From positions 1 through 64,000 of the forward strand of contig MTLP01000002.1 in NCBI GenBank assembly GCA_002009975.1: a DNA stretch of 64,000 nucleotides, given 5' to 3'. The stretch's first letter is position 1, and every line of letters starts with the position of its first letter. A program made the translations under genes and the position numbers. This DNA comes from Thermococcus sp. JdFR-02 (GTDB lineage: Archaea; Methanobacteriota_B; Thermococci; Thermococcales; Thermococcaceae). The notes beneath the pieces were generated by a model that was not told the DNA's origin, searched no databases, and saw only the letters and a program-made list of their open reading frames with translations. Of the stretch, positions 1-64,000 are shown piece after piece.

Positions 1-173
1 TCGTTACAAAACAAAATTGACTCCATAACACAAAATTGCTTTTAGACAACAAAAACACAACAAAAAGAGCCAAAACAGAAAAATAAAAAACAATTACTCA
101 ACTCTTAAATCACTTCAATTTAATATGATATATACCAAGCACATATCAACAGCTGAAGCAATCTTTAAAAATA

Positions 174-188
174 CCCAAAGTTTATAAA
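174..188 (+). promoter_or_regulatory. BRE/TATA promoter of the yhbY-rps19e unit
   Basis: CCCAAAG followed by TTTATAAA about 50 nt upstream of the ATG at 240; SD GAGGTG precedes the start. Confidence 0.55.
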
Positions 189-239
189 GCATGTAGCTTT
201 CCTTTAGCGAGAGCGAGAAAATTTAAAGAGGTGTGAGAG

Positions 240-659
240 ATGGAAAAACGCCTACCTGGAAAAGTGAGAAGAGCTATAAGAGCGAAATATTATGATATTG
301 AACCTAGAGCATGGATTGGAAAAAAGGGGTTAGATGAGAGTGTAATAAATGAAATTAACACCCAACTGGAAAAAGACGGCATTTTAAAGGTTGAGATTAA
401 GAAAGGTGCTCTAATAGTGACACAAATGAAAAGAGAACAAATAGCCGAAAAAGTTGCCCAGCTTACTGATAGTGAGTTAATAGATGTGAGAGGCAAAAGG
501 TTTATATTATTCCGTCCAAGAGAAGGTTGGGAAAAGTATTTAAGGAAGCTCAAGCTTAAGGAACTTTCAAAGGGAGAGCGGGAAGAAAAGCCCGTTAAAA
601 AGATCAAGCTCGATATCGCTCAATTTAGGAAGAAATTCAAGAAAGGAAGGGGTGAATGA
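240..659 (+). CDS. YhbY/CRM-domain RNA-binding protein
   Basis: [29 protein letters not shown] and [12 protein letters not shown] match the CRS1/YhbY pattern; lies upstream of rps19e. Confidence 0.9.
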
Positions 660-661
660 GG

Positions 662-1114
662 ATGGCGACAGTTTATGATGTTCCTGGTGATTTGCTCGTT
701 GAAAGGGTTGCTCAAAAGTTGAAGGAGATACAAGAGATTAAGCCACCAGAGTGGGCATTATTCGTTAAAACAGGAAGACACAAGGAAAGAATACCAGAGC
801 AAGACGATTGGTGGTACTATAGAGTTGCTTCAATCTTAAGAAAAATCTACATTGATGGTCCCGTTGGTATTGAAAGATTAAGGACCTACTATGGCGGAAG
901 AAAGAATAGAGGTCATGCTCCAGAAAAGTTCTACAAGGGAAGTGGAAGCATAATAAGGAAAGCCCTCCAACAACTTGAGGCAGCTGGATTCATAACAAAA
1001 GTTCCAGGAGAGGGAAGGATAGTAACTCCAAAGGGAAGAAGCTTTTTAGATAAGGCAGCAACCGAACTTAAGAAGGAATTAGAGGAGATTATTCCAGAGC
1101 TTAAGAAGTACTGA
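662..1114 (+). CDS. rps19e: 30S ribosomal protein S19e
   Basis: MATVYDVP...PPEWA.FVKTG.HKER.P...DWWY.R.ASILRK...[14 protein letters not shown]; second ATG (662) taken as start. Confidence 0.98.
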
Positions 1115-1221
1115 GCTTTTCTTTATTAAACCCCAAATTTTTATCTTTGTCATGCAGTTGCAATAACTTTTTAATTCCTTTTGCTTATCTTCCTTTAGCG
1201 AGACTTTTGGAGGTGACGCTC

Positions 1222-1560
1222 ATGGCTGAAGATATTGAAGAAATCAGGAGAAAAAAACTTTTAGAACTACAAAGAAAACTAGCAGAGCAACAAAAAGCCC
1301 AAGAGGAAGAAGCCAGAAGACAAATGGAAATTGAAGCCCAGATACAGGCAATATTAAGGAGAATACTAACTCCAGAAGCGAGGGAAAGACTGAACAGAGT
1401 AAAACTCGTCAAACCCGAACTTGCGAGACAAGTGGAGCTTATATTGGTTCAACTCTATCAAGCGGGACAGATAAGGGAAAAAATCAGTGATGAAAAACTT
1501 AAGAGAATCTTAGCCCAGATAGATGCAAGGACGAGAAAGGAGTACAGGATTAAATGGTGA
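1222..1560 (+). CDS. PDCD5-like DNA-binding protein
   Basis: DIEEIRRKKL...ILTPEARERLNRVKLVKPELARQVE; ATG 1222 follows SD GGAGGTGA. Confidence 0.93.
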   Translation: MAEDIEEIRRKKLLELQRKLAEQQKAQEEEARRQMEIEAQIQAILRRILTPEARERLNRVKLVKPELARQVELILVQLYQAGQIREKISDEKLKRILAQIDARTRKEYRIKW

Positions 1561-1586
1561 CCTTTTAACTTCTTTTTGGTGATTCT

Positions 1587-2189
1587 ATGGAAGTTTATCA
1601 CCTTTACAGTGGAGGAAAAGATTCTTCTCTAGCCGCTTACATTCTAAGAAGTATTGGTTATGAGGTTAAGCTGGTTACGATTAATTTTAGAGTTTTAGAT
1701 AGTTGGAAATATGCAAAGAAAACCGCTGAGGCTTTAGGTTTTGAGCATGATGTTATTTTTCTCGATAAAAAGATCTTAGAAAAAGCTGCTGAAATTTGTA
1801 TTCAAGATGGACACCCAAATAGAGCGATTCAGTTTATCCATGAAAGAGCCTTAGAAGAAGTTGCAAAGATGGAAGAGGTCAAAAGGATTAGTGATGGAAC
1901 AAGAAGAGATGACAGGGTTCCAATGTTGGAATTGCCAAAGGCAAGAAGCTTAGAAGATAGATTTAACGTTCAATATATTCGTCCTTTACTCGGATTGGGA
2001 TATAAAACGATTAGAGAGCTTACAGAGAAGCTTTTCATTATTGAGATTAGAGAGAGTGAAAAGCTTGAAAAGAGCGATTACGAAGTTGAGCTTAGATATT
2101 TGCTCAGACAGAAAGGTATTGATCCGTTAAGCATCTTCCCCAAGAGACATTATCAGTCAAGGGTTTTGGGGTGGAAAGAGATTTATTAA
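1587..2189 (+). CDS. PP-loop superfamily ATPase (conserved archaeal)
   Basis: LYSGGKDSS PP-loop and DGTRRDD motif; usual neighbour of rps19e/PDCD5. Confidence 0.85.
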   Translation: MEVYHLYSGGKDSSLAAYILRSIGYEVKLVTINFRVLDSWKYAKKTAEALGFEHDVIFLDKKILEKAAEICIQDGHPNRAIQFIHERALEEVAKMEEVKRISDGTRRDDRVPMLELPKARSLEDRFNVQYIRPLLGLGYKTIRELTEKLFIIEIRESEKLEKSDYEVELRYLLRQKGIDPLSIFPKRHYQSRVLGWKEIY

Positions 2190-2352
2190 AACTAAGAGTT
2201 GAGTTCGTTTCATTGTAACTTGGCCTTTCAATTTAATGTCGATTTTTGTTCAATCTCTTACTCAGCTTTCTTTTGGCTATAATAACTAATAAAACTATAG
2301 TCTAAAAAAATTATTATTTAAAATAGAAAAAATAAATTAACTAAAGCAGAAG

Positions 2353-2366
2353 GAAAAATTTATATA
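2353..2366 (+). promoter_or_regulatory. BRE/TATA promoter of the 2416-3849 cassette
   Basis: GAAAAA followed by TTTATATA about 50 nt before the TTG start; SD AGGTGA at 2404-2409. Confidence 0.5.
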
Positions 2367-2415
2367 TCCTGGGAGTTTAAGATACAGGTGTAAAAAATCT
2401 GGTAGGTGATGCCAA

Positions 2416-2946
2416 TTGCAATGGAAGAAATTGTTAAGTTTAGTGTTGGGAGTATTGGCTTTAGCGGCTACTACAGAAATTGCGAGTGCAGAGAAAATTA
2501 TAAAGTCAAATGAAGGGGACATTATACCTGGTCCTTTTACAGAATGGAGAATAGTGGACTCGTATGTATATACAATAAATTATGGACCATGGGTAGAAGA
2601 AGTAAGGCATACATGTTATACCACTAGCTGTAGCGTAAAAAAGACCATAAGCCACTGCAGTGAAACTGTTCTCTGGGGTACAGTAAAAGTGTCTAAATCA
2701 GAGATTAAAGCAGAGGTGGGGTTTTCTATAGGAGAAGAAGATTGTGAAAGTATTAGCTGTAGTGCAACTTGTAATTACGGAGAGACACTTATCCTATATT
2801 GGAGGTATAGACAACCAGTTTATAAAATCATTCAAAGAAAATATATAGTAGATGGATTTGGCAGAGAATATGCAACAGATGAGTATGCCTATGCTTATGC
2901 GAGACAGGAATGGACACCAGAATGTAAGAGCATAGCTACAAGGTGA
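2416..2946 (+). CDS. Secreted Cys-rich beta-strand protein, putative aerolysin/ETX-MTX2-like fold
   Basis: Signal peptide (KK, hydrophobic core, ASA cleavage site), 7 Cys, amphipathic hairpin WGTVKVSKSEIKAEVGFSIG; TTG start with SD. CDS call is firm, fold is inference. Confidence 0.7.
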   Translation: MQWKKLLSLVLGVLALAATTEIASAEKIIKSNEGDIIPGPFTEWRIVDSYVYTINYGPWVEEVRHTCYTTSCSVKKTISHCSETVLWGTVKVSKSEIKAEVGFSIGEEDCESISCSATCNYGETLILYWRYRQPVYKIIQRKYIVDGFGREYATDEYAYAYARQEWTPECKSIATR

Positions 2947-2952
2947 AGAACA

Positions 2953-3849
2953 GTGAAGAAACACTTAGAAGAAAAGATTTATTCAGCGTCTGTAATAATT
3001 ATTTCATTTGTCCTCTTTTCATCTCTTTTAATTGGAATTTATTCTCATAAAATTTCAGAACGAAAATTAGAAAGCACTGGTACATTTATCAGCGAACACC
3101 TAGCCTATGTATATGCAAGTCCAAACGAGACTATAGAAGCAACAATCTATTGGTGTCCTTTAAGATTAGAAAAAAATACTAGTATAACTGCATATGCTCC
3201 AAATCTCAATTCGTGGGTTAAATACAGGGGGAAAGAACTTAAGCGATCTTCTCGTGGATATTTTGAATTACAGATACCAATAACTCCTTGGTATATAGGG
3301 ACTTACGAACTCAGAAACTTAAAGTTAAATGTTTCTATCTGGACCTCAAACACTAAACAAAAATTGATACTTCCTTTTGGGAACTGGAGTTTTGAAGTTG
3401 TATTTAATACCTCTTCCGATTTATTAATTACGGAATTTAATTCAAAAATTTTCACAGTAGAAGAAGCTACCAAACTTATAGCCTATGAGATAGGATTATT
3501 CAATCCTACAGATAGAAATATCTATGTCACAAATATTGCCTATAATCTTAATGCCTCAAAAGTCAGAACTATCGCGATAGCTTGTTACAATGCAACATCT
3601 ATTCTTAACTTACCTTCAATACATAATGCTTCAGACATTCCAGAAAACAATATTCTTCCTGTGACAGGGTGTCTAATTCCATCACGAGAAAAAAGATACA
3701 TTGTTGTTTATATTAAAGTGAATCCCTCTGTAAAAATGCTTTTATTAAGACCAAAAATAGAGTACAAAATAGATAATAGAACTCGTTTTATGCCAGGAGG
3801 AATAATGGAATTTACAAGAGTCCAAAAATCGTGTATGAGCCAATCTTAA
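2953..3849 (+). CDS. Hypothetical membrane-anchored extracellular protein
   Basis: One N-terminal TM helix, many N-x-S/T sequons, beta-rich; 6 nt after the upstream gene. Confidence 0.75.
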   Translation: MKKHLEEKIYSASVIIISFVLFSSLLIGIYSHKISERKLESTGTFISEHLAYVYASPNETIEATIYWCPLRLEKNTSITAYAPNLNSWVKYRGKELKRSSRGYFELQIPITPWYIGTYELRNLKLNVSIWTSNTKQKLILPFGNWSFEVVFNTSSDLLITEFNSKIFTVEEATKLIAYEIGLFNPTDRNIYVTNIAYNLNASKVRTIAIACYNATSILNLPSIHNASDIPENNILPVTGCLIPSREKRYIVVYIKVNPSVKMLLLRPKIEYKIDNRTRFMPGGIMEFTRVQKSCMSQS

Positions 3850-4135
3850 GAATTATTTTTGATGTACTATCCGCAGATTTTTATAATTTTTATCTTCTTT
3901 TTGATTCTCTAACTTATTCTCACAGGAACAAATATCACTCTTCACCAAAAATTCTTAAGGATGGTGAATATTCTTTAAGCCAGAATGCATAGTCTTAATA
4001 TCCATCACGAGGCAAGATTTATAAAAGGAGACTAAAATGTTAGCTCTGAATATAAAAACTTAAGGGGAAGATTTAAATAAGCTTAAGCTTGAAGCTTGGT
4101 TAGAACTAATTACGATAACCTAAGGAGGGATAGGA

Positions 4136-4291
4136 ATGGCAAGATATAAGCCACTTGCAAAGAAGCTTCGCTTGGCTAAAGCGGGTAAGCAAAATAGGAG
4201 AGTTCCCGTTTGGGTAATTATTAAAACAAACAGAAAAGTTATGACGCATCCAAAGAGAAGATACTGGAGGAGGACAAAGCTTAAGGAGTGA
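4136..4291 (+). CDS. rpl39e: 50S ribosomal protein L39e (not in the ORF track)
   Basis: Manual translation [51 protein letters not shown]; directly upstream of rpl31e. Confidence 0.97.
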
Positions 4292-4297
4292 TGAGCT

Positions 4298-4570
4298 ATG
4301 GCAGAGGAGAGAGTTTATACCGTCCCAATTAAGAAGATAAAGAAGATCGTTCCAAGATGGAAAAGAGCTCCAAGGGCAGTAAAGTTCGTTAAGGAGTTTG
4401 TAGCAAGGCACACAAAGGCTCAAGAAGTAATTATAGGTACCGATGTCAACGAGAAGATCTGGGAACGTGGGATAGAAAAGCCACCAAGCAAGCTTAGAGT
4501 CAAGGTTACAATAGAGGAAAAAGAGACTGAAGAAGGAAGAATCAAGGTTGCAGAGGTTCACCTTGCCTGA
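4298..4570 (+). CDS. rpl31e: 50S ribosomal protein L31e
   Basis: ERVYTVP...[11 protein letters not shown]...[19 protein letters not shown]. Confidence 0.97.
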
Positions 4571-4601
4571 TTTTATTTTAATTTAATGATGAGGTGCGAA
4601 A

Positions 4602-5288
4602 ATGCATATTGAGAGATTAGATTTTGAAAATTCACCATATTTGGGTGTGTTTGGAGTTGCAACCGATAAGGTAGTTCTTATTAGGGAAGGTTTGCAAGAG
4701 GGCAAGTTAGAAGTTCTTAGGGGAGTTTTAAGGGTTCCTTTAATTGAGACAAGCATAATGAAATCAAGGATTGTTGGAATCTTTGCCAAAGGCAATTCAA
4801 ATGCTATAATAGTCCCCCATTACATCTGGGATAACGAGCTTGAAAGGATAAACAATGCATTGAAAGAATTTGATATAGACCTAAGAATTGAGCCACTCTT
4901 TAGTAAGCTAACTGCTTTTGGAAACTTGATATTGGCTAATGATAAAGCTGCTTTAGTTAGTGCAAAATTCACAAAGGATGAGGCAAAGCAGATTGAGGAC
5001 ATTTTGGGAGTTGAAGTTGAGAGGGGAATTATAGCAACCTACTACGCTGTTGGAAGCGTTGGAGTTATAACCAATAAAGGCGGAATAGTGCACCCAGATA
5101 CAACTGAAGAAGAATTGGAATGGCTTAAAGATTTGTTTGGTGTTGATGTTTATCTCGGAACCGCTAACATGGGAGTTCCCTTTGTAGGCTCATGTATGCT
5201 GGCTAATTCCTTTGGTGTTGCGGTTGGCAGTTTAACTACTGGTCCAGAAATCGTTAAAATTGAGGAAGCATTAGGATTTTTGGGGTGA
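4602..5288 (+). CDS. eif6: Translation initiation factor 6 (aIF6)
   Basis: SPYLGVF, GNLILANDKAALV, GTANMGVPFVGS, TTGPEIVKIEEALG. Confidence 0.96.
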   Translation: MHIERLDFENSPYLGVFGVATDKVVLIREGLQEGKLEVLRGVLRVPLIETSIMKSRIVGIFAKGNSNAIIVPHYIWDNELERINNALKEFDIDLRIEPLFSKLTAFGNLILANDKAALVSAKFTKDEAKQIEDILGVEVERGIIATYYAVGSVGVITNKGGIVHPDTTEEELEWLKDLFGVDVYLGTANMGVPFVGSCMLANSFGVAVGSLTTGPEIVKIEEALGFLG

Positions 5289-5294
5289 GGAAAG

Positions 5295-5531
5295 ATGGAG
5301 GTTAAGGTTTATCGCGTTAAGGGAACCTTTGCAATTGGAAAAGAAAAACAACCATTCACAAAGGAATATAGAGCAGTAAAACCAGAGGATGTTATTGAAT
5401 TAGTCTACTCAGACATTGGAAGTAAACACAAGGTAAAGAGAAGCAAAATCTGGATTGAAAAAATTGAAGAAATTAGCCCAGAGGAAGCCGAGAATCCAAT
5501 AGTTAGAAGACTCAGCCTTGAAACAGCATGA
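5295..5531 (+). CDS. rpl18a: 50S ribosomal protein L18Ae/LX (eL20)
   Basis: VKVYRVKG...FTKEYRA...[18 protein letters not shown]; conserved position after eif6. Confidence 0.95.
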
Positions 5532-5661
5532 CCCCTTTTCATTAAATCTTTCACTTTATTATTACACCTTAAGCAACTCTTTAGCTTTTCTTAGAGAGCA
5601 ACACAAGTAAATCCAAACCCTTAAAAATTCTCCCTTCAAATTCTTCTTGGAGGTGAAAGTT

Positions 5662-6108
5662 ATGGCACAAAGTCAGGAAGCTTTGGAAAAGTTAGCTTAT
5701 GAATATCAGCTTTTACAAGCTCAAGCTCAGCTTTTGGCACAAAATTTAGAACTTTTAAATTTGGGAATGAACGAATTTAAAGCAGTTAAGGAGACTCTGG
5801 AAAAGCTTAAAGAAGTTGAAGAGGAAAAACCAGAGATTTTAGTTCCTATTGGGGCTGGCTCATTTTTAAAAGGACAAATAATTGATAAGAACAATGCAAT
5901 AGTTAGCATTGGAGCGGGTTATGCAATTGAAAAAAGCTTTGATGATGCAATAAAATATCTTGACGAGAGGATTAAAGAGTACGAGGATGCAATTAAAAGG
6001 ACTCAAGATGCTCTTCAAAACTTAGAACAAAAGCTACAAGACTTAGCAAGAAAGGCTCAAAAAATACAACAAGAACAGGCAATGAAGTTTAGAGTTCAAA
6101 AGAAGTGA
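5662..6108 (+). CDS. pfdA: Prefoldin alpha subunit
   Basis: Coiled coils flanking [11 protein letters not shown]...[12 protein letters not shown]; ATG 5662 after SD GGAGGTGA. Confidence 0.95.
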
Positions 6109-6112
6109 TGTC

Positions 6113-7030
6113 CTAAAAGTCCTCCTTTTCCTCCATTTTCACTTCAAATTTCAACTCTTCTTTAACATCCCGCTTAAATGGCAAATCCAAAGCTAGTCTA
6201 AGGACAAAAATACCATGTCCTGCTATTACTCTTCCAAGCTTAAGATTTCTTAGAAGGTTTTGAGGATCTAAAAGATTATAGTGCGAGATTACAAGTATAG
6301 GCTCATTAAAGAATCTGTATTCAAAATTTGCAACATCTCTGGTTTCTGTTATTTTCTCCTTAACTTCAACCTTTCCCTTTGCTATCAATTCCACTTTTGC
6401 TTTTCTTGCCTTGCTCAAGTTAGCTTGTAAATAACCTCTAAACCCATTTTCAATTGGACTAATCCTCAACTCTGCAAAGTCTTCTTGGGTAGAAACGCTT
6501 AAAGTCTCTTGGGGGAACTCCAATCTATAACTTGGCAAAGCGTAGAGAATTACAATATCTTTAAATTCTTCATCCAAAACCCTAACTCCTGATAGGTATA
6601 TCTTTCCAGAGCCGTCTTGGGCTATTGCAAGAAAGAAAGGTTTAACTTCTAAAGTTATCTCCGCCGTTTCCATTTCTCTGTGAGATATAAACTCCCTACT
6701 GACATGATAACTCCTGCTTCTACCACTAGAATGCCACTCCCCAGTAGCTTTAAAGTATCCTTCCTCTACTTTTAATGGCTTTGAAAAGGTTAGTTTATCT
6801 TCGTAGATATTAACGTTGCTAATAAACTTCTCAACTTTCTTGGTTGAACTATATGAGGCGATAATCCCAATACCCACTAATAAAAGGAGAAAAATAAAAG
6901 CTCCAAAGACCCAAAGCGGCATTTTTCCTGTTTTTTGAGCAATAACTATGAGCGCAATAATGAAAACTGCAAGGAAAACAACACCAACTACAAGCAATCC
7001 TTTCCTTGTTTTTACAAAGATTGTTCTCAT
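6113..7030 (-). CDS. Hypothetical membrane protein (two N-terminal TM helices, soluble beta-rich domain)
   Basis: 305-aa ORF with typical composition and two hydrophobic N-terminal segments. Confidence 0.75.
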   Translation of the reverse strand: MRTIFVKTRKGLLVVGVVFLAVFIIALIVIAQKTGKMPLWVFGAFIFLLLLVGIGIIASYSSTKKVEKFISNVNIYEDKLTFSKPLKVEEGYFKATGEWHSSGRSRSYHVSREFISHREMETAEITLEVKPFFLAIAQDGSGKIYLSGVRVLDEEFKDIVILYALPSYRLEFPQETLSVSTQEDFAELRISPIENGFRGYLQANLSKARKAKVELIAKGKVEVKEKITETRDVANFEYRFFNEPILVISHYNLLDPQNLLRNLKLGRVIAGHGIFVLRLALDLPFKRDVKEELKFEVKMEEKEDF

Positions 7031-7061
7031 TCTTTACACCAACCTTTTCTTTTTATCGCTT

Positions 7062-8210
7062 TCAAACCTTATAAGGCTTTTTTAAGAAAGTCCAGAACCC
7101 AAAAGAGCTCAAAATCCCAAGTAAGGACACCATAATGGAGAGCATTCTAATGTTAAAACCACTCTCAAGTAAAAATGCAAAAGTTAGATGAGATAACGGA
7201 ATAATAATCGTCGCTAAGGCATCAAATAACCCCCTATAAGTGCCAAGCTTTTCAAGGGGAAAGTGCTTCTGGAAGATGCTATCCATTGAGACATTAAGCA
7301 TTTGTCCGCCTAAACCAAGAACAAAAACTCCAAAAAAGAGTGCCCAAACCTTTGAGAATCCGAACAATATCAAAGCGAGGCTTTGAAGAAGCATTCCAAT
7401 AAAAGCGGCTTTTTTAAGTTCTAACTTTTTCAAGAGCGAAACAATGCCTAGAAGTGCGATTAAACCACCAATGTCTCTAATAGATTGAAGCGTTCCATAT
7501 AAAGCTTCCCCAAGCTCTAAATTCCTCAAGGTGCTGAAGAGAAAGATCTTAAATGAGGAAATAGCAAAGTTAAAGGTTAAGATAATTCCTATAAAAAGAG
7601 CGACCGTTTTAAGAGTGAGTTCAAGCTTTGCAGGGCTTTCAGATTCCTCTTTTTTCAGAACTTTGACATTAAGGTAAGGCATTAATGAAAAAGCCCCAAA
7701 GATAAGGAAGAGTGCATCCATAAATAGCAGCCTTGCACCAAAGAGATATGCCAAATAACCTGCAAAGGGGAATGCTAAAAGAGAAAAACCTCTGCTAATA
7801 CCCTGCAAAGTTGCGTTAAGCCTCTGGAGCTCGCTTTCTTCCGAAGTTATTGTTGCAATTAGTGTAAATCCAAAATATCTGTGAAGAGTATCTAGAGCAG
7901 AAATGAGAGAGATTAAAATATATGCAAGCCAAACATTTGAGAAGCTGAAGATGAGAAAAACAACCAATATAGCTTGCAGTATCATGCTCAAAAACGCCAA
8001 TTTCACCTTTCGCTCAACCCTATCAAGAACTTTTCCCAAGAGAGGAGGAAAGAGCATCCAAGGAAGCATTGAAACAAGGGAATAGCCTGCTACACTTAAT
8101 AGGGAGCCTGTTCCTCTTAGCAACGTCCACGGAATAGCTACACTCTCAATAGCATCTCCAAAAACCCTTAACGCAGTGGTGAAGAGTACTAAGTGATAGA
8201 GTTTTTTCAT
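7062..8210 (-). CDS. MFS transporter
   Basis: About 12 hydrophobic segments; motif A-like GKVLDRVERK. Confidence 0.85.
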   Translation of the reverse strand: MKKLYHLVLFTTALRVFGDAIESVAIPWTLLRGTGSLLSVAGYSLVSMLPWMLFPPLLGKVLDRVERKVKLAFLSMILQAILVVFLIFSFSNVWLAYILISLISALDTLHRYFGFTLIATITSEESELQRLNATLQGISRGFSLLAFPFAGYLAYLFGARLLFMDALFLIFGAFSLMPYLNVKVLKKEESESPAKLELTLKTVALFIGIILTFNFAISSFKIFLFSTLRNLELGEALYGTLQSIRDIGGLIALLGIVSLLKKLELKKAAFIGMLLQSLALILFGFSKVWALFFGVFVLGLGGQMLNVSMDSIFQKHFPLEKLGTYRGLFDALATIIIPLSHLTFAFLLESGFNIRMLSIMVSLLGILSSFGFWTFLKKPYKV

Positions 8211-8245
8211 CGAAGCTCCCTCACGTTATAGAAAAACCATGGAAT

Positions 8246-9169
8246 CTACTCACCCTTTTTATACCACCCAATCGTTTCCAAAAGCCCATCTTCAATGCTG
8301 TATTTAGGCTTAAAGCCAAGCTTCTTGATTTTGCTTATATCAGCCAAACTGTGTCTTATATCACCAGGTCTTGGTTTGTCAAATAGTATAGAACTTTTTG
8401 AATCTGTTGCATCAATTATCTTTAGTGCCAGCTCTAAAATGGTGGTCTGCTCCCCCCTTGCAACGTTAAATGTTTTGCCATTTGCATTATTGCTCTTTGC
8501 TGCCAAAATGTTTGCCATAACAACGTCTTTAACGTAAATGAAATCTCTTGTCTGCTTTCCGTCCCCAAAGATTATCAAAGGCTCATCTTTTAAAGCCCTA
8601 TTTATGAAGATGCTTATTACTCCAGAGTATTGATTAAAACCCTGTCTCGGTCCAAAAACGTTGAAGTAACGTAGAATAGTGGTTTTAACACCATAAATTT
8701 CATAAAACACCTTGCAGTAGTACTCTCCTGTAGTCTTTGTGACGCCATAGGGAGACATTGGTTTTGGTTTTTCATTCTCTTTGAGCGGTAAATTTTGGTT
8801 ATTACCATAAACAGCGGCAGATGAGGCATAAATTAACTTTCCTTCTCCATCCATCAAAGCTCTTAAAATGTTAAGCGTTCCAAGGACATTAATCTCTTCC
8901 GTCAAAATAGGCTTCTCTATGCTTTCAACGACGCTAACTAACGCGGCTTCATGAAAAACGTAATCAGCTTGAGATATCATCTCAGCTATGCTGTGATAAT
9001 CCCTAATATCAGCTTGAATAAACTCTACATTTGGAGGAACGTTTTCAATTTTTCCAGCATAGAGGTTGTCAATCACGATTACATCGTTATCTTCGCTAAG
9101 CTCTTCTGCGATGTGGGAACCTATGAACCCAGCTCCTCCAGTGACAACAATGAGCTTGTTTTTTATCAT
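8246..9169 (-). CDS. galE: NAD-dependent epimerase/dehydratase (UDP-glucose 4-epimerase-like)
   Basis: TGGAGFIGSH, SSAAVYG, YGVTK (YxxxK), RYFNVFGPRQ, GDGKQTRDF. Confidence 0.85.
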   Translation of the reverse strand: MIKNKLIVVTGGAGFIGSHIAEELSEDNDVIVIDNLYAGKIENVPPNVEFIQADIRDYHSIAEMISQADYVFHEAALVSVVESIEKPILTEEINVLGTLNILRALMDGEGKLIYASSAAVYGNNQNLPLKENEKPKPMSPYGVTKTTGEYYCKVFYEIYGVKTTILRYFNVFGPRQGFNQYSGVISIFINRALKDEPLIIFGDGKQTRDFIYVKDVVMANILAAKSNNANGKTFNVARGEQTTILELALKIIDATDSKSSILFDKPRPGDIRHSLADISKIKKLGFKPKYSIEDGLLETIGWYKKGE

Positions 9170-9261
9170 TTTAAACACCCAAATGAGTTAAGCTTCGGAG
9201 GTTTTATGTTTTTTGGAGCAAAACTTTTATTTTTAACTTTCCCACTTATTTTGGTGGTAAT

Positions 9262-10926
9262 GTGAAGAGAGTTTCATTGATTCTAAGCTTGCTTTTGATT
9301 CTCTCCCCGTTTCAACTTACCACCGCTGAAGTTCAAAAACCAAATGTTGTTGTGGAGATCAATCCAAACTTAGAGCTTTTTGCCATAGTTTATATTTTAG
9401 CCTTTAACGGAAGTGATGATTTTATAATTGCTCCGCAGGAGTATATTGACGCTGTCCTAACTTACTTCGCTCCATATAAGAATCATGAAGCAGTTTATTT
9501 AATGAGAGAGACTTTTCCAAGAGAGCTGCCGTATTACATAAGGGATTACTCTATAATAGAATGGGCAGCGAAAGTAGTCATTATGCCCTATTTGGGAAAT
9601 GAAAGTGAAGATGATCCTCTTTTAAGTGGACTTTTAAAAGCATTGGTGAGCTTTGCAAAGGAGAGCAACTTCATGAGGTTTTACAATTCCCATGTGAGAG
9701 AATATAAAAATGCAATAAGACCAGCAAAAGAAGCCTTAAAACCAAAGTTTCTTGAAAAGTTTGACAATCTGTTTGGACATCAGTATGATGAATACCACAT
9801 CTCATTGTCTTATAGTATTTGGATTCATCCTGGCTTTGCACGTAAAGAAAGGGAAGTTTACTATGTTGGGAGTGTAATAGACTTAGAAGATAGCGGATTT
9901 TCCTATACTTGGATAGCTGTTCATGAGTTTTCTCATGGTTATATAAATTCAATGGTTAAAAAATATGCCCACGAATTTTCAAAGGTCGATTATTACTTCA
10001 GATATGTCAAAACTAGCCTTGCATTTGCCCAATATGACAGACATTTTGATGCAAATGAGGGATATATTAGTGAAAGTCTTGTTGAAGCCACAGCACACTA
10101 TGTCATTAAAAATGAATATCCCGAAAATTCAAAATGGGGAATTTTAAAAGATCATGCACTGGGATTTTATCTTGTTGAAGACTTGATGAGAGAACTTGAG
10201 AATTTTGAGGAAACTAGGAAAAGCAATGAAACCTTTGAAGAGTATATCCCAACCTTAATCGAGCACATGCAGAGATGGGCTACTCCAGAAAATGTGAGCA
10301 AATATTTCTGGGAGAAAACACCAATTACAAGCTTCCTAGCTCTTGATAAAAGCTATACAATGGGCAAGCTGATACTTGTTTACAGCACAAACAATCCAGA
10401 TGAAAGCGGAAATGAATACGATAAAGAAACAGCTCTTGAATTAAAGGAAAGATTGAAAAAGCTCACATTCTGGGGTTTTTATTCAACAAAGCCAGTAATA
10501 GTTGCTAAAAGTGATAAAGAACTAACAGATGAAGATTTAAAGCAAAATCTCATCATCATTGGCGGACCAGGAGCAAATGAAATAGCGAGAAAATTGAACA
10601 ATAAACTGCCGATAAAATTTGTTTTCAATGGAACTTGGAAGTTGGAGCGTAATATCAGCAATGTTAAAAACTTCAGGGCATTTCTTATTAAAAGTGCCAT
10701 CTCCAGAGAGGAAATTTCCCCCAATTTAAAAATCCCGCAGAATTATCCACTTGGTATTCTTCAAGTCATAAGAAATCCATGGAATAAAAAGAACTTCATA
10801 ATTGTGATAGCAGGGGTTGATAGATACAGCACAAGGAGGATAACAAGAAAACTTGTATGGAAGCCAATAAGCTATTTAATCGAGAGTGGAAATTACGTAA
10901 AGTCGGGATTCTACATACAACGATGA
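9262..10926 (+). CDS. Secreted DUF4932-like protein with HEXXH motif and S-layer-like C-terminal domain
   Basis: Signal peptide; VEINPNLEL N-terminus; AVHEFSH; NLIIIGGPGANEIA; IRNPWN...IAGVDRYST. Confidence 0.7.
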   Translation: MKRVSLILSLLLILSPFQLTTAEVQKPNVVVEINPNLELFAIVYILAFNGSDDFIIAPQEYIDAVLTYFAPYKNHEAVYLMRETFPRELPYYIRDYSIIEWAAKVVIMPYLGNESEDDPLLSGLLKALVSFAKESNFMRFYNSHVREYKNAIRPAKEALKPKFLEKFDNLFGHQYDEYHISLSYSIWIHPGFARKEREVYYVGSVIDLEDSGFSYTWIAVHEFSHGYINSMVKKYAHEFSKVDYYFRYVKTSLAFAQYDRHFDANEGYISESLVEATAHYVIKNEYPENSKWGILKDHALGFYLVEDLMRELENFEETRKSNETFEEYIPTLIEHMQRWATPENVSKYFWEKTPITSFLALDKSYTMGKLILVYSTNNPDESGNEYDKETALELKERLKKLTFWGFYSTKPVIVAKSDKELTDEDLKQNLIIIGGPGANEIARKLNNKLPIKFVFNGTWKLERNISNVKNFRAFLIKSAISREEISPNLKIPQNYPLGILQVIRNPWNKKNFIIVIAGVDRYSTRRITRKLVWKPISYLIESGNYVKSGFYIQR

Positions 10927-11060
10927 TCATCATAATTAGTGAGGCATTGTTGAAAAGTGGAGACTTTAAAATTAAACATCTTCGTGTCAATACCGCAACC
11001 GCAATCATTTTAAAGATGCCACCAACATAACTATGGATAACTCTTTTGGGTGAAAGAAAA

Positions 11061-12080
11061 ATGCCAAGTGTAATAGTCGTAGGTGGACAATGGGGAGATG
11101 AAGGAAAGGGCTCAATCATAGCTTATTTGGCTCAGCACGATGAACCAGAGGTTATTGCAAGAGGAGGAGTAGGAACAAATGCAGGACACAGCGTTTATAT
11201 ACATGGCGTTAAATATGCAGTAAGGCAACTCCCAACAGGATTTATGCAAAGAAAGGCAAGACTTTTGGTTGGTGCTGGCGTCTTAGTTGATCCAGAAGTT
11301 TTCTTCCATGAGCTTGAACACTTAAAACCCTTCGATGTTGAGAAGAGGGTTGGTATTGACTATCGCTGTACAATTATCGAACTAGCACATAGGGAGTTGG
11401 ATAGAACGAATTCACATCTGCATGGAAAGATAGGAACAACCGGAAGTGGATGTGGTCCAGCAAATGCAGATAGAGTTATGCGTAAGGCAAGGCAAGTCAA
11501 GGACATAAAGGAATTAGAGCCTTATTTAACCGATGTTGCTCAAGAGGTTAATGATGCTTTAGATGAGGGTAAGCTGGTTTTGATTGAAGGAACACAAGGT
11601 TTCGGGCTTAGCTTATACTTCGGTTCGTATCCGTACGTCACATCGAAAGATACGAGCGCTTCTGCAATAGCAAGTGATGTTGGAGTAGGTCCAACAAGAA
11701 TAGACGATGTTATAGTTGTCTTCAAGAGCTTCCCAACGAGAGTTGGTGCAGGACCTTTCCCAACGGAGATGCCCGAGGAAGAAGCGGATAGATTGGGCTT
11801 GGTTGAGTATGGAACAGTGACTGGAAGAAGGAGGAGGGTTGGATGGTTTGACTTTGACTTTGCTCGTTACTCCGCAAGGATTAACGGAGCAACTATGCTT
11901 GCCATTACAATGCTTGACAAATATGACAAAGAAGCTTTGGGAGTCACTGATTACGATAAACTTCCAAAGAGAGCTAAAGAATTCATTGAAGAAATAGAAG
12001 ACAAAGTTGGTGTCCCCGTTGCCTTAATAAGGACTGGTCCAGAGCTTGAGCACATTATCGATTTAAGGGAGAATATCTAA
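11061..12080 (+). CDS. purA: Adenylosuccinate synthetase (short archaeal type)
   Basis: [43 protein letters not shown]. Confidence 0.98.
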
Positions 12081-12121
12081 ACCTTTATTTACTTCTTTTG
12101 TGTATCTCTTTTGGTGATACA

Positions 12122-14551
12122 ATGCGTAAGGTTAGCATACTTTTAGCTGTGTTGCTGTTCTTCTCATTAGTTCCATATTCAAGCTCTCAAGAAAGCTTTG
12201 AAGTTTCAGAAATCGGTTTTAGACTTGTAAGCTGGAATCTCGATGGACAAAACATCATAGATGCTGGCGAAAGGGGAGCTATGGGGAAAAGCTATCCTCT
12301 CTGGGATTGGCTTTTGAACGAACCTTGGCCCGGTTCCCTAGCAACTAACAAGTACAAAATCCAAAGAGAGGGGAACAGAGTAACAGGGACAACAAAAGTT
12401 GGAGACGTTCTTGTTGAAAAAATCTTTGAAGTTCTCAACAAAAATAAGGCAAAGTTAACTGTAAAACTTACAAATGAGGGGGAAGATGTATTCAGAAGTG
12501 AAGTCAATTGGGATGGCTTTTCTTTAGGATATACCATGGCTTGGGCTGGCTATTTGGGAAAGCCCGGAGGGGAAAAGCAAATTTGGATTGATGAAACTTT
12601 GCACATTGAAAACAAGAATTGGGTCAGAATTGGAACAAAAGTTAAAGCTTTTGGCTTAATTGACTTCGATGAGGACTTAATAGCCTTGATCTTTCCAAAA
12701 GAAGAGAATACAGCTTTATGGCTTGAGAGTTCTGGATGGGGATTAGAAACGAGAGCAGAGTTTGAGACTTTAGAATTAAGACCAAAAGAGAGCAAAACTT
12801 TTGAATTTGAAATTTTCATTGGAGAAATCGAAGACTTAAAGCTAAGCTACCCAGAGATTTACAAATCTTTGAAGCCACAAATTACAAAGGAAAATTACAA
12901 AATAAGCTTTGAAACTCCAGATTTTCCAAGTGAAGGAGAGCAAATCCAAGTCAAAGTTAAGCTTACACCAAAAGAACCCGTTGAAGGCTCTGGAACTTTA
13001 AAGGTTCAGCTGAGCTGTGGTGAGAGTAAAGAGATCAAAGTTCCATTGAATCAAGAGAGTGAAATAGCTTTGAGGGGGAAAGCCCAAAAAGGATGTCAAG
13101 TCTCTGCAAGCTTAGAAATTAACGGCAAGATAATTTCAAGCGCAAAGAAAATGTTAAGTGTTTTTACGAAGGGTGAAAAACCTCTTTATGTAGTTTTTAT
13201 TTGGCATCACCATCAAAGCCCCGGTGTATTTCCAAATGGAACTTTACATGGACCTTGGGCTTTAGTTCACACCTATGAAGACGAGCTTAAACCATATTAT
13301 CCCGGAGGAGCTTACTATGTTCACGCATACCTCTTAGAAAAATATCCCCAGATTAAAATGACCTATCACCTATCGCCTTCTCTGCTTTGGCAGTGGAATT
13401 TAACGAATTCTCAATGGTGTCAAAGCTATCCAAAATATCAGTGTTTTGATAGGAATAGTAAGGAGGCAAAAAAGGTTCAAGAGGCAATGAAGCTCTACAA
13501 AGATCTGTATTCCAAAGGGCAGATTGAAATACTCTCAAGCTACTTTGCTCATCCAATAAGCGGATACATAGCAGAAAAATACAATTGGCTTGACCTCCTC
13601 GATTATGAGCTTTCTCTAGGAATAAACACAACAAAGGAAGTCTTGGGAGTTCAGGCTAAGGGGCTTTGGCTCCCAGAGATGGCGTTTAGTCCAAAGCTAA
13701 TTCCACTTTTGGAAAAGCATAACGTTAAATACTTTGCTTTAGATGATCAGTGCCATTTAAAGGTAATGTATCCTTACAGCCCTTACCATCTCTACAAAAT
13801 TGGAAACTCAAGCATGCTAGTTCTTTTCAGAGATCACAGACTAAGCGACGATTTTGCGTTCAACAATAACTTCAGAAGTGAAGAAAGGGCAAAAGCTAAG
13901 GCAAAAGAAATCGTTGAGAAGATTTTAAGCGTTAGGGAAAAAGATCCAAATGCAGAGGTAGTGACAATAGCGGCAGATGGCGAAAATTGGATGATCTTCT
14001 CAAACAATCCTCCTCTAACAGGGGTTTACTTTGAAGCATTGCTCCAATATCTAAGCAAGGCTCAAGAGAAGGGCTTAATAAAAACTGTAACGTTTGAAGA
14101 GATCACTAAGGAATTGAAGCCCTACAAAGAAATAACGCCCTTACAAACTTCCTGGCTCTGCTCTTGGGATAAGTGGACAAGAGAGAGGAAAGCAAAGCAA
14201 GAACCAATGTGGAAAAAGGACGAAGAAGTCTACGCCCTAATTCAGAAGTATAAACAAAAATGTGGAGAGGATAAAGTCTATTACAAAGCTCTCTACGGCT
14301 TTGCACAAGCCATGGATAGCGACTTTTATTGGGCTGAATTCATCTTTGATAAACACGTCTATGCTTGGCTTGATTGGACAGAGAACCTTGTAAAAGAAAA
14401 TCTTGAGAAATGTGAGATAGAGCAAACGATTAAAGTTAGTGAAACTAGAACCGAAACACCAACAACTCAAAAAGAAAAAGCCATTTGTGGTCCGGGAGCA
14501 ATTATTGGAGTTGCTTTACTGTCTTTATTGATATTAAGGAGAAGACGTTAA
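12122..14551 (+). CDS. Surface-anchored glycoside hydrolase family 57 protein with CGP-CTERM
   Basis: Signal peptide; WHHHQSP, FAHPI, WLPEMA (nucleophile), FRD..LSD, AADGENW (acid/base); C-terminal ICGPG, TM helix, RRRR. Confidence 0.88.
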   Translation: MRKVSILLAVLLFFSLVPYSSSQESFEVSEIGFRLVSWNLDGQNIIDAGERGAMGKSYPLWDWLLNEPWPGSLATNKYKIQREGNRVTGTTKVGDVLVEKIFEVLNKNKAKLTVKLTNEGEDVFRSEVNWDGFSLGYTMAWAGYLGKPGGEKQIWIDETLHIENKNWVRIGTKVKAFGLIDFDEDLIALIFPKEENTALWLESSGWGLETRAEFETLELRPKESKTFEFEIFIGEIEDLKLSYPEIYKSLKPQITKENYKISFETPDFPSEGEQIQVKVKLTPKEPVEGSGTLKVQLSCGESKEIKVPLNQESEIALRGKAQKGCQVSASLEINGKIISSAKKMLSVFTKGEKPLYVVFIWHHHQSPGVFPNGTLHGPWALVHTYEDELKPYYPGGAYYVHAYLLEKYPQIKMTYHLSPSLLWQWNLTNSQWCQSYPKYQCFDRNSKEAKKVQEAMKLYKDLYSKGQIEILSSYFAHPISGYIAEKYNWLDLLDYELSLGINTTKEVLGVQAKGLWLPEMAFSPKLIPLLEKHNVKYFALDDQCHLKVMYPYSPYHLYKIGNSSMLVLFRDHRLSDDFAFNNNFRSEERAKAKAKEIVEKILSVREKDPNAEVVTIAADGENWMIFSNNPPLTGVYFEALLQYLSKAQEKGLIKTVTFEEITKELKPYKEITPLQTSWLCSWDKWTRERKAKQEPMWKKDEEVYALIQKYKQKCGEDKVYYKALYGFAQAMDSDFYWAEFIFDKHVYAWLDWTENLVKENLEKCEIEQTIKVSETRTETPTTQKEKAICGPGAIIGVALLSLLILRRRR

Positions 14552-14757
14552 TCTTCTTCATTATTCCTTTTCAGGCTTGCAGTGCAATTTAAAACTAAAG
14601 ATTTATCAGATTTTAGCCTATTCCATGTAGAGTTAGAGTATTAAGTCCCTAAACTCATCCTTCACTCTTTTTATTTTGCAAAAACATAATAATCCGCTCA
14701 AAAATTATAAAAGAAACAAATAAAAACTAAGCCGGCAATATATATTGGGGATATATA

Positions 14758-16155
14758 GTGAAAGATAGTGAAATAGACGAAGCCTTAGAAATTATTGCCG
14801 CAATAGAGGATGATTATGATAAGGTTGTCACGTTAAGCACGATTTTATCAATGATAAACGATCCCAACAACCCAAGCTATTCAAAAATTCTCTTCAAAGC
14901 TTTGGAAATAATTGAAAACATCACAAACAAGTACAATAAAGTTAGTGCCATTCTTACCCTTGCCAAAGCCGTGAAATCGGCTGATTCAAAATTGTATAAG
15001 AACTTAATAGAAATGAGTCAGCTTGAAGCAAGGGATATTATGAATAAAAAGGCAAGAGCTAGAGCATTTATTGAGATAGCCCTAGAAACAGCTTTTGATG
15101 ACATATTCTTAACTACTTATGAGAAGGCTATAGATGCCATAGCAGAGATAAGCATACTTGAGGACAGGGAAGAAACTCTGCTGTTCTTTATAGAAGGGCT
15201 TACTGAAAGAGGGAAGAAAAAAGAAGCTGTGGTACTCTTAGATGGATTTGTTGATCCTTATTATCATGTCCTCGCTTTGTCGTCCATAATGGGAACTCTC
15301 GCCAAAGAAAATGATCCCGCATATATAGATTTCATGAAAAAAGCCTTGATGAATATAGCAAACATAAAATCCGAATATATGAGAGACTGGGCTCTTAGTG
15401 ATATATGCTCCAATTTAGCTGAGGCTGGGAAGATTAATGAAGCACTGGCTATTTCAAAGAACATAAAATCAGAGAATGCAAAGATTTCAGCAATGGTTAA
15501 GATTATCCTTGAGCTTGTGGAGATGGGAGAGATAAAGAAAGCAAACAGAATGGCTGCCCTTATTTCAAACGATGTCTATAAGTCTAAAATAAAAGCTAAG
15601 ATGGCAATAAAACTTGTTAGGCTTGACAAATTCGATGAGGCAATAGATTTAGCACTCTCAATCAAAAAGCCAGAGTATAGAGATTTAGTTTTTAGGGATA
15701 TTGCCTCAGAACTTGCTCAAAACAGACATTTTGAGAAGGCATTGGAAGTAATAGATAACATAAACGATCTGTACCAAAAGGTTATGGCTCTCATAAAGAT
15801 AGCCATGGAATTCCTTGAAATTGGTGATTCAAGATACTATAAGGTGCTTGACAAAGCAGTGGAGATTGCAAATGAAATTGAGAATCCCCAGAAAAAGTCT
15901 TCAGCTTTGTCGATAATAAGCACTTTAATGGCTAGTGTAAGTTTAAGGAACAACATTAGAAACATCATAACGATGAAAATAAGGGATGCAGAGGTGTATA
16001 TAAACAAAAGACAATACGATAAAGCCTTAAGGGAATATATTGAAGCCAAGGAACTTGCAAAAAATGCCAACATGAGAATATTTGAGCTTGAATTGGAGAA
16101 GCGCATAGAGGCGCTAAAGAAGCAGCTCTCTCAAAGCACTTCAGAATCCGATTAA
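14758..16155 (+). CDS. Alpha-helical (TPR-like) repeat protein
   Basis: Recurring units such as EALEIIAAIEDDYDKVVTL / KALEIIENITNKYNKVSAI / KALEVIDNINDLYQKVMAL. Confidence 0.8.
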   Translation: MKDSEIDEALEIIAAIEDDYDKVVTLSTILSMINDPNNPSYSKILFKALEIIENITNKYNKVSAILTLAKAVKSADSKLYKNLIEMSQLEARDIMNKKARARAFIEIALETAFDDIFLTTYEKAIDAIAEISILEDREETLLFFIEGLTERGKKKEAVVLLDGFVDPYYHVLALSSIMGTLAKENDPAYIDFMKKALMNIANIKSEYMRDWALSDICSNLAEAGKINEALAISKNIKSENAKISAMVKIILELVEMGEIKKANRMAALISNDVYKSKIKAKMAIKLVRLDKFDEAIDLALSIKKPEYRDLVFRDIASELAQNRHFEKALEVIDNINDLYQKVMALIKIAMEFLEIGDSRYYKVLDKAVEIANEIENPQKKSSALSIISTLMASVSLRNNIRNIITMKIRDAEVYINKRQYDKALREYIEAKELAKNANMRIFELELEKRIEALKKQLSQSTSESD

Positions 16156-16172
16156 ATGTTACTGTTTTATTT

Positions 16173-16946
16173 TTAGACCTCCGTTTTTGTTTTCAATTTC
16201 CAGCCATCGATGTTTAAACCACCCATTTTGTCAAAAACATATAGTATCAGCTCTTCCAAGCTTTCAAGCTCTTCGTCCTCAATAGCTTCTAAAAACAGTG
16301 AAACAAATTTTTCATCAGGAAATTCCTCAAATAGATAGGCTCTTCTAAAATTTTCATCTATGAAAAGGCGATAGACTTTACTTGCTGGAGGAACTTCAAC
16401 GCAGAGAAACTTTGAATAAACTTCAAGGGCTTTATTGAGCGTTAAATAGTAGAGATAACCAAAACTTGGGTCTTCTCTTTCTTTCGCGTCTTTTAAACCA
16501 TCCAAACCGTCCCAAAGGAAGTATTTAACTGTTTCAACCCAAACATCATCGGGCTTTTTAAAGGGCTTTTTCATGTATTCTAACGCTTCTTTCTTAAGCT
16601 CCTCAATTATTCCCGTCTTGTCAAAGAGAACTTTGCCAATTGTGATAATCCTTGCAGCACTCCTCTTGTTCTGCTTAAAGTCTTTTTCAAAATAGTGTCT
16701 AATCTGTCTGGGTGGGTTTGCAAAGTATTCAATTAAAACGCCATTGATTATCCTGTTCCCTCTCTCACGCCAATCAACATCATTTGAAAGCACGATGTAG
16801 ACATCAACGTCAGAATACTTAGTTTCCATACCTATTGCATAACTCCCTGTAAGCAGGGCAGCTTCAACAAAGTCCTTTTCCTTCCATTCCTCAAGGAACT
16901 TTTCTAAAGCGAGTTGCCAATTCATTTTATCTGTTGAATAAATCAT
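16173..16946 (-). CDS. Nucleotidyltransferase domain protein (pol beta superfamily)
   Basis: TGSYAIG...YSDVDV motif plus helical C-terminal domain; start may be the Met at 16925. Confidence 0.85.
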   Translation of the reverse strand: MIYSTDKMNWQLALEKFLEEWKEKDFVEAALLTGSYAIGMETKYSDVDVYIVLSNDVDWRERGNRIINGVLIEYFANPPRQIRHYFEKDFKQNKRSAARIITIGKVLFDKTGIIEELKKEALEYMKKPFKKPDDVWVETVKYFLWDGLDGLKDAKEREDPSFGYLYYLTLNKALEVYSKFLCVEVPPASKVYRLFIDENFRRAYLFEEFPDEKFVSLFLEAIEDEELESLEELILYVFDKMGGLNIDGWKLKTKTEV

Positions 16947-17740
16947 AATCTCAACAGCTCCTTTGCATTTCTGTACAGAATACTTATCTTTTCTTCTTTT
17001 GTTATAGGAAGATTTTCAATAATCTCAATCTGTCTTTTGGCTCCATACTCCTTTGGAGTCTGCTCTAAAACATAATCACTTCCGAAGAGAAATTTGTTGG
17101 CACCTAAAGCCCTAATGTATTTTGCGAAATTTTCAATTCCAATTTTCTCTGTAACGGTTATTAAACTGTAGGATGTGTCAACAAATACATTATCCATTGA
17201 GGCAATTTGCAGAAAATCCTCAAAATGAAACGAACCACCCATATGAGCTAGGATTATGGTTGTTTCTGAAGCTATGAAAGGCAAAAGTGCGTAATCCTCA
17301 ATTGTGTTTATCCAAGGAGTATATAAACCCTTAAAGTATAAAGACGAGAAATCTCCAAGCATTGCATGTATTAAGACTGGAATTTTTAATTTGCCGGCAA
17401 CTTTTAGAACCTTCCATACATGGGGATGCCTAAGACAAAAGCCTTGCATATCTGGATGGAGCTTTAACCCTTTAAGGTTGAGGTCGTTAATGGCACATTC
17501 AAGTTCTTCTATGGCTTTATCAGCAGGATTTGGTACAACAGAAGCAAATCCTATTAATCTTTTGGGTTCAGAGTTGACAAGTTCGGCAATGTAGTCGTTG
17601 GAGATATATGGAGCCACAGGAAGCACGACAGAAATGCTTATGCCTTCGTTATCCATCCACTCTAAGAGTTTTTGAGCTGCATCTATTGGTTTTTGTTTCA
17701 TGTCAAATGCAGGGTGAACGTGGAAATCGATAATTTTCAT
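16943..17740 (-). CDS. Amidohydrolase family (Amidohydro_2) protein
   Basis: IIDFHVH, GLKLHP, IPVLIH, ILAHMGG, VFVDTS, LFGSD. Confidence 0.9.
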   Translation of the reverse strand: MKIIDFHVHPAFDMKQKPIDAAQKLLEWMDNEGISISVVLPVAPYISNDYIAELVNSEPKRLIGFASVVPNPADKAIEELECAINDLNLKGLKLHPDMQGFCLRHPHVWKVLKVAGKLKIPVLIHAMLGDFSSLYFKGLYTPWINTIEDYALLPFIASETTIILAHMGGSFHFEDFLQIASMDNVFVDTSYSLITVTEKIGIENFAKYIRALGANKFLFGSDYVLEQTPKEYGAKRQIEIIENLPITKEEKISILYRNAKELLRL

Positions 17741-18099
17741 AACTTCTCACCATCCTAAATATACTTTCCCTAGTGATTAACTTAAGAGTATCGATGTTAT
17801 ATTTCGGCAACAACAAGGGAATTTTTATTTTTGATCTTATAAAGAGACAAATTTTTCAAAGTCAATCTCGATATTTGTCTTTACTTTTTAATAAAGTTAT
17901 CAAGTCAAACTTACATTCTCTCTATTTTTTCGGTGGAAAAGTTTTATATATTTTAAGTGTAAAACTATTTATGAAAATTTCCTCATGCTTGGGAGACAAA
18001 TGAGGAGGGCATTGTTGAGCCTGTTGTGATATATGCTGTGGAGAGAAAGGCTTTGAATGTGAAGACTGGAGTTCCAGAGGCCTGTGAGGGGAGTAGCAA

Positions 18100-18372
18100 A
18101 TGTATTCAAACATAACCTTTCACTGGAAGCTTTGGATTAAGGAGATATTAAAACGTCTTTCAGGATACTTAGCAGCAACTGTAGTTGTATGGTCAATGAG
18201 TTCTTATAAAACAGCAGTAATGGTGCTTTCAGGGCTGATGATTATGGAACTTGTTATATCGGCATCCGTATTCCTAACCAGAAAGATTTACAAGATAAAA
18301 AAAGCAGAATTGCTGGGATTTGTAATAGGAATTTTAGTTGGAGGAATCATTGTTAGCATTATATTCCGGTAA
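18100..18372 (+). CDS. Small hypothetical membrane protein (3 TM)
   Basis: 90 aa, three hydrophobic segments, GAGGGGAG upstream. Confidence 0.6.
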   Translation: MYSNITFHWKLWIKEILKRLSGYLAATVVVWSMSSYKTAVMVLSGLMIMELVISASVFLTRKIYKIKKAELLGFVIGILVGGIIVSIIFR

Positions 18373-18433
18373 TTTTCGCATTTTTGACTTAAAATATCAT
18401 TTAACTGGATATTGACTCATGAGGTGATAATGG

Positions 18434-18505
18434 ATGAGAAAAGATAGCAAGGTAATGTTAGGTATTTACTTGACTTCTCTTTTAATATTTTCAGTAAATT
18501 TGTAG
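18434..18505 (+). pseudogene. Truncated membrane-protein gene relic
   Basis: Strong SD GAGGTGA at 18421, then MRKDSKVMLGIYLTSLLIFSVNL and a stop. Confidence 0.35.
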
Positions 18506-18560
18506 TTTTATTAAACACATTGTCTGTCATGTCAAAGTAACAATAGTTGGGGGATTCAAA

Positions 18561-18890
18561 ATGAAAAAATCAGATATTCCATTAATTTTTGCTTCCGTTT
18601 TTGGCATTCTTTGGGGGATAGCAGCGTTTCTAACTGGACATGTTAAACACCCATTCTATATACTATACCTTATGCTCTTTCTGATCACACTACCTGCAAT
18701 TTCAAAGAAGAACATGCCCATCAGCACGATTGGAGTCCTCTTAAGCATTCCTTTAGCATATCTGGCATATCAAAACGTCAAAAAACTCCCTGCATCAACA
18801 TTGCTTTTAATAGCATTTGAACTCGGCATAATTGGTATGTACCTTGAAATGATCTGGAAGATAAGATGGAAAAGCTCAACATACAAATGA
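18561..18890 (+). CDS. Small hypothetical membrane protein (4 TM)
   Basis: 109 aa, four hydrophobic segments, SD GGGGA. Confidence 0.65.
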   Translation: MKKSDIPLIFASVFGILWGIAAFLTGHVKHPFYILYLMLFLITLPAISKKNMPISTIGVLLSIPLAYLAYQNVKKLPASTLLLIAFELGIIGMYLEMIWKIRWKSSTYK

Positions 18891-18912
18891 GTAACCCATA
18901 GGAGGGATTTGA

Positions 18913-19314
18913 ATGCCCGCTAACATAACGTTAAGGACTTTAATCCTGAGAATGCTGTTTTTCTTTTTCATTATTACCGTATGTCTTTTTGTAATATTCA
19001 TGGTTGACGGAAGAAGTGTTGCAGAATTTGTAAGCTTCTTGAAACTTTTTACATCATTTTTTGCAGTACTGCTGGGCATGTTTATCATCACTTACATGAT
19101 TCTGGAGAGAAAAACAAGCTTTCGTAATTCAGTAAGGACATTGATTGCAGACATAATAAGTTACACTGCTACTCTTGGGGCAATATACTCTTCACATGGA
19201 CTTGATTCACGAGATGTCGCATTATCTGCTTTATGGATGACAATATTAGGAGTCGTCGTAATATACGAAATCGTCATCAATCACTATCGCCATAAAGCAG
19301 GTAATCAGAATTAG
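18913..19314 (+). CDS. Small hypothetical membrane protein (4 TM)
   Basis: 133 aa, four hydrophobic segments, SD GGAGGGA. Confidence 0.65.
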   Translation: MPANITLRTLILRMLFFFFIITVCLFVIFMVDGRSVAEFVSFLKLFTSFFAVLLGMFIITYMILERKTSFRNSVRTLIADIISYTATLGAIYSSHGLDSRDVALSALWMTILGVVVIYEIVINHYRHKAGNQN

Positions 19315-19484
19315 AAACATTTGCCATAGTGGTGCAGTACCATCTATTGCTTTTAGGCAAATATTTGCTGAATTCACTAGACAAGGATACTTGAAAATCT
19401 TTGCTCTAGCTACGGTGTTCTGGATGCCTCTTTTACTGCTGATGTATTCAACTCAAAAGCAGAAGAGAAGAGTAAAGGAAAAAC

Positions 19485-20750
19485 CTAAGTCCCATGCTCC
19501 CAGCTTTCTAGATATTTCTTCTGCTCTTCTGTTAATTCTTCTATATCAATGCCCATGGCTTTGAGTTTTATTCTTGCAATCATTTCATCTATCTCTCTTG
19601 GAAGGATATAAACTCTAGGCTCAAGCCTCTCATGGTTATCTTTGATATATTTAGCCGCCATAGCTTGCAAAGCAAAGCTCATGTCCATAATTTCAGCAGG
19701 ATGACCATCTGCTGCAGCTAAATTCACTAACCTTCCTTCCGCTAAGAGGTAAAGTCTCCTTCCATCTTTGAGCCTGTACTCTGTAATATGCGGTCTTGGA
19801 TTGCTTATCTCAACAGCTAAGCTCTCTAAATCTGGCTTACTAATTTCAACATCAAAATGCCCAGCATTTGCCATAATTACACCATCTTTCATAACTTCAA
19901 AGTGCTCTTTTCTAATACAGTTTATATCCCCGGTTGCAGTGATGAAAATATCTCCAATCTTTGCGGCTTCTCTCATTGGCATTACCAAAAATCCATCCAT
20001 TCTTGCCTCTAAAGCCCTAATTGAGTCAACCTCCACAACAATAACAGTTGCCCCAAGCCCTCTTGCCCTAAGTGCTATTCCCCTTCCGCACCAGCCATAG
20101 CCGACAACTACAACATTTTTACCAGCAACTAAGAGGTTTGTAGTCCTAATTATACCATCCCACGTTGATTGCCCAGTCCCATAGCGATTGTCAAAGAGAT
20201 ATTTTGTGTAAGAATCATTTACAGCTATTATTGGGAACTTTAAAACTCCATCCTTTTCCATAGCCCTAAGCCTAATTACACCCGTTGTTGTTTCCTCACT
20301 TGCCCCCCAAATGTTCTCAATTAGCTCTTGCCTTTCTCTATGAACGACGCTTACCATATCTGCACCGTCATCTATGAGGATGTTCGGTTTGATATCCAAA
20401 GCTTTGTGCATATTTTCATAGTAGGCTTCAGTATCCTCGCCTCTCCAAGCGTAAACTTTTATCCCAGCTTTTGCCAAAGCCGCAACGACGTCATCTTGAG
20501 TGCTTAATGGATTTGAGGCAGTTAAAGCAACTTCAGCTCCCCCAGCTTTTAAAGTTAAAGCTAAAAATGCTGTTTTCATCTCCAAATGCAGACATGCAGC
20601 AATCCTAACCCCTTCAAAAGGCTTTTCTTTTTCAAAATCTCTTTTAATGCTTTGAAGAACGGGCATGAAACGAGAGACCCAATCTATCTTCTTCTCTCCC
20701 TCAGGTGCCAGATTAATATCCTTCACACAATAATCTTTTGTGCAGTTCAT
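19485..20750 (-). CDS. ahcY: Adenosylhomocysteinase
   Basis: [45 protein letters not shown]...GHP. Confidence 0.98.
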
Positions 20751-20855
20751 GATATCACCAAGAGAAACTCAGAAGGAAGGTTAAAAAGGTTAGCTTTTAG
20801 GCAATTTTACTTCTTGAACTGCACCATCAGTAAAAGAACGAAATTTTATCATAGA

Positions 20856-21563
20856 CTATATTCCACCGCTTTCTCTAATCTTTCTTCTTATATTTGGGTC
20901 TCTCTCTGCTAACTCCTTCAAGAATTCTTCAAAAGCCTTCCAGTCTGGAACTTCCTCATTAAGATAAATTCCCGTTCTCCCAATTGCATCTCTCCTCGTT
21001 AAAATGTGCACCCTCTCTTTAACCAGCTCAACGCTCACTCCTAAAATCTTTGCAACCTCGCTTTCTCTGCCCACAACTTCTCTTTCAACATGTCCCTTTT
21101 CAGTTGGAATGATCAAGATAAGCTTTTTATTAACTCCCGGAACCCTTTTGTTCTTTCTAATTCCTTCAATGTCTATCATTCCACCCCATTTATAGAACTC
21201 CAGCTCCCTGTCGCTTGGATTTATAAGTGGAAAAGTTATGGTCGTTTCATCATCAATCTCTATATGTCCCTTTATTAGATGCCAAGGTGTTGCCATAACA
21301 ATTCTTCTTGCTTGGATTGGAATTCCTTCCAAAGCAAGTTCAATCAAATAGCTCGGCACCTTGAAGGGAATTACAATGTCAATGTCGCTATCTTTTCTCA
21401 CATCTCCCCTTGCAACGCTTCCATAAATATGGGGATCAAAATCGGCTAATCTTTCCATGATTGTTAAAGCCTTTTCCCTCTTTTCCTTCAAATAATACCA
21501 TCTCTTTGGAGGATAAATTACCTCTCTCTCATCCCAAACCCTAACAACCTTTTCTCTTGGCAT
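20856..21563 (-). CDS. Conserved archaeal nucleotidyltransferase domain protein
   Basis: YGSVARGDVRKDSDIDI; RVPGVNKKL; RRDAIGRTG. Confidence 0.88.
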   Translation of the reverse strand: MPREKVVRVWDEREVIYPPKRWYYLKEKREKALTIMERLADFDPHIYGSVARGDVRKDSDIDIVIPFKVPSYLIELALEGIPIQARRIVMATPWHLIKGHIEIDDETTITFPLINPSDRELEFYKWGGMIDIEGIRKNKRVPGVNKKLILIIPTEKGHVEREVVGRESEVAKILGVSVELVKERVHILTRRDAIGRTGIYLNEEVPDWKAFEEFLKELAERDPNIRRKIRESGGI

Positions 21564-21624
21564 GAAATTTAATCAATCCCAAAGCTTTTAAGTGCTTTTG
21601 CTCAACTTAGCGTAGGTGAAAGAG

Positions 21625-22044
21625 ATGACAGTCTTTGGAATAAACATAACAAAAATTAGTATTGAAAAGATTGGCGCTCAAGTAGGACAGGTTGAGGTTA
21701 ACTTAGCTCCAAAGGTAAGGGAGGTTAGATTGGGCGAGCTTAGAAGCCCAACAGGAAAAATAAATGGCATCGAGGTCCTTTTTGAGTACAACGTCACCTA
21801 CAGACCAGAGATAGCAAAGGCGCTCATTGAAGGGATGGTGTTTTACCTTCCACCACAAAAGGATAAAATCGACGAGATCCTTGAATTATGGGAAAAGGAA
21901 AAGAAAGTTGACCCATACATGTTTGCTGAAATTATAAACTCCGTAACCAACGAAATCATCCCAATTCTCATGACTTTAACCAAGGAAATGCGCATTCCAT
22001 ACCCAATCCCACTACCAAGGATCAATGTGAAAACTCAAGGATAA
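21625..22044 (+). CDS. Conserved hypothetical protein
   Basis: SD AGGTGA before ATG 21625; ends in PYPIPLPRI as in a conserved archaeal hypothetical family. Confidence 0.75.
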   Translation: MTVFGINITKISIEKIGAQVGQVEVNLAPKVREVRLGELRSPTGKINGIEVLFEYNVTYRPEIAKALIEGMVFYLPPQKDKIDEILELWEKEKKVDPYMFAEIINSVTNEIIPILMTLTKEMRIPYPIPLPRINVKTQG

Positions 22045-22175
22045 TTTTGTTTTACTATTTCTTTTGTTTAAAATCAAAAAATATATTAAGCAAAAATGTG
22101 TAACTCTGTTTGGCAAAATCTGTCCCGCTTTTCTTTTCTGCGAGATGATTTTGCCAATATAAAAGGGTGAGTAGA

Positions 22176-23885
22176 ATGGACAAACTCAAAGTTATGGGTT
22201 TGTTTTTAGTTTTTATTCTTCTTCCAGTAAATGTTCTAGTTGAGGCATCCTGCTATAGTTACCTAAAGTCGATAAGTGAAGCCAGCTGGAACCAGAACTC
22301 TATGTGTCTAGAGATAAGCCAATATTTTCCTAAGAATGTAACCTCTTTAAACTTAACAGCAACTGGTGATTGTAATGTACTTGAATTTGGCAATCCTCCT
22401 CCACGTAGATACTTTAACAGAACCTACTGCATAATAAGCCAAAGTTATGATTATATTTACACCACGGTTGAAAGTACAAATACTGTTTATAGGATTTCTC
22501 CATATGGGTTAAGTGTATTAATTGCCAAATACCAAACTGTCGAAGATGCAAAAACTTACTTTGATAGCCTAACTTCATCACTGGAACAAGCAGAGACAAA
22601 GCCCAGTTATTCAGAAGAAATAATTGATGGATATGTGTTTTATGGAGAGAGAGCTGAGCCAGATGGTGACCATTATTACTTTGTGGGCGTGTTGAGGATC
22701 TGGGAAAACTACGTGATCAGTGTTTCTATTGAAACTAACTTTAGAGGAGGTATACAAGACTATAAAGACTTTCAAAATTTTACCACAAAAGAGCAGATTT
22801 GGGAATTCGAAAAAAACATTGGAATTCGTTTTTCAACATGGGTTCTTTCGGAAATAAAGGCAAAAGGCGACATAGGTGAAAGAGATGTTTCCCAAATGTC
22901 AAACACATCATTAACAAATCAAACAACATTCACTAAAACTTCTTTAACTCAAAATACGTCACAAACTCAAATTTCCCAAAAGAAAGAGAGTGCTTTGGAT
23001 ATTTTGAGGAAAATAAACAAAATCTTCATAGACACAATTGAGAAATTTAAATCCAAAGGACAGGAAGTTGCAGATGAAAAGAGAAAAAAAGAGGGAATGA
23101 CGATTTTTAGAGAGCCACCAAAAGAAATCAAGCTTGAAAATGGAGAAGTTTTGGGAGAAGAGGTCAAGCCCAAAATAGAAGAAGTTCAGAAAAAATTGCA
23201 CGAAATCATTAAGAAAGAGGATTTAGAGAAAATTGTAGTAGAGACACCCTATGGGATGGATGTCAAAATTTTAGAACAGGATGAAAAAATCTCTGTTAAA
23301 AAAGCAGAAAGCCCAGGTTTATGGTTTAAGATGAAGTATTATATCAATAAGTATATCCTCGACAAAATTGTAGATAAGATAAGTGACAAGATACCCGGCA
23401 TCAGCTGTTATAAAGACTACGTCAAAGCAGATAAGGATACAAACCTCTTCAATAAAGATGAAGAAATTAAAAAGACCCAATTAGACCTGCATGTTGATAA
23501 GAAAGCTGCCGAAAACTACAACAAGATGAGCGGAATAGAGGATAGGGAAAAAGCACTCTCACCAGCTAAAAATACAATTCCTTCAACTCCTATGACAAAG
23601 CCTTTCGAATATGTAGTGGAAGTACTTGGCACTGCAGTTAAGAAAAGCGTTGCAAACGACTACAAAAAAGAATACGAAATAACTGAGAGAACTGCTATAA
23701 GGTACAAACGAATGGGGCTTAAATACAAGGAGATAATAACTCTCACTATTAGAGATGTTGAGGAAGAGACAGGGCACTCAAAAATGGTGCAAACGCTAAA
23801 TGCACAGTCAAAAGGCGAGTATAAAAACCAAGAAGCAAGAATAAGAGCTTATATTATACAGCTCCACGAGGAGGGAAAAATATGA
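22176..23885 (+). CDS. Secreted multidomain hypothetical protein
   Basis: Signal peptide, Cys-containing N-terminal domain, Thr/Ser/Gln linker, charged C-terminal half. Confidence 0.75.
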   Translation: MDKLKVMGLFLVFILLPVNVLVEASCYSYLKSISEASWNQNSMCLEISQYFPKNVTSLNLTATGDCNVLEFGNPPPRRYFNRTYCIISQSYDYIYTTVESTNTVYRISPYGLSVLIAKYQTVEDAKTYFDSLTSSLEQAETKPSYSEEIIDGYVFYGERAEPDGDHYYFVGVLRIWENYVISVSIETNFRGGIQDYKDFQNFTTKEQIWEFEKNIGIRFSTWVLSEIKAKGDIGERDVSQMSNTSLTNQTTFTKTSLTQNTSQTQISQKKESALDILRKINKIFIDTIEKFKSKGQEVADEKRKKEGMTIFREPPKEIKLENGEVLGEEVKPKIEEVQKKLHEIIKKEDLEKIVVETPYGMDVKILEQDEKISVKKAESPGLWFKMKYYINKYILDKIVDKISDKIPGISCYKDYVKADKDTNLFNKDEEIKKTQLDLHVDKKAAENYNKMSGIEDREKALSPAKNTIPSTPMTKPFEYVVEVLGTAVKKSVANDYKKEYEITERTAIRYKRMGLKYKEIITLTIRDVEEETGHSKMVQTLNAQSKGEYKNQEARIRAYIIQLHEEGKI

Positions 23886-24583
23886 AAGGTGTAGCTTTTC
23901 TTTTAGTAATAATCCTCCTTGGGGCAGGGGCTTACTACTTCATCGTCTTACCCAACCAGTCCACAAATGCCGACCTTGAGATGAAGGTATTTGAAGATTT
24001 AAGAGCTAAGGGACTTGAAAAAATTTACGTTGCTATAAATGACACTTCGATGCTAATTCGTTTTGAGACACCCGCAATAAATGGAAACCTCATGAACTTC
24101 ATGTACGATGTAGCCCTCGATGCCTATAAAATAGTGCCAAAAGATAACGTTAGAGTTGAGAGTTATTTCTCAGGTGAGCCCATTTTAGCCTTGAGTGTTA
24201 AGGGAAAGGATTTAACAAGCAAAAATATCGATGGACTTCATTTTGAAGATATTAGGAGACCTGAATTTAAGGTAGAAACTGATTTGGGAGTTTTTGACGT
24301 CTTGATTTACAATGTAAGCCTAAGTAGAGAAAAAGCGACTATAACTTTAGAGTATCTAGCTGACCAAGAAGGCTTTTGGAGAGATTACTTGGCTATGAAT
24401 TTAGTGGTGCTTGAAGATGTTCCTTGGGTAGATGAGATAGAATTTAACTATTTAGGAGAGGGTAACAGAACATTGACATTAACTTCAAAGAGCAACGATA
24501 TTTTAGCAGTTTATAGTGGGGAAATGACACCAGAGGAATTTTCAAAAAGAATCCAAGTTAGCCAATCTGAGAACACAAAATGA
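23882..24583 (+). CDS. Membrane-anchored hypothetical protein with internal duplication
   Basis: N-terminal TM helix; ATGA overlap with the upstream gene; two similar halves starting KVFEDL and KVETDL. Confidence 0.75.
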   Translation: MKGVAFLLVIILLGAGAYYFIVLPNQSTNADLEMKVFEDLRAKGLEKIYVAINDTSMLIRFETPAINGNLMNFMYDVALDAYKIVPKDNVRVESYFSGEPILALSVKGKDLTSKNIDGLHFEDIRRPEFKVETDLGVFDVLIYNVSLSREKATITLEYLADQEGFWRDYLAMNLVVLEDVPWVDEIEFNYLGEGNRTLTLTSKSNDILAVYSGEMTPEEFSKRIQVSQSENTK

Positions 24584-24784
24584 AATTCTGAGTGTCTAAG
24601 TAATATAAAGAAACATATAAAGCACCGAAAGACAAGAAGTGTCAAAAGCTAAGAAATGCTATTGGAATTGGCTGAACCTAGTGAAGATTAATACTTCAAG
24701 GTTTTTTGTTTTAATCTTTTTCATGATTTTGCCTTTATCGGAAACTTTATAACCTTAAACAATGACCCTCTTTTGGTGGTGACA

Positions 24785-25046
24785 ATGAGGAGGGATTTAC
24801 TTTGCCTTACCAAGCTCAGCAACGAAAGTTTTAGAAATTTTGAGTGAGAATAGAGCTCTCTCTTCTAAAGAAATCGCTTATAAAGCTGCAATGTCTGAAA
24901 GGACTGTTAGACATGCTTTAAAAATTCTCAAAGAGCATGGGCTTGTAGAGGAGATTTTCTTTCTTGGGGACATGAGAAGAAGAGGTTACAAAAGAGTGGC
25001 AAAAACATGGGAGTACAACCCCTTGATACCACAGCATTCCTTTTAG
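24785..25046 (+). pseudogene. Small winged-helix (ArsR/MarR-like) regulator with an apparent 1-nt frameshift near the 5' end
   Basis: SD GGTGGTGA and ATG 24785 give MRRDLL; one extra T (24801-24803) separates it from the frame ALPSSATKVLEILSENRALSSKEI...SERTVRHALKILKEHGLV. Confidence 0.6.
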
Positions 25047-25052
25047 TCCCCT

Positions 25053-26078
25053 TTAAACTTTAATTATTTTATATCCAGCCGCTTTTCTTAATCTATTCAT
25101 TACGGCTAACCCCAAACCTTTCTCTTCAATTCCTTCAGCGAGGATAATATCAACTCCACTCTTATCAAGCTCTCTCAGAGCTTTAAATAAATTCCTTGCA
25201 ATCTCCTCTTCACTATTCCCAAGATTAACATAAGCATCGGCTTCATAGAAGTCACCAGTAGCCATAACTCCAACCTTTATTCCTTGCTTTTTATACTCCA
25301 TTAAAAGTTCCATGATCTTTCCTTTGACTTTCTCTCTAACCCCTTCGATAACTATTACTTGGGCATTTGGTGCGTAATGCTTGTACTTCATTCCGGGAGC
25401 TTTTGCTAAATTAACCTCTTTTCCTTTTACCGCTGGATGGATCTTTATTTTTCCGATTACTCTCTCTATTTCCTCCATAGGCAAACCGCCAGGTCTTAAG
25501 AGTGTTGGTGGTTTAGTGGTTAAATCAAGAACAGTTGACTCGACTCCAATTTTAGTTTCTCCGCCATCTATTATACACTCAATTCTCCCATAAAAGTCAT
25601 CAATTACATGCTCAGCTAAGGTGGGACTTGGCTTTCCGCTTATGTTAGCAGAAGGAGCAGCTATTGGTCTCTTGCTTGCCCTAATTAAACCTAAAGCAAT
25701 TTCATGAGCGGGCATTCTTATAGCAACTGTATCTAAGCCACCGGTTGTGATTCTTGGAACATTCTCTCTTTTTGGTAAAACTACGGTTAAAGGTCCGGGC
25801 CAGAAATGCTTAGCTAAAAGTTCAACCTCTGGAGGCACTTCTCTGGCAAGTTCATGAACTTGATTAAAATCTGCTATGTGGACTATCAAAGGATTATCGG
25901 CAGGTCTTCCCTTAGCTTCAAAGATCCTCTTAACAGCTTTAGAGTCCAAAGCATTTGCTCCTAATCCATAAACTGTCTCAGTAGGGAATGCGACAAGCTT
26001 TCCTTCTCTAATAAACTTAGCAGCCACCTTTATTTTTTTCTCATCCAAACCTTCTCGCATTTTTATTATTATTGTCAC
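25053..26078 (-). CDS. sua5: L-threonylcarbamoyladenylate synthase Sua5
   Basis: VAFPTETVYGLGA, KGRPADNPLIVH, APSANISGKPSPT, APGMKYKHYAP. Confidence 0.97.
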   Translation of the reverse strand: MTIIIKMREGLDEKKIKVAAKFIREGKLVAFPTETVYGLGANALDSKAVKRIFEAKGRPADNPLIVHIADFNQVHELAREVPPEVELLAKHFWPGPLTVVLPKRENVPRITTGGLDTVAIRMPAHEIALGLIRASKRPIAAPSANISGKPSPTLAEHVIDDFYGRIECIIDGGETKIGVESTVLDLTTKPPTLLRPGGLPMEEIERVIGKIKIHPAVKGKEVNLAKAPGMKYKHYAPNAQVIVIEGVREKVKGKIMELLMEYKKQGIKVGVMATGDFYEADAYVNLGNSEEEIARNLFKALRELDKSGVDIILAEGIEEKGLGLAVMNRLRKAAGYKIIKV

Positions 26079-26138
26079 TCTCTTCCCTCCATAATTTTAT
26101 TATAACCTTGAACCATAAAAATAGAGAGGGTGCGACTC

Positions 26139-26450
26139 ATGGAGAGAGGTGTCGGGTATGCCCTCAAATACTCAGTAAATGAACTAAAAAGATTATTCCC
26201 CCATATACCTTTCCTTGAGATCAATGAACCAGAGTTCACAAGAGATAAGATAAGAGTCAAATCCCTAGAAGAATTTATGAACGCCTGTGATAGGCTAAAG
26301 CTTTTAGTTGGATACTCTCTTGACATAGAGAATGGAAAAGCAAGGTTCCTAACGACATATCAGGGCACACTTCTTGTAATTGAAATCACTGCCGAGGAAC
26401 TATACAAAGCGACGAACCGTCTTAGAGTGGAAAGACTAAAGAGAGTTTAA
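26139..26450 (+). CDS. Hypothetical protein
   Basis: About 100-aa ORF with SD GAGGGTG, divergent from sua5. Confidence 0.65.
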   Translation: MERGVGYALKYSVNELKRLFPHIPFLEINEPEFTRDKIRVKSLEEFMNACDRLKLLVGYSLDIENGKARFLTTYQGTLLVIEITAEELYKATNRLRVERLKRV

Positions 26451-27473
26451 CACATTTTTATAAACTTCTTCAACTCTTTTTGCAACCTTTTTCCATGAGT
26501 ATTTAATTGATATCAACTTTCCAGTACTTCCAAGCTTAACTGCATCTTTTGGTGTGCTTAAAATATGCTTAACCTCTTTAACAAGCTCCTCGAATGTTTC
26601 AAATGTTAACCCGTTCTTATTTTCACGAATAATCTCTTTAACTCCCCCAATTCTTCTTCCAATAGCAGGAACTTTTAAGGAGTTGGCTTCCAGAATTACC
26701 AGCCCAAAACCTTCTCGCTTTGAGGGTAGGATCAGAACCTTTGTTTTTGAAAGGATGTTTTCAATGTCCCTACGATATCCCAAAAACTTCACATTTTCAG
26801 GTGCATTTGCTTCCAATACTCTCTTTAGAGGTCCATCCCCCACAATCAAGAATTTTTCTTCTGGTAAAACTTTTGCCAGCTTTACAACTGTTTCAGGGCT
26901 TTTATAGGAAGTTAGGGAACCTATAAAGGTTATAAACTCTTTTTTTGCCTTAATCTCTCCAAGCTCTCTGATTCCGTTTGGAATTACATGAACTTCCTTA
27001 GCACCTAAGGAGAGAGCTTTTTTGCCTAGATCATGACTAACAGCGATTACCGCATTTGCTTTTATTAAGCTCTCTTTTACAAAGTATCTTCCCAATGGAA
27101 GCTTTGACATGAAATCCAGATCACTTCCATGTGCTGTAACTACCAAAGGGATGTTTTTCCTTTCTTTGGCAATTACTCCTGCATAGCTTGTGGTTCCAAT
27201 ATAGTGAGCATGAACAATATCAAAGTTAATCTCTTTACAAAGTTCTACAATTTTCCTTCCCCCGAGAAAAGCAAAGCTTACCCCTCGAATTCCAAAGATC
27301 CTGAGAGGTTTGACCTGATGAACAAACTCTCTCTCAAAATCCCTTGGCCTAACTGGACCATAAGTCAAAACATGAACTTCATGTCTCTTCCTAAGCTCCC
27401 TAACTAAATTATCGAGATGATTAGATACTCCGCCACCGTGAGGGGGATAATGACCAACCATTAGAATCTTCAT
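26436..27473 (-). CDS. Glycosyltransferase family 4
   Basis: YPPHGGG, DIVHAH, TAHGSD, PSKREGFGLVILEA. Confidence 0.93.
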   Translation of the reverse strand: MKILMVGHYPPHGGGVSNHLDNLVRELRKRHEVHVLTYGPVRPRDFEREFVHQVKPLRIFGIRGVSFAFLGGRKIVELCKEINFDIVHAHYIGTTSYAGVIAKERKNIPLVVTAHGSDLDFMSKLPLGRYFVKESLIKANAVIAVSHDLGKKALSLGAKEVHVIPNGIRELGEIKAKKEFITFIGSLTSYKSPETVVKLAKVLPEEKFLIVGDGPLKRVLEANAPENVKFLGYRRDIENILSKTKVLILPSKREGFGLVILEANSLKVPAIGRRIGGVKEIIRENKNGLTFETFEELVKEVKHILSTPKDAVKLGSTGKLISIKYSWKKVAKRVEEVYKNVLNSL

Positions 27474-27524
27474 CGTCCTCTATATTGAATAGTGAAGGAG
27501 AAATAAAAATGTTGTTAAAAGAAA

Positions 27525-28814
27525 TCAAGGTTTACCTCTTTTATCGCCATGCTTTTCTTCTGCTTCTTTCCTTTTCTCCTCAGCAGGACTAGGCAAGTGC
27601 TTTATTCTTCCTTTTTCTTCTATAAATGCTTCCCTAAGTTTTTCTTTAGCCCTTTCAATCAAATCGTGGGCTGTTTCATAATCATTTGCTTGCAGTGCTG
27701 CTTTCGCTTGTTCTAATAGATTTTTGATCTCATCAACGTCTACACCAAGCCTTTCCATTGTTTTAACTTTTATCTCAAGTCTCATTAACTCTCTTTCAAG
27801 AACAAATTTTGGCATTAGATGGAAAACATTCCTTAGCTCTTTCGTTGATAGAAAGATAACAATCTCTGCATGAGATTTTGCAGCAATTGCAAAAGCATAG
27901 GCTTTTCCATACTCCCCTTCATCATATGCTTCCTTTGCCATATCAAGCTCTTTCTTGGCAAGTTCTAGGAGTTTTTGGGCTTGAGGTATGGCTAAATCAT
28001 CAAGTGTTTGTTCTGCTAGCTCTGTTTTATTTTCCGCAAGCTCAATAACTAATCCAACTGATGAAGATCCCAAATAGAGATATCCACCACTGGCTTTTAC
28101 TCCAGTGTAGTTGCCTCTAGTAACGGCTAATCCATGCTTTATCAAGAGAGCCTCTATCTTTTTAGTATTAACTCCTAAGTACTTTGGAATCGTTCCTTCC
28201 TCATCTTTTGGTTTTGAAGAAATGATTGTAACGGATACTAGGTTCGAGCTTAATTCTTTAAGTATTTCGTCAGTTATGTCCTCAAGACCTGGAAAAGTGA
28301 ATATCCAAATTGTATCTCCATAGGTTGCGCTATACTTTTCCTTCATCCATTTTTCTTCCAATTTGAGCATTTCTATGGCTGCTATATCATTTCCATTGAC
28401 AATGTAAGCAAACTTTATTCTTTTAAAAGCATCTGGAAATTCTTCTTTCAGCTTTTTTATTACGACAAGATTTGTTTCATACCTGTTTTCCCCATACCAT
28501 CTCTCATAGGTTATGCTCAAGTCTTGTAAATCCTGCTCATACTCCTTTGGCACCGCTATTGGACCACCAATAATTATGACCTTATCTGGAGCATATTCCA
28601 TAATTTCCGCTATTACGTTTGGATCATAAACCCCCCAAGGCGTAACCGCCACGTTAATACCTATTATCTCAGCTAAGCTATTGGCAATAGCTAAATCGGC
28701 TTCATTATCGCTCACCAAAATAACCACATTCACGTTCTCCGCTCCAATAAATGGTATCCCGCTCACCAAGATCAGCATGCTAAGAATTATCGTCAACCCT
28801 ATTTTTCTTCTCAT
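27525..28814 (-). CDS. Secreted protein with cell-wall-binding-2-like N-terminal domain and coiled-coil C-terminus
   Basis: Signal peptide; LVSDNEAD, VIIIGGPIAVP, RWYGENRYETN. Confidence 0.8.
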   Translation of the reverse strand: MRRKIGLTIILSMLILVSGIPFIGAENVNVVILVSDNEADLAIANSLAEIIGINVAVTPWGVYDPNVIAEIMEYAPDKVIIIGGPIAVPKEYEQDLQDLSITYERWYGENRYETNLVVIKKLKEEFPDAFKRIKFAYIVNGNDIAAIEMLKLEEKWMKEKYSATYGDTIWIFTFPGLEDITDEILKELSSNLVSVTIISSKPKDEEGTIPKYLGVNTKKIEALLIKHGLAVTRGNYTGVKASGGYLYLGSSSVGLVIELAENKTELAEQTLDDLAIPQAQKLLELAKKELDMAKEAYDEGEYGKAYAFAIAAKSHAEIVIFLSTKELRNVFHLMPKFVLERELMRLEIKVKTMERLGVDVDEIKNLLEQAKAALQANDYETAHDLIERAKEKLREAFIEEKGRIKHLPSPAEEKRKEAEEKHGDKRGKP

Positions 28815-29009
28815 CCTCAGTCCCCTCGATTACTTTTACAAATAAAGTAATATTTAAGCTTTTTTCATGAAATCGTTTGCTTGGATCTGTGATTGTTTAC
28901 GGAAAAGTTTTGAGATTCGCCAGTTTATCGCTAATAGTTAAAAAATGTTTAAAACTGTTTATCTGTGTTTATTCATACCCAAAAGGTAATTATAGGTGTG
29001 TTTAGGAGA

Positions 29010-30458
29010 TCAGAGCGCATGACTTTTAAATATATCCCTATAAATCTTTTCACTGAATTCCCTGAGCTTCATCCCCTCCCTCTTTGCAATTTTCCTTAAA
29101 AGTTTTTGGGAGTTGCTCCCATATTGACAGGCTTTTTTCTCTCTATAGGCAACTTCCTTGAATAATCCAAGCTCAAGAGCTGCTTCCCTTAGAATGACCT
29201 TTCTCACATTGTCTTTGATTTTATATTCTAAAGGAGTTCTTAAAGCAATTCTCACTACATTTAAGTCTAAAAAGGGAAATCTGCCCTCAACGCCATTAAG
29301 CATTGCTATTTTGTCATCTCTAGCCAAATTCTTCTCTGCAAGTTCAATTAAGTCCTTTTCCATTAATAGGGGATTTTGAAGATATTTTGCATAGCCGCCA
29401 AAAAGCTCATCAGCACCTTGACCGCTTAGGAGGGTTTTGACATTGTCTTCTTTCGCTAATTTTGTTGCAAAATAAAATGGAATCCCAATTGCTAAGTTCA
29501 TTGGATTTGGTTCTTCAATTGCAAAGGCGACCTTTGGAATAACCTCTTTAACGTCATCAATATCAAAAATATATTCCCTGAGCTTTAGTCCAAATTTATC
29601 GGCAACTTTTCTTGCCCATTCCACGTCTACACTTCCCTCAGCACCGGCAGTGTAAAGTATGACATCGCTATATTTTGATGCTAAAAGGGCTAAAATGGAA
29701 CTATCCAATCCACCACTAAATAAAACTCCAACTTTTCCACCAATCCTGATTTTTACAGCATAATCTAGAGATTTCTTTAATCCTTCTTTCGTCTGTTCGT
29801 AGGATAAGGAACTCCCTTTAAGCTTCAAAATGTCAAAAACCTTGATTTTTTCAACTTTTCTCCTTGAAATCTTAACCATCTCTCCGGGTTTTACTGGAAT
29901 TGCCTCTTCCCCAATTCTCCATAAAACCTTCTTTTCTGAAGCAAAAAACCCATTTGGCGAGTAATAAAGAGGTCTAATTCCAATGGGGTCTCTAAAAAGA
30001 TAGATATTCCTTTTATCAGAAAAAGCAACTGCATAGTCTCCATTAATCATTTTCATCGCTTTTTTTATTGCTGGTGGGATTGCATTTTTTGAGCTAATCA
30101 AATACTCCAGAAGCCTTAAAATTGCTTCGCTATCTACATCACTCTCAAAAGAAATCCCTTTGCCTTCCAAATACTCCCTAATCTGCTTGTGATTGTAAAC
30201 TTCACCATTGTGAACTAAAATGTATTCGTTAAAGAATGGCTGAGTGAATGATTTTGAGCCAGTCATAGCTAATCTGCATTGTAAAAGAGCAATACTTCCA
30301 TTAGGTATTTCATTTATTTCAGAAAAGTCATCACTCTTTAGAATTCCCTCATTAGTCCAAACACCAAAGGAATCCTCTCCTCTATGTTTTCCAGCATTAA
30401 TCATGACCATGAGCTTAGGCTTTATGTTCTCACCAATTCCACCAGCTATTAGACACAT
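29010..30458 (-). CDS. asnB: Asparagine synthetase (glutamine-hydrolysing)
   Basis: N-terminal Cys2 Ntn amidotransferase, HNGEVYN, RDPIGIRPLY, FSGGLDSS, SGQGADELFGGY. Confidence 0.92.
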   Translation of the reverse strand: MCLIAGGIGENIKPKLMVMINAGKHRGEDSFGVWTNEGILKSDDFSEINEIPNGSIALLQCRLAMTGSKSFTQPFFNEYILVHNGEVYNHKQIREYLEGKGISFESDVDSEAILRLLEYLISSKNAIPPAIKKAMKMINGDYAVAFSDKRNIYLFRDPIGIRPLYYSPNGFFASEKKVLWRIGEEAIPVKPGEMVKISRRKVEKIKVFDILKLKGSSLSYEQTKEGLKKSLDYAVKIRIGGKVGVLFSGGLDSSILALLASKYSDVILYTAGAEGSVDVEWARKVADKFGLKLREYIFDIDDVKEVIPKVAFAIEEPNPMNLAIGIPFYFATKLAKEDNVKTLLSGQGADELFGGYAKYLQNPLLMEKDLIELAEKNLARDDKIAMLNGVEGRFPFLDLNVVRIALRTPLEYKIKDNVRKVILREAALELGLFKEVAYREKKACQYGSNSQKLLRKIAKREGMKLREFSEKIYRDIFKSHAL

Positions 30459-30619
30459 ATTCTCACCAAAGAAAACTCAAGCTAAAGGTCTAAAAACCTT
30501 TTTATGCTTACTAAAAGATTTTGTTCAGCGAATTTAGAAAATAGATAAACAAAAGCTCAAAAATAGAATGAAAAAGAAGAAATTATTCATCCCCTGATTT
30601 TTGGGCATCTTAACTCCAA

Positions 30620-31363
30620 CTACGTCAAATCTCCACAGGTGCAATAGTGCTCGTAGGTAAGGGTCTCCAGATCTTCAAAACCTTCTCTTGTTTTTGCTGA
30701 GAGATATAGAACTCTAACAGGGGGTAGAATCTCGGGTAAGAAAGAGCATAATTTATAAGCTAAAAATCCTTGCATTGAAGGATCCAACTTTAAGCGACTT
30801 GTTAAATAATCCACGTCTTCAAGATATACCTTGTATTTTTCAATCTTCTCTACTAAGTCTATCTTGTTTAAAGCTGGTACTGTTGTTGAGCCTAAGCGTA
30901 ATTCAATCATTATAGAAAAGAACCTTACAAAACAATAATCCCTCGACTTCTTTAGAATCTTCGGATCAAAGAGATATATTACTAATGGCTCATGCAAATT
31001 TTCCATTAGCCTTACTCCAAATTCGTGGAATAAGAATGTCTCCATCTGCCCTGGAGTGTCTATTAACACGTAATCACTCTTCTCACTAAGCTCCAAAATC
31101 CTCCTAAGATAATCCTCAAAGTGCATCATTAATCTGTCATAACTTTCAACAATCGCTCCGTTTGGTCCATAACCTTCTTTCATAAGTTCTTCAACTGTTA
31201 TTCTTTCCCTAACATCTACGTCTGGATTATAAGGTAAATTCTTAACCCCTGTGTCTAAATTTACGTAGCTGACTTTATGTCCCCTCTCTTCCAAATATTT
31301 TCCAAACTCAGAAGTTATAGTTGTTTTTCCACTCCCAGCAGTCCCTATAAAGGTTAAGATCAT
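30620..31363 (-). CDS. GPN-loop GTPase
   Basis: GTAGSGKTT, YGPNG, DTPGQME, NKID, C-terminal CTCGDLT. Confidence 0.92.
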   Translation of the reverse strand: MILTFIGTAGSGKTTITSEFGKYLEERGHKVSYVNLDTGVKNLPYNPDVDVRERITVEELMKEGYGPNGAIVESYDRLMMHFEDYLRRILELSEKSDYVLIDTPGQMETFLFHEFGVRLMENLHEPLVIYLFDPKILKKSRDYCFVRFFSIMIELRLGSTTVPALNKIDLVEKIEKYKVYLEDVDYLTSRLKLDPSMQGFLAYKLCSFLPEILPPVRVLYLSAKTREGFEDLETLTYEHYCTCGDLT

Positions 31364-31370
31364 CAAAGCA

Positions 31371-32099
31371 TCACCTATTCTCATTTCCCATGCTCACAAT
31401 TTTCTCTGCTAGCTCCATAAAGGCTTTTGCTCCTTTAGACTTCGGCTTGTAAGCAACCACTGGAACACCTTCTAAAGTTGCCTCTCTAATTGCAGGATCC
31501 TCTGGAATAACAGTCAATAAAGGAACCTCCATAACTTCCTCAGCAATGTCTGGAGGTATATCATTCTTACTTCTTCCATACCTATTTAAAACAAAGCCCA
31601 AAACATTAAGTCCAGCTTTTTTCAGGACAAAGCCAACTTTCATAGAATCTGTTAAACAAGAGATTTCAGGGTTGGTGATTAGTATAACCTCCTCACTACT
31701 TAGCATTGCACTCATGGCATCCATCTGCAATCCTGCAGGACAGTCAATTAAAATAAAGTCAAAGTGGTTTTTTAGGGGCTTTATAAGTTTCGGCAAGTTT
31801 CTCGGGTCTGCTTTTATGACGTGTTGCCAATCAACAGCAGCAGGAATCATGTAAACGTTTTCATATTGAGGGACAACATAAATCGCTTCTTCTAATGGAA
31901 ATTCTCCAGCTAAAACATCATGAAGTGTAATTTCAGCAGCATCTACCCCCATAACCAAGCTTAAATTTGCCATTGTTAGATCAGCATCAATAGCACAAAC
32001 ATTTTTACCCAATTTCCCTAAGGCTATAGCTAAATTAGCAGTAGTAGTTGTTTTTCCGGTACCACCCTTTCCAGAAACGATTGAAATTAATCTACCCAT
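31371..32099 (-). CDS. minD: MinD family ATPase
   Basis: SGKGGTGKTT, IDADLTMANL, DCPAG, IPEDPAIREA. Confidence 0.92.
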   Translation of the reverse strand: MGRLISIVSGKGGTGKTTTTANLAIALGKLGKNVCAIDADLTMANLSLVMGVDAAEITLHDVLAGEFPLEEAIYVVPQYENVYMIPAAVDWQHVIKADPRNLPKLIKPLKNHFDFILIDCPAGLQMDAMSAMLSSEEVILITNPEISCLTDSMKVGFVLKKAGLNVLGFVLNRYGRSKNDIPPDIAEEVMEVPLLTVIPEDPAIREATLEGVPVVAYKPKSKGAKAFMELAEKIVSMGNENR

Positions 32100-32194
32100 C
32101 AATCTCACCTTTATTTTTTATAGCGCCAAACCTTTATGAACCTTTAGTAAAGACTTATAAATCGAAGGATAAGTGTTGCAAAAGGTGAGAGAAT

Positions 32195-34003
32195 ATGAGA
32201 GTGTTAGTTCCAGACACAAGTGTGATTGTTGATGGTAGGTTAACTCAATATCTTGAGAGTTTAGGCGAGAAAGTTAAGGTTGTTGTACCTGAAGCAGTTA
32301 TTGCTGAAATAGAGCATCAAGCTAATGAAGGAAAAGCAATTGGTCACGTTGGACTGGAGGAATTAAAAAAGCTTAGAAAAATGGCAGAGGACGGAAAAAT
32401 ATTATTAGAATTCCATGGCGAGAGACCAGAGCTTTGGCAAATCAAGAAAGCAAAGGCTGGTGAGATTGATAATATGGTTAGAGAAGTTGCGAGAGAGTTG
32501 AATGGAACTCTAATTACAGGAGATCAAATTCAAAGGGATATAGCAATAGCCAAAGGCATCGATGTAATCTATTTAACAGTAAAGAAGGAAGTAAAGCATC
32601 GTCTAGAGGACTTCTTTGATGAACATACAATGAGTGTTCATTTAAAAGCTGGTGTAAAGCCATTGGCAAAGAAAGGGAAACCAGGAGAATGGAGATTAGT
32701 TCCAATTAGAGATGAACTCTTGACAGATAAAGAACTTGAAGAAATTGCTGACGACATCGTCGAGAGAGCTAAGAGAGATTCAGAATCATTCATTGAGCTA
32801 GATGAACCAGGTGCAACTGTTGTCCAACTTAGAAATTATAGAATAGTCATTGCAAAGCCTCCATTTGCTGATAGGATTGAGATTACAGCGGTAAGACCAA
32901 TTACAAAATTAAGCATTGAAGACTACAGTCTTTCAGAAAAGCTCCTAAAGAGATTGACTGAGAAGGCAGAGGGCATTTTAATAGCAGGTGCTCCTGGAGA
33001 AGGAAAAAGCACATTCGCTCAGGCTTTAGCTGAATATTATGCTTCTTTAGGCAAGATTGTAAAAACCATGGAAAAACCAAGAGATTTGCAAGTGAATGAA
33101 GAGATTACCCAATACACTGCTTTAAGTGGAAGAATGGACAAAACAGGAGACATTTTGCTATTGCTTAGACCAGACTACACAATATTTGATGAAATGAGAA
33201 AGACAAGCGACTTTAAGATATACGCTGACTTAAGGCTAGCTGGTGTTGGAATGATAGGTGTTGTTCACGCAACGAAGCCAATAGACGCTATTCAACGATT
33301 CATTGGAAGAGTTGAGTTGGGTATGATACCTCAAATAGTGGATACTGTAATCTTCATTAAAGCTGGAGACGTCGCTAAAGTTCTCAGCTTAGAGTATAAG
33401 GTCAAAGTCCCAAGTGGAATGACTGAAGAAGACTTAGCGAGACCGGTTATTGAAGTTAGAGACTTTGAGAGCGGTGAACTTGAGTATGAAATTTACACCT
33501 ACGGTGAGGAGATAAGTGTAGTTCCAGTTAAAAAGAAAGAAAAGCCTCCAGCGCTTAAGTTAGCAGAAAGAAAGCTCAAGCAAGAGATTAAAAAGTTCCT
33601 TCCAGATATTTATGCGGAAATTGAACTTGTAAGCCCGCATAAAGCGGTAATTTATGCGGATGAATATGACATTCCAGCAATAATAGGAAAGAAAGGTAAG
33701 AGAATCAATGAGCTTGAAAGACATTTGGGGATTAGCATTGACGTAAAAAGCTTTGAAGAGAAGGTACAAGAAGAACCAAAGGAAAAAATTTCTGTTGAAG
33801 TGGAAGAAAAGAAAAAATACTTCGTTTTAAGAGTTAGTCCAGACTTTAGAGGAAAGCCTGTGAAGTTTTATGCTGAAAACAATTACATATTCACAGCAAC
33901 TCCTTCAAGAAAAGGTCTCATAAAGGTCAATAAGAACACACCAATTGGAAGAGAAATAAAAAGAGTTTTAGAGGAAGGAAAGGAGATTTGGGCTAGTGCT
34001 TAA
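32195..34003 (+). CDS. PIN-domain ATPase with KH domain (PINA, Holliday junction branch-migration ATPase)
   Basis: VPDTSVIVDG (PIN), GAPGEGKST, RPDYTIFDEMR, IIGKKG (KH). Confidence 0.92.
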   Translation: MRVLVPDTSVIVDGRLTQYLESLGEKVKVVVPEAVIAEIEHQANEGKAIGHVGLEELKKLRKMAEDGKILLEFHGERPELWQIKKAKAGEIDNMVREVARELNGTLITGDQIQRDIAIAKGIDVIYLTVKKEVKHRLEDFFDEHTMSVHLKAGVKPLAKKGKPGEWRLVPIRDELLTDKELEEIADDIVERAKRDSESFIELDEPGATVVQLRNYRIVIAKPPFADRIEITAVRPITKLSIEDYSLSEKLLKRLTEKAEGILIAGAPGEGKSTFAQALAEYYASLGKIVKTMEKPRDLQVNEEITQYTALSGRMDKTGDILLLLRPDYTIFDEMRKTSDFKIYADLRLAGVGMIGVVHATKPIDAIQRFIGRVELGMIPQIVDTVIFIKAGDVAKVLSLEYKVKVPSGMTEEDLARPVIEVRDFESGELEYEIYTYGEEISVVPVKKKEKPPALKLAERKLKQEIKKFLPDIYAEIELVSPHKAVIYADEYDIPAIIGKKGKRINELERHLGISIDVKSFEEKVQEEPKEKISVEVEEKKKYFVLRVSPDFRGKPVKFYAENNYIFTATPSRKGLIKVNKNTPIGREIKRVLEEGKEIWASA

Positions 34004-34030
34004 CCTTTTTAATATTTTGTTTTCGAATTT

Positions 34031-34088
34031 CCCTGTGATGAGCTTCCCCTCAAAGCTGAGCTGTGATGATTAGGTCGCGGGCTGATTT
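34031..34088 (+). ncRNA. Box C/D 2'-O-methylation guide sRNA
   Basis: Box C GTGATGA 34035-41, D' CTGA 34056-59, C' GTGATGA 34063-69, D CTGA 34082-85; GC-rich 14- and 12-nt guides; intergenic. Confidence 0.88.
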
Positions 34089-34138
34089 TTAATTAATCTT
34101 TTATAAAGAAATTGGCTTAGTTAGCGTGGGGTGGTAAA

Positions 34139-35143
34139 GTGAAGCCTAAAGTATTCATAACCCGTCAAATCCCAGATAACGGAATAAGATTGATTCAAAA
34201 ATATTATGAGGTTGAGGTTTGGAAAGATAAGAAGGAAATTCCAAGGAAGGTTTTGCTTGAAAAAGTCAAAGATGTCGATGCTCTGGTAACCCTTCTAAGT
34301 GAGAAAGTTGATGAAGAGCTTTTAGAAAGGGCACCAAAGCTTAGGATTATTGCTCAATATGCAGTTGGTTACGATAATATTGACATAGAAGAGGCAACCA
34401 AAAGAGGAATTTATGTAACGAACACTCCAGATGTTTTGACAGAAGCTACAGCAGATTTAGCATTTGCTTTGCTTCTAGCAACTGCAAGAAGATTAGTTGA
34501 AGCTGATGCATTTGTTAGAAGTGGTGAATGGAAAAGAAAAGGCATCGCTTGGCATCCTCTTATGTTCTTAGGTCACGACATTTATGGCAAAACTATTGGA
34601 ATTATTGGCTTTGGAAGAATAGGGCAAGCAATAGCAAGAAGGGCTAAAGGCTTTGGGATGAAAATCCTATACTACAGCAGGACGAGAAAAGAAGAGGCTG
34701 AAAAAGAACTTGATGCAAAATTCGTGGATTTAGAAACTCTCTTGAAAGAGAGTGACTTTGTTAGCTTGCACGTTCCTTTAACTAAAGAAACCTATCATCT
34801 AATTGGGAAGAGAGAACTTAGGCTTATGAAGTCAACTGCTATTCTTGTTAATACAGCAAGGGGAAAGGTTATTGACACAAAAGCTTTAATTAAAGCTTTA
34901 AAAGAGGGATGGATTGCTGGAGCAGGTTTAGATGTATTTGAGGAAGAACCTTACTACAATGAAGAGCTTTTCAGCTTAGATAATGTGGTTTTAGCACCAC
35001 ATATTGGAAGCGCAACGTATGGTGCGAGAGAAGGGATGGCAGAGCTTGTTGCTAAAAACTTAATAGCCTTTGCCAAAGGTGAAATTCCTCCGACGCTTGT
35101 GAATAAAGAAGTTGTAAAGATCAGAAAGCCAGGATTCGAATGA
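34139..35143 (+). CDS. gyaR: Glyoxylate reductase
   Basis: [47 protein letters not shown]-terminal RKPGF. Confidence 0.92.
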
Positions 35144-35837
35144 AGCGCTTAGCATCTTCACACATAAAGGTATTGTTAAAATAGATGTAGCTCTCACCCT
35201 TGTTCCATTCTTTTACTCTCTTTGCGATTTCTTTTAGCTCTTCCTCGCTGTATTTATACTTATAAATAATTCTACCCCTTTCATAAGCTCCGTGAAGGCG
35301 GTAATAGTTAAGCATTCCCTCATGGGCTGGCTTTCTAACTAACGGATCTGTTACATCAATTAGGTTAAAATCTCTAACAAATCGCTTTATTGAATTTTCA
35401 TTCCAACCTCTAAGCTCAATTGCAATTTCAAACTCTTTTCTATCAATTTCTGAAAAGAACTTTTCAGCATTTTGCCAGCTCTCTTCACTATCTCTAAAGC
35501 TCTTTGGAAGCTGGATTAGAATGAACTTAGCCTTTAAAATCTCTGCTTCTCTTAAAGTCTTTCTCCAAAACTCAAAGACTTCCTTTGTTGGCTTTAAAAA
35601 TCCTACATCTTTACTTGGCGTTACATTACTCCTCCTCCAAGTTGGCGAGCTTTTTGGATGTGTTATTCCCTGAAAAGCTTTGATTGAAAATACAAAATCT
35701 TCTGGTGCCTCATTCCTCCACCTTTTGAGGGTTTTCTCTTCCAATATACGGTAAAAAGTTTGCTGAATTTCCACAGTTTTAAAGTCTTGGAAGTATTTCT
35801 TCTTAGCTTCACAAAAACCGCAAGTTCCTACTAACAT
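35121..35837 (-). CDS. DUF72 family protein
   Basis: [41 protein letters not shown]. Confidence 0.9.
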
Positions 35838-35880
35838 ACGCTCACCAAGAATAAACTTAGAAATTCAATGCTAATTACCT

Positions 35881-36561
35881 TTACTCCTTCCACTCCAAAT
35901 GTGCTCTTTTAACGCTCAGAATACCTGAGTAAGTGTACTCATCAAAATATCTTTCAACTTCATCAAAGATTATTCTTGCTTTGAAAAAAGGAGCATCTTT
36001 AACAAAGGTCTCAAATTCGCCGCCTTCACCGCCTATGTGAATTCCATATTTTTGATTTAGCCTTTTGAGTTCTTCAACTGCTTTTTCATCAATTTTCCTT
36101 CCAAGCCACTCTTTTCCTAATCCGTAAGCAGAAACCCCAACAATAATGATGTCAAATCCTGCATGTATCATCTCTCTCAAAAGCTGCTCAGAATTTTTGT
36201 GCCAAAGGGGAGTGTAGCTTACTAAACCAAGCTCATGACACACTTTTTCAATCCGAGTTCTCTGATATTCGCTCTCCAATGCTCCAGCAACAATACCATC
36301 AATATTTAAATCCTCTAAAACCTTTTTCAAATCTTCAACTTCTTTTTCCTCTTCTCCACTTGTGTATCCCTTAATAAGTGGGATTCCTATAGCTTTAGCT
36401 TGTAAATCGGTTAAATGTATGTTAGGGACGTGATACATGTAGCTTTCTTCACTTTTAGAATGCATACTAACCAAATGCTTCACTTCAAATCCCTGCTGAA
36501 GAGCCCAATACAAAGCATAAGTTGAATCCTTTCCTCCAGAAAATAAAGCTGCTAATCTCAT
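35881..36561 (-). CDS. Diphthine--ammonia ligase (Dph6 family)
   Basis: [27 protein letters not shown]. Confidence 0.9.
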
Positions 36562-36653
36562 TTTTGTCCCTCGAAAATTTTAAAACTACCTATTTCTTAA
36601 TAAATTTTGGCTTTTAAATTTGGCTTGATTTTTGCCAAACTGGAGGTGATTCT

Positions 36654-37934
36654 TTGAAGGCAGTGATTCTAGCAGCTGGCTTAGGTACAAGGCTAGGTTC
36701 CTTAACAGAAGAAGTTCCAAAGGGGCTTTTAAGAATAGCTGGGCGAGAAATACTTTACCGCACAATGAAAGCTTTAGAGGAGCTTGGGATTGAAGAATTT
36801 ATTGTGGTTACAAATCCCAAGTATAAAAGCAAATTTGAGGAGTTTTTAAACAGAGAAGGCTTCAAACATAAGATTATCCTGAATAAAAGCCCTGAAAGGG
36901 GGAATGGATACTCCCTCTACTTAGCTAAGGATTATGTTAGTGATAAATTTGTTTTAGTAATGAGCGATCATCTCTATGAGAAGGCTTTTTTTGAGAGAGC
37001 CTTGAAATGTGAAGGACTGGTAATTGACAAAATTGGAATGTTTATAAACAAGAAAGAGGCAACAAAGGTTTTATACGAAAATGAGAGAATTAGAGACATT
37101 GGAAAGCATTTAGAGAGATGGGATGGATTTGATACAGGCTTCTTTATCCTAACTCCAGAAATTTTTAGTTATGCTGAAGAGATTATCAAGGAAAAAGCAA
37201 AAGCAGAATTGAGTGAAATAGTAAAGAGAGCAAAGCTTAAAGTTAGCGAAGTAAGCGGTTACTTTTGGGTGGATATTGACACTCCAAGCGAATTAAAAAG
37301 AGCTAGGCGAGAAATAATAAAGAACTCAATAAAGGGAGTTGGAGATGGATTGATTTCAAGAACAATAAATAGGAAAATCTCAACAAGGATATCGGGGGTT
37401 CTCATTGATTACGTTACTCCAAATCAAATGACTGTGATAACTTTCTTCCTTGGAATCGTTTCAGCGTTAGTTGCTTTGTTTAATATACCTTTAGCTGGTG
37501 CTCTATATCAAGTAAGCTCAATTCTTGATGGTGTTGATGGAGAGATAGCTAGGGCTTCAATGAGAATGAGCAAGTTTGGTGGATGGATGGATTCCATTTT
37601 AGATAGATACGTTGATTTCGCATTTCTTTTAGCGTTAGCATTTTCAATAAATCCGAGTCTCAGGCTTTGGGTCATTATAGCTTTAGCGATATTCGGTTCA
37701 TTTATGGTTAGTTATTCAACCGAGCGTTACAAGGCAGCTTATTCCAAAGATATCTATAAAGAGATCCCTGCCATGAAATATTTAATTGGTAAGAGAGACG
37801 AGAGAATATTTCTAGCGATGATCTTCTGTTTAATTAATAGAATACCAGAGCTTTTCGTCTTATTGGCAATGATAACCAATTTACGCATAGTTTTAACGGT
37901 TTGGCTAGCATGGAAGCATGACAAAAATATTTAA
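36654..37934 (+). CDS. Bifunctional inositol-1-phosphate cytidylyltransferase / di-myo-inositol phosphate phosphate synthase (IPCT/DIPPS)
   Basis: ILAAGLGTR...PK nucleotidyltransferase domain fused to CDP-alcohol phosphotransferase DGVDGEIAR...GGWMDSILDR; adjacent to ino1. Confidence 0.93.
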   Translation: MKAVILAAGLGTRLGSLTEEVPKGLLRIAGREILYRTMKALEELGIEEFIVVTNPKYKSKFEEFLNREGFKHKIILNKSPERGNGYSLYLAKDYVSDKFVLVMSDHLYEKAFFERALKCEGLVIDKIGMFINKKEATKVLYENERIRDIGKHLERWDGFDTGFFILTPEIFSYAEEIIKEKAKAELSEIVKRAKLKVSEVSGYFWVDIDTPSELKRARREIIKNSIKGVGDGLISRTINRKISTRISGVLIDYVTPNQMTVITFFLGIVSALVALFNIPLAGALYQVSSILDGVDGEIARASMRMSKFGGWMDSILDRYVDFAFLLALAFSINPSLRLWVIIALAIFGSFMVSYSTERYKAAYSKDIYKEIPAMKYLIGKRDERIFLAMIFCLINRIPELFVLLAMITNLRIVLTVWLAWKHDKNI

Positions 37935-38046
37935 AAGTTCTAAACTCAATTATTATTTTAGAGGTAATTTTTTGCATCTTGACAGTCTTTGTCATGACTT
38001 TTTAGCACCTTAGGGTTGTATTTAATCCTTGACATTTGATCCAATG

Positions 38047-38063
38047 TATCACCGAAAGTGTTA
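38047..38063 (+). promoter_or_regulatory. TGM-like operator overlapping the BRE/TATA upstream of ino1
   Basis: TATCAC-CGAAA-GTGTTA, one mismatch to TATCAC-N5-GTGATA; TTATAAA at 38061-38067. Confidence 0.55.
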
Positions 38064-38154
38064 TAAACTCAAAGAGACTTTAAGCTGTAAAATATTACAA
38101 AACCAAAAACTATTTAATATTTATAAAATATAGCAAATGCAGGAGGTTAGAAAG

Positions 38155-39306
38155 ATGGTTAAGGTTGTGATATTAGGACAGGGATACGTCGGAAGCATTT
38201 TTGCCCTTGGAGTTGAGAGGATAAAAAATGGTGATCTCGGCTATTATGGAGTCCCATTGGCAAACGAACTCCCAATAAAAATTGAGGAGATTGAGATTGT
38301 TGGGAGTTATGACGTCGATAAAAGCAAGATTGGAAGATCTCTTTATGAAGTAGTAAAGCTGTATTGGGATAATAATATCCCAGAGAGTCTAAAAAGCATT
38401 GTTGTAAGAAAGGGGATTCATTTAAGAAGCTTAAAAAATCTTCCAATTGAGGCAGAAGGATTGGAGGATGAAATGACATTAAGTGAAGTCGTTGAAAAGT
38501 TGATTGAAGAGTGGAAAGATCTTAAGGCAGAGGTCTTTATAAACGTCTGCACAACTGAAGCTTCTGTTCCCTTTGAAAGTAAGGAAGAGCTGATAAAGGC
38601 AATTGAAGAGAATAATAAGGAAAGATTAACCGCTACTCAAGTTTACACCTATGCAATTGCCAAATATGCCAAAGAGGTTGGAGGAGCTGCTTTTGTTAAT
38701 GCAATTCCAACCTTAATAGCAAATGATCCCGCCTTTGTTGAGCTTGCAAAGGAAAGCAACTTAGTGATCTTTGGAGATGACGGAGCAACAGGAGCAACAC
38801 CTTTAACAGCTGATATTCTCTCTCACTTAGCCCAAAGGAACAGGTATGTTAAGGATATTGCCCAATTCAACATAGGAGGAAATACGGACTTCTTAGCATT
38901 GACAGACAAAGAGAGAAACAAGAGTAAAGAATTTACAAAATCAAGCATTGTTAAAGACATTCTCGGTTATGATGCGCCACACTACATAAAGCCCACCGGT
39001 TTCTTAGAACCTTTGGGAGACAAGAAGTTCATTGCAATGCACATCGAGTATGTGAGCTTCAACGGAGCAGTTGATGAGCTTATGATTACTGGAAGAATAA
39101 ATGATAGCCCTGCATTGGCAGGTCTTTTAGTGGATTTGGCAAGGCTTGGGAAGTTAGCTATCGAGAGGAGAGAGTTTGGAACAGTCTATCCAGTGAATGC
39201 GTTTTACATGAAAAACCCCGGTCCAAAAGAAATGGGCAACATTCCAAGGATAATTGCCTATGAAAAAATGAGAGTTTGGGCTGGATTAAATCCAAAATGG
39301 TTCTGA
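38155..39306 (+). CDS. ino1: myo-inositol-1-phosphate synthase
   Basis: GQGYVG, GDDGATGAT, QFNIGGNTDF, SKEFTKS, LGDKK, INDSPALAG. Confidence 0.95.
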   Translation: MVKVVILGQGYVGSIFALGVERIKNGDLGYYGVPLANELPIKIEEIEIVGSYDVDKSKIGRSLYEVVKLYWDNNIPESLKSIVVRKGIHLRSLKNLPIEAEGLEDEMTLSEVVEKLIEEWKDLKAEVFINVCTTEASVPFESKEELIKAIEENNKERLTATQVYTYAIAKYAKEVGGAAFVNAIPTLIANDPAFVELAKESNLVIFGDDGATGATPLTADILSHLAQRNRYVKDIAQFNIGGNTDFLALTDKERNKSKEFTKSSIVKDILGYDAPHYIKPTGFLEPLGDKKFIAMHIEYVSFNGAVDELMITGRINDSPALAGLLVDLARLGKLAIERREFGTVYPVNAFYMKNPGPKEMGNIPRIIAYEKMRVWAGLNPKWF

Positions 39307-39401
39307 AATATCTATTTTCAATTCATATTTTTCTCTCTTTGGGAGCAAATTAAGGGAAGGTTTTTAAACTCCTTACCACTTCTCAAGATTGGGTGGTACC
39401 C

Positions 39402-40016
39402 TTGAGGTTTAAGGGCAAAACTTTTGGAAAAAATGTTAGGATTGAATTTGAGATATTAACCCTCAGCGAGCTTCAAATCGAAGATTTGGGAGATTTTGAT
39501 GTTAAAAATTTAAAAATCGAATTGCGTTCAACTTCATCTGGTCTTAAAATAATTGGGATTTGGGAAGGCAAGGTTGAAAATGCTGGTGAGGGTATTAAAA
39601 AAGCCCTTGAAGAGAGCTATAAGTTAAAAGATAGATTGCTTAAAAGGATGAGGACAAAAGTAGAGAGCATAAGGAGCACAATGAATAGACTGGGGTTCAA
39701 AGAAGAGGTTTTAGGTTATGGAAATTTGATAAAATTCACAAAAAAAGTTGGCGACTATGAGATTGTGGTATTGGCTTCAGCAAGAGACGACTCAATAAGG
39801 GTTGAAGTTTATGGAAATGATAAAAAGATTATAACGCCTGAAGTTGAAGCTCTCTTTGAAGATGTTGACATTGAAGAGCTCGAAGCCTATGATTTAGAAA
39901 GTGAAAGACAAGAGGAGAGATTGGTCATTAACATTGAGCTACCAAAAGGGGAAGAGAAACCAGAGAAGAAAATCGCTGAAGCAATAAGGCTCATCGAAAA
40001 TCTGTTAATGACTTAA
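39402..40016 (+). CDS. Conserved hypothetical protein
   Basis: About 204-aa charged ORF between ino1 and pgk; SD GGTGGT before TTG. Confidence 0.7.
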   Translation: MRFKGKTFGKNVRIEFEILTLSELQIEDLGDFDVKNLKIELRSTSSGLKIIGIWEGKVENAGEGIKKALEESYKLKDRLLKRMRTKVESIRSTMNRLGFKEEVLGYGNLIKFTKKVGDYEIVVLASARDDSIRVEVYGNDKKIITPEVEALFEDVDIEELEAYDLESERQEERLVINIELPKGEEKPEKKIAEAIRLIENLLMT

Positions 40017-40019
40017 GCT

Positions 40020-40036
40020 TATCACCTTTAGTGTTT
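40020..40036 (+). promoter_or_regulatory. TGM (TrmBL1/Tgr site) upstream of the pgk promoter
   Basis: TATCAC-CTTTA-GTGTTT just upstream of TTTTAA (40045-40050). Confidence 0.6.
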
Positions 40037-40082
40037 AAATAACCTTTTAACTGCTTTTTATAAACATTTTCTTGGTGGTGGA

Positions 40083-41312
40083 ATGTTTAAGCTCACGGAT
40101 TTTGATTATCACAATAAAACTGTGTTTTTAAGAGCTGATTTAAATTCACCAGTGAAAAATGGGAAGATAATCAGCGATGCAAGGTTTAGGGGAGTTTTGC
40201 CCACGATACTGTATCTTCTTGAGCATGGAGCAAAAGTTGTAGTCTCAACCCATCAAAGCAAGCCGTACAATGAAGATTATATAACAACGGAACAGCATGC
40301 AGAGATCTTGAGCAATCTCCTAGGTCAGGAGGTTGAGTATGTTGAAGACATTTTTGGGAAATATGCGAGGGATAAAATAAGAGCTTTAAAATCGGGTGAA
40401 ATAATAATGCTTGAAAATCTCCGCTTTGCCGCTGAAGAGGTTAAATATAAACCTTTAGAGGACTGTGAGAGGACGTATTTTGTACGAAAGCTGGTGCCTC
40501 TAATAGATTATGTGGTAAATGATGCCTTTGCAGCTTCCCATCGCTCACAACCTTCTCTGGTAGGATTTGCACGCCTAAAGCCAATGATAATGGGCTTTTT
40601 AATGGAGAAGGAAATTAAAGCTCTAAAGAAGGCTTATGAGAGTGATGAGAGACCTAAAATTTATGTATTGGGTGGAGCAAAAGTTGGTGATTCTTTACAA
40701 GTTGCAGAAAACGTGCTAACTCAAGGAAAAGCCGATTTAATTCTAACTGGCGGCTTAGTCGGACAAATCTTCACATTAGCTAAAGGCTTTGATTTAGGTG
40801 ATGCCAATATAGAGTTCTTGGAGAAAAAGGGATTAATAGAACTGGTGGATTGGGCAGAGAGGCTTTTAGACATGTTCTATACCTTAATTAGAACGCCCGT
40901 AGATTTTGCCATAAATTATAGAGGAGAAAGGTTTGAGATTGATTTGCTAAGCGATGAAAAGAAGTTTTTTGATGAATATGCTATAATGGACATTGGAAGC
41001 AGAACTGTAGAAAAGTATGCACAGATATTAAAAGAGGCTAGCATTATAGTTGCTAACGGTCCAATGGGAATATTTGAAGTTGAAGAGTTTGCTAAAGGAA
41101 CGGTAGGCGTGTTTAGAGCTATAGGAAAAAGTGGTGCATTCTCTATTATTGGGGGAGGACATAGTATAGCCAGCATTTACAAGTATAACATTCAAGGAAT
41201 TAGTCATATAAGCACTGGCGGTGGAGCAATGTTGAATTTCTTTGGGGGTAAAGGTTTACCTGTTTTAGAAGCTTTGAAGATAAGCTATGAAATTTTTAAA
41301 GATAAAATTTAG
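40083..41312 (+). CDS. pgk: Phosphoglycerate kinase
   Basis: RADLNSP, LENLRF, VNDAFAASHRSQPS, LGGAK, NGPMG.FE, HISTGGGA. Confidence 0.97.
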   Translation: MFKLTDFDYHNKTVFLRADLNSPVKNGKIISDARFRGVLPTILYLLEHGAKVVVSTHQSKPYNEDYITTEQHAEILSNLLGQEVEYVEDIFGKYARDKIRALKSGEIIMLENLRFAAEEVKYKPLEDCERTYFVRKLVPLIDYVVNDAFAASHRSQPSLVGFARLKPMIMGFLMEKEIKALKKAYESDERPKIYVLGGAKVGDSLQVAENVLTQGKADLILTGGLVGQIFTLAKGFDLGDANIEFLEKKGLIELVDWAERLLDMFYTLIRTPVDFAINYRGERFEIDLLSDEKKFFDEYAIMDIGSRTVEKYAQILKEASIIVANGPMGIFEVEEFAKGTVGVFRAIGKSGAFSIIGGGHSIASIYKYNIQGISHISTGGGAMLNFFGGKGLPVLEALKISYEIFKDKI

Positions 41313-41325
41313 ATGAGAAGATTGA

Positions 41326-42090
41326 TTATTCAATCGTAGCCCTCTCAAAGGAATACATTGCAATTCCAAGTAAAGCGATGCTTAACAGAGCTAAAACACT
41401 CAAATCTGTCGTTATTGGAAATTTTGAAGTACCTAACAAGAAATATCTCGATCCGTCAACTGCATAGGTTAAAGGATTTATATGTGCTAAAACCTGCATC
41501 CAATTGGGCATTGTGTCTATTGGATAAAAAGCTCCGCTCAGGAAAAGCAATGGAAGCATTAGAAAGCTCATTATCATTTGAAAGCCTTCCATACTCGTCA
41601 TTCTCAAAGCTAAGCTAACGCCAAAGCTTGCAAATGCTACTGCTAACATGAAGCCAATTAGCAAAACAAATGGAATTCCTGAGACTTTTAGGCTATCCGC
41701 TATCATAAACATCAAAAGCAAGATTACAGTTCCTTGGAAGAGTGATGTCAGTGAATCGCCTACAATTCTACCCACTATAGCGGCTTTCCTAGAAGCTGGT
41801 GCAACAAGGATCTCCTTTAGAAATCCAAACTGCTTATCCCAAATAACGCTTATTCCACTTATGAAACTTGAATTAAATATCGTCATTGCTACAATGCCCG
41901 GAGCAAGGAATGAAAGATAATCTACCCCTCCAAATATTTGTCTTGCCATAGGGAAGTTGAAGACTTCACTCCACCCAAGTCCAAAGAATATCAACCATAT
42001 TATTGGATTTACAAAGCTCCCAATAACTCTTGAGCGAGCTCTTGTAAAGCGCTTAAGCTGGCGATAGGCAAGTGTTATAAATGCATTCAT
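41326..42090 (-). CDS. ABC-2 type exporter permease (DrrB-like)
   Basis: YLSFLAPG, DKQFGFLKEILVAP, FLSGAFYP, NPLTYAVD. Confidence 0.92.
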   Translation of the reverse strand: MNAFITLAYRQLKRFTRARSRVIGSFVNPIIWLIFFGLGWSEVFNFPMARQIFGGVDYLSFLAPGIVAMTIFNSSFISGISVIWDKQFGFLKEILVAPASRKAAIVGRIVGDSLTSLFQGTVILLLMFMIADSLKVSGIPFVLLIGFMLAVAFASFGVSLALRMTSMEGFQMIMSFLMLPLLFLSGAFYPIDTMPNWMQVLAHINPLTYAVDGSRYFLLGTSKFPITTDLSVLALLSIALLGIAMYSFERATIE

Positions 42091-43067
42091 CTGAATCTCC
42101 TCCTAGCAACTGTCTTTAATATAGCAAAACTTTCCCCATTTTCTTCCCTAATCTCCCTTCCTGTCAAATAAAGGAACACATCATTTAGCGTTGGCTTATG
42201 ATAACTCACTTCAAGAATTTTCCAACTTTTTTGGATTGAAAGCTCGAAAATCTTTGGAATTGCCTCACTTGCATTTTCAACCCCCAACTCTATCCTTCCA
42301 TCCGGTAAAATCTTGCAATCCTTAATAAACTCCGCCTTTATACACTCAATCATTCCATTTGTGAACTTCAAGTACACTACGTCATTTCCAATAAGTCTCT
42401 TAAGCTCATCTGCTGTTCCCTCTGCTATAATTTTACCGTGGTCAATTATTGCTATTCTATCAGCTAACTGATCAGCTTCATCCATGTAATGCGTCGTTAG
42501 AAAAATCGTCATATCCCTCTCTTTCTTCATCCTCTTTATATACTCCCAAATATGAGCTCGTGTATGTGGATCTAAGCCTATTGTAGGTTCATCTAAAAAG
42601 AGAATCTCAGGTTCATGAATCAAAGCTCTTGCAATCTCCAAACGTCTTGCCATCCCGCCACTAAATGTTTTAACGACCTTATCCTTAAACCTCTCAAGCT
42701 CGACAAATTTTAAAAGATCGTTGATTCTTTCTTTAAGCTTAATTCCATTGTATCCATAGATTTTACCATGAATATACATGTTCTCATAAGCCGTTAATTC
42801 TCTATCCAAGCTTGGATCTTGAAAAACTATCCCAATTTTCTTGCGAACTTCGCTCGGTTCCTTAACAACATCATAACCAGCAACTGTAGCTCTTCCCTCC
42901 GTTGGTTTTAGGAGCGTCGTTAACATGTTTATTGTGGTTGTCTTTCCAGCACCATTTGGACCTAAAAATGCAAAGATCTCGCCTTTTTTGACTGTAAAAT
43001 TAACATGATCAACTGCTATTAAATCGCCGAATCTTTTGGTTAAGTTCTCAACTTCAATTGCATACAT
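42087..43067 (-). CDS. ABC exporter ATP-binding protein (DrrA-like)
   Basis: GPNGAGKTT, FSGGM, LFLDEPT, TTHYMDEA. Confidence 0.95.
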   Translation of the reverse strand: MYAIEVENLTKRFGDLIAVDHVNFTVKKGEIFAFLGPNGAGKTTTINMLTTLLKPTEGRATVAGYDVVKEPSEVRKKIGIVFQDPSLDRELTAYENMYIHGKIYGYNGIKLKERINDLLKFVELERFKDKVVKTFSGGMARRLEIARALIHEPEILFLDEPTIGLDPHTRAHIWEYIKRMKKERDMTIFLTTHYMDEADQLADRIAIIDHGKIIAEGTADELKRLIGNDVVYLKFTNGMIECIKAEFIKDCKILPDGRIELGVENASEAIPKIFELSIQKSWKILEVSYHKPTLNDVFLYLTGREIREENGESFAILKTVARRRFR

Positions 43068-43532
43068 TCAATCACCACCAAATTCCACAATAAATTTTAT
43101 TTCTCTGGCGCATTTTCGCATTAACTCTCCTAATTTCTCCTTTTGCTCATCATTAAGTTCAGGGAACTTTTTAATCATCAAGAATATCGCATCCCTCAAT
43201 TCTCTTCCTCCCAAGTTGAAAAACTCACCCATCACTTTAGCGTGATTTAACACTCTTTCAAGTTCTTTTTTATGTTCTTCGAGGTACTTTTTGCCATTTT
43301 CTGTGATTTTATATGTTTTCTTTTCTCTTTTTCCTTTTCCAACAGTCTCTATAAGACCACTTTTCTTTAAACTTGATAATGTGGGATAGATTATTCCAGC
43401 ACTCGGTCTGTAGTCACTAAACAGCTCACTCAGCTTTTGCATTATTGCATAACCATGCAAAGGTTCCTTCTCTAGAACATAGAGGATTAGAAGCTTGAGC
43501 GATCCTTTAAACTTTCTAAGCACGCTTTCCAT
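43068..43532 (-). CDS. PadR family transcriptional regulator
   Basis: PLHGYAIM...PSAGIIYPTL...KKTYKITENGK. Confidence 0.92.
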   Translation of the reverse strand: MESVLRKFKGSLKLLILYVLEKEPLHGYAIMQKLSELFSDYRPSAGIIYPTLSSLKKSGLIETVGKGKREKKTYKITENGKKYLEEHKKELERVLNHAKVMGEFFNLGGRELRDAIFLMIKKFPELNDEQKEKLGELMRKCAREIKFIVEFGGD

Positions 43533-43541
43533 ATTATCACC

Positions 43542-43561
43542 GATATGTCTTCAGATATATC
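43542..43561. promoter_or_regulatory. Palindromic operator upstream of padR
   Basis: GATATGTCT-TC-AGATATATC (9-bp arms, one mismatch) between minus-strand TATA (43567-72) and the start codon. Confidence 0.55.
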
Positions 43562-43593
43562 TAGAGTTATAAGACTTTCGGTATCTTTATATA

Positions 43594-43643
43594 TTCGGGG
43601 TACGAAATACTTCTGGGGGCAGAAGTAGTTCGGAGGGCTGTAA
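43594..43643 (+). repeat. Three degenerate tandem 17-18 bp units, the first two internally palindromic
   Basis: TTCGGGGTACGAAATAC / TTCTGGGGGCAGAAGTAG / TTCGGAGGGCTGTAA between TATA (43586-93) and the ATPase start. Confidence 0.6.
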
Positions 43644-44711
43644 ATGCTATTTGATTTGAGACCAAAAGAAAAGAGAGAGGAATTATTTGATAGAGAGAAA
43701 GAGCTTAAAGAGACTCTGGATGCATTTGATAGATATTCCTTAGTTTTGTTACTTGGAATCAGGAGAATTGGCAAAAGTTCACTTCTTCGGGTTGCAATAA
43801 ATGAATCTGAGAATATTGGAATAATAATAGATGCAAGAAAGCTATATCTCAAAGGCAGCCTTAATGAGAGCGCTGTTCTGAATGAAATGGGCAAGATTAA
43901 AGGATACTTCAAAAAGCTGAAGCTCAGAGAAGTTGATCTTAAGTTTTTGAAATTTGATGTAAACAGTAACAAACACTTAGTTGATATATTTGAAGAGCTT
44001 AACAGGCTTGGAGAGAAGAGTGGAAGGAGAATTATCTTAGCATTTGATGAAGCCCAATATCTAAGGTTTTATGGAAACAGGGGCGGGCGTGATTTATTGG
44101 TTCTTTTTGCTTATACCTATGATAATTTGGAAAATATAACACTCGTTTTCACAGGTTCTGAGGTTGGTCTTTTGCACAGCTACTTAAACCTTGAAAATTA
44201 TGAAATGCCATTGTATGGTAGATTAGCAAAAGAGATTACAGTCGAACCTTTTTCTCGGGAGGTTTCATTTGAATTTTTGAGACAGGGATTTAGAGAACTT
44301 GGGATTAATGCTCCAGACCATCACATTGAGCTTGCAATTGATCACTTAGATGGGATTCCCGGGTGGCTTGTAGAATTCGGAACAATTTATGCTGAAACTA
44401 GGAACTTTGAAATATCGCTTGATCAAACATTTAGGAGAGCCAAGAACACAATACACAATGAGATTAGAGAGTTAGAAAAAAGAAGCAATAAATACCGGTT
44501 CGTTTTAAAAGCAATAGCCTTGGGATGGGATAGATGGAAGAACATAAAAGAGTATCTACATGCAAGAAAGATTAGAACCTCCGATTCAAGATTATCCGAG
44601 ATTTTAAGAAATCTTGAGAAGATGGGCTGGATTAAAATGGAGCTTAGGGATGGTAAAAAGGTATACAAGATAATAGATCCAGTTGTGGAACAGATTTTAA
44701 AGGGTGATTAG
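43644..44711 (+). CDS. Archaeal ATPase (ATPase_2 / STAND-related) with C-terminal wHTH
   Basis: MLFDLRPK...LFDRE, GIRRIGKSS, AFDEAQYL, FTGSEVG, PLYGR, DGIPGWL, YKIIDPV. Confidence 0.9.
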   Translation: MLFDLRPKEKREELFDREKELKETLDAFDRYSLVLLLGIRRIGKSSLLRVAINESENIGIIIDARKLYLKGSLNESAVLNEMGKIKGYFKKLKLREVDLKFLKFDVNSNKHLVDIFEELNRLGEKSGRRIILAFDEAQYLRFYGNRGGRDLLVLFAYTYDNLENITLVFTGSEVGLLHSYLNLENYEMPLYGRLAKEITVEPFSREVSFEFLRQGFRELGINAPDHHIELAIDHLDGIPGWLVEFGTIYAETRNFEISLDQTFRRAKNTIHNEIRELEKRSNKYRFVLKAIALGWDRWKNIKEYLHARKIRTSDSRLSEILRNLEKMGWIKMELRDGKKVYKIIDPVVEQILKGD

Positions 44712-44712
44712 G

Positions 44713-45144
44713 GTGAGGCTTATCCTAAAACCCCTCTTTGGAGTGGAACTTCCCCCAGAATTTGTGGAGATTTTAAAGTCTAAGTTAAAGGGAAGAGAAG
44801 TTAAGGAAGGTGAAACAATAGAGATTGATCTTTTGGGGAAGTCTTTGAGCTTTAAAGTTGTATATGCTGAGCCCAAAGAATTTAAAGTTGATGTAAGGAC
44901 GAAAATTGAACTAACGGAGAGAGAAGTTGTTCCAATAAGTTTTGAATTTGAAGAGCCTGTTAAAGATGTTATTCCCTTTGAGAAAGGGCTTGTTATGGTC
45001 TTTGAAAATGAGGTTCTAATCTTAAACCAAGAAGGGCATAAAATTTTTAATATGAAGTTCGAGAAAATAACAAAGATTGTAATAAATGGAAATGTAGTGA
45101 CGGTGGTTCATAATGACAAAAAGCTCACAATCATTCGAGTTTGA
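44713..45144 (+). CDS. Hypothetical protein with CDC48 domain-2-like N-terminus
   Basis: LKGREVKEGETIEIDLLGKSLSFKVVYAEP...TKIE; start 44704 or 44713. Confidence 0.7.
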   Translation: MRLILKPLFGVELPPEFVEILKSKLKGREVKEGETIEIDLLGKSLSFKVVYAEPKEFKVDVRTKIELTEREVVPISFEFEEPVKDVIPFEKGLVMVFENEVLILNQEGHKIFNMKFEKITKIVINGNVVTVVHNDKKLTIIRV

Positions 45145-45850
45145 GAGCTGGGACGAAAAGAAGGAAAGAGCAGTTAAAATCGTTAAGAAGCTCATGAAAA
45201 TGTATCCAAGAGGGACAATGGAGAAAATTCTGCATGGAGACCCTTATTTCACTTTGATTCGGTGTATAATATCTCAAAGGAATAGGGATGAGGTAACAGA
45301 CAGAGTAAGCAAAATTTTATTCAAAAAATATCCAACAATGGAAGCTTTAGCTGCTGCAAAAGCGGAGGAAATTCAAGCACTTTTGAAAGAAAATGGCGTC
45401 GGTCTTTGGAAGACGAAGGGTAGATGGATTGTAGAGGCTTCAAGGATTTTGCTTGAAAAGTATAGAGGTAAAGTTCCAGACACTCTTGAAGAGCTTGTGA
45501 AATTGCCTGGTATTGGGAGAAAATGTGCAAATATAGTTTTAGCATATGGATTTGGAAAGCAGGCTATCCCAGTTGATACTCACGTTCATAGAATAAGCAA
45601 GCGCTTAGGCTTAGCACCTCCGAAATCATCCCCAGAGAAGGTTGAAGAGCATCTAAAGGAACTAATCCCGAAAGAACTATGGATTTATGTTAACCATGCA
45701 ATGGTTGATCACGGAAAGACTATTTGTAAGCCAATAGGTCCAAAATGTGGTGAATGTCCCTTAAATCAACTCTGCCCTTATGCTAAGGGCTTAATAAAAG
45801 AAGAGGACATTAAAGGAAAGTCCTCAACCAAAAAGAAGAAAAATGCGTAA
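45113..45850 (+). CDS. nth: Endonuclease III
   Basis: HhH LPGIGRKCA, IPVDTHVHRI, 4Fe-4S motif CKPIGPKCGECPLNQLC. Confidence 0.95.
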   Translation: MTKSSQSFEFESWDEKKERAVKIVKKLMKMYPRGTMEKILHGDPYFTLIRCIISQRNRDEVTDRVSKILFKKYPTMEALAAAKAEEIQALLKENGVGLWKTKGRWIVEASRILLEKYRGKVPDTLEELVKLPGIGRKCANIVLAYGFGKQAIPVDTHVHRISKRLGLAPPKSSPEKVEEHLKELIPKELWIYVNHAMVDHGKTICKPIGPKCGECPLNQLCPYAKGLIKEEDIKGKSSTKKKKNA

Positions 45851-45926
45851 TCCAAAGTTTTATATACCCTTTTTTCTCCTCTTATAAGTTGGAGAGAGGT
45901 GGTGAAAGAGATGGAGAGTGAGAACG

Positions 45927-47102
45927 ATGACAGTCCTTTTGGAGCTGAAAGGGAAGCTCAAGGAAACTTACAAGGTAACCTTATTCTCCCTAGTGGCATC
46001 TTTAATCATAGGGTTCTTTGGAGGAACTTTTCTTGGCAAATATTTTGATAAGATACGCTCTTCTTATCCGGGCTTGCTTGTGATTCTTCCTGGAATGATG
46101 GGTTTGAGGGGAAACGTTTTTGGTTCTATGGCTTCTCGCTTTTCCACTATGCTTTATCTGGGTGACTTAGAACCGAGTTTAAAGGATAAGAAGGTTTTAA
46201 GAAATATCGTTGTTGGGATAATGCTCTCTATGATCCCTGTAACACTCCTATGGAGCATTGGAGTTCTTAAGGGAATTAGGGAGAATGCTTTTGAAATTTT
46301 TCTGATAGTTATAAGTTCAACGGTCTTTGTATCTATACTCTTAGGGTATTTTACAGCTTTTGTAACCATCTTCACCTTTAAGAGAGGGACAGACCCAGAT
46401 AGCATTGCTGCGCCTTTAGTGGCTTCAATGGGTGACTTGCTAACTATTCCATCCCTTATAGCTTTTATTCTGTTTCTGGAATATAGTGTAAAAGAATTCT
46501 GGCTCTCAAACTTGGTTTTAATTGCCACATTTGTCGTATTAATTAGAATAAGCAGAATTAGATGGGGAAAGCTTTTTGAATTTAGAGAAATTTTCATAAC
46601 AATAACACTCTTAGCTCTACTCTCAACGATATCTGGAGGTCTCCTAGAGCATTACAGTGATGCGATTCATAAGTCTATCTTGCTCAGTTTTGCATATCCC
46701 TCTCTCTTAAGCAGTTTTGGAAACTATGGTTCCGTAATTGCTGCCAAGACATCTACAAAGCTTCATTTAGGTGAGATAAACAAATTCCTTTCGCTTGATC
46801 CATTTTTGGACATATTATCTTTATTCACAACTACCCCTTTAATTGGACTCCTAATAAATATTTTCAGTATTTTAGTTGCCAAGCTGGTTTTAGGGGTTAG
46901 CATTAAGCCAATATTCCTCCTTGCATTGACCTACCCATTTATGGCTCTTTTCATAATGCTCTTTTCTTATTCCCTCTCATACGTTCTTTTTATGAAAAAC
47001 ATAGACCCAGATAATGTTGCAATTCCCTTGATAGCAACAAACAGCGATATATTAGGAACAATTTATGCAGTATTTGTTGCTAAGTTAGTGATAGGAGGAT
47101 GA
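45927..47102 (+). CDS. MgtE-type divalent cation transporter (duplicated membrane domain)
   Basis: GLRGNVFG, DPDSIAAPLVASMGD and second DPDNVAIPLIATNSD. Confidence 0.87.
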   Translation: MTVLLELKGKLKETYKVTLFSLVASLIIGFFGGTFLGKYFDKIRSSYPGLLVILPGMMGLRGNVFGSMASRFSTMLYLGDLEPSLKDKKVLRNIVVGIMLSMIPVTLLWSIGVLKGIRENAFEIFLIVISSTVFVSILLGYFTAFVTIFTFKRGTDPDSIAAPLVASMGDLLTIPSLIAFILFLEYSVKEFWLSNLVLIATFVVLIRISRIRWGKLFEFREIFITITLLALLSTISGGLLEHYSDAIHKSILLSFAYPSLLSSFGNYGSVIAAKTSTKLHLGEINKFLSLDPFLDILSLFTTTPLIGLLINIFSILVAKLVLGVSIKPIFLLALTYPFMALFIMLFSYSLSYVLFMKNIDPDNVAIPLIATNSDILGTIYAVFVAKLVIGG

Positions 47103-47106
47103 TAAA

Positions 47107-47871
47107 ATGAAGATAGGTGCTTCAACACTTTGCTTGCTTGATAAAAGCTTAGGAGTTGCATTAAACAAGCTGGTACGATACAAATTAGATTTCGTTGAGA
47201 TACTCAATGAAGGTTATCACAGCTTAAACAAGTATAACTATCATCTTCATCTTGGATTTTTGGAAAGCTATGGGCTGAAAAATATCATACATGCCCCTTT
47301 TAGCGATGTGAATATTGCATCACTGAATGAGAGGCTTAGAAGACCAATGCTCCAGCTGATTTTTAATACCCTTGAAATAGCTCAAAAAATGGGTTCCCTT
47401 TTAGTCGTGGTTCATCCAGGGCATTTTTCACCTTTAAGCAAGAGATTCCCAAGAACTTATGAGAAAGTTCATAAACGCTCTTTAGAAGAGATAGATAGAG
47501 TCGCTCAAAAATTGGACATTAAAGTAGGTTTAGAAAACATGCCAGCTTTCCCAATCTTAGATGGATTAACTCCTGAAAGGCTTTATGAGCTGATTGATGG
47601 AACAGAGCTATACATAACATTTGATGTTGGACATTTGAACACTGTAAACAGTGAATTTGAGGAGTTCATTGACCTTTTGGGAGATAGAATTATTCACGTC
47701 CATCTGCACGACAATGATGGAAAAAATGATAATCACTTACCGTTGGGTGAAGGGAGCATAGATTGGAATGCTCTGATAAGAAATCTTCCAAAGAATGTTA
47801 CTTGGGGCATTGAAATGGAAAGTTTGAGAGATTTAGAGAAGAGCTTGAAATATCTGCAAAGCCTTGTTTAG
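47107..47871 (+). CDS. Sugar phosphate isomerase/epimerase (AP endonuclease 2 TIM barrel) family
   Basis: HAPFSDVNIAS, VVHPG, LENMP, TFDVGH, HVHLHDN...HLPLGEG. Confidence 0.88.
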   Translation: MKIGASTLCLLDKSLGVALNKLVRYKLDFVEILNEGYHSLNKYNYHLHLGFLESYGLKNIIHAPFSDVNIASLNERLRRPMLQLIFNTLEIAQKMGSLLVVVHPGHFSPLSKRFPRTYEKVHKRSLEEIDRVAQKLDIKVGLENMPAFPILDGLTPERLYELIDGTELYITFDVGHLNTVNSEFEEFIDLLGDRIIHVHLHDNDGKNDNHLPLGEGSIDWNALIRNLPKNVTWGIEMESLRDLEKSLKYLQSLV

Positions 47872-48135
47872 ATTTTAAAGCTAAATTGTCCGGACTTTAC
47901 TTTTGTAAAGCTTTATCTCAGAAATACAATATTAATAAGAACTGTACCTTTTCAGTAGTCAAGAAGAGTTGGACATTTTTTGCCTAATAAAAGCATAGAT
48001 GTTCTTTTCTAAACATTAAAGCCCATATTTTAAGTGCATAAAACTTTTATAGAGCTAAATAGAAAAATTTCGAATGGAAAGCATTTGTTATCAAAAAACT
48101 TTCAACGAAAGTTTTCAACCAAAGGTGGTGATAAG

Positions 48136-49557
48136 ATGGAGAAACCAAAAATAGTTGAAGAGCTTGAGCCTTTCTTTAATCCTAAGGGTGTCGCAATTAT
48201 CGGTGCTACGAATAAAAAAGGAAAAGTCGGTAACGTCATTTTTGAGAACTTTAAAGTGAATAAAGAGAGGGGGATTTTTAAGGGTGAAATCTATCCAGTA
48301 AACCCAAAGCTTGCTGAAATCGATGGGATAAAATGCTATCCTAACGTTAAGAGCCTCCCAGACGGAGTTGACTTAGCAGTTATATCAATTCCAGCGCCTT
48401 TTGTCCCAAACGTTATGAAAGAAATAGCCGAGAAAGGCATTAAAAGAGTTGTAATTATTACAGGTGGATTTGGAGAGCTTGGAGAAGAAGGAAAGAAGCT
48501 TGAGCAGGAGATTCTACAAATAGCAAAGGAAAATGGAATTAGAATTATTGGACCAAACTGTGTTGGTGTTTATGTTCCAGAGACGGGTGTAGATACAGTT
48601 TTCCTTCCAGAAACAAAAATGGATAGACCAACAAGCGGTTCAATCGCCTTCGTTTCTCAAAGTGGTGCATTTGCAGCTGCAATGCTCGATTGGGCTGCAA
48701 TGGCTGGAATAGGAATTGGAAAGATGGTTAGTTATGGAAACAAAATTGACGTTGATGATGCAGACTTAATGGAGTACTTCATGTACGACGACCAAATAAA
48801 GGTGATAACCTTATACATTGAGGGAGTTAAGGATGGAAGGAAGTTTATAGAGGCTGCAAAGAGAGTTACACCTCACAAACCAGTTATAGCTTTAAAGAGT
48901 GGAAGAACAGAGTATGGAGCAAAGGCTGCTTCTTCACATACAGGCTCATTGGCTGGAGCAGATGTTATTTACGATGCTGTATTTAAGCAAACTGGAATTT
49001 TAAGAGCTGAGGACTTTGAGCACATGTTTGATATTGCTAAGGCTTTCGCAAAGTGTAAGCTTCCAAAGGGAGATAGAATTGGAATTATCACTGATGGCGG
49101 TGGAGCTGGAGTTATGGCAAGCGATGCAGTTGCAAAGTTTGGCTTAAAGATGGCTAATCTCAGCGAAGAGACCCTCAAATACTTAAAGGAGAACTTCCCA
49201 CCTCATGCAGTTGCTGGAAATCCAACCGATGTTGTTGGAGATACAGATGCCCAAAGGTACAAAGTTGCAATTGAAGGATTTGTAAATGATCCAAACGTTG
49301 ACGGGATTGTAATAATAACACTATTCCAAGTTCCATTGCTTGATGAAATGGAGCTAATTGAAATTTTAGCCGATTACGCAAAGAAGAGTGAAAAACCAAT
49401 TATTGCAGTTGCTATGGGTGGTAAAAAGACAGAATATTATGCAAAGATTTTAGAAGACAAGGGAGTTCCAGTTTACCCAACCCCCGAGAGAGGAGTTAGA
49501 GCAATGGCTGGTTTGGTTCAATACGCAAAATATTTGGAGAAGGTTGAGGGGGAATGA
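48136..49557 (+). CDS. ADP-forming acyl-CoA synthetase alpha subunit
   Basis: YPVNP, IGPNCVG, SQSGA, YGNKIDV, LYIEG, AASSHTGSLAG (phospho-His), NPTD; ATG 48136 after SD GGTGGTGA. Confidence 0.93.
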   Translation: MEKPKIVEELEPFFNPKGVAIIGATNKKGKVGNVIFENFKVNKERGIFKGEIYPVNPKLAEIDGIKCYPNVKSLPDGVDLAVISIPAPFVPNVMKEIAEKGIKRVVIITGGFGELGEEGKKLEQEILQIAKENGIRIIGPNCVGVYVPETGVDTVFLPETKMDRPTSGSIAFVSQSGAFAAAMLDWAAMAGIGIGKMVSYGNKIDVDDADLMEYFMYDDQIKVITLYIEGVKDGRKFIEAAKRVTPHKPVIALKSGRTEYGAKAASSHTGSLAGADVIYDAVFKQTGILRAEDFEHMFDIAKAFAKCKLPKGDRIGIITDGGGAGVMASDAVAKFGLKMANLSEETLKYLKENFPPHAVAGNPTDVVGDTDAQRYKVAIEGFVNDPNVDGIVIITLFQVPLLDEMELIEILADYAKKSEKPIIAVAMGGKKTEYYAKILEDKGVPVYPTPERGVRAMAGLVQYAKYLEKVEGE

Positions 49558-49561
49558 TTTT

Positions 49562-50269
49562 ATGAAAGATGAAGCTTTGAAAGTTATTAATGATGTTTTA
49601 GCTCAAGGTAGGAAGGCTTTAGTTGAATACGAGGCTAAGCAAGTTTTAAAAGCCTATGGCTTACCTTTACCAGATGAAAAGCTGGCAAAAACAGTTGATG
49701 AGGCTTTGGAATATGCCAAAGAAATTGGCTATCCTGTTGTCCTTAAACTCATGTCACCACAAATACTCCACAAAAGCGATGCAAAAGTTATTGCCCTTAA
49801 GATAAAAGATGAGGAAGAGCTAAAGAAAAAGTGGGAAGAAATTCATGAGAATGCCAAAAAGTATAGACCTGATGCAGAGATTTTAGGTGTCTTAGTTGCT
49901 CCAATGCTCAAGCCTGGAAGAGAAATAATCATTGGTATAACTGAGGACCCACAATTTGGACATGCAATAATGTTTGGTCTTGGAGGAATTTTCGTCGAGA
50001 TTCTTAAAGATGTAACCTTCAGAATTATTCCAATTGAAGAGAAAGACGCTTGGACAATGGTAAAGAGCATTAAAGGTTATCCAATCTTGGCTGGAGCAAG
50101 AGGAGAACCACCAGCGGATATGAAAGCAATAGTCGACATGATGCTTAGAGTTTCCCAACTAGTTAATGACTTGGAGGAATACATAAAAGAGATGGACTTG
50201 AACCCAGTTTTCGTTTACAATGAGGGCGAGGGTGCAGTTATAGTCGATGCAAGGATTATTTTGAAGTGA
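49562..50269 (+). CDS. ADP-forming acyl-CoA synthetase beta subunit (ATP-grasp)
   Basis: EYEAKQVL, GYPVVLK...HKSD, DPQFG..IMFGLGGIFVE, EMDLNPV, VDARI. Confidence 0.93.
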   Translation: MKDEALKVINDVLAQGRKALVEYEAKQVLKAYGLPLPDEKLAKTVDEALEYAKEIGYPVVLKLMSPQILHKSDAKVIALKIKDEEELKKKWEEIHENAKKYRPDAEILGVLVAPMLKPGREIIIGITEDPQFGHAIMFGLGGIFVEILKDVTFRIIPIEEKDAWTMVKSIKGYPILAGARGEPPADMKAIVDMMLRVSQLVNDLEEYIKEMDLNPVFVYNEGEGAVIVDARIILK

Positions 50270-50353
50270 TTTTATTCTTTTCTCTTATCTTTCAATTGAT
50301 TAATTACAAGGATATATAGTTTTGTTTTGAGATGTTATATTGAGGTGTAGATA

Positions 50354-51349
50354 ATGCACCTGAGGTATTACGCCCCTTATTATGATAAAGAAACTCATGA
50401 AAAAATACTAAATTATTTGAAGAACATAAAGAAGGTTCATGATATAGATTATGAAGAAATACCAGTAAAGCCCTGGCCTCCAGAATGGTATTCTAAAAAA
50501 GCCGAAATGTCTGAGGCTTATGTATATGACTACCACCTAAAACCGTATTCAAGTTTGATTTTGTCTAATTGCAACAAGCTAATCCAAATGGGTCTTAATT
50601 TACATTGCGACACAGTTTCTTCTAAATTCAAGAGCAGATCGGGAAATATTTATGTGGCAGGAACAATAGCAGTTGTTGAAAATGATGCAGTATTACTAGC
50701 TCTGGATTATAAAGATGAAATTTTTGAATTTCTGAAAGCTCTATTGAGAGATGGTTGGAATTTATTAAACGTGCTGGAAAAAACAAAGCCAAAAACAATT
50801 GTTCCATTAGAGGAAAGTGAAAAAGAAATAAAACGAGCCTTGATTTTTGCCCTTTCAAAAGATTTTGATTATGTTTTTATGAATGTAAGACAAAATGCTC
50901 CAAGTGGAGATAAGTGGGATCCATTCATAGATTTTTCGCCAGATGCAGACATAATAGCAGTAAATGAAGAAGAGAATCGTATAATAGGGATAGAGGTGAA
51001 AGGATACCGCTCTAATAGGGGATTTACACAAAAGGCGAACATATATGAAGCCATCGGTGAGGCTATGATGTACCTTGTAAATCCATACATAGAGTACAGA
51101 GGAGAAAAGATAGAAGGAAGTATATTTGACAAAGTTTGGCTCTGTTATCCATACAAGAAGGACTTTGAAGACTTCAAAAAGGTAATGAAAATCACGCCAA
51201 TAGGATTGCTTTCAGCTTATGAAGGAGTTGTTAAAGAACCCAAAAAGAATCCTTTTGTTAATGAAAAAGCCAAAGAGATATTCTTGGGAAACCTGAGCAC
51301 ATTTAGAAGTTATATCCGCGGAGGGAAGAAAATGCACAAAATCATTTAA
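50354..51349 (+). CDS. Hypothetical protein with C-terminal PD-(D/E)xK nuclease domain
   Basis: PDADIIAV...IIGIEVKG followed by EAIGEAMMY; unassigned N-terminal domain of about 150 aa. Confidence 0.72.
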   Translation: MHLRYYAPYYDKETHEKILNYLKNIKKVHDIDYEEIPVKPWPPEWYSKKAEMSEAYVYDYHLKPYSSLILSNCNKLIQMGLNLHCDTVSSKFKSRSGNIYVAGTIAVVENDAVLLALDYKDEIFEFLKALLRDGWNLLNVLEKTKPKTIVPLEESEKEIKRALIFALSKDFDYVFMNVRQNAPSGDKWDPFIDFSPDADIIAVNEEENRIIGIEVKGYRSNRGFTQKANIYEAIGEAMMYLVNPYIEYRGEKIEGSIFDKVWLCYPYKKDFEDFKKVMKITPIGLLSAYEGVVKEPKKNPFVNEKAKEIFLGNLSTFRSYIRGGKKMHKII

Positions 51350-52362
51350 TTGCTTCTTTCAATATCTTCTTTGCATCTCTTAGTGTTTTTCTATCAAATT
51401 CTCCTTTCTTTGCAAGGTTAACAAATGCTTCAAATGAGTTTTTAGGCAGAATGTGTTCTAACAGAAAGTATACGCTTCTATACGTCTCTTTTTGCCGTTC
51501 CCATTCGAGCTGATTTAAATAACGTCTAATCTCTCTTTCCCATTGATCGAGGATATCTTCTGTTATGTTATGTCCAAGAATTTCATGAAACCTTTTAAAT
51601 TGCCTTCTGTTGATTTTCACACTTTGTTCTGCTTGTTCAAACTTTATAGTTATCTTAAAACTCTTTTCTTTGTTTTTTGTTATCTCATGAGCCATCTTAT
51701 AAAACTCACGATAAAATCGTGTAAAATCGTGAGATGCCTTTGTCCATGTCCTCAACTTTAGCCCAAGAATACATGGAAGAATGAGCTTCACGATGGCATT
51801 GCCTGCATAAAGTGATTAAATTGTTCGGATTATTATTTAGTCTATCATTATCTATATGGTGTACCTCTAAATATCCATATCCACAATCTGAACATCTGTA
51901 ATTATATCTTTCAAGAATGATTTTGCGGAAGGATTCAGTAGTACTTGTGTGTTCTTTCTCTATTTCTTCTTCAATTTCTCTTACCATCTTTTTCGTTAAT
52001 TTGATCAGAATTCTACTTTTAACAGAAAACATGAAGTTATGTGTAATCTCTCTTTGGATTCTATTTTTAAAATTCTCAACAACTTCTTCAAAGTTAGTAT
52101 TCACGAGTATTTCGATGGGTTTTTCAAAGAGTTCATTAAAGAAATTCCCAAGAACAGGTTTAATCTCTCTTAGTTTCTTATTTTGGTGAAGTTTGTAATG
52201 ACACTGTCTGCATAGAACTATCAAGTTTTCTAAATCCCTATTTTCAACATCTCCATCCTTATAGTGGATATCAAGATAATTGTAATCACAATTTTGGCAC
52301 TTATACCCATCTCTTTTCAAAATCTTTTTCCTAATATGGGGTGGTACTCCATCATTTCCCAT
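51342..52362 (-). pseudogene. Tandem double-HNH endonuclease gene, frameshifted by a 10-bp duplication
   Basis: Two CxxC...H(Y/H)...N..NL..LCRQCH repeats; ORFs 51706-52389 and 51342-51791 join into one 336-aa frame when one TAAAATCGTG copy (51712-51731) is removed. Confidence 0.8.
51712..51731. repeat. Perfect 10-bp tandem duplication TAAAATCGTG x2
   Basis: Read directly; coincides with the frameshift point. Confidence 0.9.
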
Positions 52363-52717
52363 AAACCCTCGCCTTGAATTAATATTCAAAGACGCTCATC
52401 TATTTATTGTGACTGAAAGGTTTTAAGTTTTCTTCCTGAGTGGAGTTATTTGGACTTTCTGGCGTTGATTTGAATGTGGAAATGGTTTTCGGAACTAATA
52501 TCAGCCAAATACGTAGATGAGCGTACGATCTATTTTTGGAAAAAAGGAGCGAGAAGATAGCCAACGAAATCATTAAAAGGGTTAAAGGTACAGAAAATTG
52601 ATCTGTAACAACAGTAGTTGTTTTGTGATGCTCCTTCATTTTTGTATCAGGAACACTTAGCAGAATAATTCAACTAAATATCTTTCATTCGAGCTTTTCT
52701 CTTTTTGTGAGTATCCT

Positions 52718-53773
52718 TTACTCACTACATTCTAAGACCTTTGGCTTTTCTCCTAACAACTCTGCAGCAGTTAAAACTCTCTTATTGAGCCTTTCTCCAG
52801 CTTCCCAAACTTCTTTTGTATGCTCCTTAAAGTGAACTTCTCTCGGCAAGTGATGATCATAAATTATTACTTCCGCATCAATGCCCTTCACTATCTTCAC
52901 CGCATTATCTACTGCTCTCCTCAAATTGGTCTTGTTGAGAAGATAACCGAGCATATAAGTCATAGGACCGTCTAAGATGAGCACGTTTGGGTTTTCTTTA
53001 ATTATCCACTCCGCATAGTCTTCTATTATTGGACCATTTAAATCGCTCGAATGAATTAGCTTTTCATCTTCATATTCAACCACAGTTGCAAAAACCCACC
53101 CAACCCTAGAAAACTCAATTCCATGGAATAGAGGGTTTGTAAACCTAACTTTGGTTTCTCCAAATTGAAATTCTCTTCCATCAGCAAAGAAAACTTGCAA
53201 ATTTTTAAATTTCATTTCAGGAATTTTGGGGCTGTTGTTCCACTTTTTAGTTCTATTTTTGAACCATTTGAAACCTTTCTCAAGCAACTGTTTCCTTCTC
53301 ACATTATAATCTCCAAAGTCTTTGCTTCTTGCTATGGGAAGTTCATCCATTGGATTTGAGTACTCCTTAGCTTTGGTTTCTTCTATTATGTTCTCCAATT
53401 TTGCGTCTCCAAAATGTTCGCAGAGATTTGAATAAAAAGCCTCAGCCCTCTTCCTTTGTGAATCGTTTATGTATTCGTTTGGATTCTTAGCGAGGAGTAT
53501 CTTTCCTCTATAAATCTCCATATTATGGGGAAAGTAGTGGTCGTAGTGATAGTGGGAGATAATGATAACATCAGCTTTTTCGCTTGCTTTTATTATCGCT
53601 TCTTCTCCCTCAACCAACCACTTGATCTTTTCTTCTTCACTTGCTGGAAAGCTTGGATGCATAACAGCAATTCCTGGATCAATTAGAACTGAAACATCTG
53701 GAGTTTTAACTAGTACGCAAGAGCTTTTAGCACCTAAAGAATCGAACCATATTGGTCTAAAGGAGAGCTTCAT
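52718..53773 (-). CDS. MBL-fold metallo-hydrolase (UPF0282-like)
   Basis: FDSLGAKS, IDPG, ISHYHYDH, PLFHG, HSSD, DHHL. Confidence 0.88.
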   Translation of the reverse strand: MKLSFRPIWFDSLGAKSSCVLVKTPDVSVLIDPGIAVMHPSFPASEEEKIKWLVEGEEAIIKASEKADVIIISHYHYDHYFPHNMEIYRGKILLAKNPNEYINDSQRKRAEAFYSNLCEHFGDAKLENIIEETKAKEYSNPMDELPIARSKDFGDYNVRRKQLLEKGFKWFKNRTKKWNNSPKIPEMKFKNLQVFFADGREFQFGETKVRFTNPLFHGIEFSRVGWVFATVVEYEDEKLIHSSDLNGPIIEDYAEWIIKENPNVLILDGPMTYMLGYLLNKTNLRRAVDNAVKIVKGIDAEVIIYDHHLPREVHFKEHTKEVWEAGERLNKRVLTAAELLGEKPKVLECSE

Positions 53774-53789
53774 GTTATGAAATTACACT

Positions 53790-54884
53790 CTAAGATTTAA
53801 ATCTTAACCTCATCAAAAACACTCCTAAAGCCAAAATCCCAAAAATTCCTACAAATACGAATCCAAGCTTAAAGCCTAGAAACCCAACTACAATTGGTCC
53901 CAAAGCCTGCCCTATATCCTTTATGCTCTCCAAAAAGCCCAAAGCAGTTCCCTTAAGCTTTGAGATTTCAGTTGCTAATGGTTTGGTTGAGGCTTCACTT
54001 ATTGAAGCACCCAAGGAAAATAAAACCGCCCCAGCAATTATGAAGATCAGAGACTTAGAGAAGGCAAGTAAAAGCATGGCTAAGCTAACCAAGAACATTC
54101 CTAAAGCTATAGGCTTTATCCTCCCAATTTTGTCGCTCAAATAACCAGCATAAGGTTTTACAACTGCCATTATTGAAATCTCTATCGTTAAAATTAATCC
54201 AGAGAGCCAGGCTTTGTTTTCCAAAAAGTAGAAGAGGGGCAAAAAGGTTTCTATGCTTTGATAAGCCATGTAAACTGAGGCATCTAATAAGCCAAGCAAA
54301 AGCAAATCAAAGCTGAATGAGAATTCAAATCTCCTCAATTCTTTTCCAGCATCTGGAAAAGTGAAGGTTAAAGCGAGAACTATGAATCCAAAGAGAGAAC
54401 AAAGAAGAAAAACAATCCAAAAGCCAGCAAAGTAAATTAGAGTTCCAGCCAAAAGAGGTGCAAAAGCTCTTCCTATGAGTGTGGAAGAGCTTAGAATCCC
54501 CATAAACGTGCCTTTCCTCTCTGGAAATAGATCGCTTATTAAAGCCAAAGAAACTGGAACAAATATAGCTGTTGCAATTCCATAGTATGCTCTAACTAAA
54601 GCTAAAACCAGTGCATCTTTTGCAAGAAAGTAAAGGAGAGGAGCAGAGAAAAACACAAAGCCACTAATCTTTAACAACTTTTTCCTTCCATAAATGTCGC
54701 TCAAGAGTCCAGAAGCAAAGTTAACAAAGATTCCAGTTATCGTTGATGCTGAAGCAACTAATCCAATTTCGCCCTTTGTTAAGCCTAAGCTTTTGGCATA
54801 GAGTGGTAAAGTTGGGGATTTACTCATTGTTGAGCCGAGTATTGCAAAGAATCCCGCAACTAAGATGAGGTAGAGCTTTCTCAT
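53790..54884 (-). CDS. MFS transporter
   Basis: GLLSDIYGRK and GYLSDKIGR motif A in both halves; about 12 TM segments. Confidence 0.92.
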   Translation of the reverse strand: MRKLYLILVAGFFAILGSTMSKSPTLPLYAKSLGLTKGEIGLVASASTITGIFVNFASGLLSDIYGRKKLLKISGFVFFSAPLLYFLAKDALVLALVRAYYGIATAIFVPVSLALISDLFPERKGTFMGILSSSTLIGRAFAPLLAGTLIYFAGFWIVFLLCSLFGFIVLALTFTFPDAGKELRRFEFSFSFDLLLLGLLDASVYMAYQSIETFLPLFYFLENKAWLSGLILTIEISIMAVVKPYAGYLSDKIGRIKPIALGMFLVSLAMLLLAFSKSLIFIIAGAVLFSLGASISEASTKPLATEISKLKGTALGFLESIKDIGQALGPIVVGFLGFKLGFVFVGIFGILALGVFLMRLRFKS

Positions 54885-54935
54885 GATTGAAATTTTGGAT
54901 GAAAGAAAATAAAAATCTTCTTGAAACTTTTGAGA

Positions 54936-55247
54936 TCACTCCTCTCTAACCGCTCCTCTTTCTTCTTCCTTTTGTCCAAAAAGCCCCACTAAATCGTGAA
55001 TTATTACAAAATCAATCAAAGCACTTATTCCAGAGCTTAAAGAACCAGCCATAAGCATTAAAACAGAGAAAAATAGGTCAAGACCTTTATAGATTAGTGT
55101 AATCTTCACAATCCTTTTATTCCCTCTAATAAGTCCCCAAGCTAAAAGAAAGTTCAGAACTCCAAAAGCCAAGTAAATGTTCGATTCCTTAGAATAATAG
55201 AGCAAAAAGAAAGCTTGAAGGAAAAGTAAATAAGCCGCTAACTTCAT
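54936..55247 (-). CDS. Small hypothetical membrane protein
   Basis: Hydrophobic 103-aa ORF overlapping the cysteine synthase stop codon. Confidence 0.7.
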   Translation of the reverse strand: MKLAAYLLFLQAFFLLYYSKESNIYLAFGVLNFLLAWGLIRGNKRIVKITLIYKGLDLFFSVLMLMAGSLSSGISALIDFVIIHDLVGLFGQKEEERGAVREE

Positions 55248-56164
55248 TCTTCACCACTAAAGTAAGATTCAAAGGCTTCGACATATTTAAACCCATCGTC
55301 TGGGAATATCAAAACATAAACTCCCTTTCCATACTTCTCCCTAACCTTCCCAAAGGCTTTAACAACTGCACCAGAGCTTAACCCTATTAAAAGCCCTTCT
55401 TTTCTTGCTATCTCTATTGAGCCCTCTATAGCCTCCTTCCTTGTCACCTCAATTACCTCATCAACATCCACTTGGAAGAACCACTTTGGTTTAGTTTCTA
55501 AGCGCTTTATCCCCGGAATCTTCTCGCCCTGAGCTGGAACGACGCCTATAACAGCTACATCCTTGTATTTCTCTTTGAAGTGCTTTGCTATACCTCCAAT
55601 GTGCCCGGAAGTACCAATACCTGCTATAATTACATTTGGCTTTTTCCCTATGCTCTTTAACTGCTCATCAATTTCTTTTGCCGTAATTTTGTAGTGAACC
55701 TCAAAGTTGTCATCGTTTTCAAATTGGTTGAGGTTTACAGCATTAGCTTTCTCAGCCTCTTTTTTAACAAAGTTTACCATCTCTGGATCTATTGTTTCAA
55801 ACTCCGTTTTAACCACTTCAGCACCAAGAACTTTAAGCAAGATTTGTGTTGTTTGTGGTGTTGGCTTTGGGAGATAAACTCTAAACTTAATTCCAAGTAT
55901 GTTTGATAAGGAAGCCATTGCAATTCCAACGTTTCCAGAGGTGGCTTCATAGAGTTTATCCTTCAGATCACCCCGCTTTTTAGCCTTCATTAGCATGTTC
56001 CAAACTGCTCTATCTTTTATGCTCTTGCTGTAGGGGTTGAAAAATTCAAGCTTTGCAAATACCTCCTGCTCATCAGTTGATAATCTTGAAAGCTTTACCA
56101 TGGGAGTGGGCCAACCAGCTTCGAGCAAATCTAAGGTACTTCCAAAAATATTTGTGCATTTCAT
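55244..56164 (-). CDS. PLP-dependent cysteine synthase family protein
   Basis: PTPMV, KLEFFNP.SKSIKDR, EATSGNVG, NQFEN, GIGTSGH, GLSSGA, PDDGFKY. Confidence 0.9.
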   Translation of the reverse strand: MKCTNIFGSTLDLLEAGWPTPMVKLSRLSTDEQEVFAKLEFFNPYSKSIKDRAVWNMLMKAKKRGDLKDKLYEATSGNVGIAMASLSNILGIKFRVYLPKPTPQTTQILLKVLGAEVVKTEFETIDPEMVNFVKKEAEKANAVNLNQFENDDNFEVHYKITAKEIDEQLKSIGKKPNVIIAGIGTSGHIGGIAKHFKEKYKDVAVIGVVPAQGEKIPGIKRLETKPKWFFQVDVDEVIEVTRKEAIEGSIEIARKEGLLIGLSSGAVVKAFGKVREKYGKGVYVLIFPDDGFKYVEAFESYFSGEE

Positions 56165-56265
56165 TTCTCTCACCTAAACTTTGCTCTGTATAAGTGCTTT
56201 AAAAAGAAGCGATTGCGGCAAAAGGTTACTCATAACAAAAGTCAAAATTGAAAATAGCACCCAAA

Positions 56266-56871
56266 TCAAACAAATCTGCTTACTTCCTCAACACTTTTTC
56301 TTCTTTTCCTTGGAATTTCTTCTCTTGCTGAATATCCAACTGTAATAAGCCCAACTAAGAAATATTTTTCATCCAAGCCAGCTATCTCCTTAAGCTCTTC
56401 TTCTATATATGGAAAGTTTGCTACTCCAATATAACAAGTCCCCAAGTCTAGCTCAACGGCTTTTAGCATTAGGTTTTGTATAGCCATTGCCGCACTTTCA
56501 ATTGCCCAATAAAACTCCAACTCACTATATTTCTCGCACTTTAAGACATTAATCTCTTTGTTTATGAAAACTCCGATGTAAACTGGTGCTTTATACATGC
56601 CCTCCTCGAACCTCTGCTTTAGTTTTTTCATCTTCTCCTCTGATAAGCCTCTGTTTTTGTAATACTCTAAATGACCTTCCAAAATTAGCTTGTAAACCTT
56701 TTCTCTAACTTCTTCGCTTTTATATATAACAAAGAGCCAATTTTCTAAGCCACTTGCCGTTGGAGCCCTTATTGCAGCTTCGATAAGCTCCTTTAATTTT
56801 TCCTTCTCAACTTCTCGCTCTTGATAAAACCTCACAGAAGCGCGTTTGTTTATAGCTTCGCTCAATTCCAT
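56266..56871 (-). CDS. Nitroreductase family protein
   Basis: KRASVRFY, RAPTASGLENWLF, AIQNLMLKAVELDLGTC. Confidence 0.92.
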   Translation of the reverse strand: MELSEAINKRASVRFYQEREVEKEKLKELIEAAIRAPTASGLENWLFVIYKSEEVREKVYKLILEGHLEYYKNRGLSEEKMKKLKQRFEEGMYKAPVYIGVFINKEINVLKCEKYSELEFYWAIESAAMAIQNLMLKAVELDLGTCYIGVANFPYIEEELKEIAGLDEKYFLVGLITVGYSAREEIPRKRRKSVEEVSRFV

Positions 56872-56986
56872 ACAATTCACCGATTAACGTCAAAATTTTA
56901 CTTTATATTAATTTTTTGAAAACCAAAGGTTTATTGCATGGGATAAAGTTATATAGCGTAGGAAAGAGTCTCTTTAGGTGAAAAAA

Positions 56987-57700
56987 ATGTATGGCTGGAG
57001 AGGTAGAGTCGGTTTGATAGTCCCTTCATCAAACACAACAATGGAAATGGAGTTACATGAAGCTCTTCCAGAGGGAGTCTCACTTCACACCTCACGCATG
57101 CCTCTAAGGGAAGTTACCGAAGAGGAATTAATAAAAATGAGTGCTTTAGCTGTGGAGAGTGCAAGGCTTCTAAGAGATGCCCAAGTGGATCTAATCCTTT
57201 ATGGATGTACAAGTGGCAGTTTCATTGGTGGAATCGATTTTGAAAAGGAAATTGAAGAAAAGATAGAGCGTGAAGTTAATACTCCTGTAATCACCACAAG
57301 CTCTGCTGTTATTGAAGCGTTGAGAATTTTAGATGCCCAGCAAATTATCGTAATAACCCCTTATACCAATGATATAAATCAAAGGGAGAGGGAGTTTCTA
57401 GAATCCAATGAATTTGAAGTTCTCGATATTAGAGGCATAGGAATTGTAGAAAACACAAAAATTGGAAAGCTTGAGCCCTATGAAGCTTATAGAATGGCTA
57501 AAGCAATGTTTATGGAGGAGGCTGATGCTGTTTTTATAAGCTGCACTAATTTTAGGACTTTTGAAATAATTGAACCTTTAGAGCAGGATTTGGGAATTCC
57601 TGTCGTTACAAGCAATCAAGCATCCTTATGGCTAGCTCTGAGAGAGCTGGATGTAATGGAGAAAATCCCATGGCTTGGGAAGCTTTTAACAGAGTTTTAG
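56987..57700 (+). CDS. Maleate cis-trans isomerase / Asp-Glu racemase family
   Basis: GLIVPSSNTTME, YGCTSGS, ISCTN, VVTSNQA. Confidence 0.9.
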   Translation: MYGWRGRVGLIVPSSNTTMEMELHEALPEGVSLHTSRMPLREVTEEELIKMSALAVESARLLRDAQVDLILYGCTSGSFIGGIDFEKEIEEKIEREVNTPVITTSSAVIEALRILDAQQIIVITPYTNDINQREREFLESNEFEVLDIRGIGIVENTKIGKLEPYEAYRMAKAMFMEEADAVFISCTNFRTFEIIEPLEQDLGIPVVTSNQASLWLALRELDVMEKIPWLGKLLTEF

Positions 57701-57757
57701 CACTCCATACACCATGGAAAAATTTTTAAATCGAACTTCAGTTTATTACTTAGCTAT

Positions 57758-57774
57758 ATTCACCGAGGGTGATA
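57758..57774 (+). promoter_or_regulatory. TGM (TrmBL1/Tgr site) downstream of the pfkC TATA box
   Basis: ATTCAC-CGAGG-GTGATA between TTTTAAA (57724-30) and ATG 57779; overlaps the SD. Confidence 0.6.
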
Positions 57775-57778
57775 TAAT

Positions 57779-59170
57779 ATGACAACGTGGCAGGAGTTTA
57801 TCAAAGATTTCAGTGAGATGAGCATTTTTCTTGCTTATAACATCAATGTAGATGCGATAAAGGTGCTTAGGAGTGAGGATATTCAAAAGCTCATAGATGA
57901 GTTTGGTGCTGATAAGATCAAAAAGAGGCTTGATGAATATCCAAGGGAGATAAATGAGCCTTTAGATTTTGTTGCAAGATTAGTTCATGCTTTAAAAACA
58001 GGGAAGCCAAATGCTGTCCCCCTAATGAATCCAGAGCTAAATTCATGGTTTGATTCCAAGTTCAAATATGAAACTGAGAGAATAGGTGGACAAGTGGGAA
58101 TTATAGCAAATCTCCTAGCAAATTTGAACTTTAAGAGAGTTATAGCATACTCTCCTGTTTTGTCTAAAAAGCAGGCTACAATGTTCGTCCATAGAAAAAA
58201 TCTTCTGTACCCTATTATCGAAGATGGAAAGCTTTCCTTAAAGATGCCACTCGAAGCCTACCGCGAAGATGATCCATTAAAAATTAATCGTATTTTTGAG
58301 TTTAGAAAGGGAACAGTCTTCAAGTTGGGCAGTGAAACAATTGAAGTTCCCTTTTCTGGGCGTTTTATAGTATCATCTCGTCCAGAAAGTGTTAGGATTG
58401 AGATTAAAGAACATTTGAAGCCTTTTCTTCCCGAAATTGGTGAGATGGTTGATGGAGCTATTCTTTCAGGATATCAGGGAATAAAAGAACACTACAGTGA
58501 TGGAAAAACCGCTGATTATTATTTTGAGAAAGCCAAGGAAGATATAAGGCTTTTAAAGAAGAACAAAGATGTGAAAGTCCACGTTGAATTTGCATCCATT
58601 CAAAATAAGAAGATAAGAAAGAAGGTTGTTAAAGAAATCTTTCCATTAGCCGACAGTGTAGGAATGGATGAAGCAGAAATTGCTCACGTTCTTAACGTTT
58701 TAGGCTATCCAGAGCTTAGCGATAGAATTTTTAATTACAACAGGATTCATGACGTCGTTTTAGGAGGAAAAATTATCCTCGATGAAGCTAACCTCGAAAT
58801 CCTCCAGATTCACACCATCTATTATCTTATGTACATTACAAGAAGAGAAAATCCACTAAGCGAAGAAGAGCTTAGGAGTTCTCTAGAGCTTGCAACAACT
58901 TTAGCCGCTACAAGAGCTTTCCTTGGAGATATAAGAAACCCAGGGGACATTAAAGTTGGAACAAAGATACCATATAACGAGCAAGGGGAGTTTGTAAAGC
59001 TTAGGTTTGAAGAAGCAAAGAGAAGGTTGAGAAGCAAGGAATATAAAATAGTGCTGATACCAACGAGATTGGTCAAGAATCCAGTAAACACCGTTGGATT
59101 GGGAGATACCATATCCGCTGGAGCATTTACGAGCTATTTAGCTCTTCTCCGAGAAAAGGGTCTCTACTAA
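57779..59170 (+). CDS. pfkC: ADP-dependent phosphofructokinase
   Basis: [27 protein letters not shown] (PFK-type), [15 protein letters not shown]. Confidence 0.92.
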
Positions 59171-59971
59171 CTTAGCCTTTTCTTGGGCTTTTCTCAAATG
59201 CTCTACAGTGACTTTTGTATAAATTTGTGTCGTTGAAAGGTTTGAATGACCCAAAATCTCTTGAATTGCCCTTATATCAACGCCACTTTCGAGCATATGT
59301 GTTGCAAAGCTGTGCCTTAAGACGTGGGGAGTAACACTAACACCAGCTCTTTTTCCATATTTCTTTAAAATGTACCAAACGGTTTTGGTGGATATCCTAT
59401 CCTTCTTTTCTCTTCTCTCCTCGACAAAGAGATATTCACTTTCATCTTCCCTGCTGTCTAAATAAGATTTTATTTCCTCAATGATGGGTTTTGGAATAGG
59501 AACTACTCTATCTTTAGCACCCTTTCCACTCCTAACAACTATCAAAGAGCGCTCGAAGTCAATATCAGAAATTTTCAAATTGCATAGCTCTCCAACTCTT
59601 AAACCACTTGTATAGAGAAGCAAGACAATTAGGCGATCCCTTTTCTTAGTTGGAGGTATAACACTAACCAGCTTTTTTACTTCTTCTCTTCTCAAGCTCT
59701 TTGGTAAGCTCTTTGGGACTTTCGGTGATTTTAACTTTGCAGCTTCATCTTCAAGTCCTTCAAACCTAAAGTATGCTTTCAAAGCCTGAACAACCAAATT
59801 TAAACTTCTATTTGAATAACCCTCCCTCTTTAACTTTGCTAAAAACCTTAAAGCAGAGCGTGCTGTTAAGTCATTCCCTTCTTTAAGAAAACGACTAACG
59901 TAATAAGAATACATTCTTACAGTATGTTTGCTCTTTCCCTCAAGCTCAAGATGCATCTCAAAATCGTCCAT
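59138..59971 (-). CDS. xerA: Tyrosine recombinase XerA
   Basis: [57 protein letters not shown]. Confidence 0.93.
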
Positions 59972-59998
59972 CGTCACCACAAAAAGAAAATTGTAAGA

Positions 59999-60820
59999 CT
60001 AAAGCTCAATAGTGCCCTCAATAGGTTCTACTTCCTTTGGCTCTTCTTTCTTTTCCTGCTCAACAAATGAGAGGCTTAAGTAAACTGTTTTAAGCAAATC
60101 CCTTACTGTTTCTTCATCTTCGGCATAAATATATCCCTGCCCAACTATGACCTTTCCAGCCAAGTTTAGCCTTTCTACAGCCCTAGCAAGATATTTTTCC
60201 TCTGGAAGTGGAGCTTCCCCAAAAAGCTCCTTCCAAAGCTCTGCCAACTTGAAAATGTTTGCTTTCTTTTCTAAGAGCAATACTAAGTTTTCATTCTCGC
60301 TCTTTAGCTTTACGTATTCATCTTCAAGCTTATTGTATCTCTTTTGCAATTCTTCGAAATTCCTTTTAAGTTCACCATTCTCATGCAAAGCTGCTTCATA
60401 CTTGCCCTTAAGGTCTAGAAGTTCGTTTCTCAATGCCATATACTCTGGCAAGATTTGAAGGCTCTTTAGCCCAGCTCTCACTAAAGTGTTCTTTATTTCT
60501 TTTCTAACTAGTTCTACGTCAATATGCTCTAAATCATGACCTAATGGGATTTTCATCCTCTCTACATGTCCAACTAATTCACTGATTTCAGAAAAAAGAC
60601 GCTCTGCTAACTCCCTTCCAACCCTATCCGCATCTGTTGCTATTATGAGTAAATCTGCTCCAGCAGCAGCACTTTTTGCAATCTCCAAGTTTGTAGTTGG
60701 AATTATTGCAGAGATGGTTATGTTGTATTCGCTTCCTAATGCTAAACCTTGAAGAGCTTTACTTACAACCTCAACATCACTCGCCCCTTCAACCAAAATT
60801 CTAACATCAACTATTGTCAT
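59999..60820 (-). CDS. Toprim-domain protein with coiled coil
   Basis: LVEGASD and IATDADRVG toprim motifs. Confidence 0.88.
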   Translation of the reverse strand: MTIVDVRILVEGASDVEVVSKALQGLALGSEYNITISAIIPTTNLEIAKSAAAGADLLIIATDADRVGRELAERLFSEISELVGHVERMKIPLGHDLEHIDVELVRKEIKNTLVRAGLKSLQILPEYMALRNELLDLKGKYEAALHENGELKRNFEELQKRYNKLEDEYVKLKSENENLVLLLEKKANIFKLAELWKELFGEAPLPEEKYLARAVERLNLAGKVIVGQGYIYAEDEETVRDLLKTVYLSLSFVEQEKKEEPKEVEPIEGTIEL

Positions 60821-60902
60821 TCCAAGCACCTCTCAGCTTTGGGGTGTTACCCCTAAATGATTATGAGCTTTAAGATGCTTAAAAATTCTCGCATTTTAAA
60901 AT

Positions 60903-60919
60903 TTGGATAAAATATCCAA
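60903..60919. promoter_or_regulatory. Perfect palindrome in the divergent toprim/mutase promoter region
   Basis: TTGGATA-AAA-TATCCAA about 30 nt upstream of the mutase TATA (TTTTATA near 60952). Confidence 0.45.
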
Positions 60920-60991
60920 TGTAAAACTTAACCTTTAGTTATGTAAAAGGTTTTTATAGGCTTAGAACATAGCTAAGCAATGGTGGTGTTA

Positions 60992-62677
60992 ATGACTTTC
61001 GATAAAGAAAAGCTTGATGAGATTAAAAAAGCCGAGCAAGAGTGGGAAGAAAAAACAGTCAAACCTCTAATCCAAAAGAGACCTGAGAGAAAAGAAAAGT
61101 TTCATACTGATAGCGGATTTGAGGTTAAAAGAGTTTATACTCCAGCAGATTTAGGAGATTGGGATTATATGGAAAAACTCGGCTTTCCAGGTCAGTATCC
61201 CTTTACAAGGGGAGTTTACCCAACCATGTATAGGGGAAGATTCTGGACGATGAGACAATATGCAGGTTATGCAACTGCAGAAGAAAGCAACAAAAGATAC
61301 AAATACCTTTTAGAGCAGGGGCAAACAGGTTTAAGTGTAGCTTTTGATTTACCAACCCAATTGGGTTATGATTCTGATCATCCAATGTCCGAAGGTGAAG
61401 TTGGTAAAGTAGGTGTTGCAATTGATTCACTTTGGGATATGGAAATTCTTTTTGATGGAATTCCCTTGGATAAGGTTTCAACTTCAATGACCATTAATTC
61501 AACCGCTGCTAATTTGTTAGCCTTTTACATACTTGTAGCAGAGAAGCAGGGAGTTGCTCAAGGTGTTTTAAGAGGAACAGTTCAAAACGACATCCTAAAG
61601 GAATACATTGCGAGGGGAACTTACATATTCCCACCGCAGCCTTCTATGCGTTTAACAACTGATATAATAATGTACTGTGCCGAAAACGTTCCAAAATGGA
61701 ACCCCATTTCAATCAGCGGTTATCATATTAGGGAAGCCGGGGCAACAGCTATTCAAGAAGTAGCCTTCACCTTAGCAGATGGAATTGAATACGTTAAAGC
61801 CGTTATTGAGAGAGGAATGGACGTTGATAAATTCGCCCCAAGATTGAGCTTCTTCTTTGCAGCACACAACAACTTTCTTGAAGAGATCGCAAAGTTTAGA
61901 GCCGCAAGAAGGCTTTGGGCAAAAATTATGAAAGAGAAGTTTGGTGCAAAGAATCCAAAGTCAATGCTCTTAAGATTCCACACCCAAACAGGAGGCTCAA
62001 CTTTAACAGCTCAACAACCAGAGAACAATATCGTTAGAGTAGCAATACAAGCATTAGCCGCTGTACTTGGAGGAACACAAAGTTTGCACACGAATAGCTA
62101 TGATGAAGCTTTATCATTGCCAACTGAAAAGAGCGTTAGAATAGCTTTGAGAACACAGCAGATAATAGCCTATGAAAGCGGTGTTGCAGACACTGTAGAT
62201 CCATTAGCAGGGAGCTACTATATCGAGTGGCTAACTGATCATATTGAAGAAGAAGCCATGAAGTACATAGAGAAGATTGAGGGAATGGGCGGAATGATGA
62301 AGGCAATTGAAAGAGGATACATTCAAAAGGAAATTGCAGACTCTGCATATAGGTTCCAGAAAGAGGTTGAGGAAAAGAAGAGGATAATTGTCGGTGTCAA
62401 TGCATTTACGGTTGATGAACCAGTAGATGTTGAAATACTTAAAGTTGATCCAAGCATAAGGGAGAAGCAAATTGAAAGATTGAAGAAGCTTAGAAGCGAG
62501 AGAGATAACAAGAAAGTCCAAGAAGCTCTGGATATGCTAAGAAAAGCAGCAGAAAAGGATGACGTTAATTTAATGCCTTACATAATCGAAGCCCATAGAC
62601 ACTTAGCCACATTAGGAGAAGTTACCAACGTTTTGAGAGAAGTTTGGGGAGAGTATAGAGCTCCCTTAATCTTCTGA
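60992..62677 (+). CDS. Methylmalonyl-CoA mutase, N-terminal (substrate-binding) subunit
   Basis: [54 protein letters not shown]; no B12-binding domain. Confidence 0.94.
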
Positions 62678-62791
62678 TCTTTCACATTTTTCTCAATTTT
62701 AAAAGCTTTAATATTTCTTTGAATGCCCTTTTACTCAAATCTAAACATTTTTATAGTTTCTCATGGTGAGTAAAATAAGAGGGGTGAAAGA

Positions 62792-63391
62792 ATGAGTTGG
62801 AAAAGAGGTGCTTATCCAGAGTTCACACTCGAAGATGCTATCGCAACTCTTTTCTTGTTAACGACTCCAAAAGGGAGGAAACAGATTTCTGAAGAACTAG
62901 ATTTAGGAGAGGGGAGCGTTAGAACATTACTAAAGAAGCTGAGCAATTTAAACTTGCTTGAGTCTAAACAAAGGGGGCACTATTTAAACGAAAAAGGTAT
63001 GGAGGTTTATAAAGCGATATCAAAGCTTTTCTCTGAGCCTGTTGAAGTTAAAAGCATAGATAACTTACCCACCTATGCTACAGTTGTAAAGAATCCTCCA
63101 AATTTTAAGAGCATAGAGCTTAGAGATGAAGCCATCAGGTTTTTTGCAAAGGGAGCCATGATTTTAGTATGCAAAAACAACGATGTGATTTTCCCTGAAG
63201 ATGGAAGATTATTGAGTGAGACACTTCCAGAACTAAGTGAGGATTTAAGAAAGCTCTCTCCAAGAGAAGGAGATTTAATAGTTGTGACCTGGGCAGAAAA
63301 GAGGGCAAACGCTATAAAGAGTGCGATACATGTTGCTTTAACTCTCAAAAAGAAAGAACTTCCTATGGAAATCATAAATCTAACGAGGTGA
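62792..63391 (+). CDS. wHTH-containing conserved archaeal protein (DUF4443-like)
   Basis: GRKQISEELDLGEGSVRTLL HTH; IELRDEAIRFFAKGA. Confidence 0.8.
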   Translation: MSWKRGAYPEFTLEDAIATLFLLTTPKGRKQISEELDLGEGSVRTLLKKLSNLNLLESKQRGHYLNEKGMEVYKAISKLFSEPVEVKSIDNLPTYATVVKNPPNFKSIELRDEAIRFFAKGAMILVCKNNDVIFPEDGRLLSETLPELSEDLRKLSPREGDLIVVTWAEKRANAIKSAIHVALTLKKKELPMEIINLTR

Positions 63392-63395
63392 ACGG

Positions 63396-64000
63396 ATGAG
63401 CAGGATAATTCTCGCATTGGATGTCTATGAAAAAGAAAAAGCTTTGAAAATCGCGAGAGAGACAAGGGACTATCTTTGGGCGATAAAGATCAATTGGCCC
63501 TTAATCTTAGGGAGCGGGTTAGGTATCGTTAAAGAACTCAAGAAAGAAACCAAATTGCCAATTATTGGAGATTTTAAAGTTGCAGATATCCCCAATACCA
63601 ACAGACTTATAGCAAAGAAAGCTTTTGAAGCTGGAGTGGATTACATAATAGTTCATGGATTCGTTGGAAGAGATAGCGTAGAAGCTGTAATGGAAGAAGG
63701 AAAAACGATAATAGTTGTTGAGATGAGCCATGAAGGTGCCAAGCAATTTATCCAGCCCATTACAGATGAACTTATCGAGCTTGCAAATGAATTAAATCCC
63801 TTTGGGGTCATTGCTCCAGCAACAAGACCAGAGAGAGTTAGATATATACGAAAAAAGCTCGATAGGAGCATAAAGATTTTAACTCCAGGAGTAGGAGCAC
63901 AGGGAGGAAAAGCATTGGAAGCTTTAAAAGCTGGTGCAGATTATATCATAATTGGAAGGAGCATTTACAAAAGCGACAATCCGAGGGAAAGTGCTAAGAT
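63396..64000 (+). CDS. pyrF: Orotidine-5'-phosphate decarboxylase (partial, runs off the window)
   Basis: Manual translation MSRIILALDV...DFKVADIPNTN...EMSH...APATRP...TPGVGAQGG...IIGRSIY. Confidence 0.95.
   Translation, partial: MSRIILALDVYEKEKALKIARETRDYLWAIKINWPLILGSGLGIVKELKKETKLPIIGDFKVADIPNTNRLIAKKAFEAGVDYIIVHGFVGRDSVEAVMEEGKTIIVVEMSHEGAKQFIQPITDELIELANELNPFGVIAPATRPERVRYIRKKLDRSIKILTPGVGAQGGKALEALKAGADYIIIGRSIYKSDNPRESAK

Follow-up and report, generated by a model that had tools for sequence, protein, structure and literature searches.

We identified in Thermococcus sp. JdFR-02 a two-gene cassette in which a small secreted protein with an aerolysin-type fold is encoded directly upstream of a membrane-anchored glycoprotein with Ig-like domains. 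The window is the whole 64,000-nt stretch of DNA that was analyzed (contig MTLP01000002.1, positions 1 to 64,000, forward strand); it carries the small gene at 2416..2946 (+, stop codon included), an intact open reading frame of 176 codons encoding a 176-aa protein, and the partner gene at 2953..3849 (+). Taking together the fold of the small protein and its linkage to the partner, both of which are observed, we propose that the cassette may encode a secreted minimal pore-former accompanied by a self-protecting or docking partner; for this reading, in which pore-forming activity and protection would follow from the fold and the gene pairing, we estimate a probability of about 0.4. As modeled, the two proteins suggest an undescribed weapon-and-shield pair. 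Judged by its sequence, the small protein founds an unannotated family that is common to Thermococcaceae and Bacillota.

The earliest possible start of the small gene is the TTG at 2416, because an in-frame TGA occupies 2407-2409, and a GGTGA ribosome-binding site (2405..2409, +) lies 6 nt 5' of this TTG. Farther upstream, an A-rich BRE-like run together with TTTATATA (2359-2366, about 50 nt upstream of the start codon) forms a candidate archaeal promoter (2354..2367, +), which we propose from the sequence pattern; a scan for sigma-70 promoters and terminators, whose models are not suited to archaea, gave no excess. The first 25 residues (2416..2490, +) contain KK and then the hydrophobic LLSLVLGVLALAA and end at ASA, with cleavage predicted between ASA and EK. 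This pattern is kept in the relatives and looks like a Sec-type signal peptide, in line with the cleavable signal peptide proposed in the preliminary description of this DNA. We infer that the mature protein comprises 151 residues and is Sec-exported, and it has no anchor of its own. The translation also bears out the seven Cys listed in that description (residues 67, 72, 81, 110, 115, 119 and 170) and the two strings quoted there as halves of a hairpin, which occupy residues 84-95 (TVLWGTVKVSKS) and 96-106 (EIKAEVGFSIG).

Several further features of the locus were observed. Both cassette genes have non-ATG starts (TTG 2416 and GTG 2953) after identical GGTGA sites. Within the small gene, a 25-nt internal direct repeat with 72% identity (window 2614-2638 versus 2743-2767) encodes two C-x4-C-S motifs, C67..C72 and C110..C115, and it may reflect a duplication of the two long strands within the gene, or it may be chance. 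The genome encodes another secreted protein that shares the signal-peptide sequence, with 47% identity over residues 2-33 (locus L002, G000:C6:48078-51173, ORFs 278-1225 and 1378-2424); the neighbor there is a further secreted protein with a Cys-rich end, followed by a small membrane protein. In contigs of metagenome runs X2/X3, we found a variant with 26 base differences over about 1800 nt (window 2200-4000), in which the protein is altered by 4 of 5 changes in the small gene and 5 of 13 in the partner, too few to test selection. Two runs are recorded as RNA and are available as contigs only, with no transcript ends or joints; one of them contains a 140-kb contig whose depth pattern matches that in the DNA run from this sample, and hence DNA carry-over is possible in it.

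The fold of the small protein was predicted with high confidence. In the AlphaFold2 model, the 10-residue blocks of residues 41-176 have pLDDT values of 94-98, and residues 1-5 and 14-33 have values below 50. DSSP assigned strands at 41-56, 60-66, 71-83, 85-88, 108-120, 124-145, 151-163 and 166-175 and a helix at 94-101. Together these elements make up the elongated, twisted multi-strand beta-sheet of the pore modules of the aerolysin-type superfamily, including an amphipathic alternating segment (residues 84-107) placed between Ser/Thr-rich strands (71-83 and 108-120). A Foldseek search of the PDB returned seven matches at E<=0.001, and each of the 38 rows listed belongs to an aerolysin-fold protein: LSL (4.1e-5), lamprey LIP, Dln1, parasporin-2, C. 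perfringens enterotoxin, HA70, epsilon toxin, toad BmALP, lysenin, aerolysin, Cry23, monalysin and Cry51. Structure comparison gave scores of 7.9 for lamprey LIP (5zu4), 7.5 for toad BmALP (6lhz), 7.1 for C. perfringens enterotoxin (8u5f), 7.0 for both Mpp75 (7ml9) and the non-toxic Bt crystal protein (2d42), and 6.9 for both epsilon toxin (1uyj) and HA-70 (4lo4), with TM-scores that are low and rmsd values that are high; the matches included single-module proteins of similar size (6lhz with 152 residues and HA-70 with 170). The aerolysin-like fold that had been proposed from the letters is thus borne out by the model and its matches, and the small protein, as modeled, has the fold of the aerolysin-type structural class, reduced to a single minimal module with no receptor-binding domain.

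Assignment to the ETX/MTX2 family, which the preliminary description had also suggested, did not hold at the sequence level. The Pfam ETX_MTX2 HMM (PF03318, gathering score 22 bits) left the small protein unmatched at E<=1 and the whole genome unmatched at E<=10, and it matched only one of 33 family members, with an E of 0.017, below cut-off. When the family profile was aligned by hhalign with five proteins of genome G100, four of which are ETX_MTX2 hits, the probability was 1.4%, and the Clenterotox HMM (PF03505) had no match at E<=10 in five genomes with family members. With profiles A2 and A5, the top PDB match was C. perfringens enterotoxin (E 0.08-0.16, not significant), a match that is absent with profiles A1 and A3, i.e., with two of the four profiles; in the profile-to-PDB alignment, the amphipathic segment 84-107 lies over an enterotoxin segment that includes GITIG. 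Taking the structure matches together with these non-significant ETX_MTX2 and Clenterotox tests, we therefore describe the small protein as having the aerolysin fold and yet no sequence membership in ETX_MTX2 or Clenterotox.

The amphipathic segment and the Cys around it had been described as one long antiparallel hairpin of alternating polar and hydrophobic residues, turning at residues 95/96 and carrying two Cys pairs in register. In the model, the Ser/Thr-rich strand 71-83 (2626..2664, +; with C72 and C81, also seen in the alignment) is indeed paired with the Ser/Thr-rich return strand 108-120 (2737..2775, +; with C110, C115 and C119), but the tip between them, residues 84-107 (2665..2736, +), forms no hairpin there; it runs as strand 85-88 and then helix 94-101, so the turn at 95/96 is not retained. 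Conservation and the model make this segment a candidate membrane-insertion hairpin, and tucked strand/helix elements of this kind are thought to refold on insertion in aerolysin-type toxins. The proposed alternation does not rise above chance in the single sequence, in which the best 12-mer hydrophobic moment was equaled by 119 of 2000 shuffles and the alternation of a 23+23 pair by 2578 of 5000; in the 33-sequence family profile, however, only 5 of 5000 column shuffles equaled the paired alternation of 72-94 with 97-119. Nowhere else is the family as conserved as in segment 84-107, where G88 and G102 are invariant in 33/33 alignment rows, although such strong conservation is unusual for a lipid-facing hairpin.

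The register of the Cys had been deduced from the equal sums of C72+C119 and C81+C110 (191 in both cases). As an argument on its own this is weak, since equal-sum Cys pairs occur in 34% of random 3+3 placements and a second register, with a sum of 182, also contains two pairs (67+115 and 72+110). Register 182 was rejected because it conflicts with side-chain parity, its paired positions facing opposite sides of the sheet, whereas register 191 pairs like with like. Register 191 itself agrees with the model, in which the limits of strands 71-83 and 108-120 sum to 191 at both ends (71/120 and 83/108), and this would put C72 opposite C119 and C81 opposite C110. Based on the model, C72-C119 and C81-C110 probably staple the flanking strands, and the two staples would not block formation of a barrel, because both strands stay neighbors in one hairpin. 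The odd number of Cys and the lack of C119 in the Thermococcus sp. 4557 group speak against a simple staple picture. C170 sits in the last modeled strand. In the toad proteins BmALP1/BmALP3, a conserved C-terminal Cys provides redox control through disulfide exchange (PMC7995273), and by this analogy redox control of the small protein is a fair lead and no more.

Searches for relatives recovered a small family whose members, wherever found, are all annotated as "hypothetical protein". When 1.84 billion representatives were searched exhaustively with phmmer, 15 proteins scored at E<=0.001, and word-indexed searches added a few more relatives beyond this set. They fall into three groups, namely a Cys-rich Thermococcaceae clade, Cys-free archaeal paralogs and secreted proteins of Bacillota. 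The Cys-rich clade is monophyletic with support of 97/99 and all seven Cys are conserved across it; the Thermococcus sp. 4557 group has C72. Members with names include O59518 and O59550 of P. horikoshii, PNA2_0146 of Pyrococcus sp. NA2 and OCC_13390 of T. litoralis, and six family-member identifiers were present in no paper in the searchable literature. The Bacillota relatives are secreted proteins of 150-245 residues from Niallia, Peribacillus, Bacillus, Clostridium, Lacrimispora, Butyricicoccus and Sarcina. Many of them have a C-terminal extension of 30-50 residues that is missing from the archaeal proteins and contains a KVEYYE..DG.Y-like motif (e.g., P0016, P0017, P0023, P0025 and P0027; loci L022 and L024-L026); judging from its position, this extension is possibly a cell-wall or target-binding tail in place of the archaeal partner gene.

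No entry of Pfam, NCBIfam, PHROGs or PADLOC scored above cut-off for the small protein or its partner. Weak matches to DUF6426 (E 0.063) and phrog_11647 (E 0.022) led nowhere, and the name "DUF6426" appears in no paper in the searchable literature. Repeats of Big_9/cadherin-like adhesins (P0013 and P0010) resemble the N-terminal motif; homology was not accepted, because the match covers a motif of 25-45 residues and is multiplied by repeats. In the ESM Atlas, the only matches were unnamed Bacillota clusters, scoring 0.94 (small protein) and 0.87 (partner). The small protein had no tblastn match in plasmids and phages, and a single-sequence search hit none of 24 genomes from other families within the class. 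Within Thermococcaceae, the family profile detected 24 loci in 20 of 97 genomes, and the small gene is decayed at four of these loci.

The partner gene accompanies the small gene closely. Its GTG start at 2953 is six bases 3' of the small-gene stop codon, and its GGTGA ribosome-binding site (2942..2946, +), which shares bases with the TGA that ends the small gene, is 6 nt upstream of the GTG. The product is a 298-aa type-II membrane-anchored glycoprotein, according to its sequence and model, with nine N-x-S/T sequons and four Cys. A hydrophobic stretch at approximately residues 9-31 (2977..3045, +), modeled within a helix spanning residues 2-42, is the predicted N-terminal membrane anchor, and the ectodomain (3082..3828, +) consists of two beta-sandwich (Ig-like) domains at residues 44-150 and 154-292. 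The partner model has a pLDDT of 92, and its structure matches are to generic Ig-like domains only. At 23 of the 24 small-gene loci detected by the profile, the small gene is immediately followed, in the same orientation, by a partner gene; at the 24th (G386), a diverged partner was found among the downstream ORFs, bringing the total to 24/24. The spacing at nine other loci varies between an overlap of 4 nt and a gap of 48 nt; the two genes of L044 share 17 nt. The cassette thus links a candidate toxin gene tightly, and in the same orientation, to a membrane-associated gene.

The two proteins differ in glycosylation potential and resemble each other in Cys content. Partners contain 7-12 sequons, versus 0-1 in the archaeal small proteins, and this near absence contrasts with typical archaeal surface proteins. 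Two conserved partner Cys are missing in the partners of Cys-free small proteins, i.e., the Cys content of the two proteins co-varies. A complex prediction of the partner ectodomain with the small protein gave ipSAE values of 0.35, 0.00 and 0.00, from which no verdict was drawn and which we used neither way.

The partner family reaches further than the small gene. It occurs in 31 of 97 genomes and is therefore commoner than the small gene; nine partner-only loci were detected at E<1e-50, and none of the eight that were read has a small gene. It belongs to a wider surface-protein family with other neighbors and with shorter stand-alone paralogs. In G027 (L014 2580-3896, -) and G365 (L048 15-1265, +), partner-family genes are located 3' of genes for secreted repeat proteins of about 420-440 aa, which take the place of the small gene. 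This arrangement suggests that several secreted proteins are served by the partner family, and a family broader than the small gene would fit a general docking protein as well as an immunity protein. At the partner-only locus of G005 (L010 346-1220), where the small gene is missing, transposase-like ORFs are close by, so an insertion sequence may have removed the small gene. Among Bacillota relatives, no partner-like neighbor was seen in the six of nine loci that were read.

In the window, the cassette occupies an accessory insertion of about 1.95 kb (2190..4135) between a DUF7411/PRK14561 gene (1587-2189) and the gene for ribosomal protein L39e (4136-4291). Two relatives (L039 of G014 and L040 of G003) have the DUF7411 gene directly followed by L39e, L31e and eIF6. 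The GC content is 0.31-0.34 inside the insertion versus 0.38-0.40 outside, and no flanking direct repeats were found at its borders. In G014, where this neighborhood is uninterrupted, a cassette is present at another site, flanked by the genes for mevalonate kinase and isopentenyl-phosphate kinase. Cassettes occur in at least four genomic contexts: between those two kinase genes, beside Alba and PIN-domain genes, adjoining the 2-amino-3-ketobutyrate CoA ligase gene (kbl), and in the low-GC insertion between the DUF7411 gene and L39e in the window. From its sequence and setting, the cassette would be an accessory, patchily inherited antagonism module. Elsewhere in the window, a gene at 6113-7030 (-) encodes a 305-aa membrane protein with no family, and its weak matches to AcrID1 (E 0.02) and DUF3593 (E 0.004) are probably noise.

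Among known systems, the sequence profiles reached no PDB protein other than C. perfringens enterotoxin, with its N-terminal pore module (2xh6, 3am2, 3zix and 8u5f), and the insertion segment of the enterotoxin monomer is partly helical, similar to that of the small-protein model. Unlike the enterotoxin, to which it has no significant sequence similarity, the small protein lacks a C-terminal claudin-binding domain and has seven Cys, an archaeal host and a partner gene. The ETX/MTX2 proteins (PF03318: epsilon toxin, parasporin-2, Cry51, Mpp75 and Cry23) resemble it in the Ser/Thr-rich strands around an amphipathic segment, but they comprise about 250-300 residues and have an extra receptor-binding head, which the small protein lacks. 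In the lectin-fused modules (LSL 1w3a, Dln1 4zno, lamprey LIP 5zu4 and SaroL-1 7qe4), a lectin domain aims the pore; as the small protein has no lectin domain, any targeting must reside in the module itself or in the partner. HA70/HA3 and the 26-kDa non-toxic Bt crystal protein (4lo4, 3win and 2d42) share the fold and are non-lytic, and hence the fold alone is no proof of pore formation.

Toad BmALP1/BmALP3 (6lhz and 6lh8) are vertebrate proteins with 7% identity to the small protein; like it, they have conserved Cys, with C170 in the last strand among those of the small protein, whose set is odd in number. The regulator of BmALP is a paralog, and BmALP3 itself forms no pores (PMC7995273); in contrast to this pair, the neighbor of the small protein is an Ig-like membrane protein rather than a paralog. 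An analogy of another kind comes from the Bacteroidales secreted antimicrobial proteins (BSAPs), in which a secreted protein with a pore-forming fold is likewise encoded beside a producer surface protein, although there the fold is MACPF and the hosts are diderm bacteria. BSAP toxins have an adjacent gene for a resistant receptor, and surface proteins of this type are found also in toxin-less strains. We treat the analogy to the archaeal cassette as a lead only. Two further candidates proved to be different systems: one is the VARTIG module (PMC8416519), the other a set of subtilosin-like loci in Thermococcus (bioRxiv 10.64898/2026.07.27.741052).

If the small protein is a pore-former, we envision that it would be exported as a monomer whose segment 84-107 is packed onto the sheet in the form of a strand and a helix. 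At the target membrane, copies would assemble into a ring, segment 84-107 would refold into a beta-hairpin, and this hairpin would combine with strands 71-83 and 108-120 on either side to build a beta-barrel pore. The staples C72-C119 and C81-C110 would lie across one hairpin and would be compatible with the barrel, and the odd seventh Cys would leave room for redox control. The co-translated partner, on the membrane of the producer, would most likely protect it, either by binding the small protein or by replacing a receptor. Pore formation is favored by the confident aerolysin-fold model and by the family-conserved alternating segment that is part helix, and the non-significant enterotoxin and ETX_MTX2 matches point in this direction too. 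A conflict-like role is consistent with the patchy distribution (20/97 genomes, and 0/24 in other families), the varied contexts, the low-GC insertion, the decay at 4/24 loci, the adjacent partner gene at all 24 loci, the partner-only loci, the contrast in sequon number and the co-varying Cys content. Against pore formation, we count the members of the fold that form no pores (HA70, the non-toxic 2d42 and BmALP3), the position of segment 84-107 as the most conserved part of the family, the clade without C119 and the lack of a significant link to a toxin family; against immunity, the breadth of the partner family, the L014/L048 neighbors and the stand-alone paralogs.

As the main alternative, the small protein could be a non-lytic surface component, structural, adhesive or lectin-like, that is docked on the Ig-like partner and uses its disulfides for thermostability only, and we regard this as quite possible. 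It would explain the high conservation of the amphipathic segment with its two invariant Gly, the partner-family genes located 3' of other secreted proteins (L014 and L048) or standing alone, and the lack of an anchor in the small protein, and it has a precedent in other non-lytic members of the fold, such as HA70 in the botulinum progenitor complex. Such a component would hardly be expected to be lost or broken as often as the small gene is while its "anchor" is retained, or to be so patchily distributed in variable contexts; furthermore, the six Bacillota loci read (of nine) have no partner on which to dock the protein, and the archaeal small proteins are almost devoid of glycosylation sequons. 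It is unlikely that the fold match is a coincidence arising from a long twisted beta-sheet, with a non-membrane role such as glycan or metal binding via the Cys, even though the low TM-scores, the high rmsd and the non-significance of all sequence-level tests speak for such a coincidence. Cry37 is a helper of the aerolysin-fold Cry23, and the partner, shed or presented, might similarly be required for activity as a helper rather than act as a protector; this we consider very improbable, since the N-terminal anchor of the partner looks uncleaved, partner-only loci are common, and the Bacillota relatives would act, if at all, without a partner.

A more specific form of the pore-former reading, which is rather improbable as a whole, would make the small protein a heat-stable, redox-switched minimal pore of aerolysin type, deployed by archaeon against archaeon, with immunity by receptor replacement. 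The two-Ig-domain glycoprotein would then be a resistant version of the surface protein on which the pore-former docks, and partner-only genomes would belong to protected cheaters or to targets. Through the odd conserved Cys (C170 or C119), the protein would stay inactive as long as it remained in reducing vent fluid.

Among archaea, Methanosarcinaceae are the only group for which the searchable literature names aerolysin-like genes (PMC3110756), and for an aerolysin-like protein in Thermococcales (Pyrococcus and Thermococcus) we found no paper among those considered, mostly judged by title. The kind of fold, aerolysin-type and pore-forming, is already known. What is new is the sequence family, the single 151-residue module, the clade-wide seven-Cys pattern, the hyperthermophilic archaeal hosts and the obligatory Ig-like partner.

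If the small protein does not form pores, its strict pairing with an Ig-like membrane glycoprotein would represent a new two-gene surface module. If it does, an ancient toxin fold would work at about 80-100 C and might also work on archaeal membranes, and the family would offer a very small, disulfide-braced and heat-stable pore scaffold. The cassette would then be the first protein antagonism system of such a kind in Thermococcales, and, should the redox-switched reading be true, the first beta-pore-forming toxin system that acts on ether-lipid, S-layer-covered cells.
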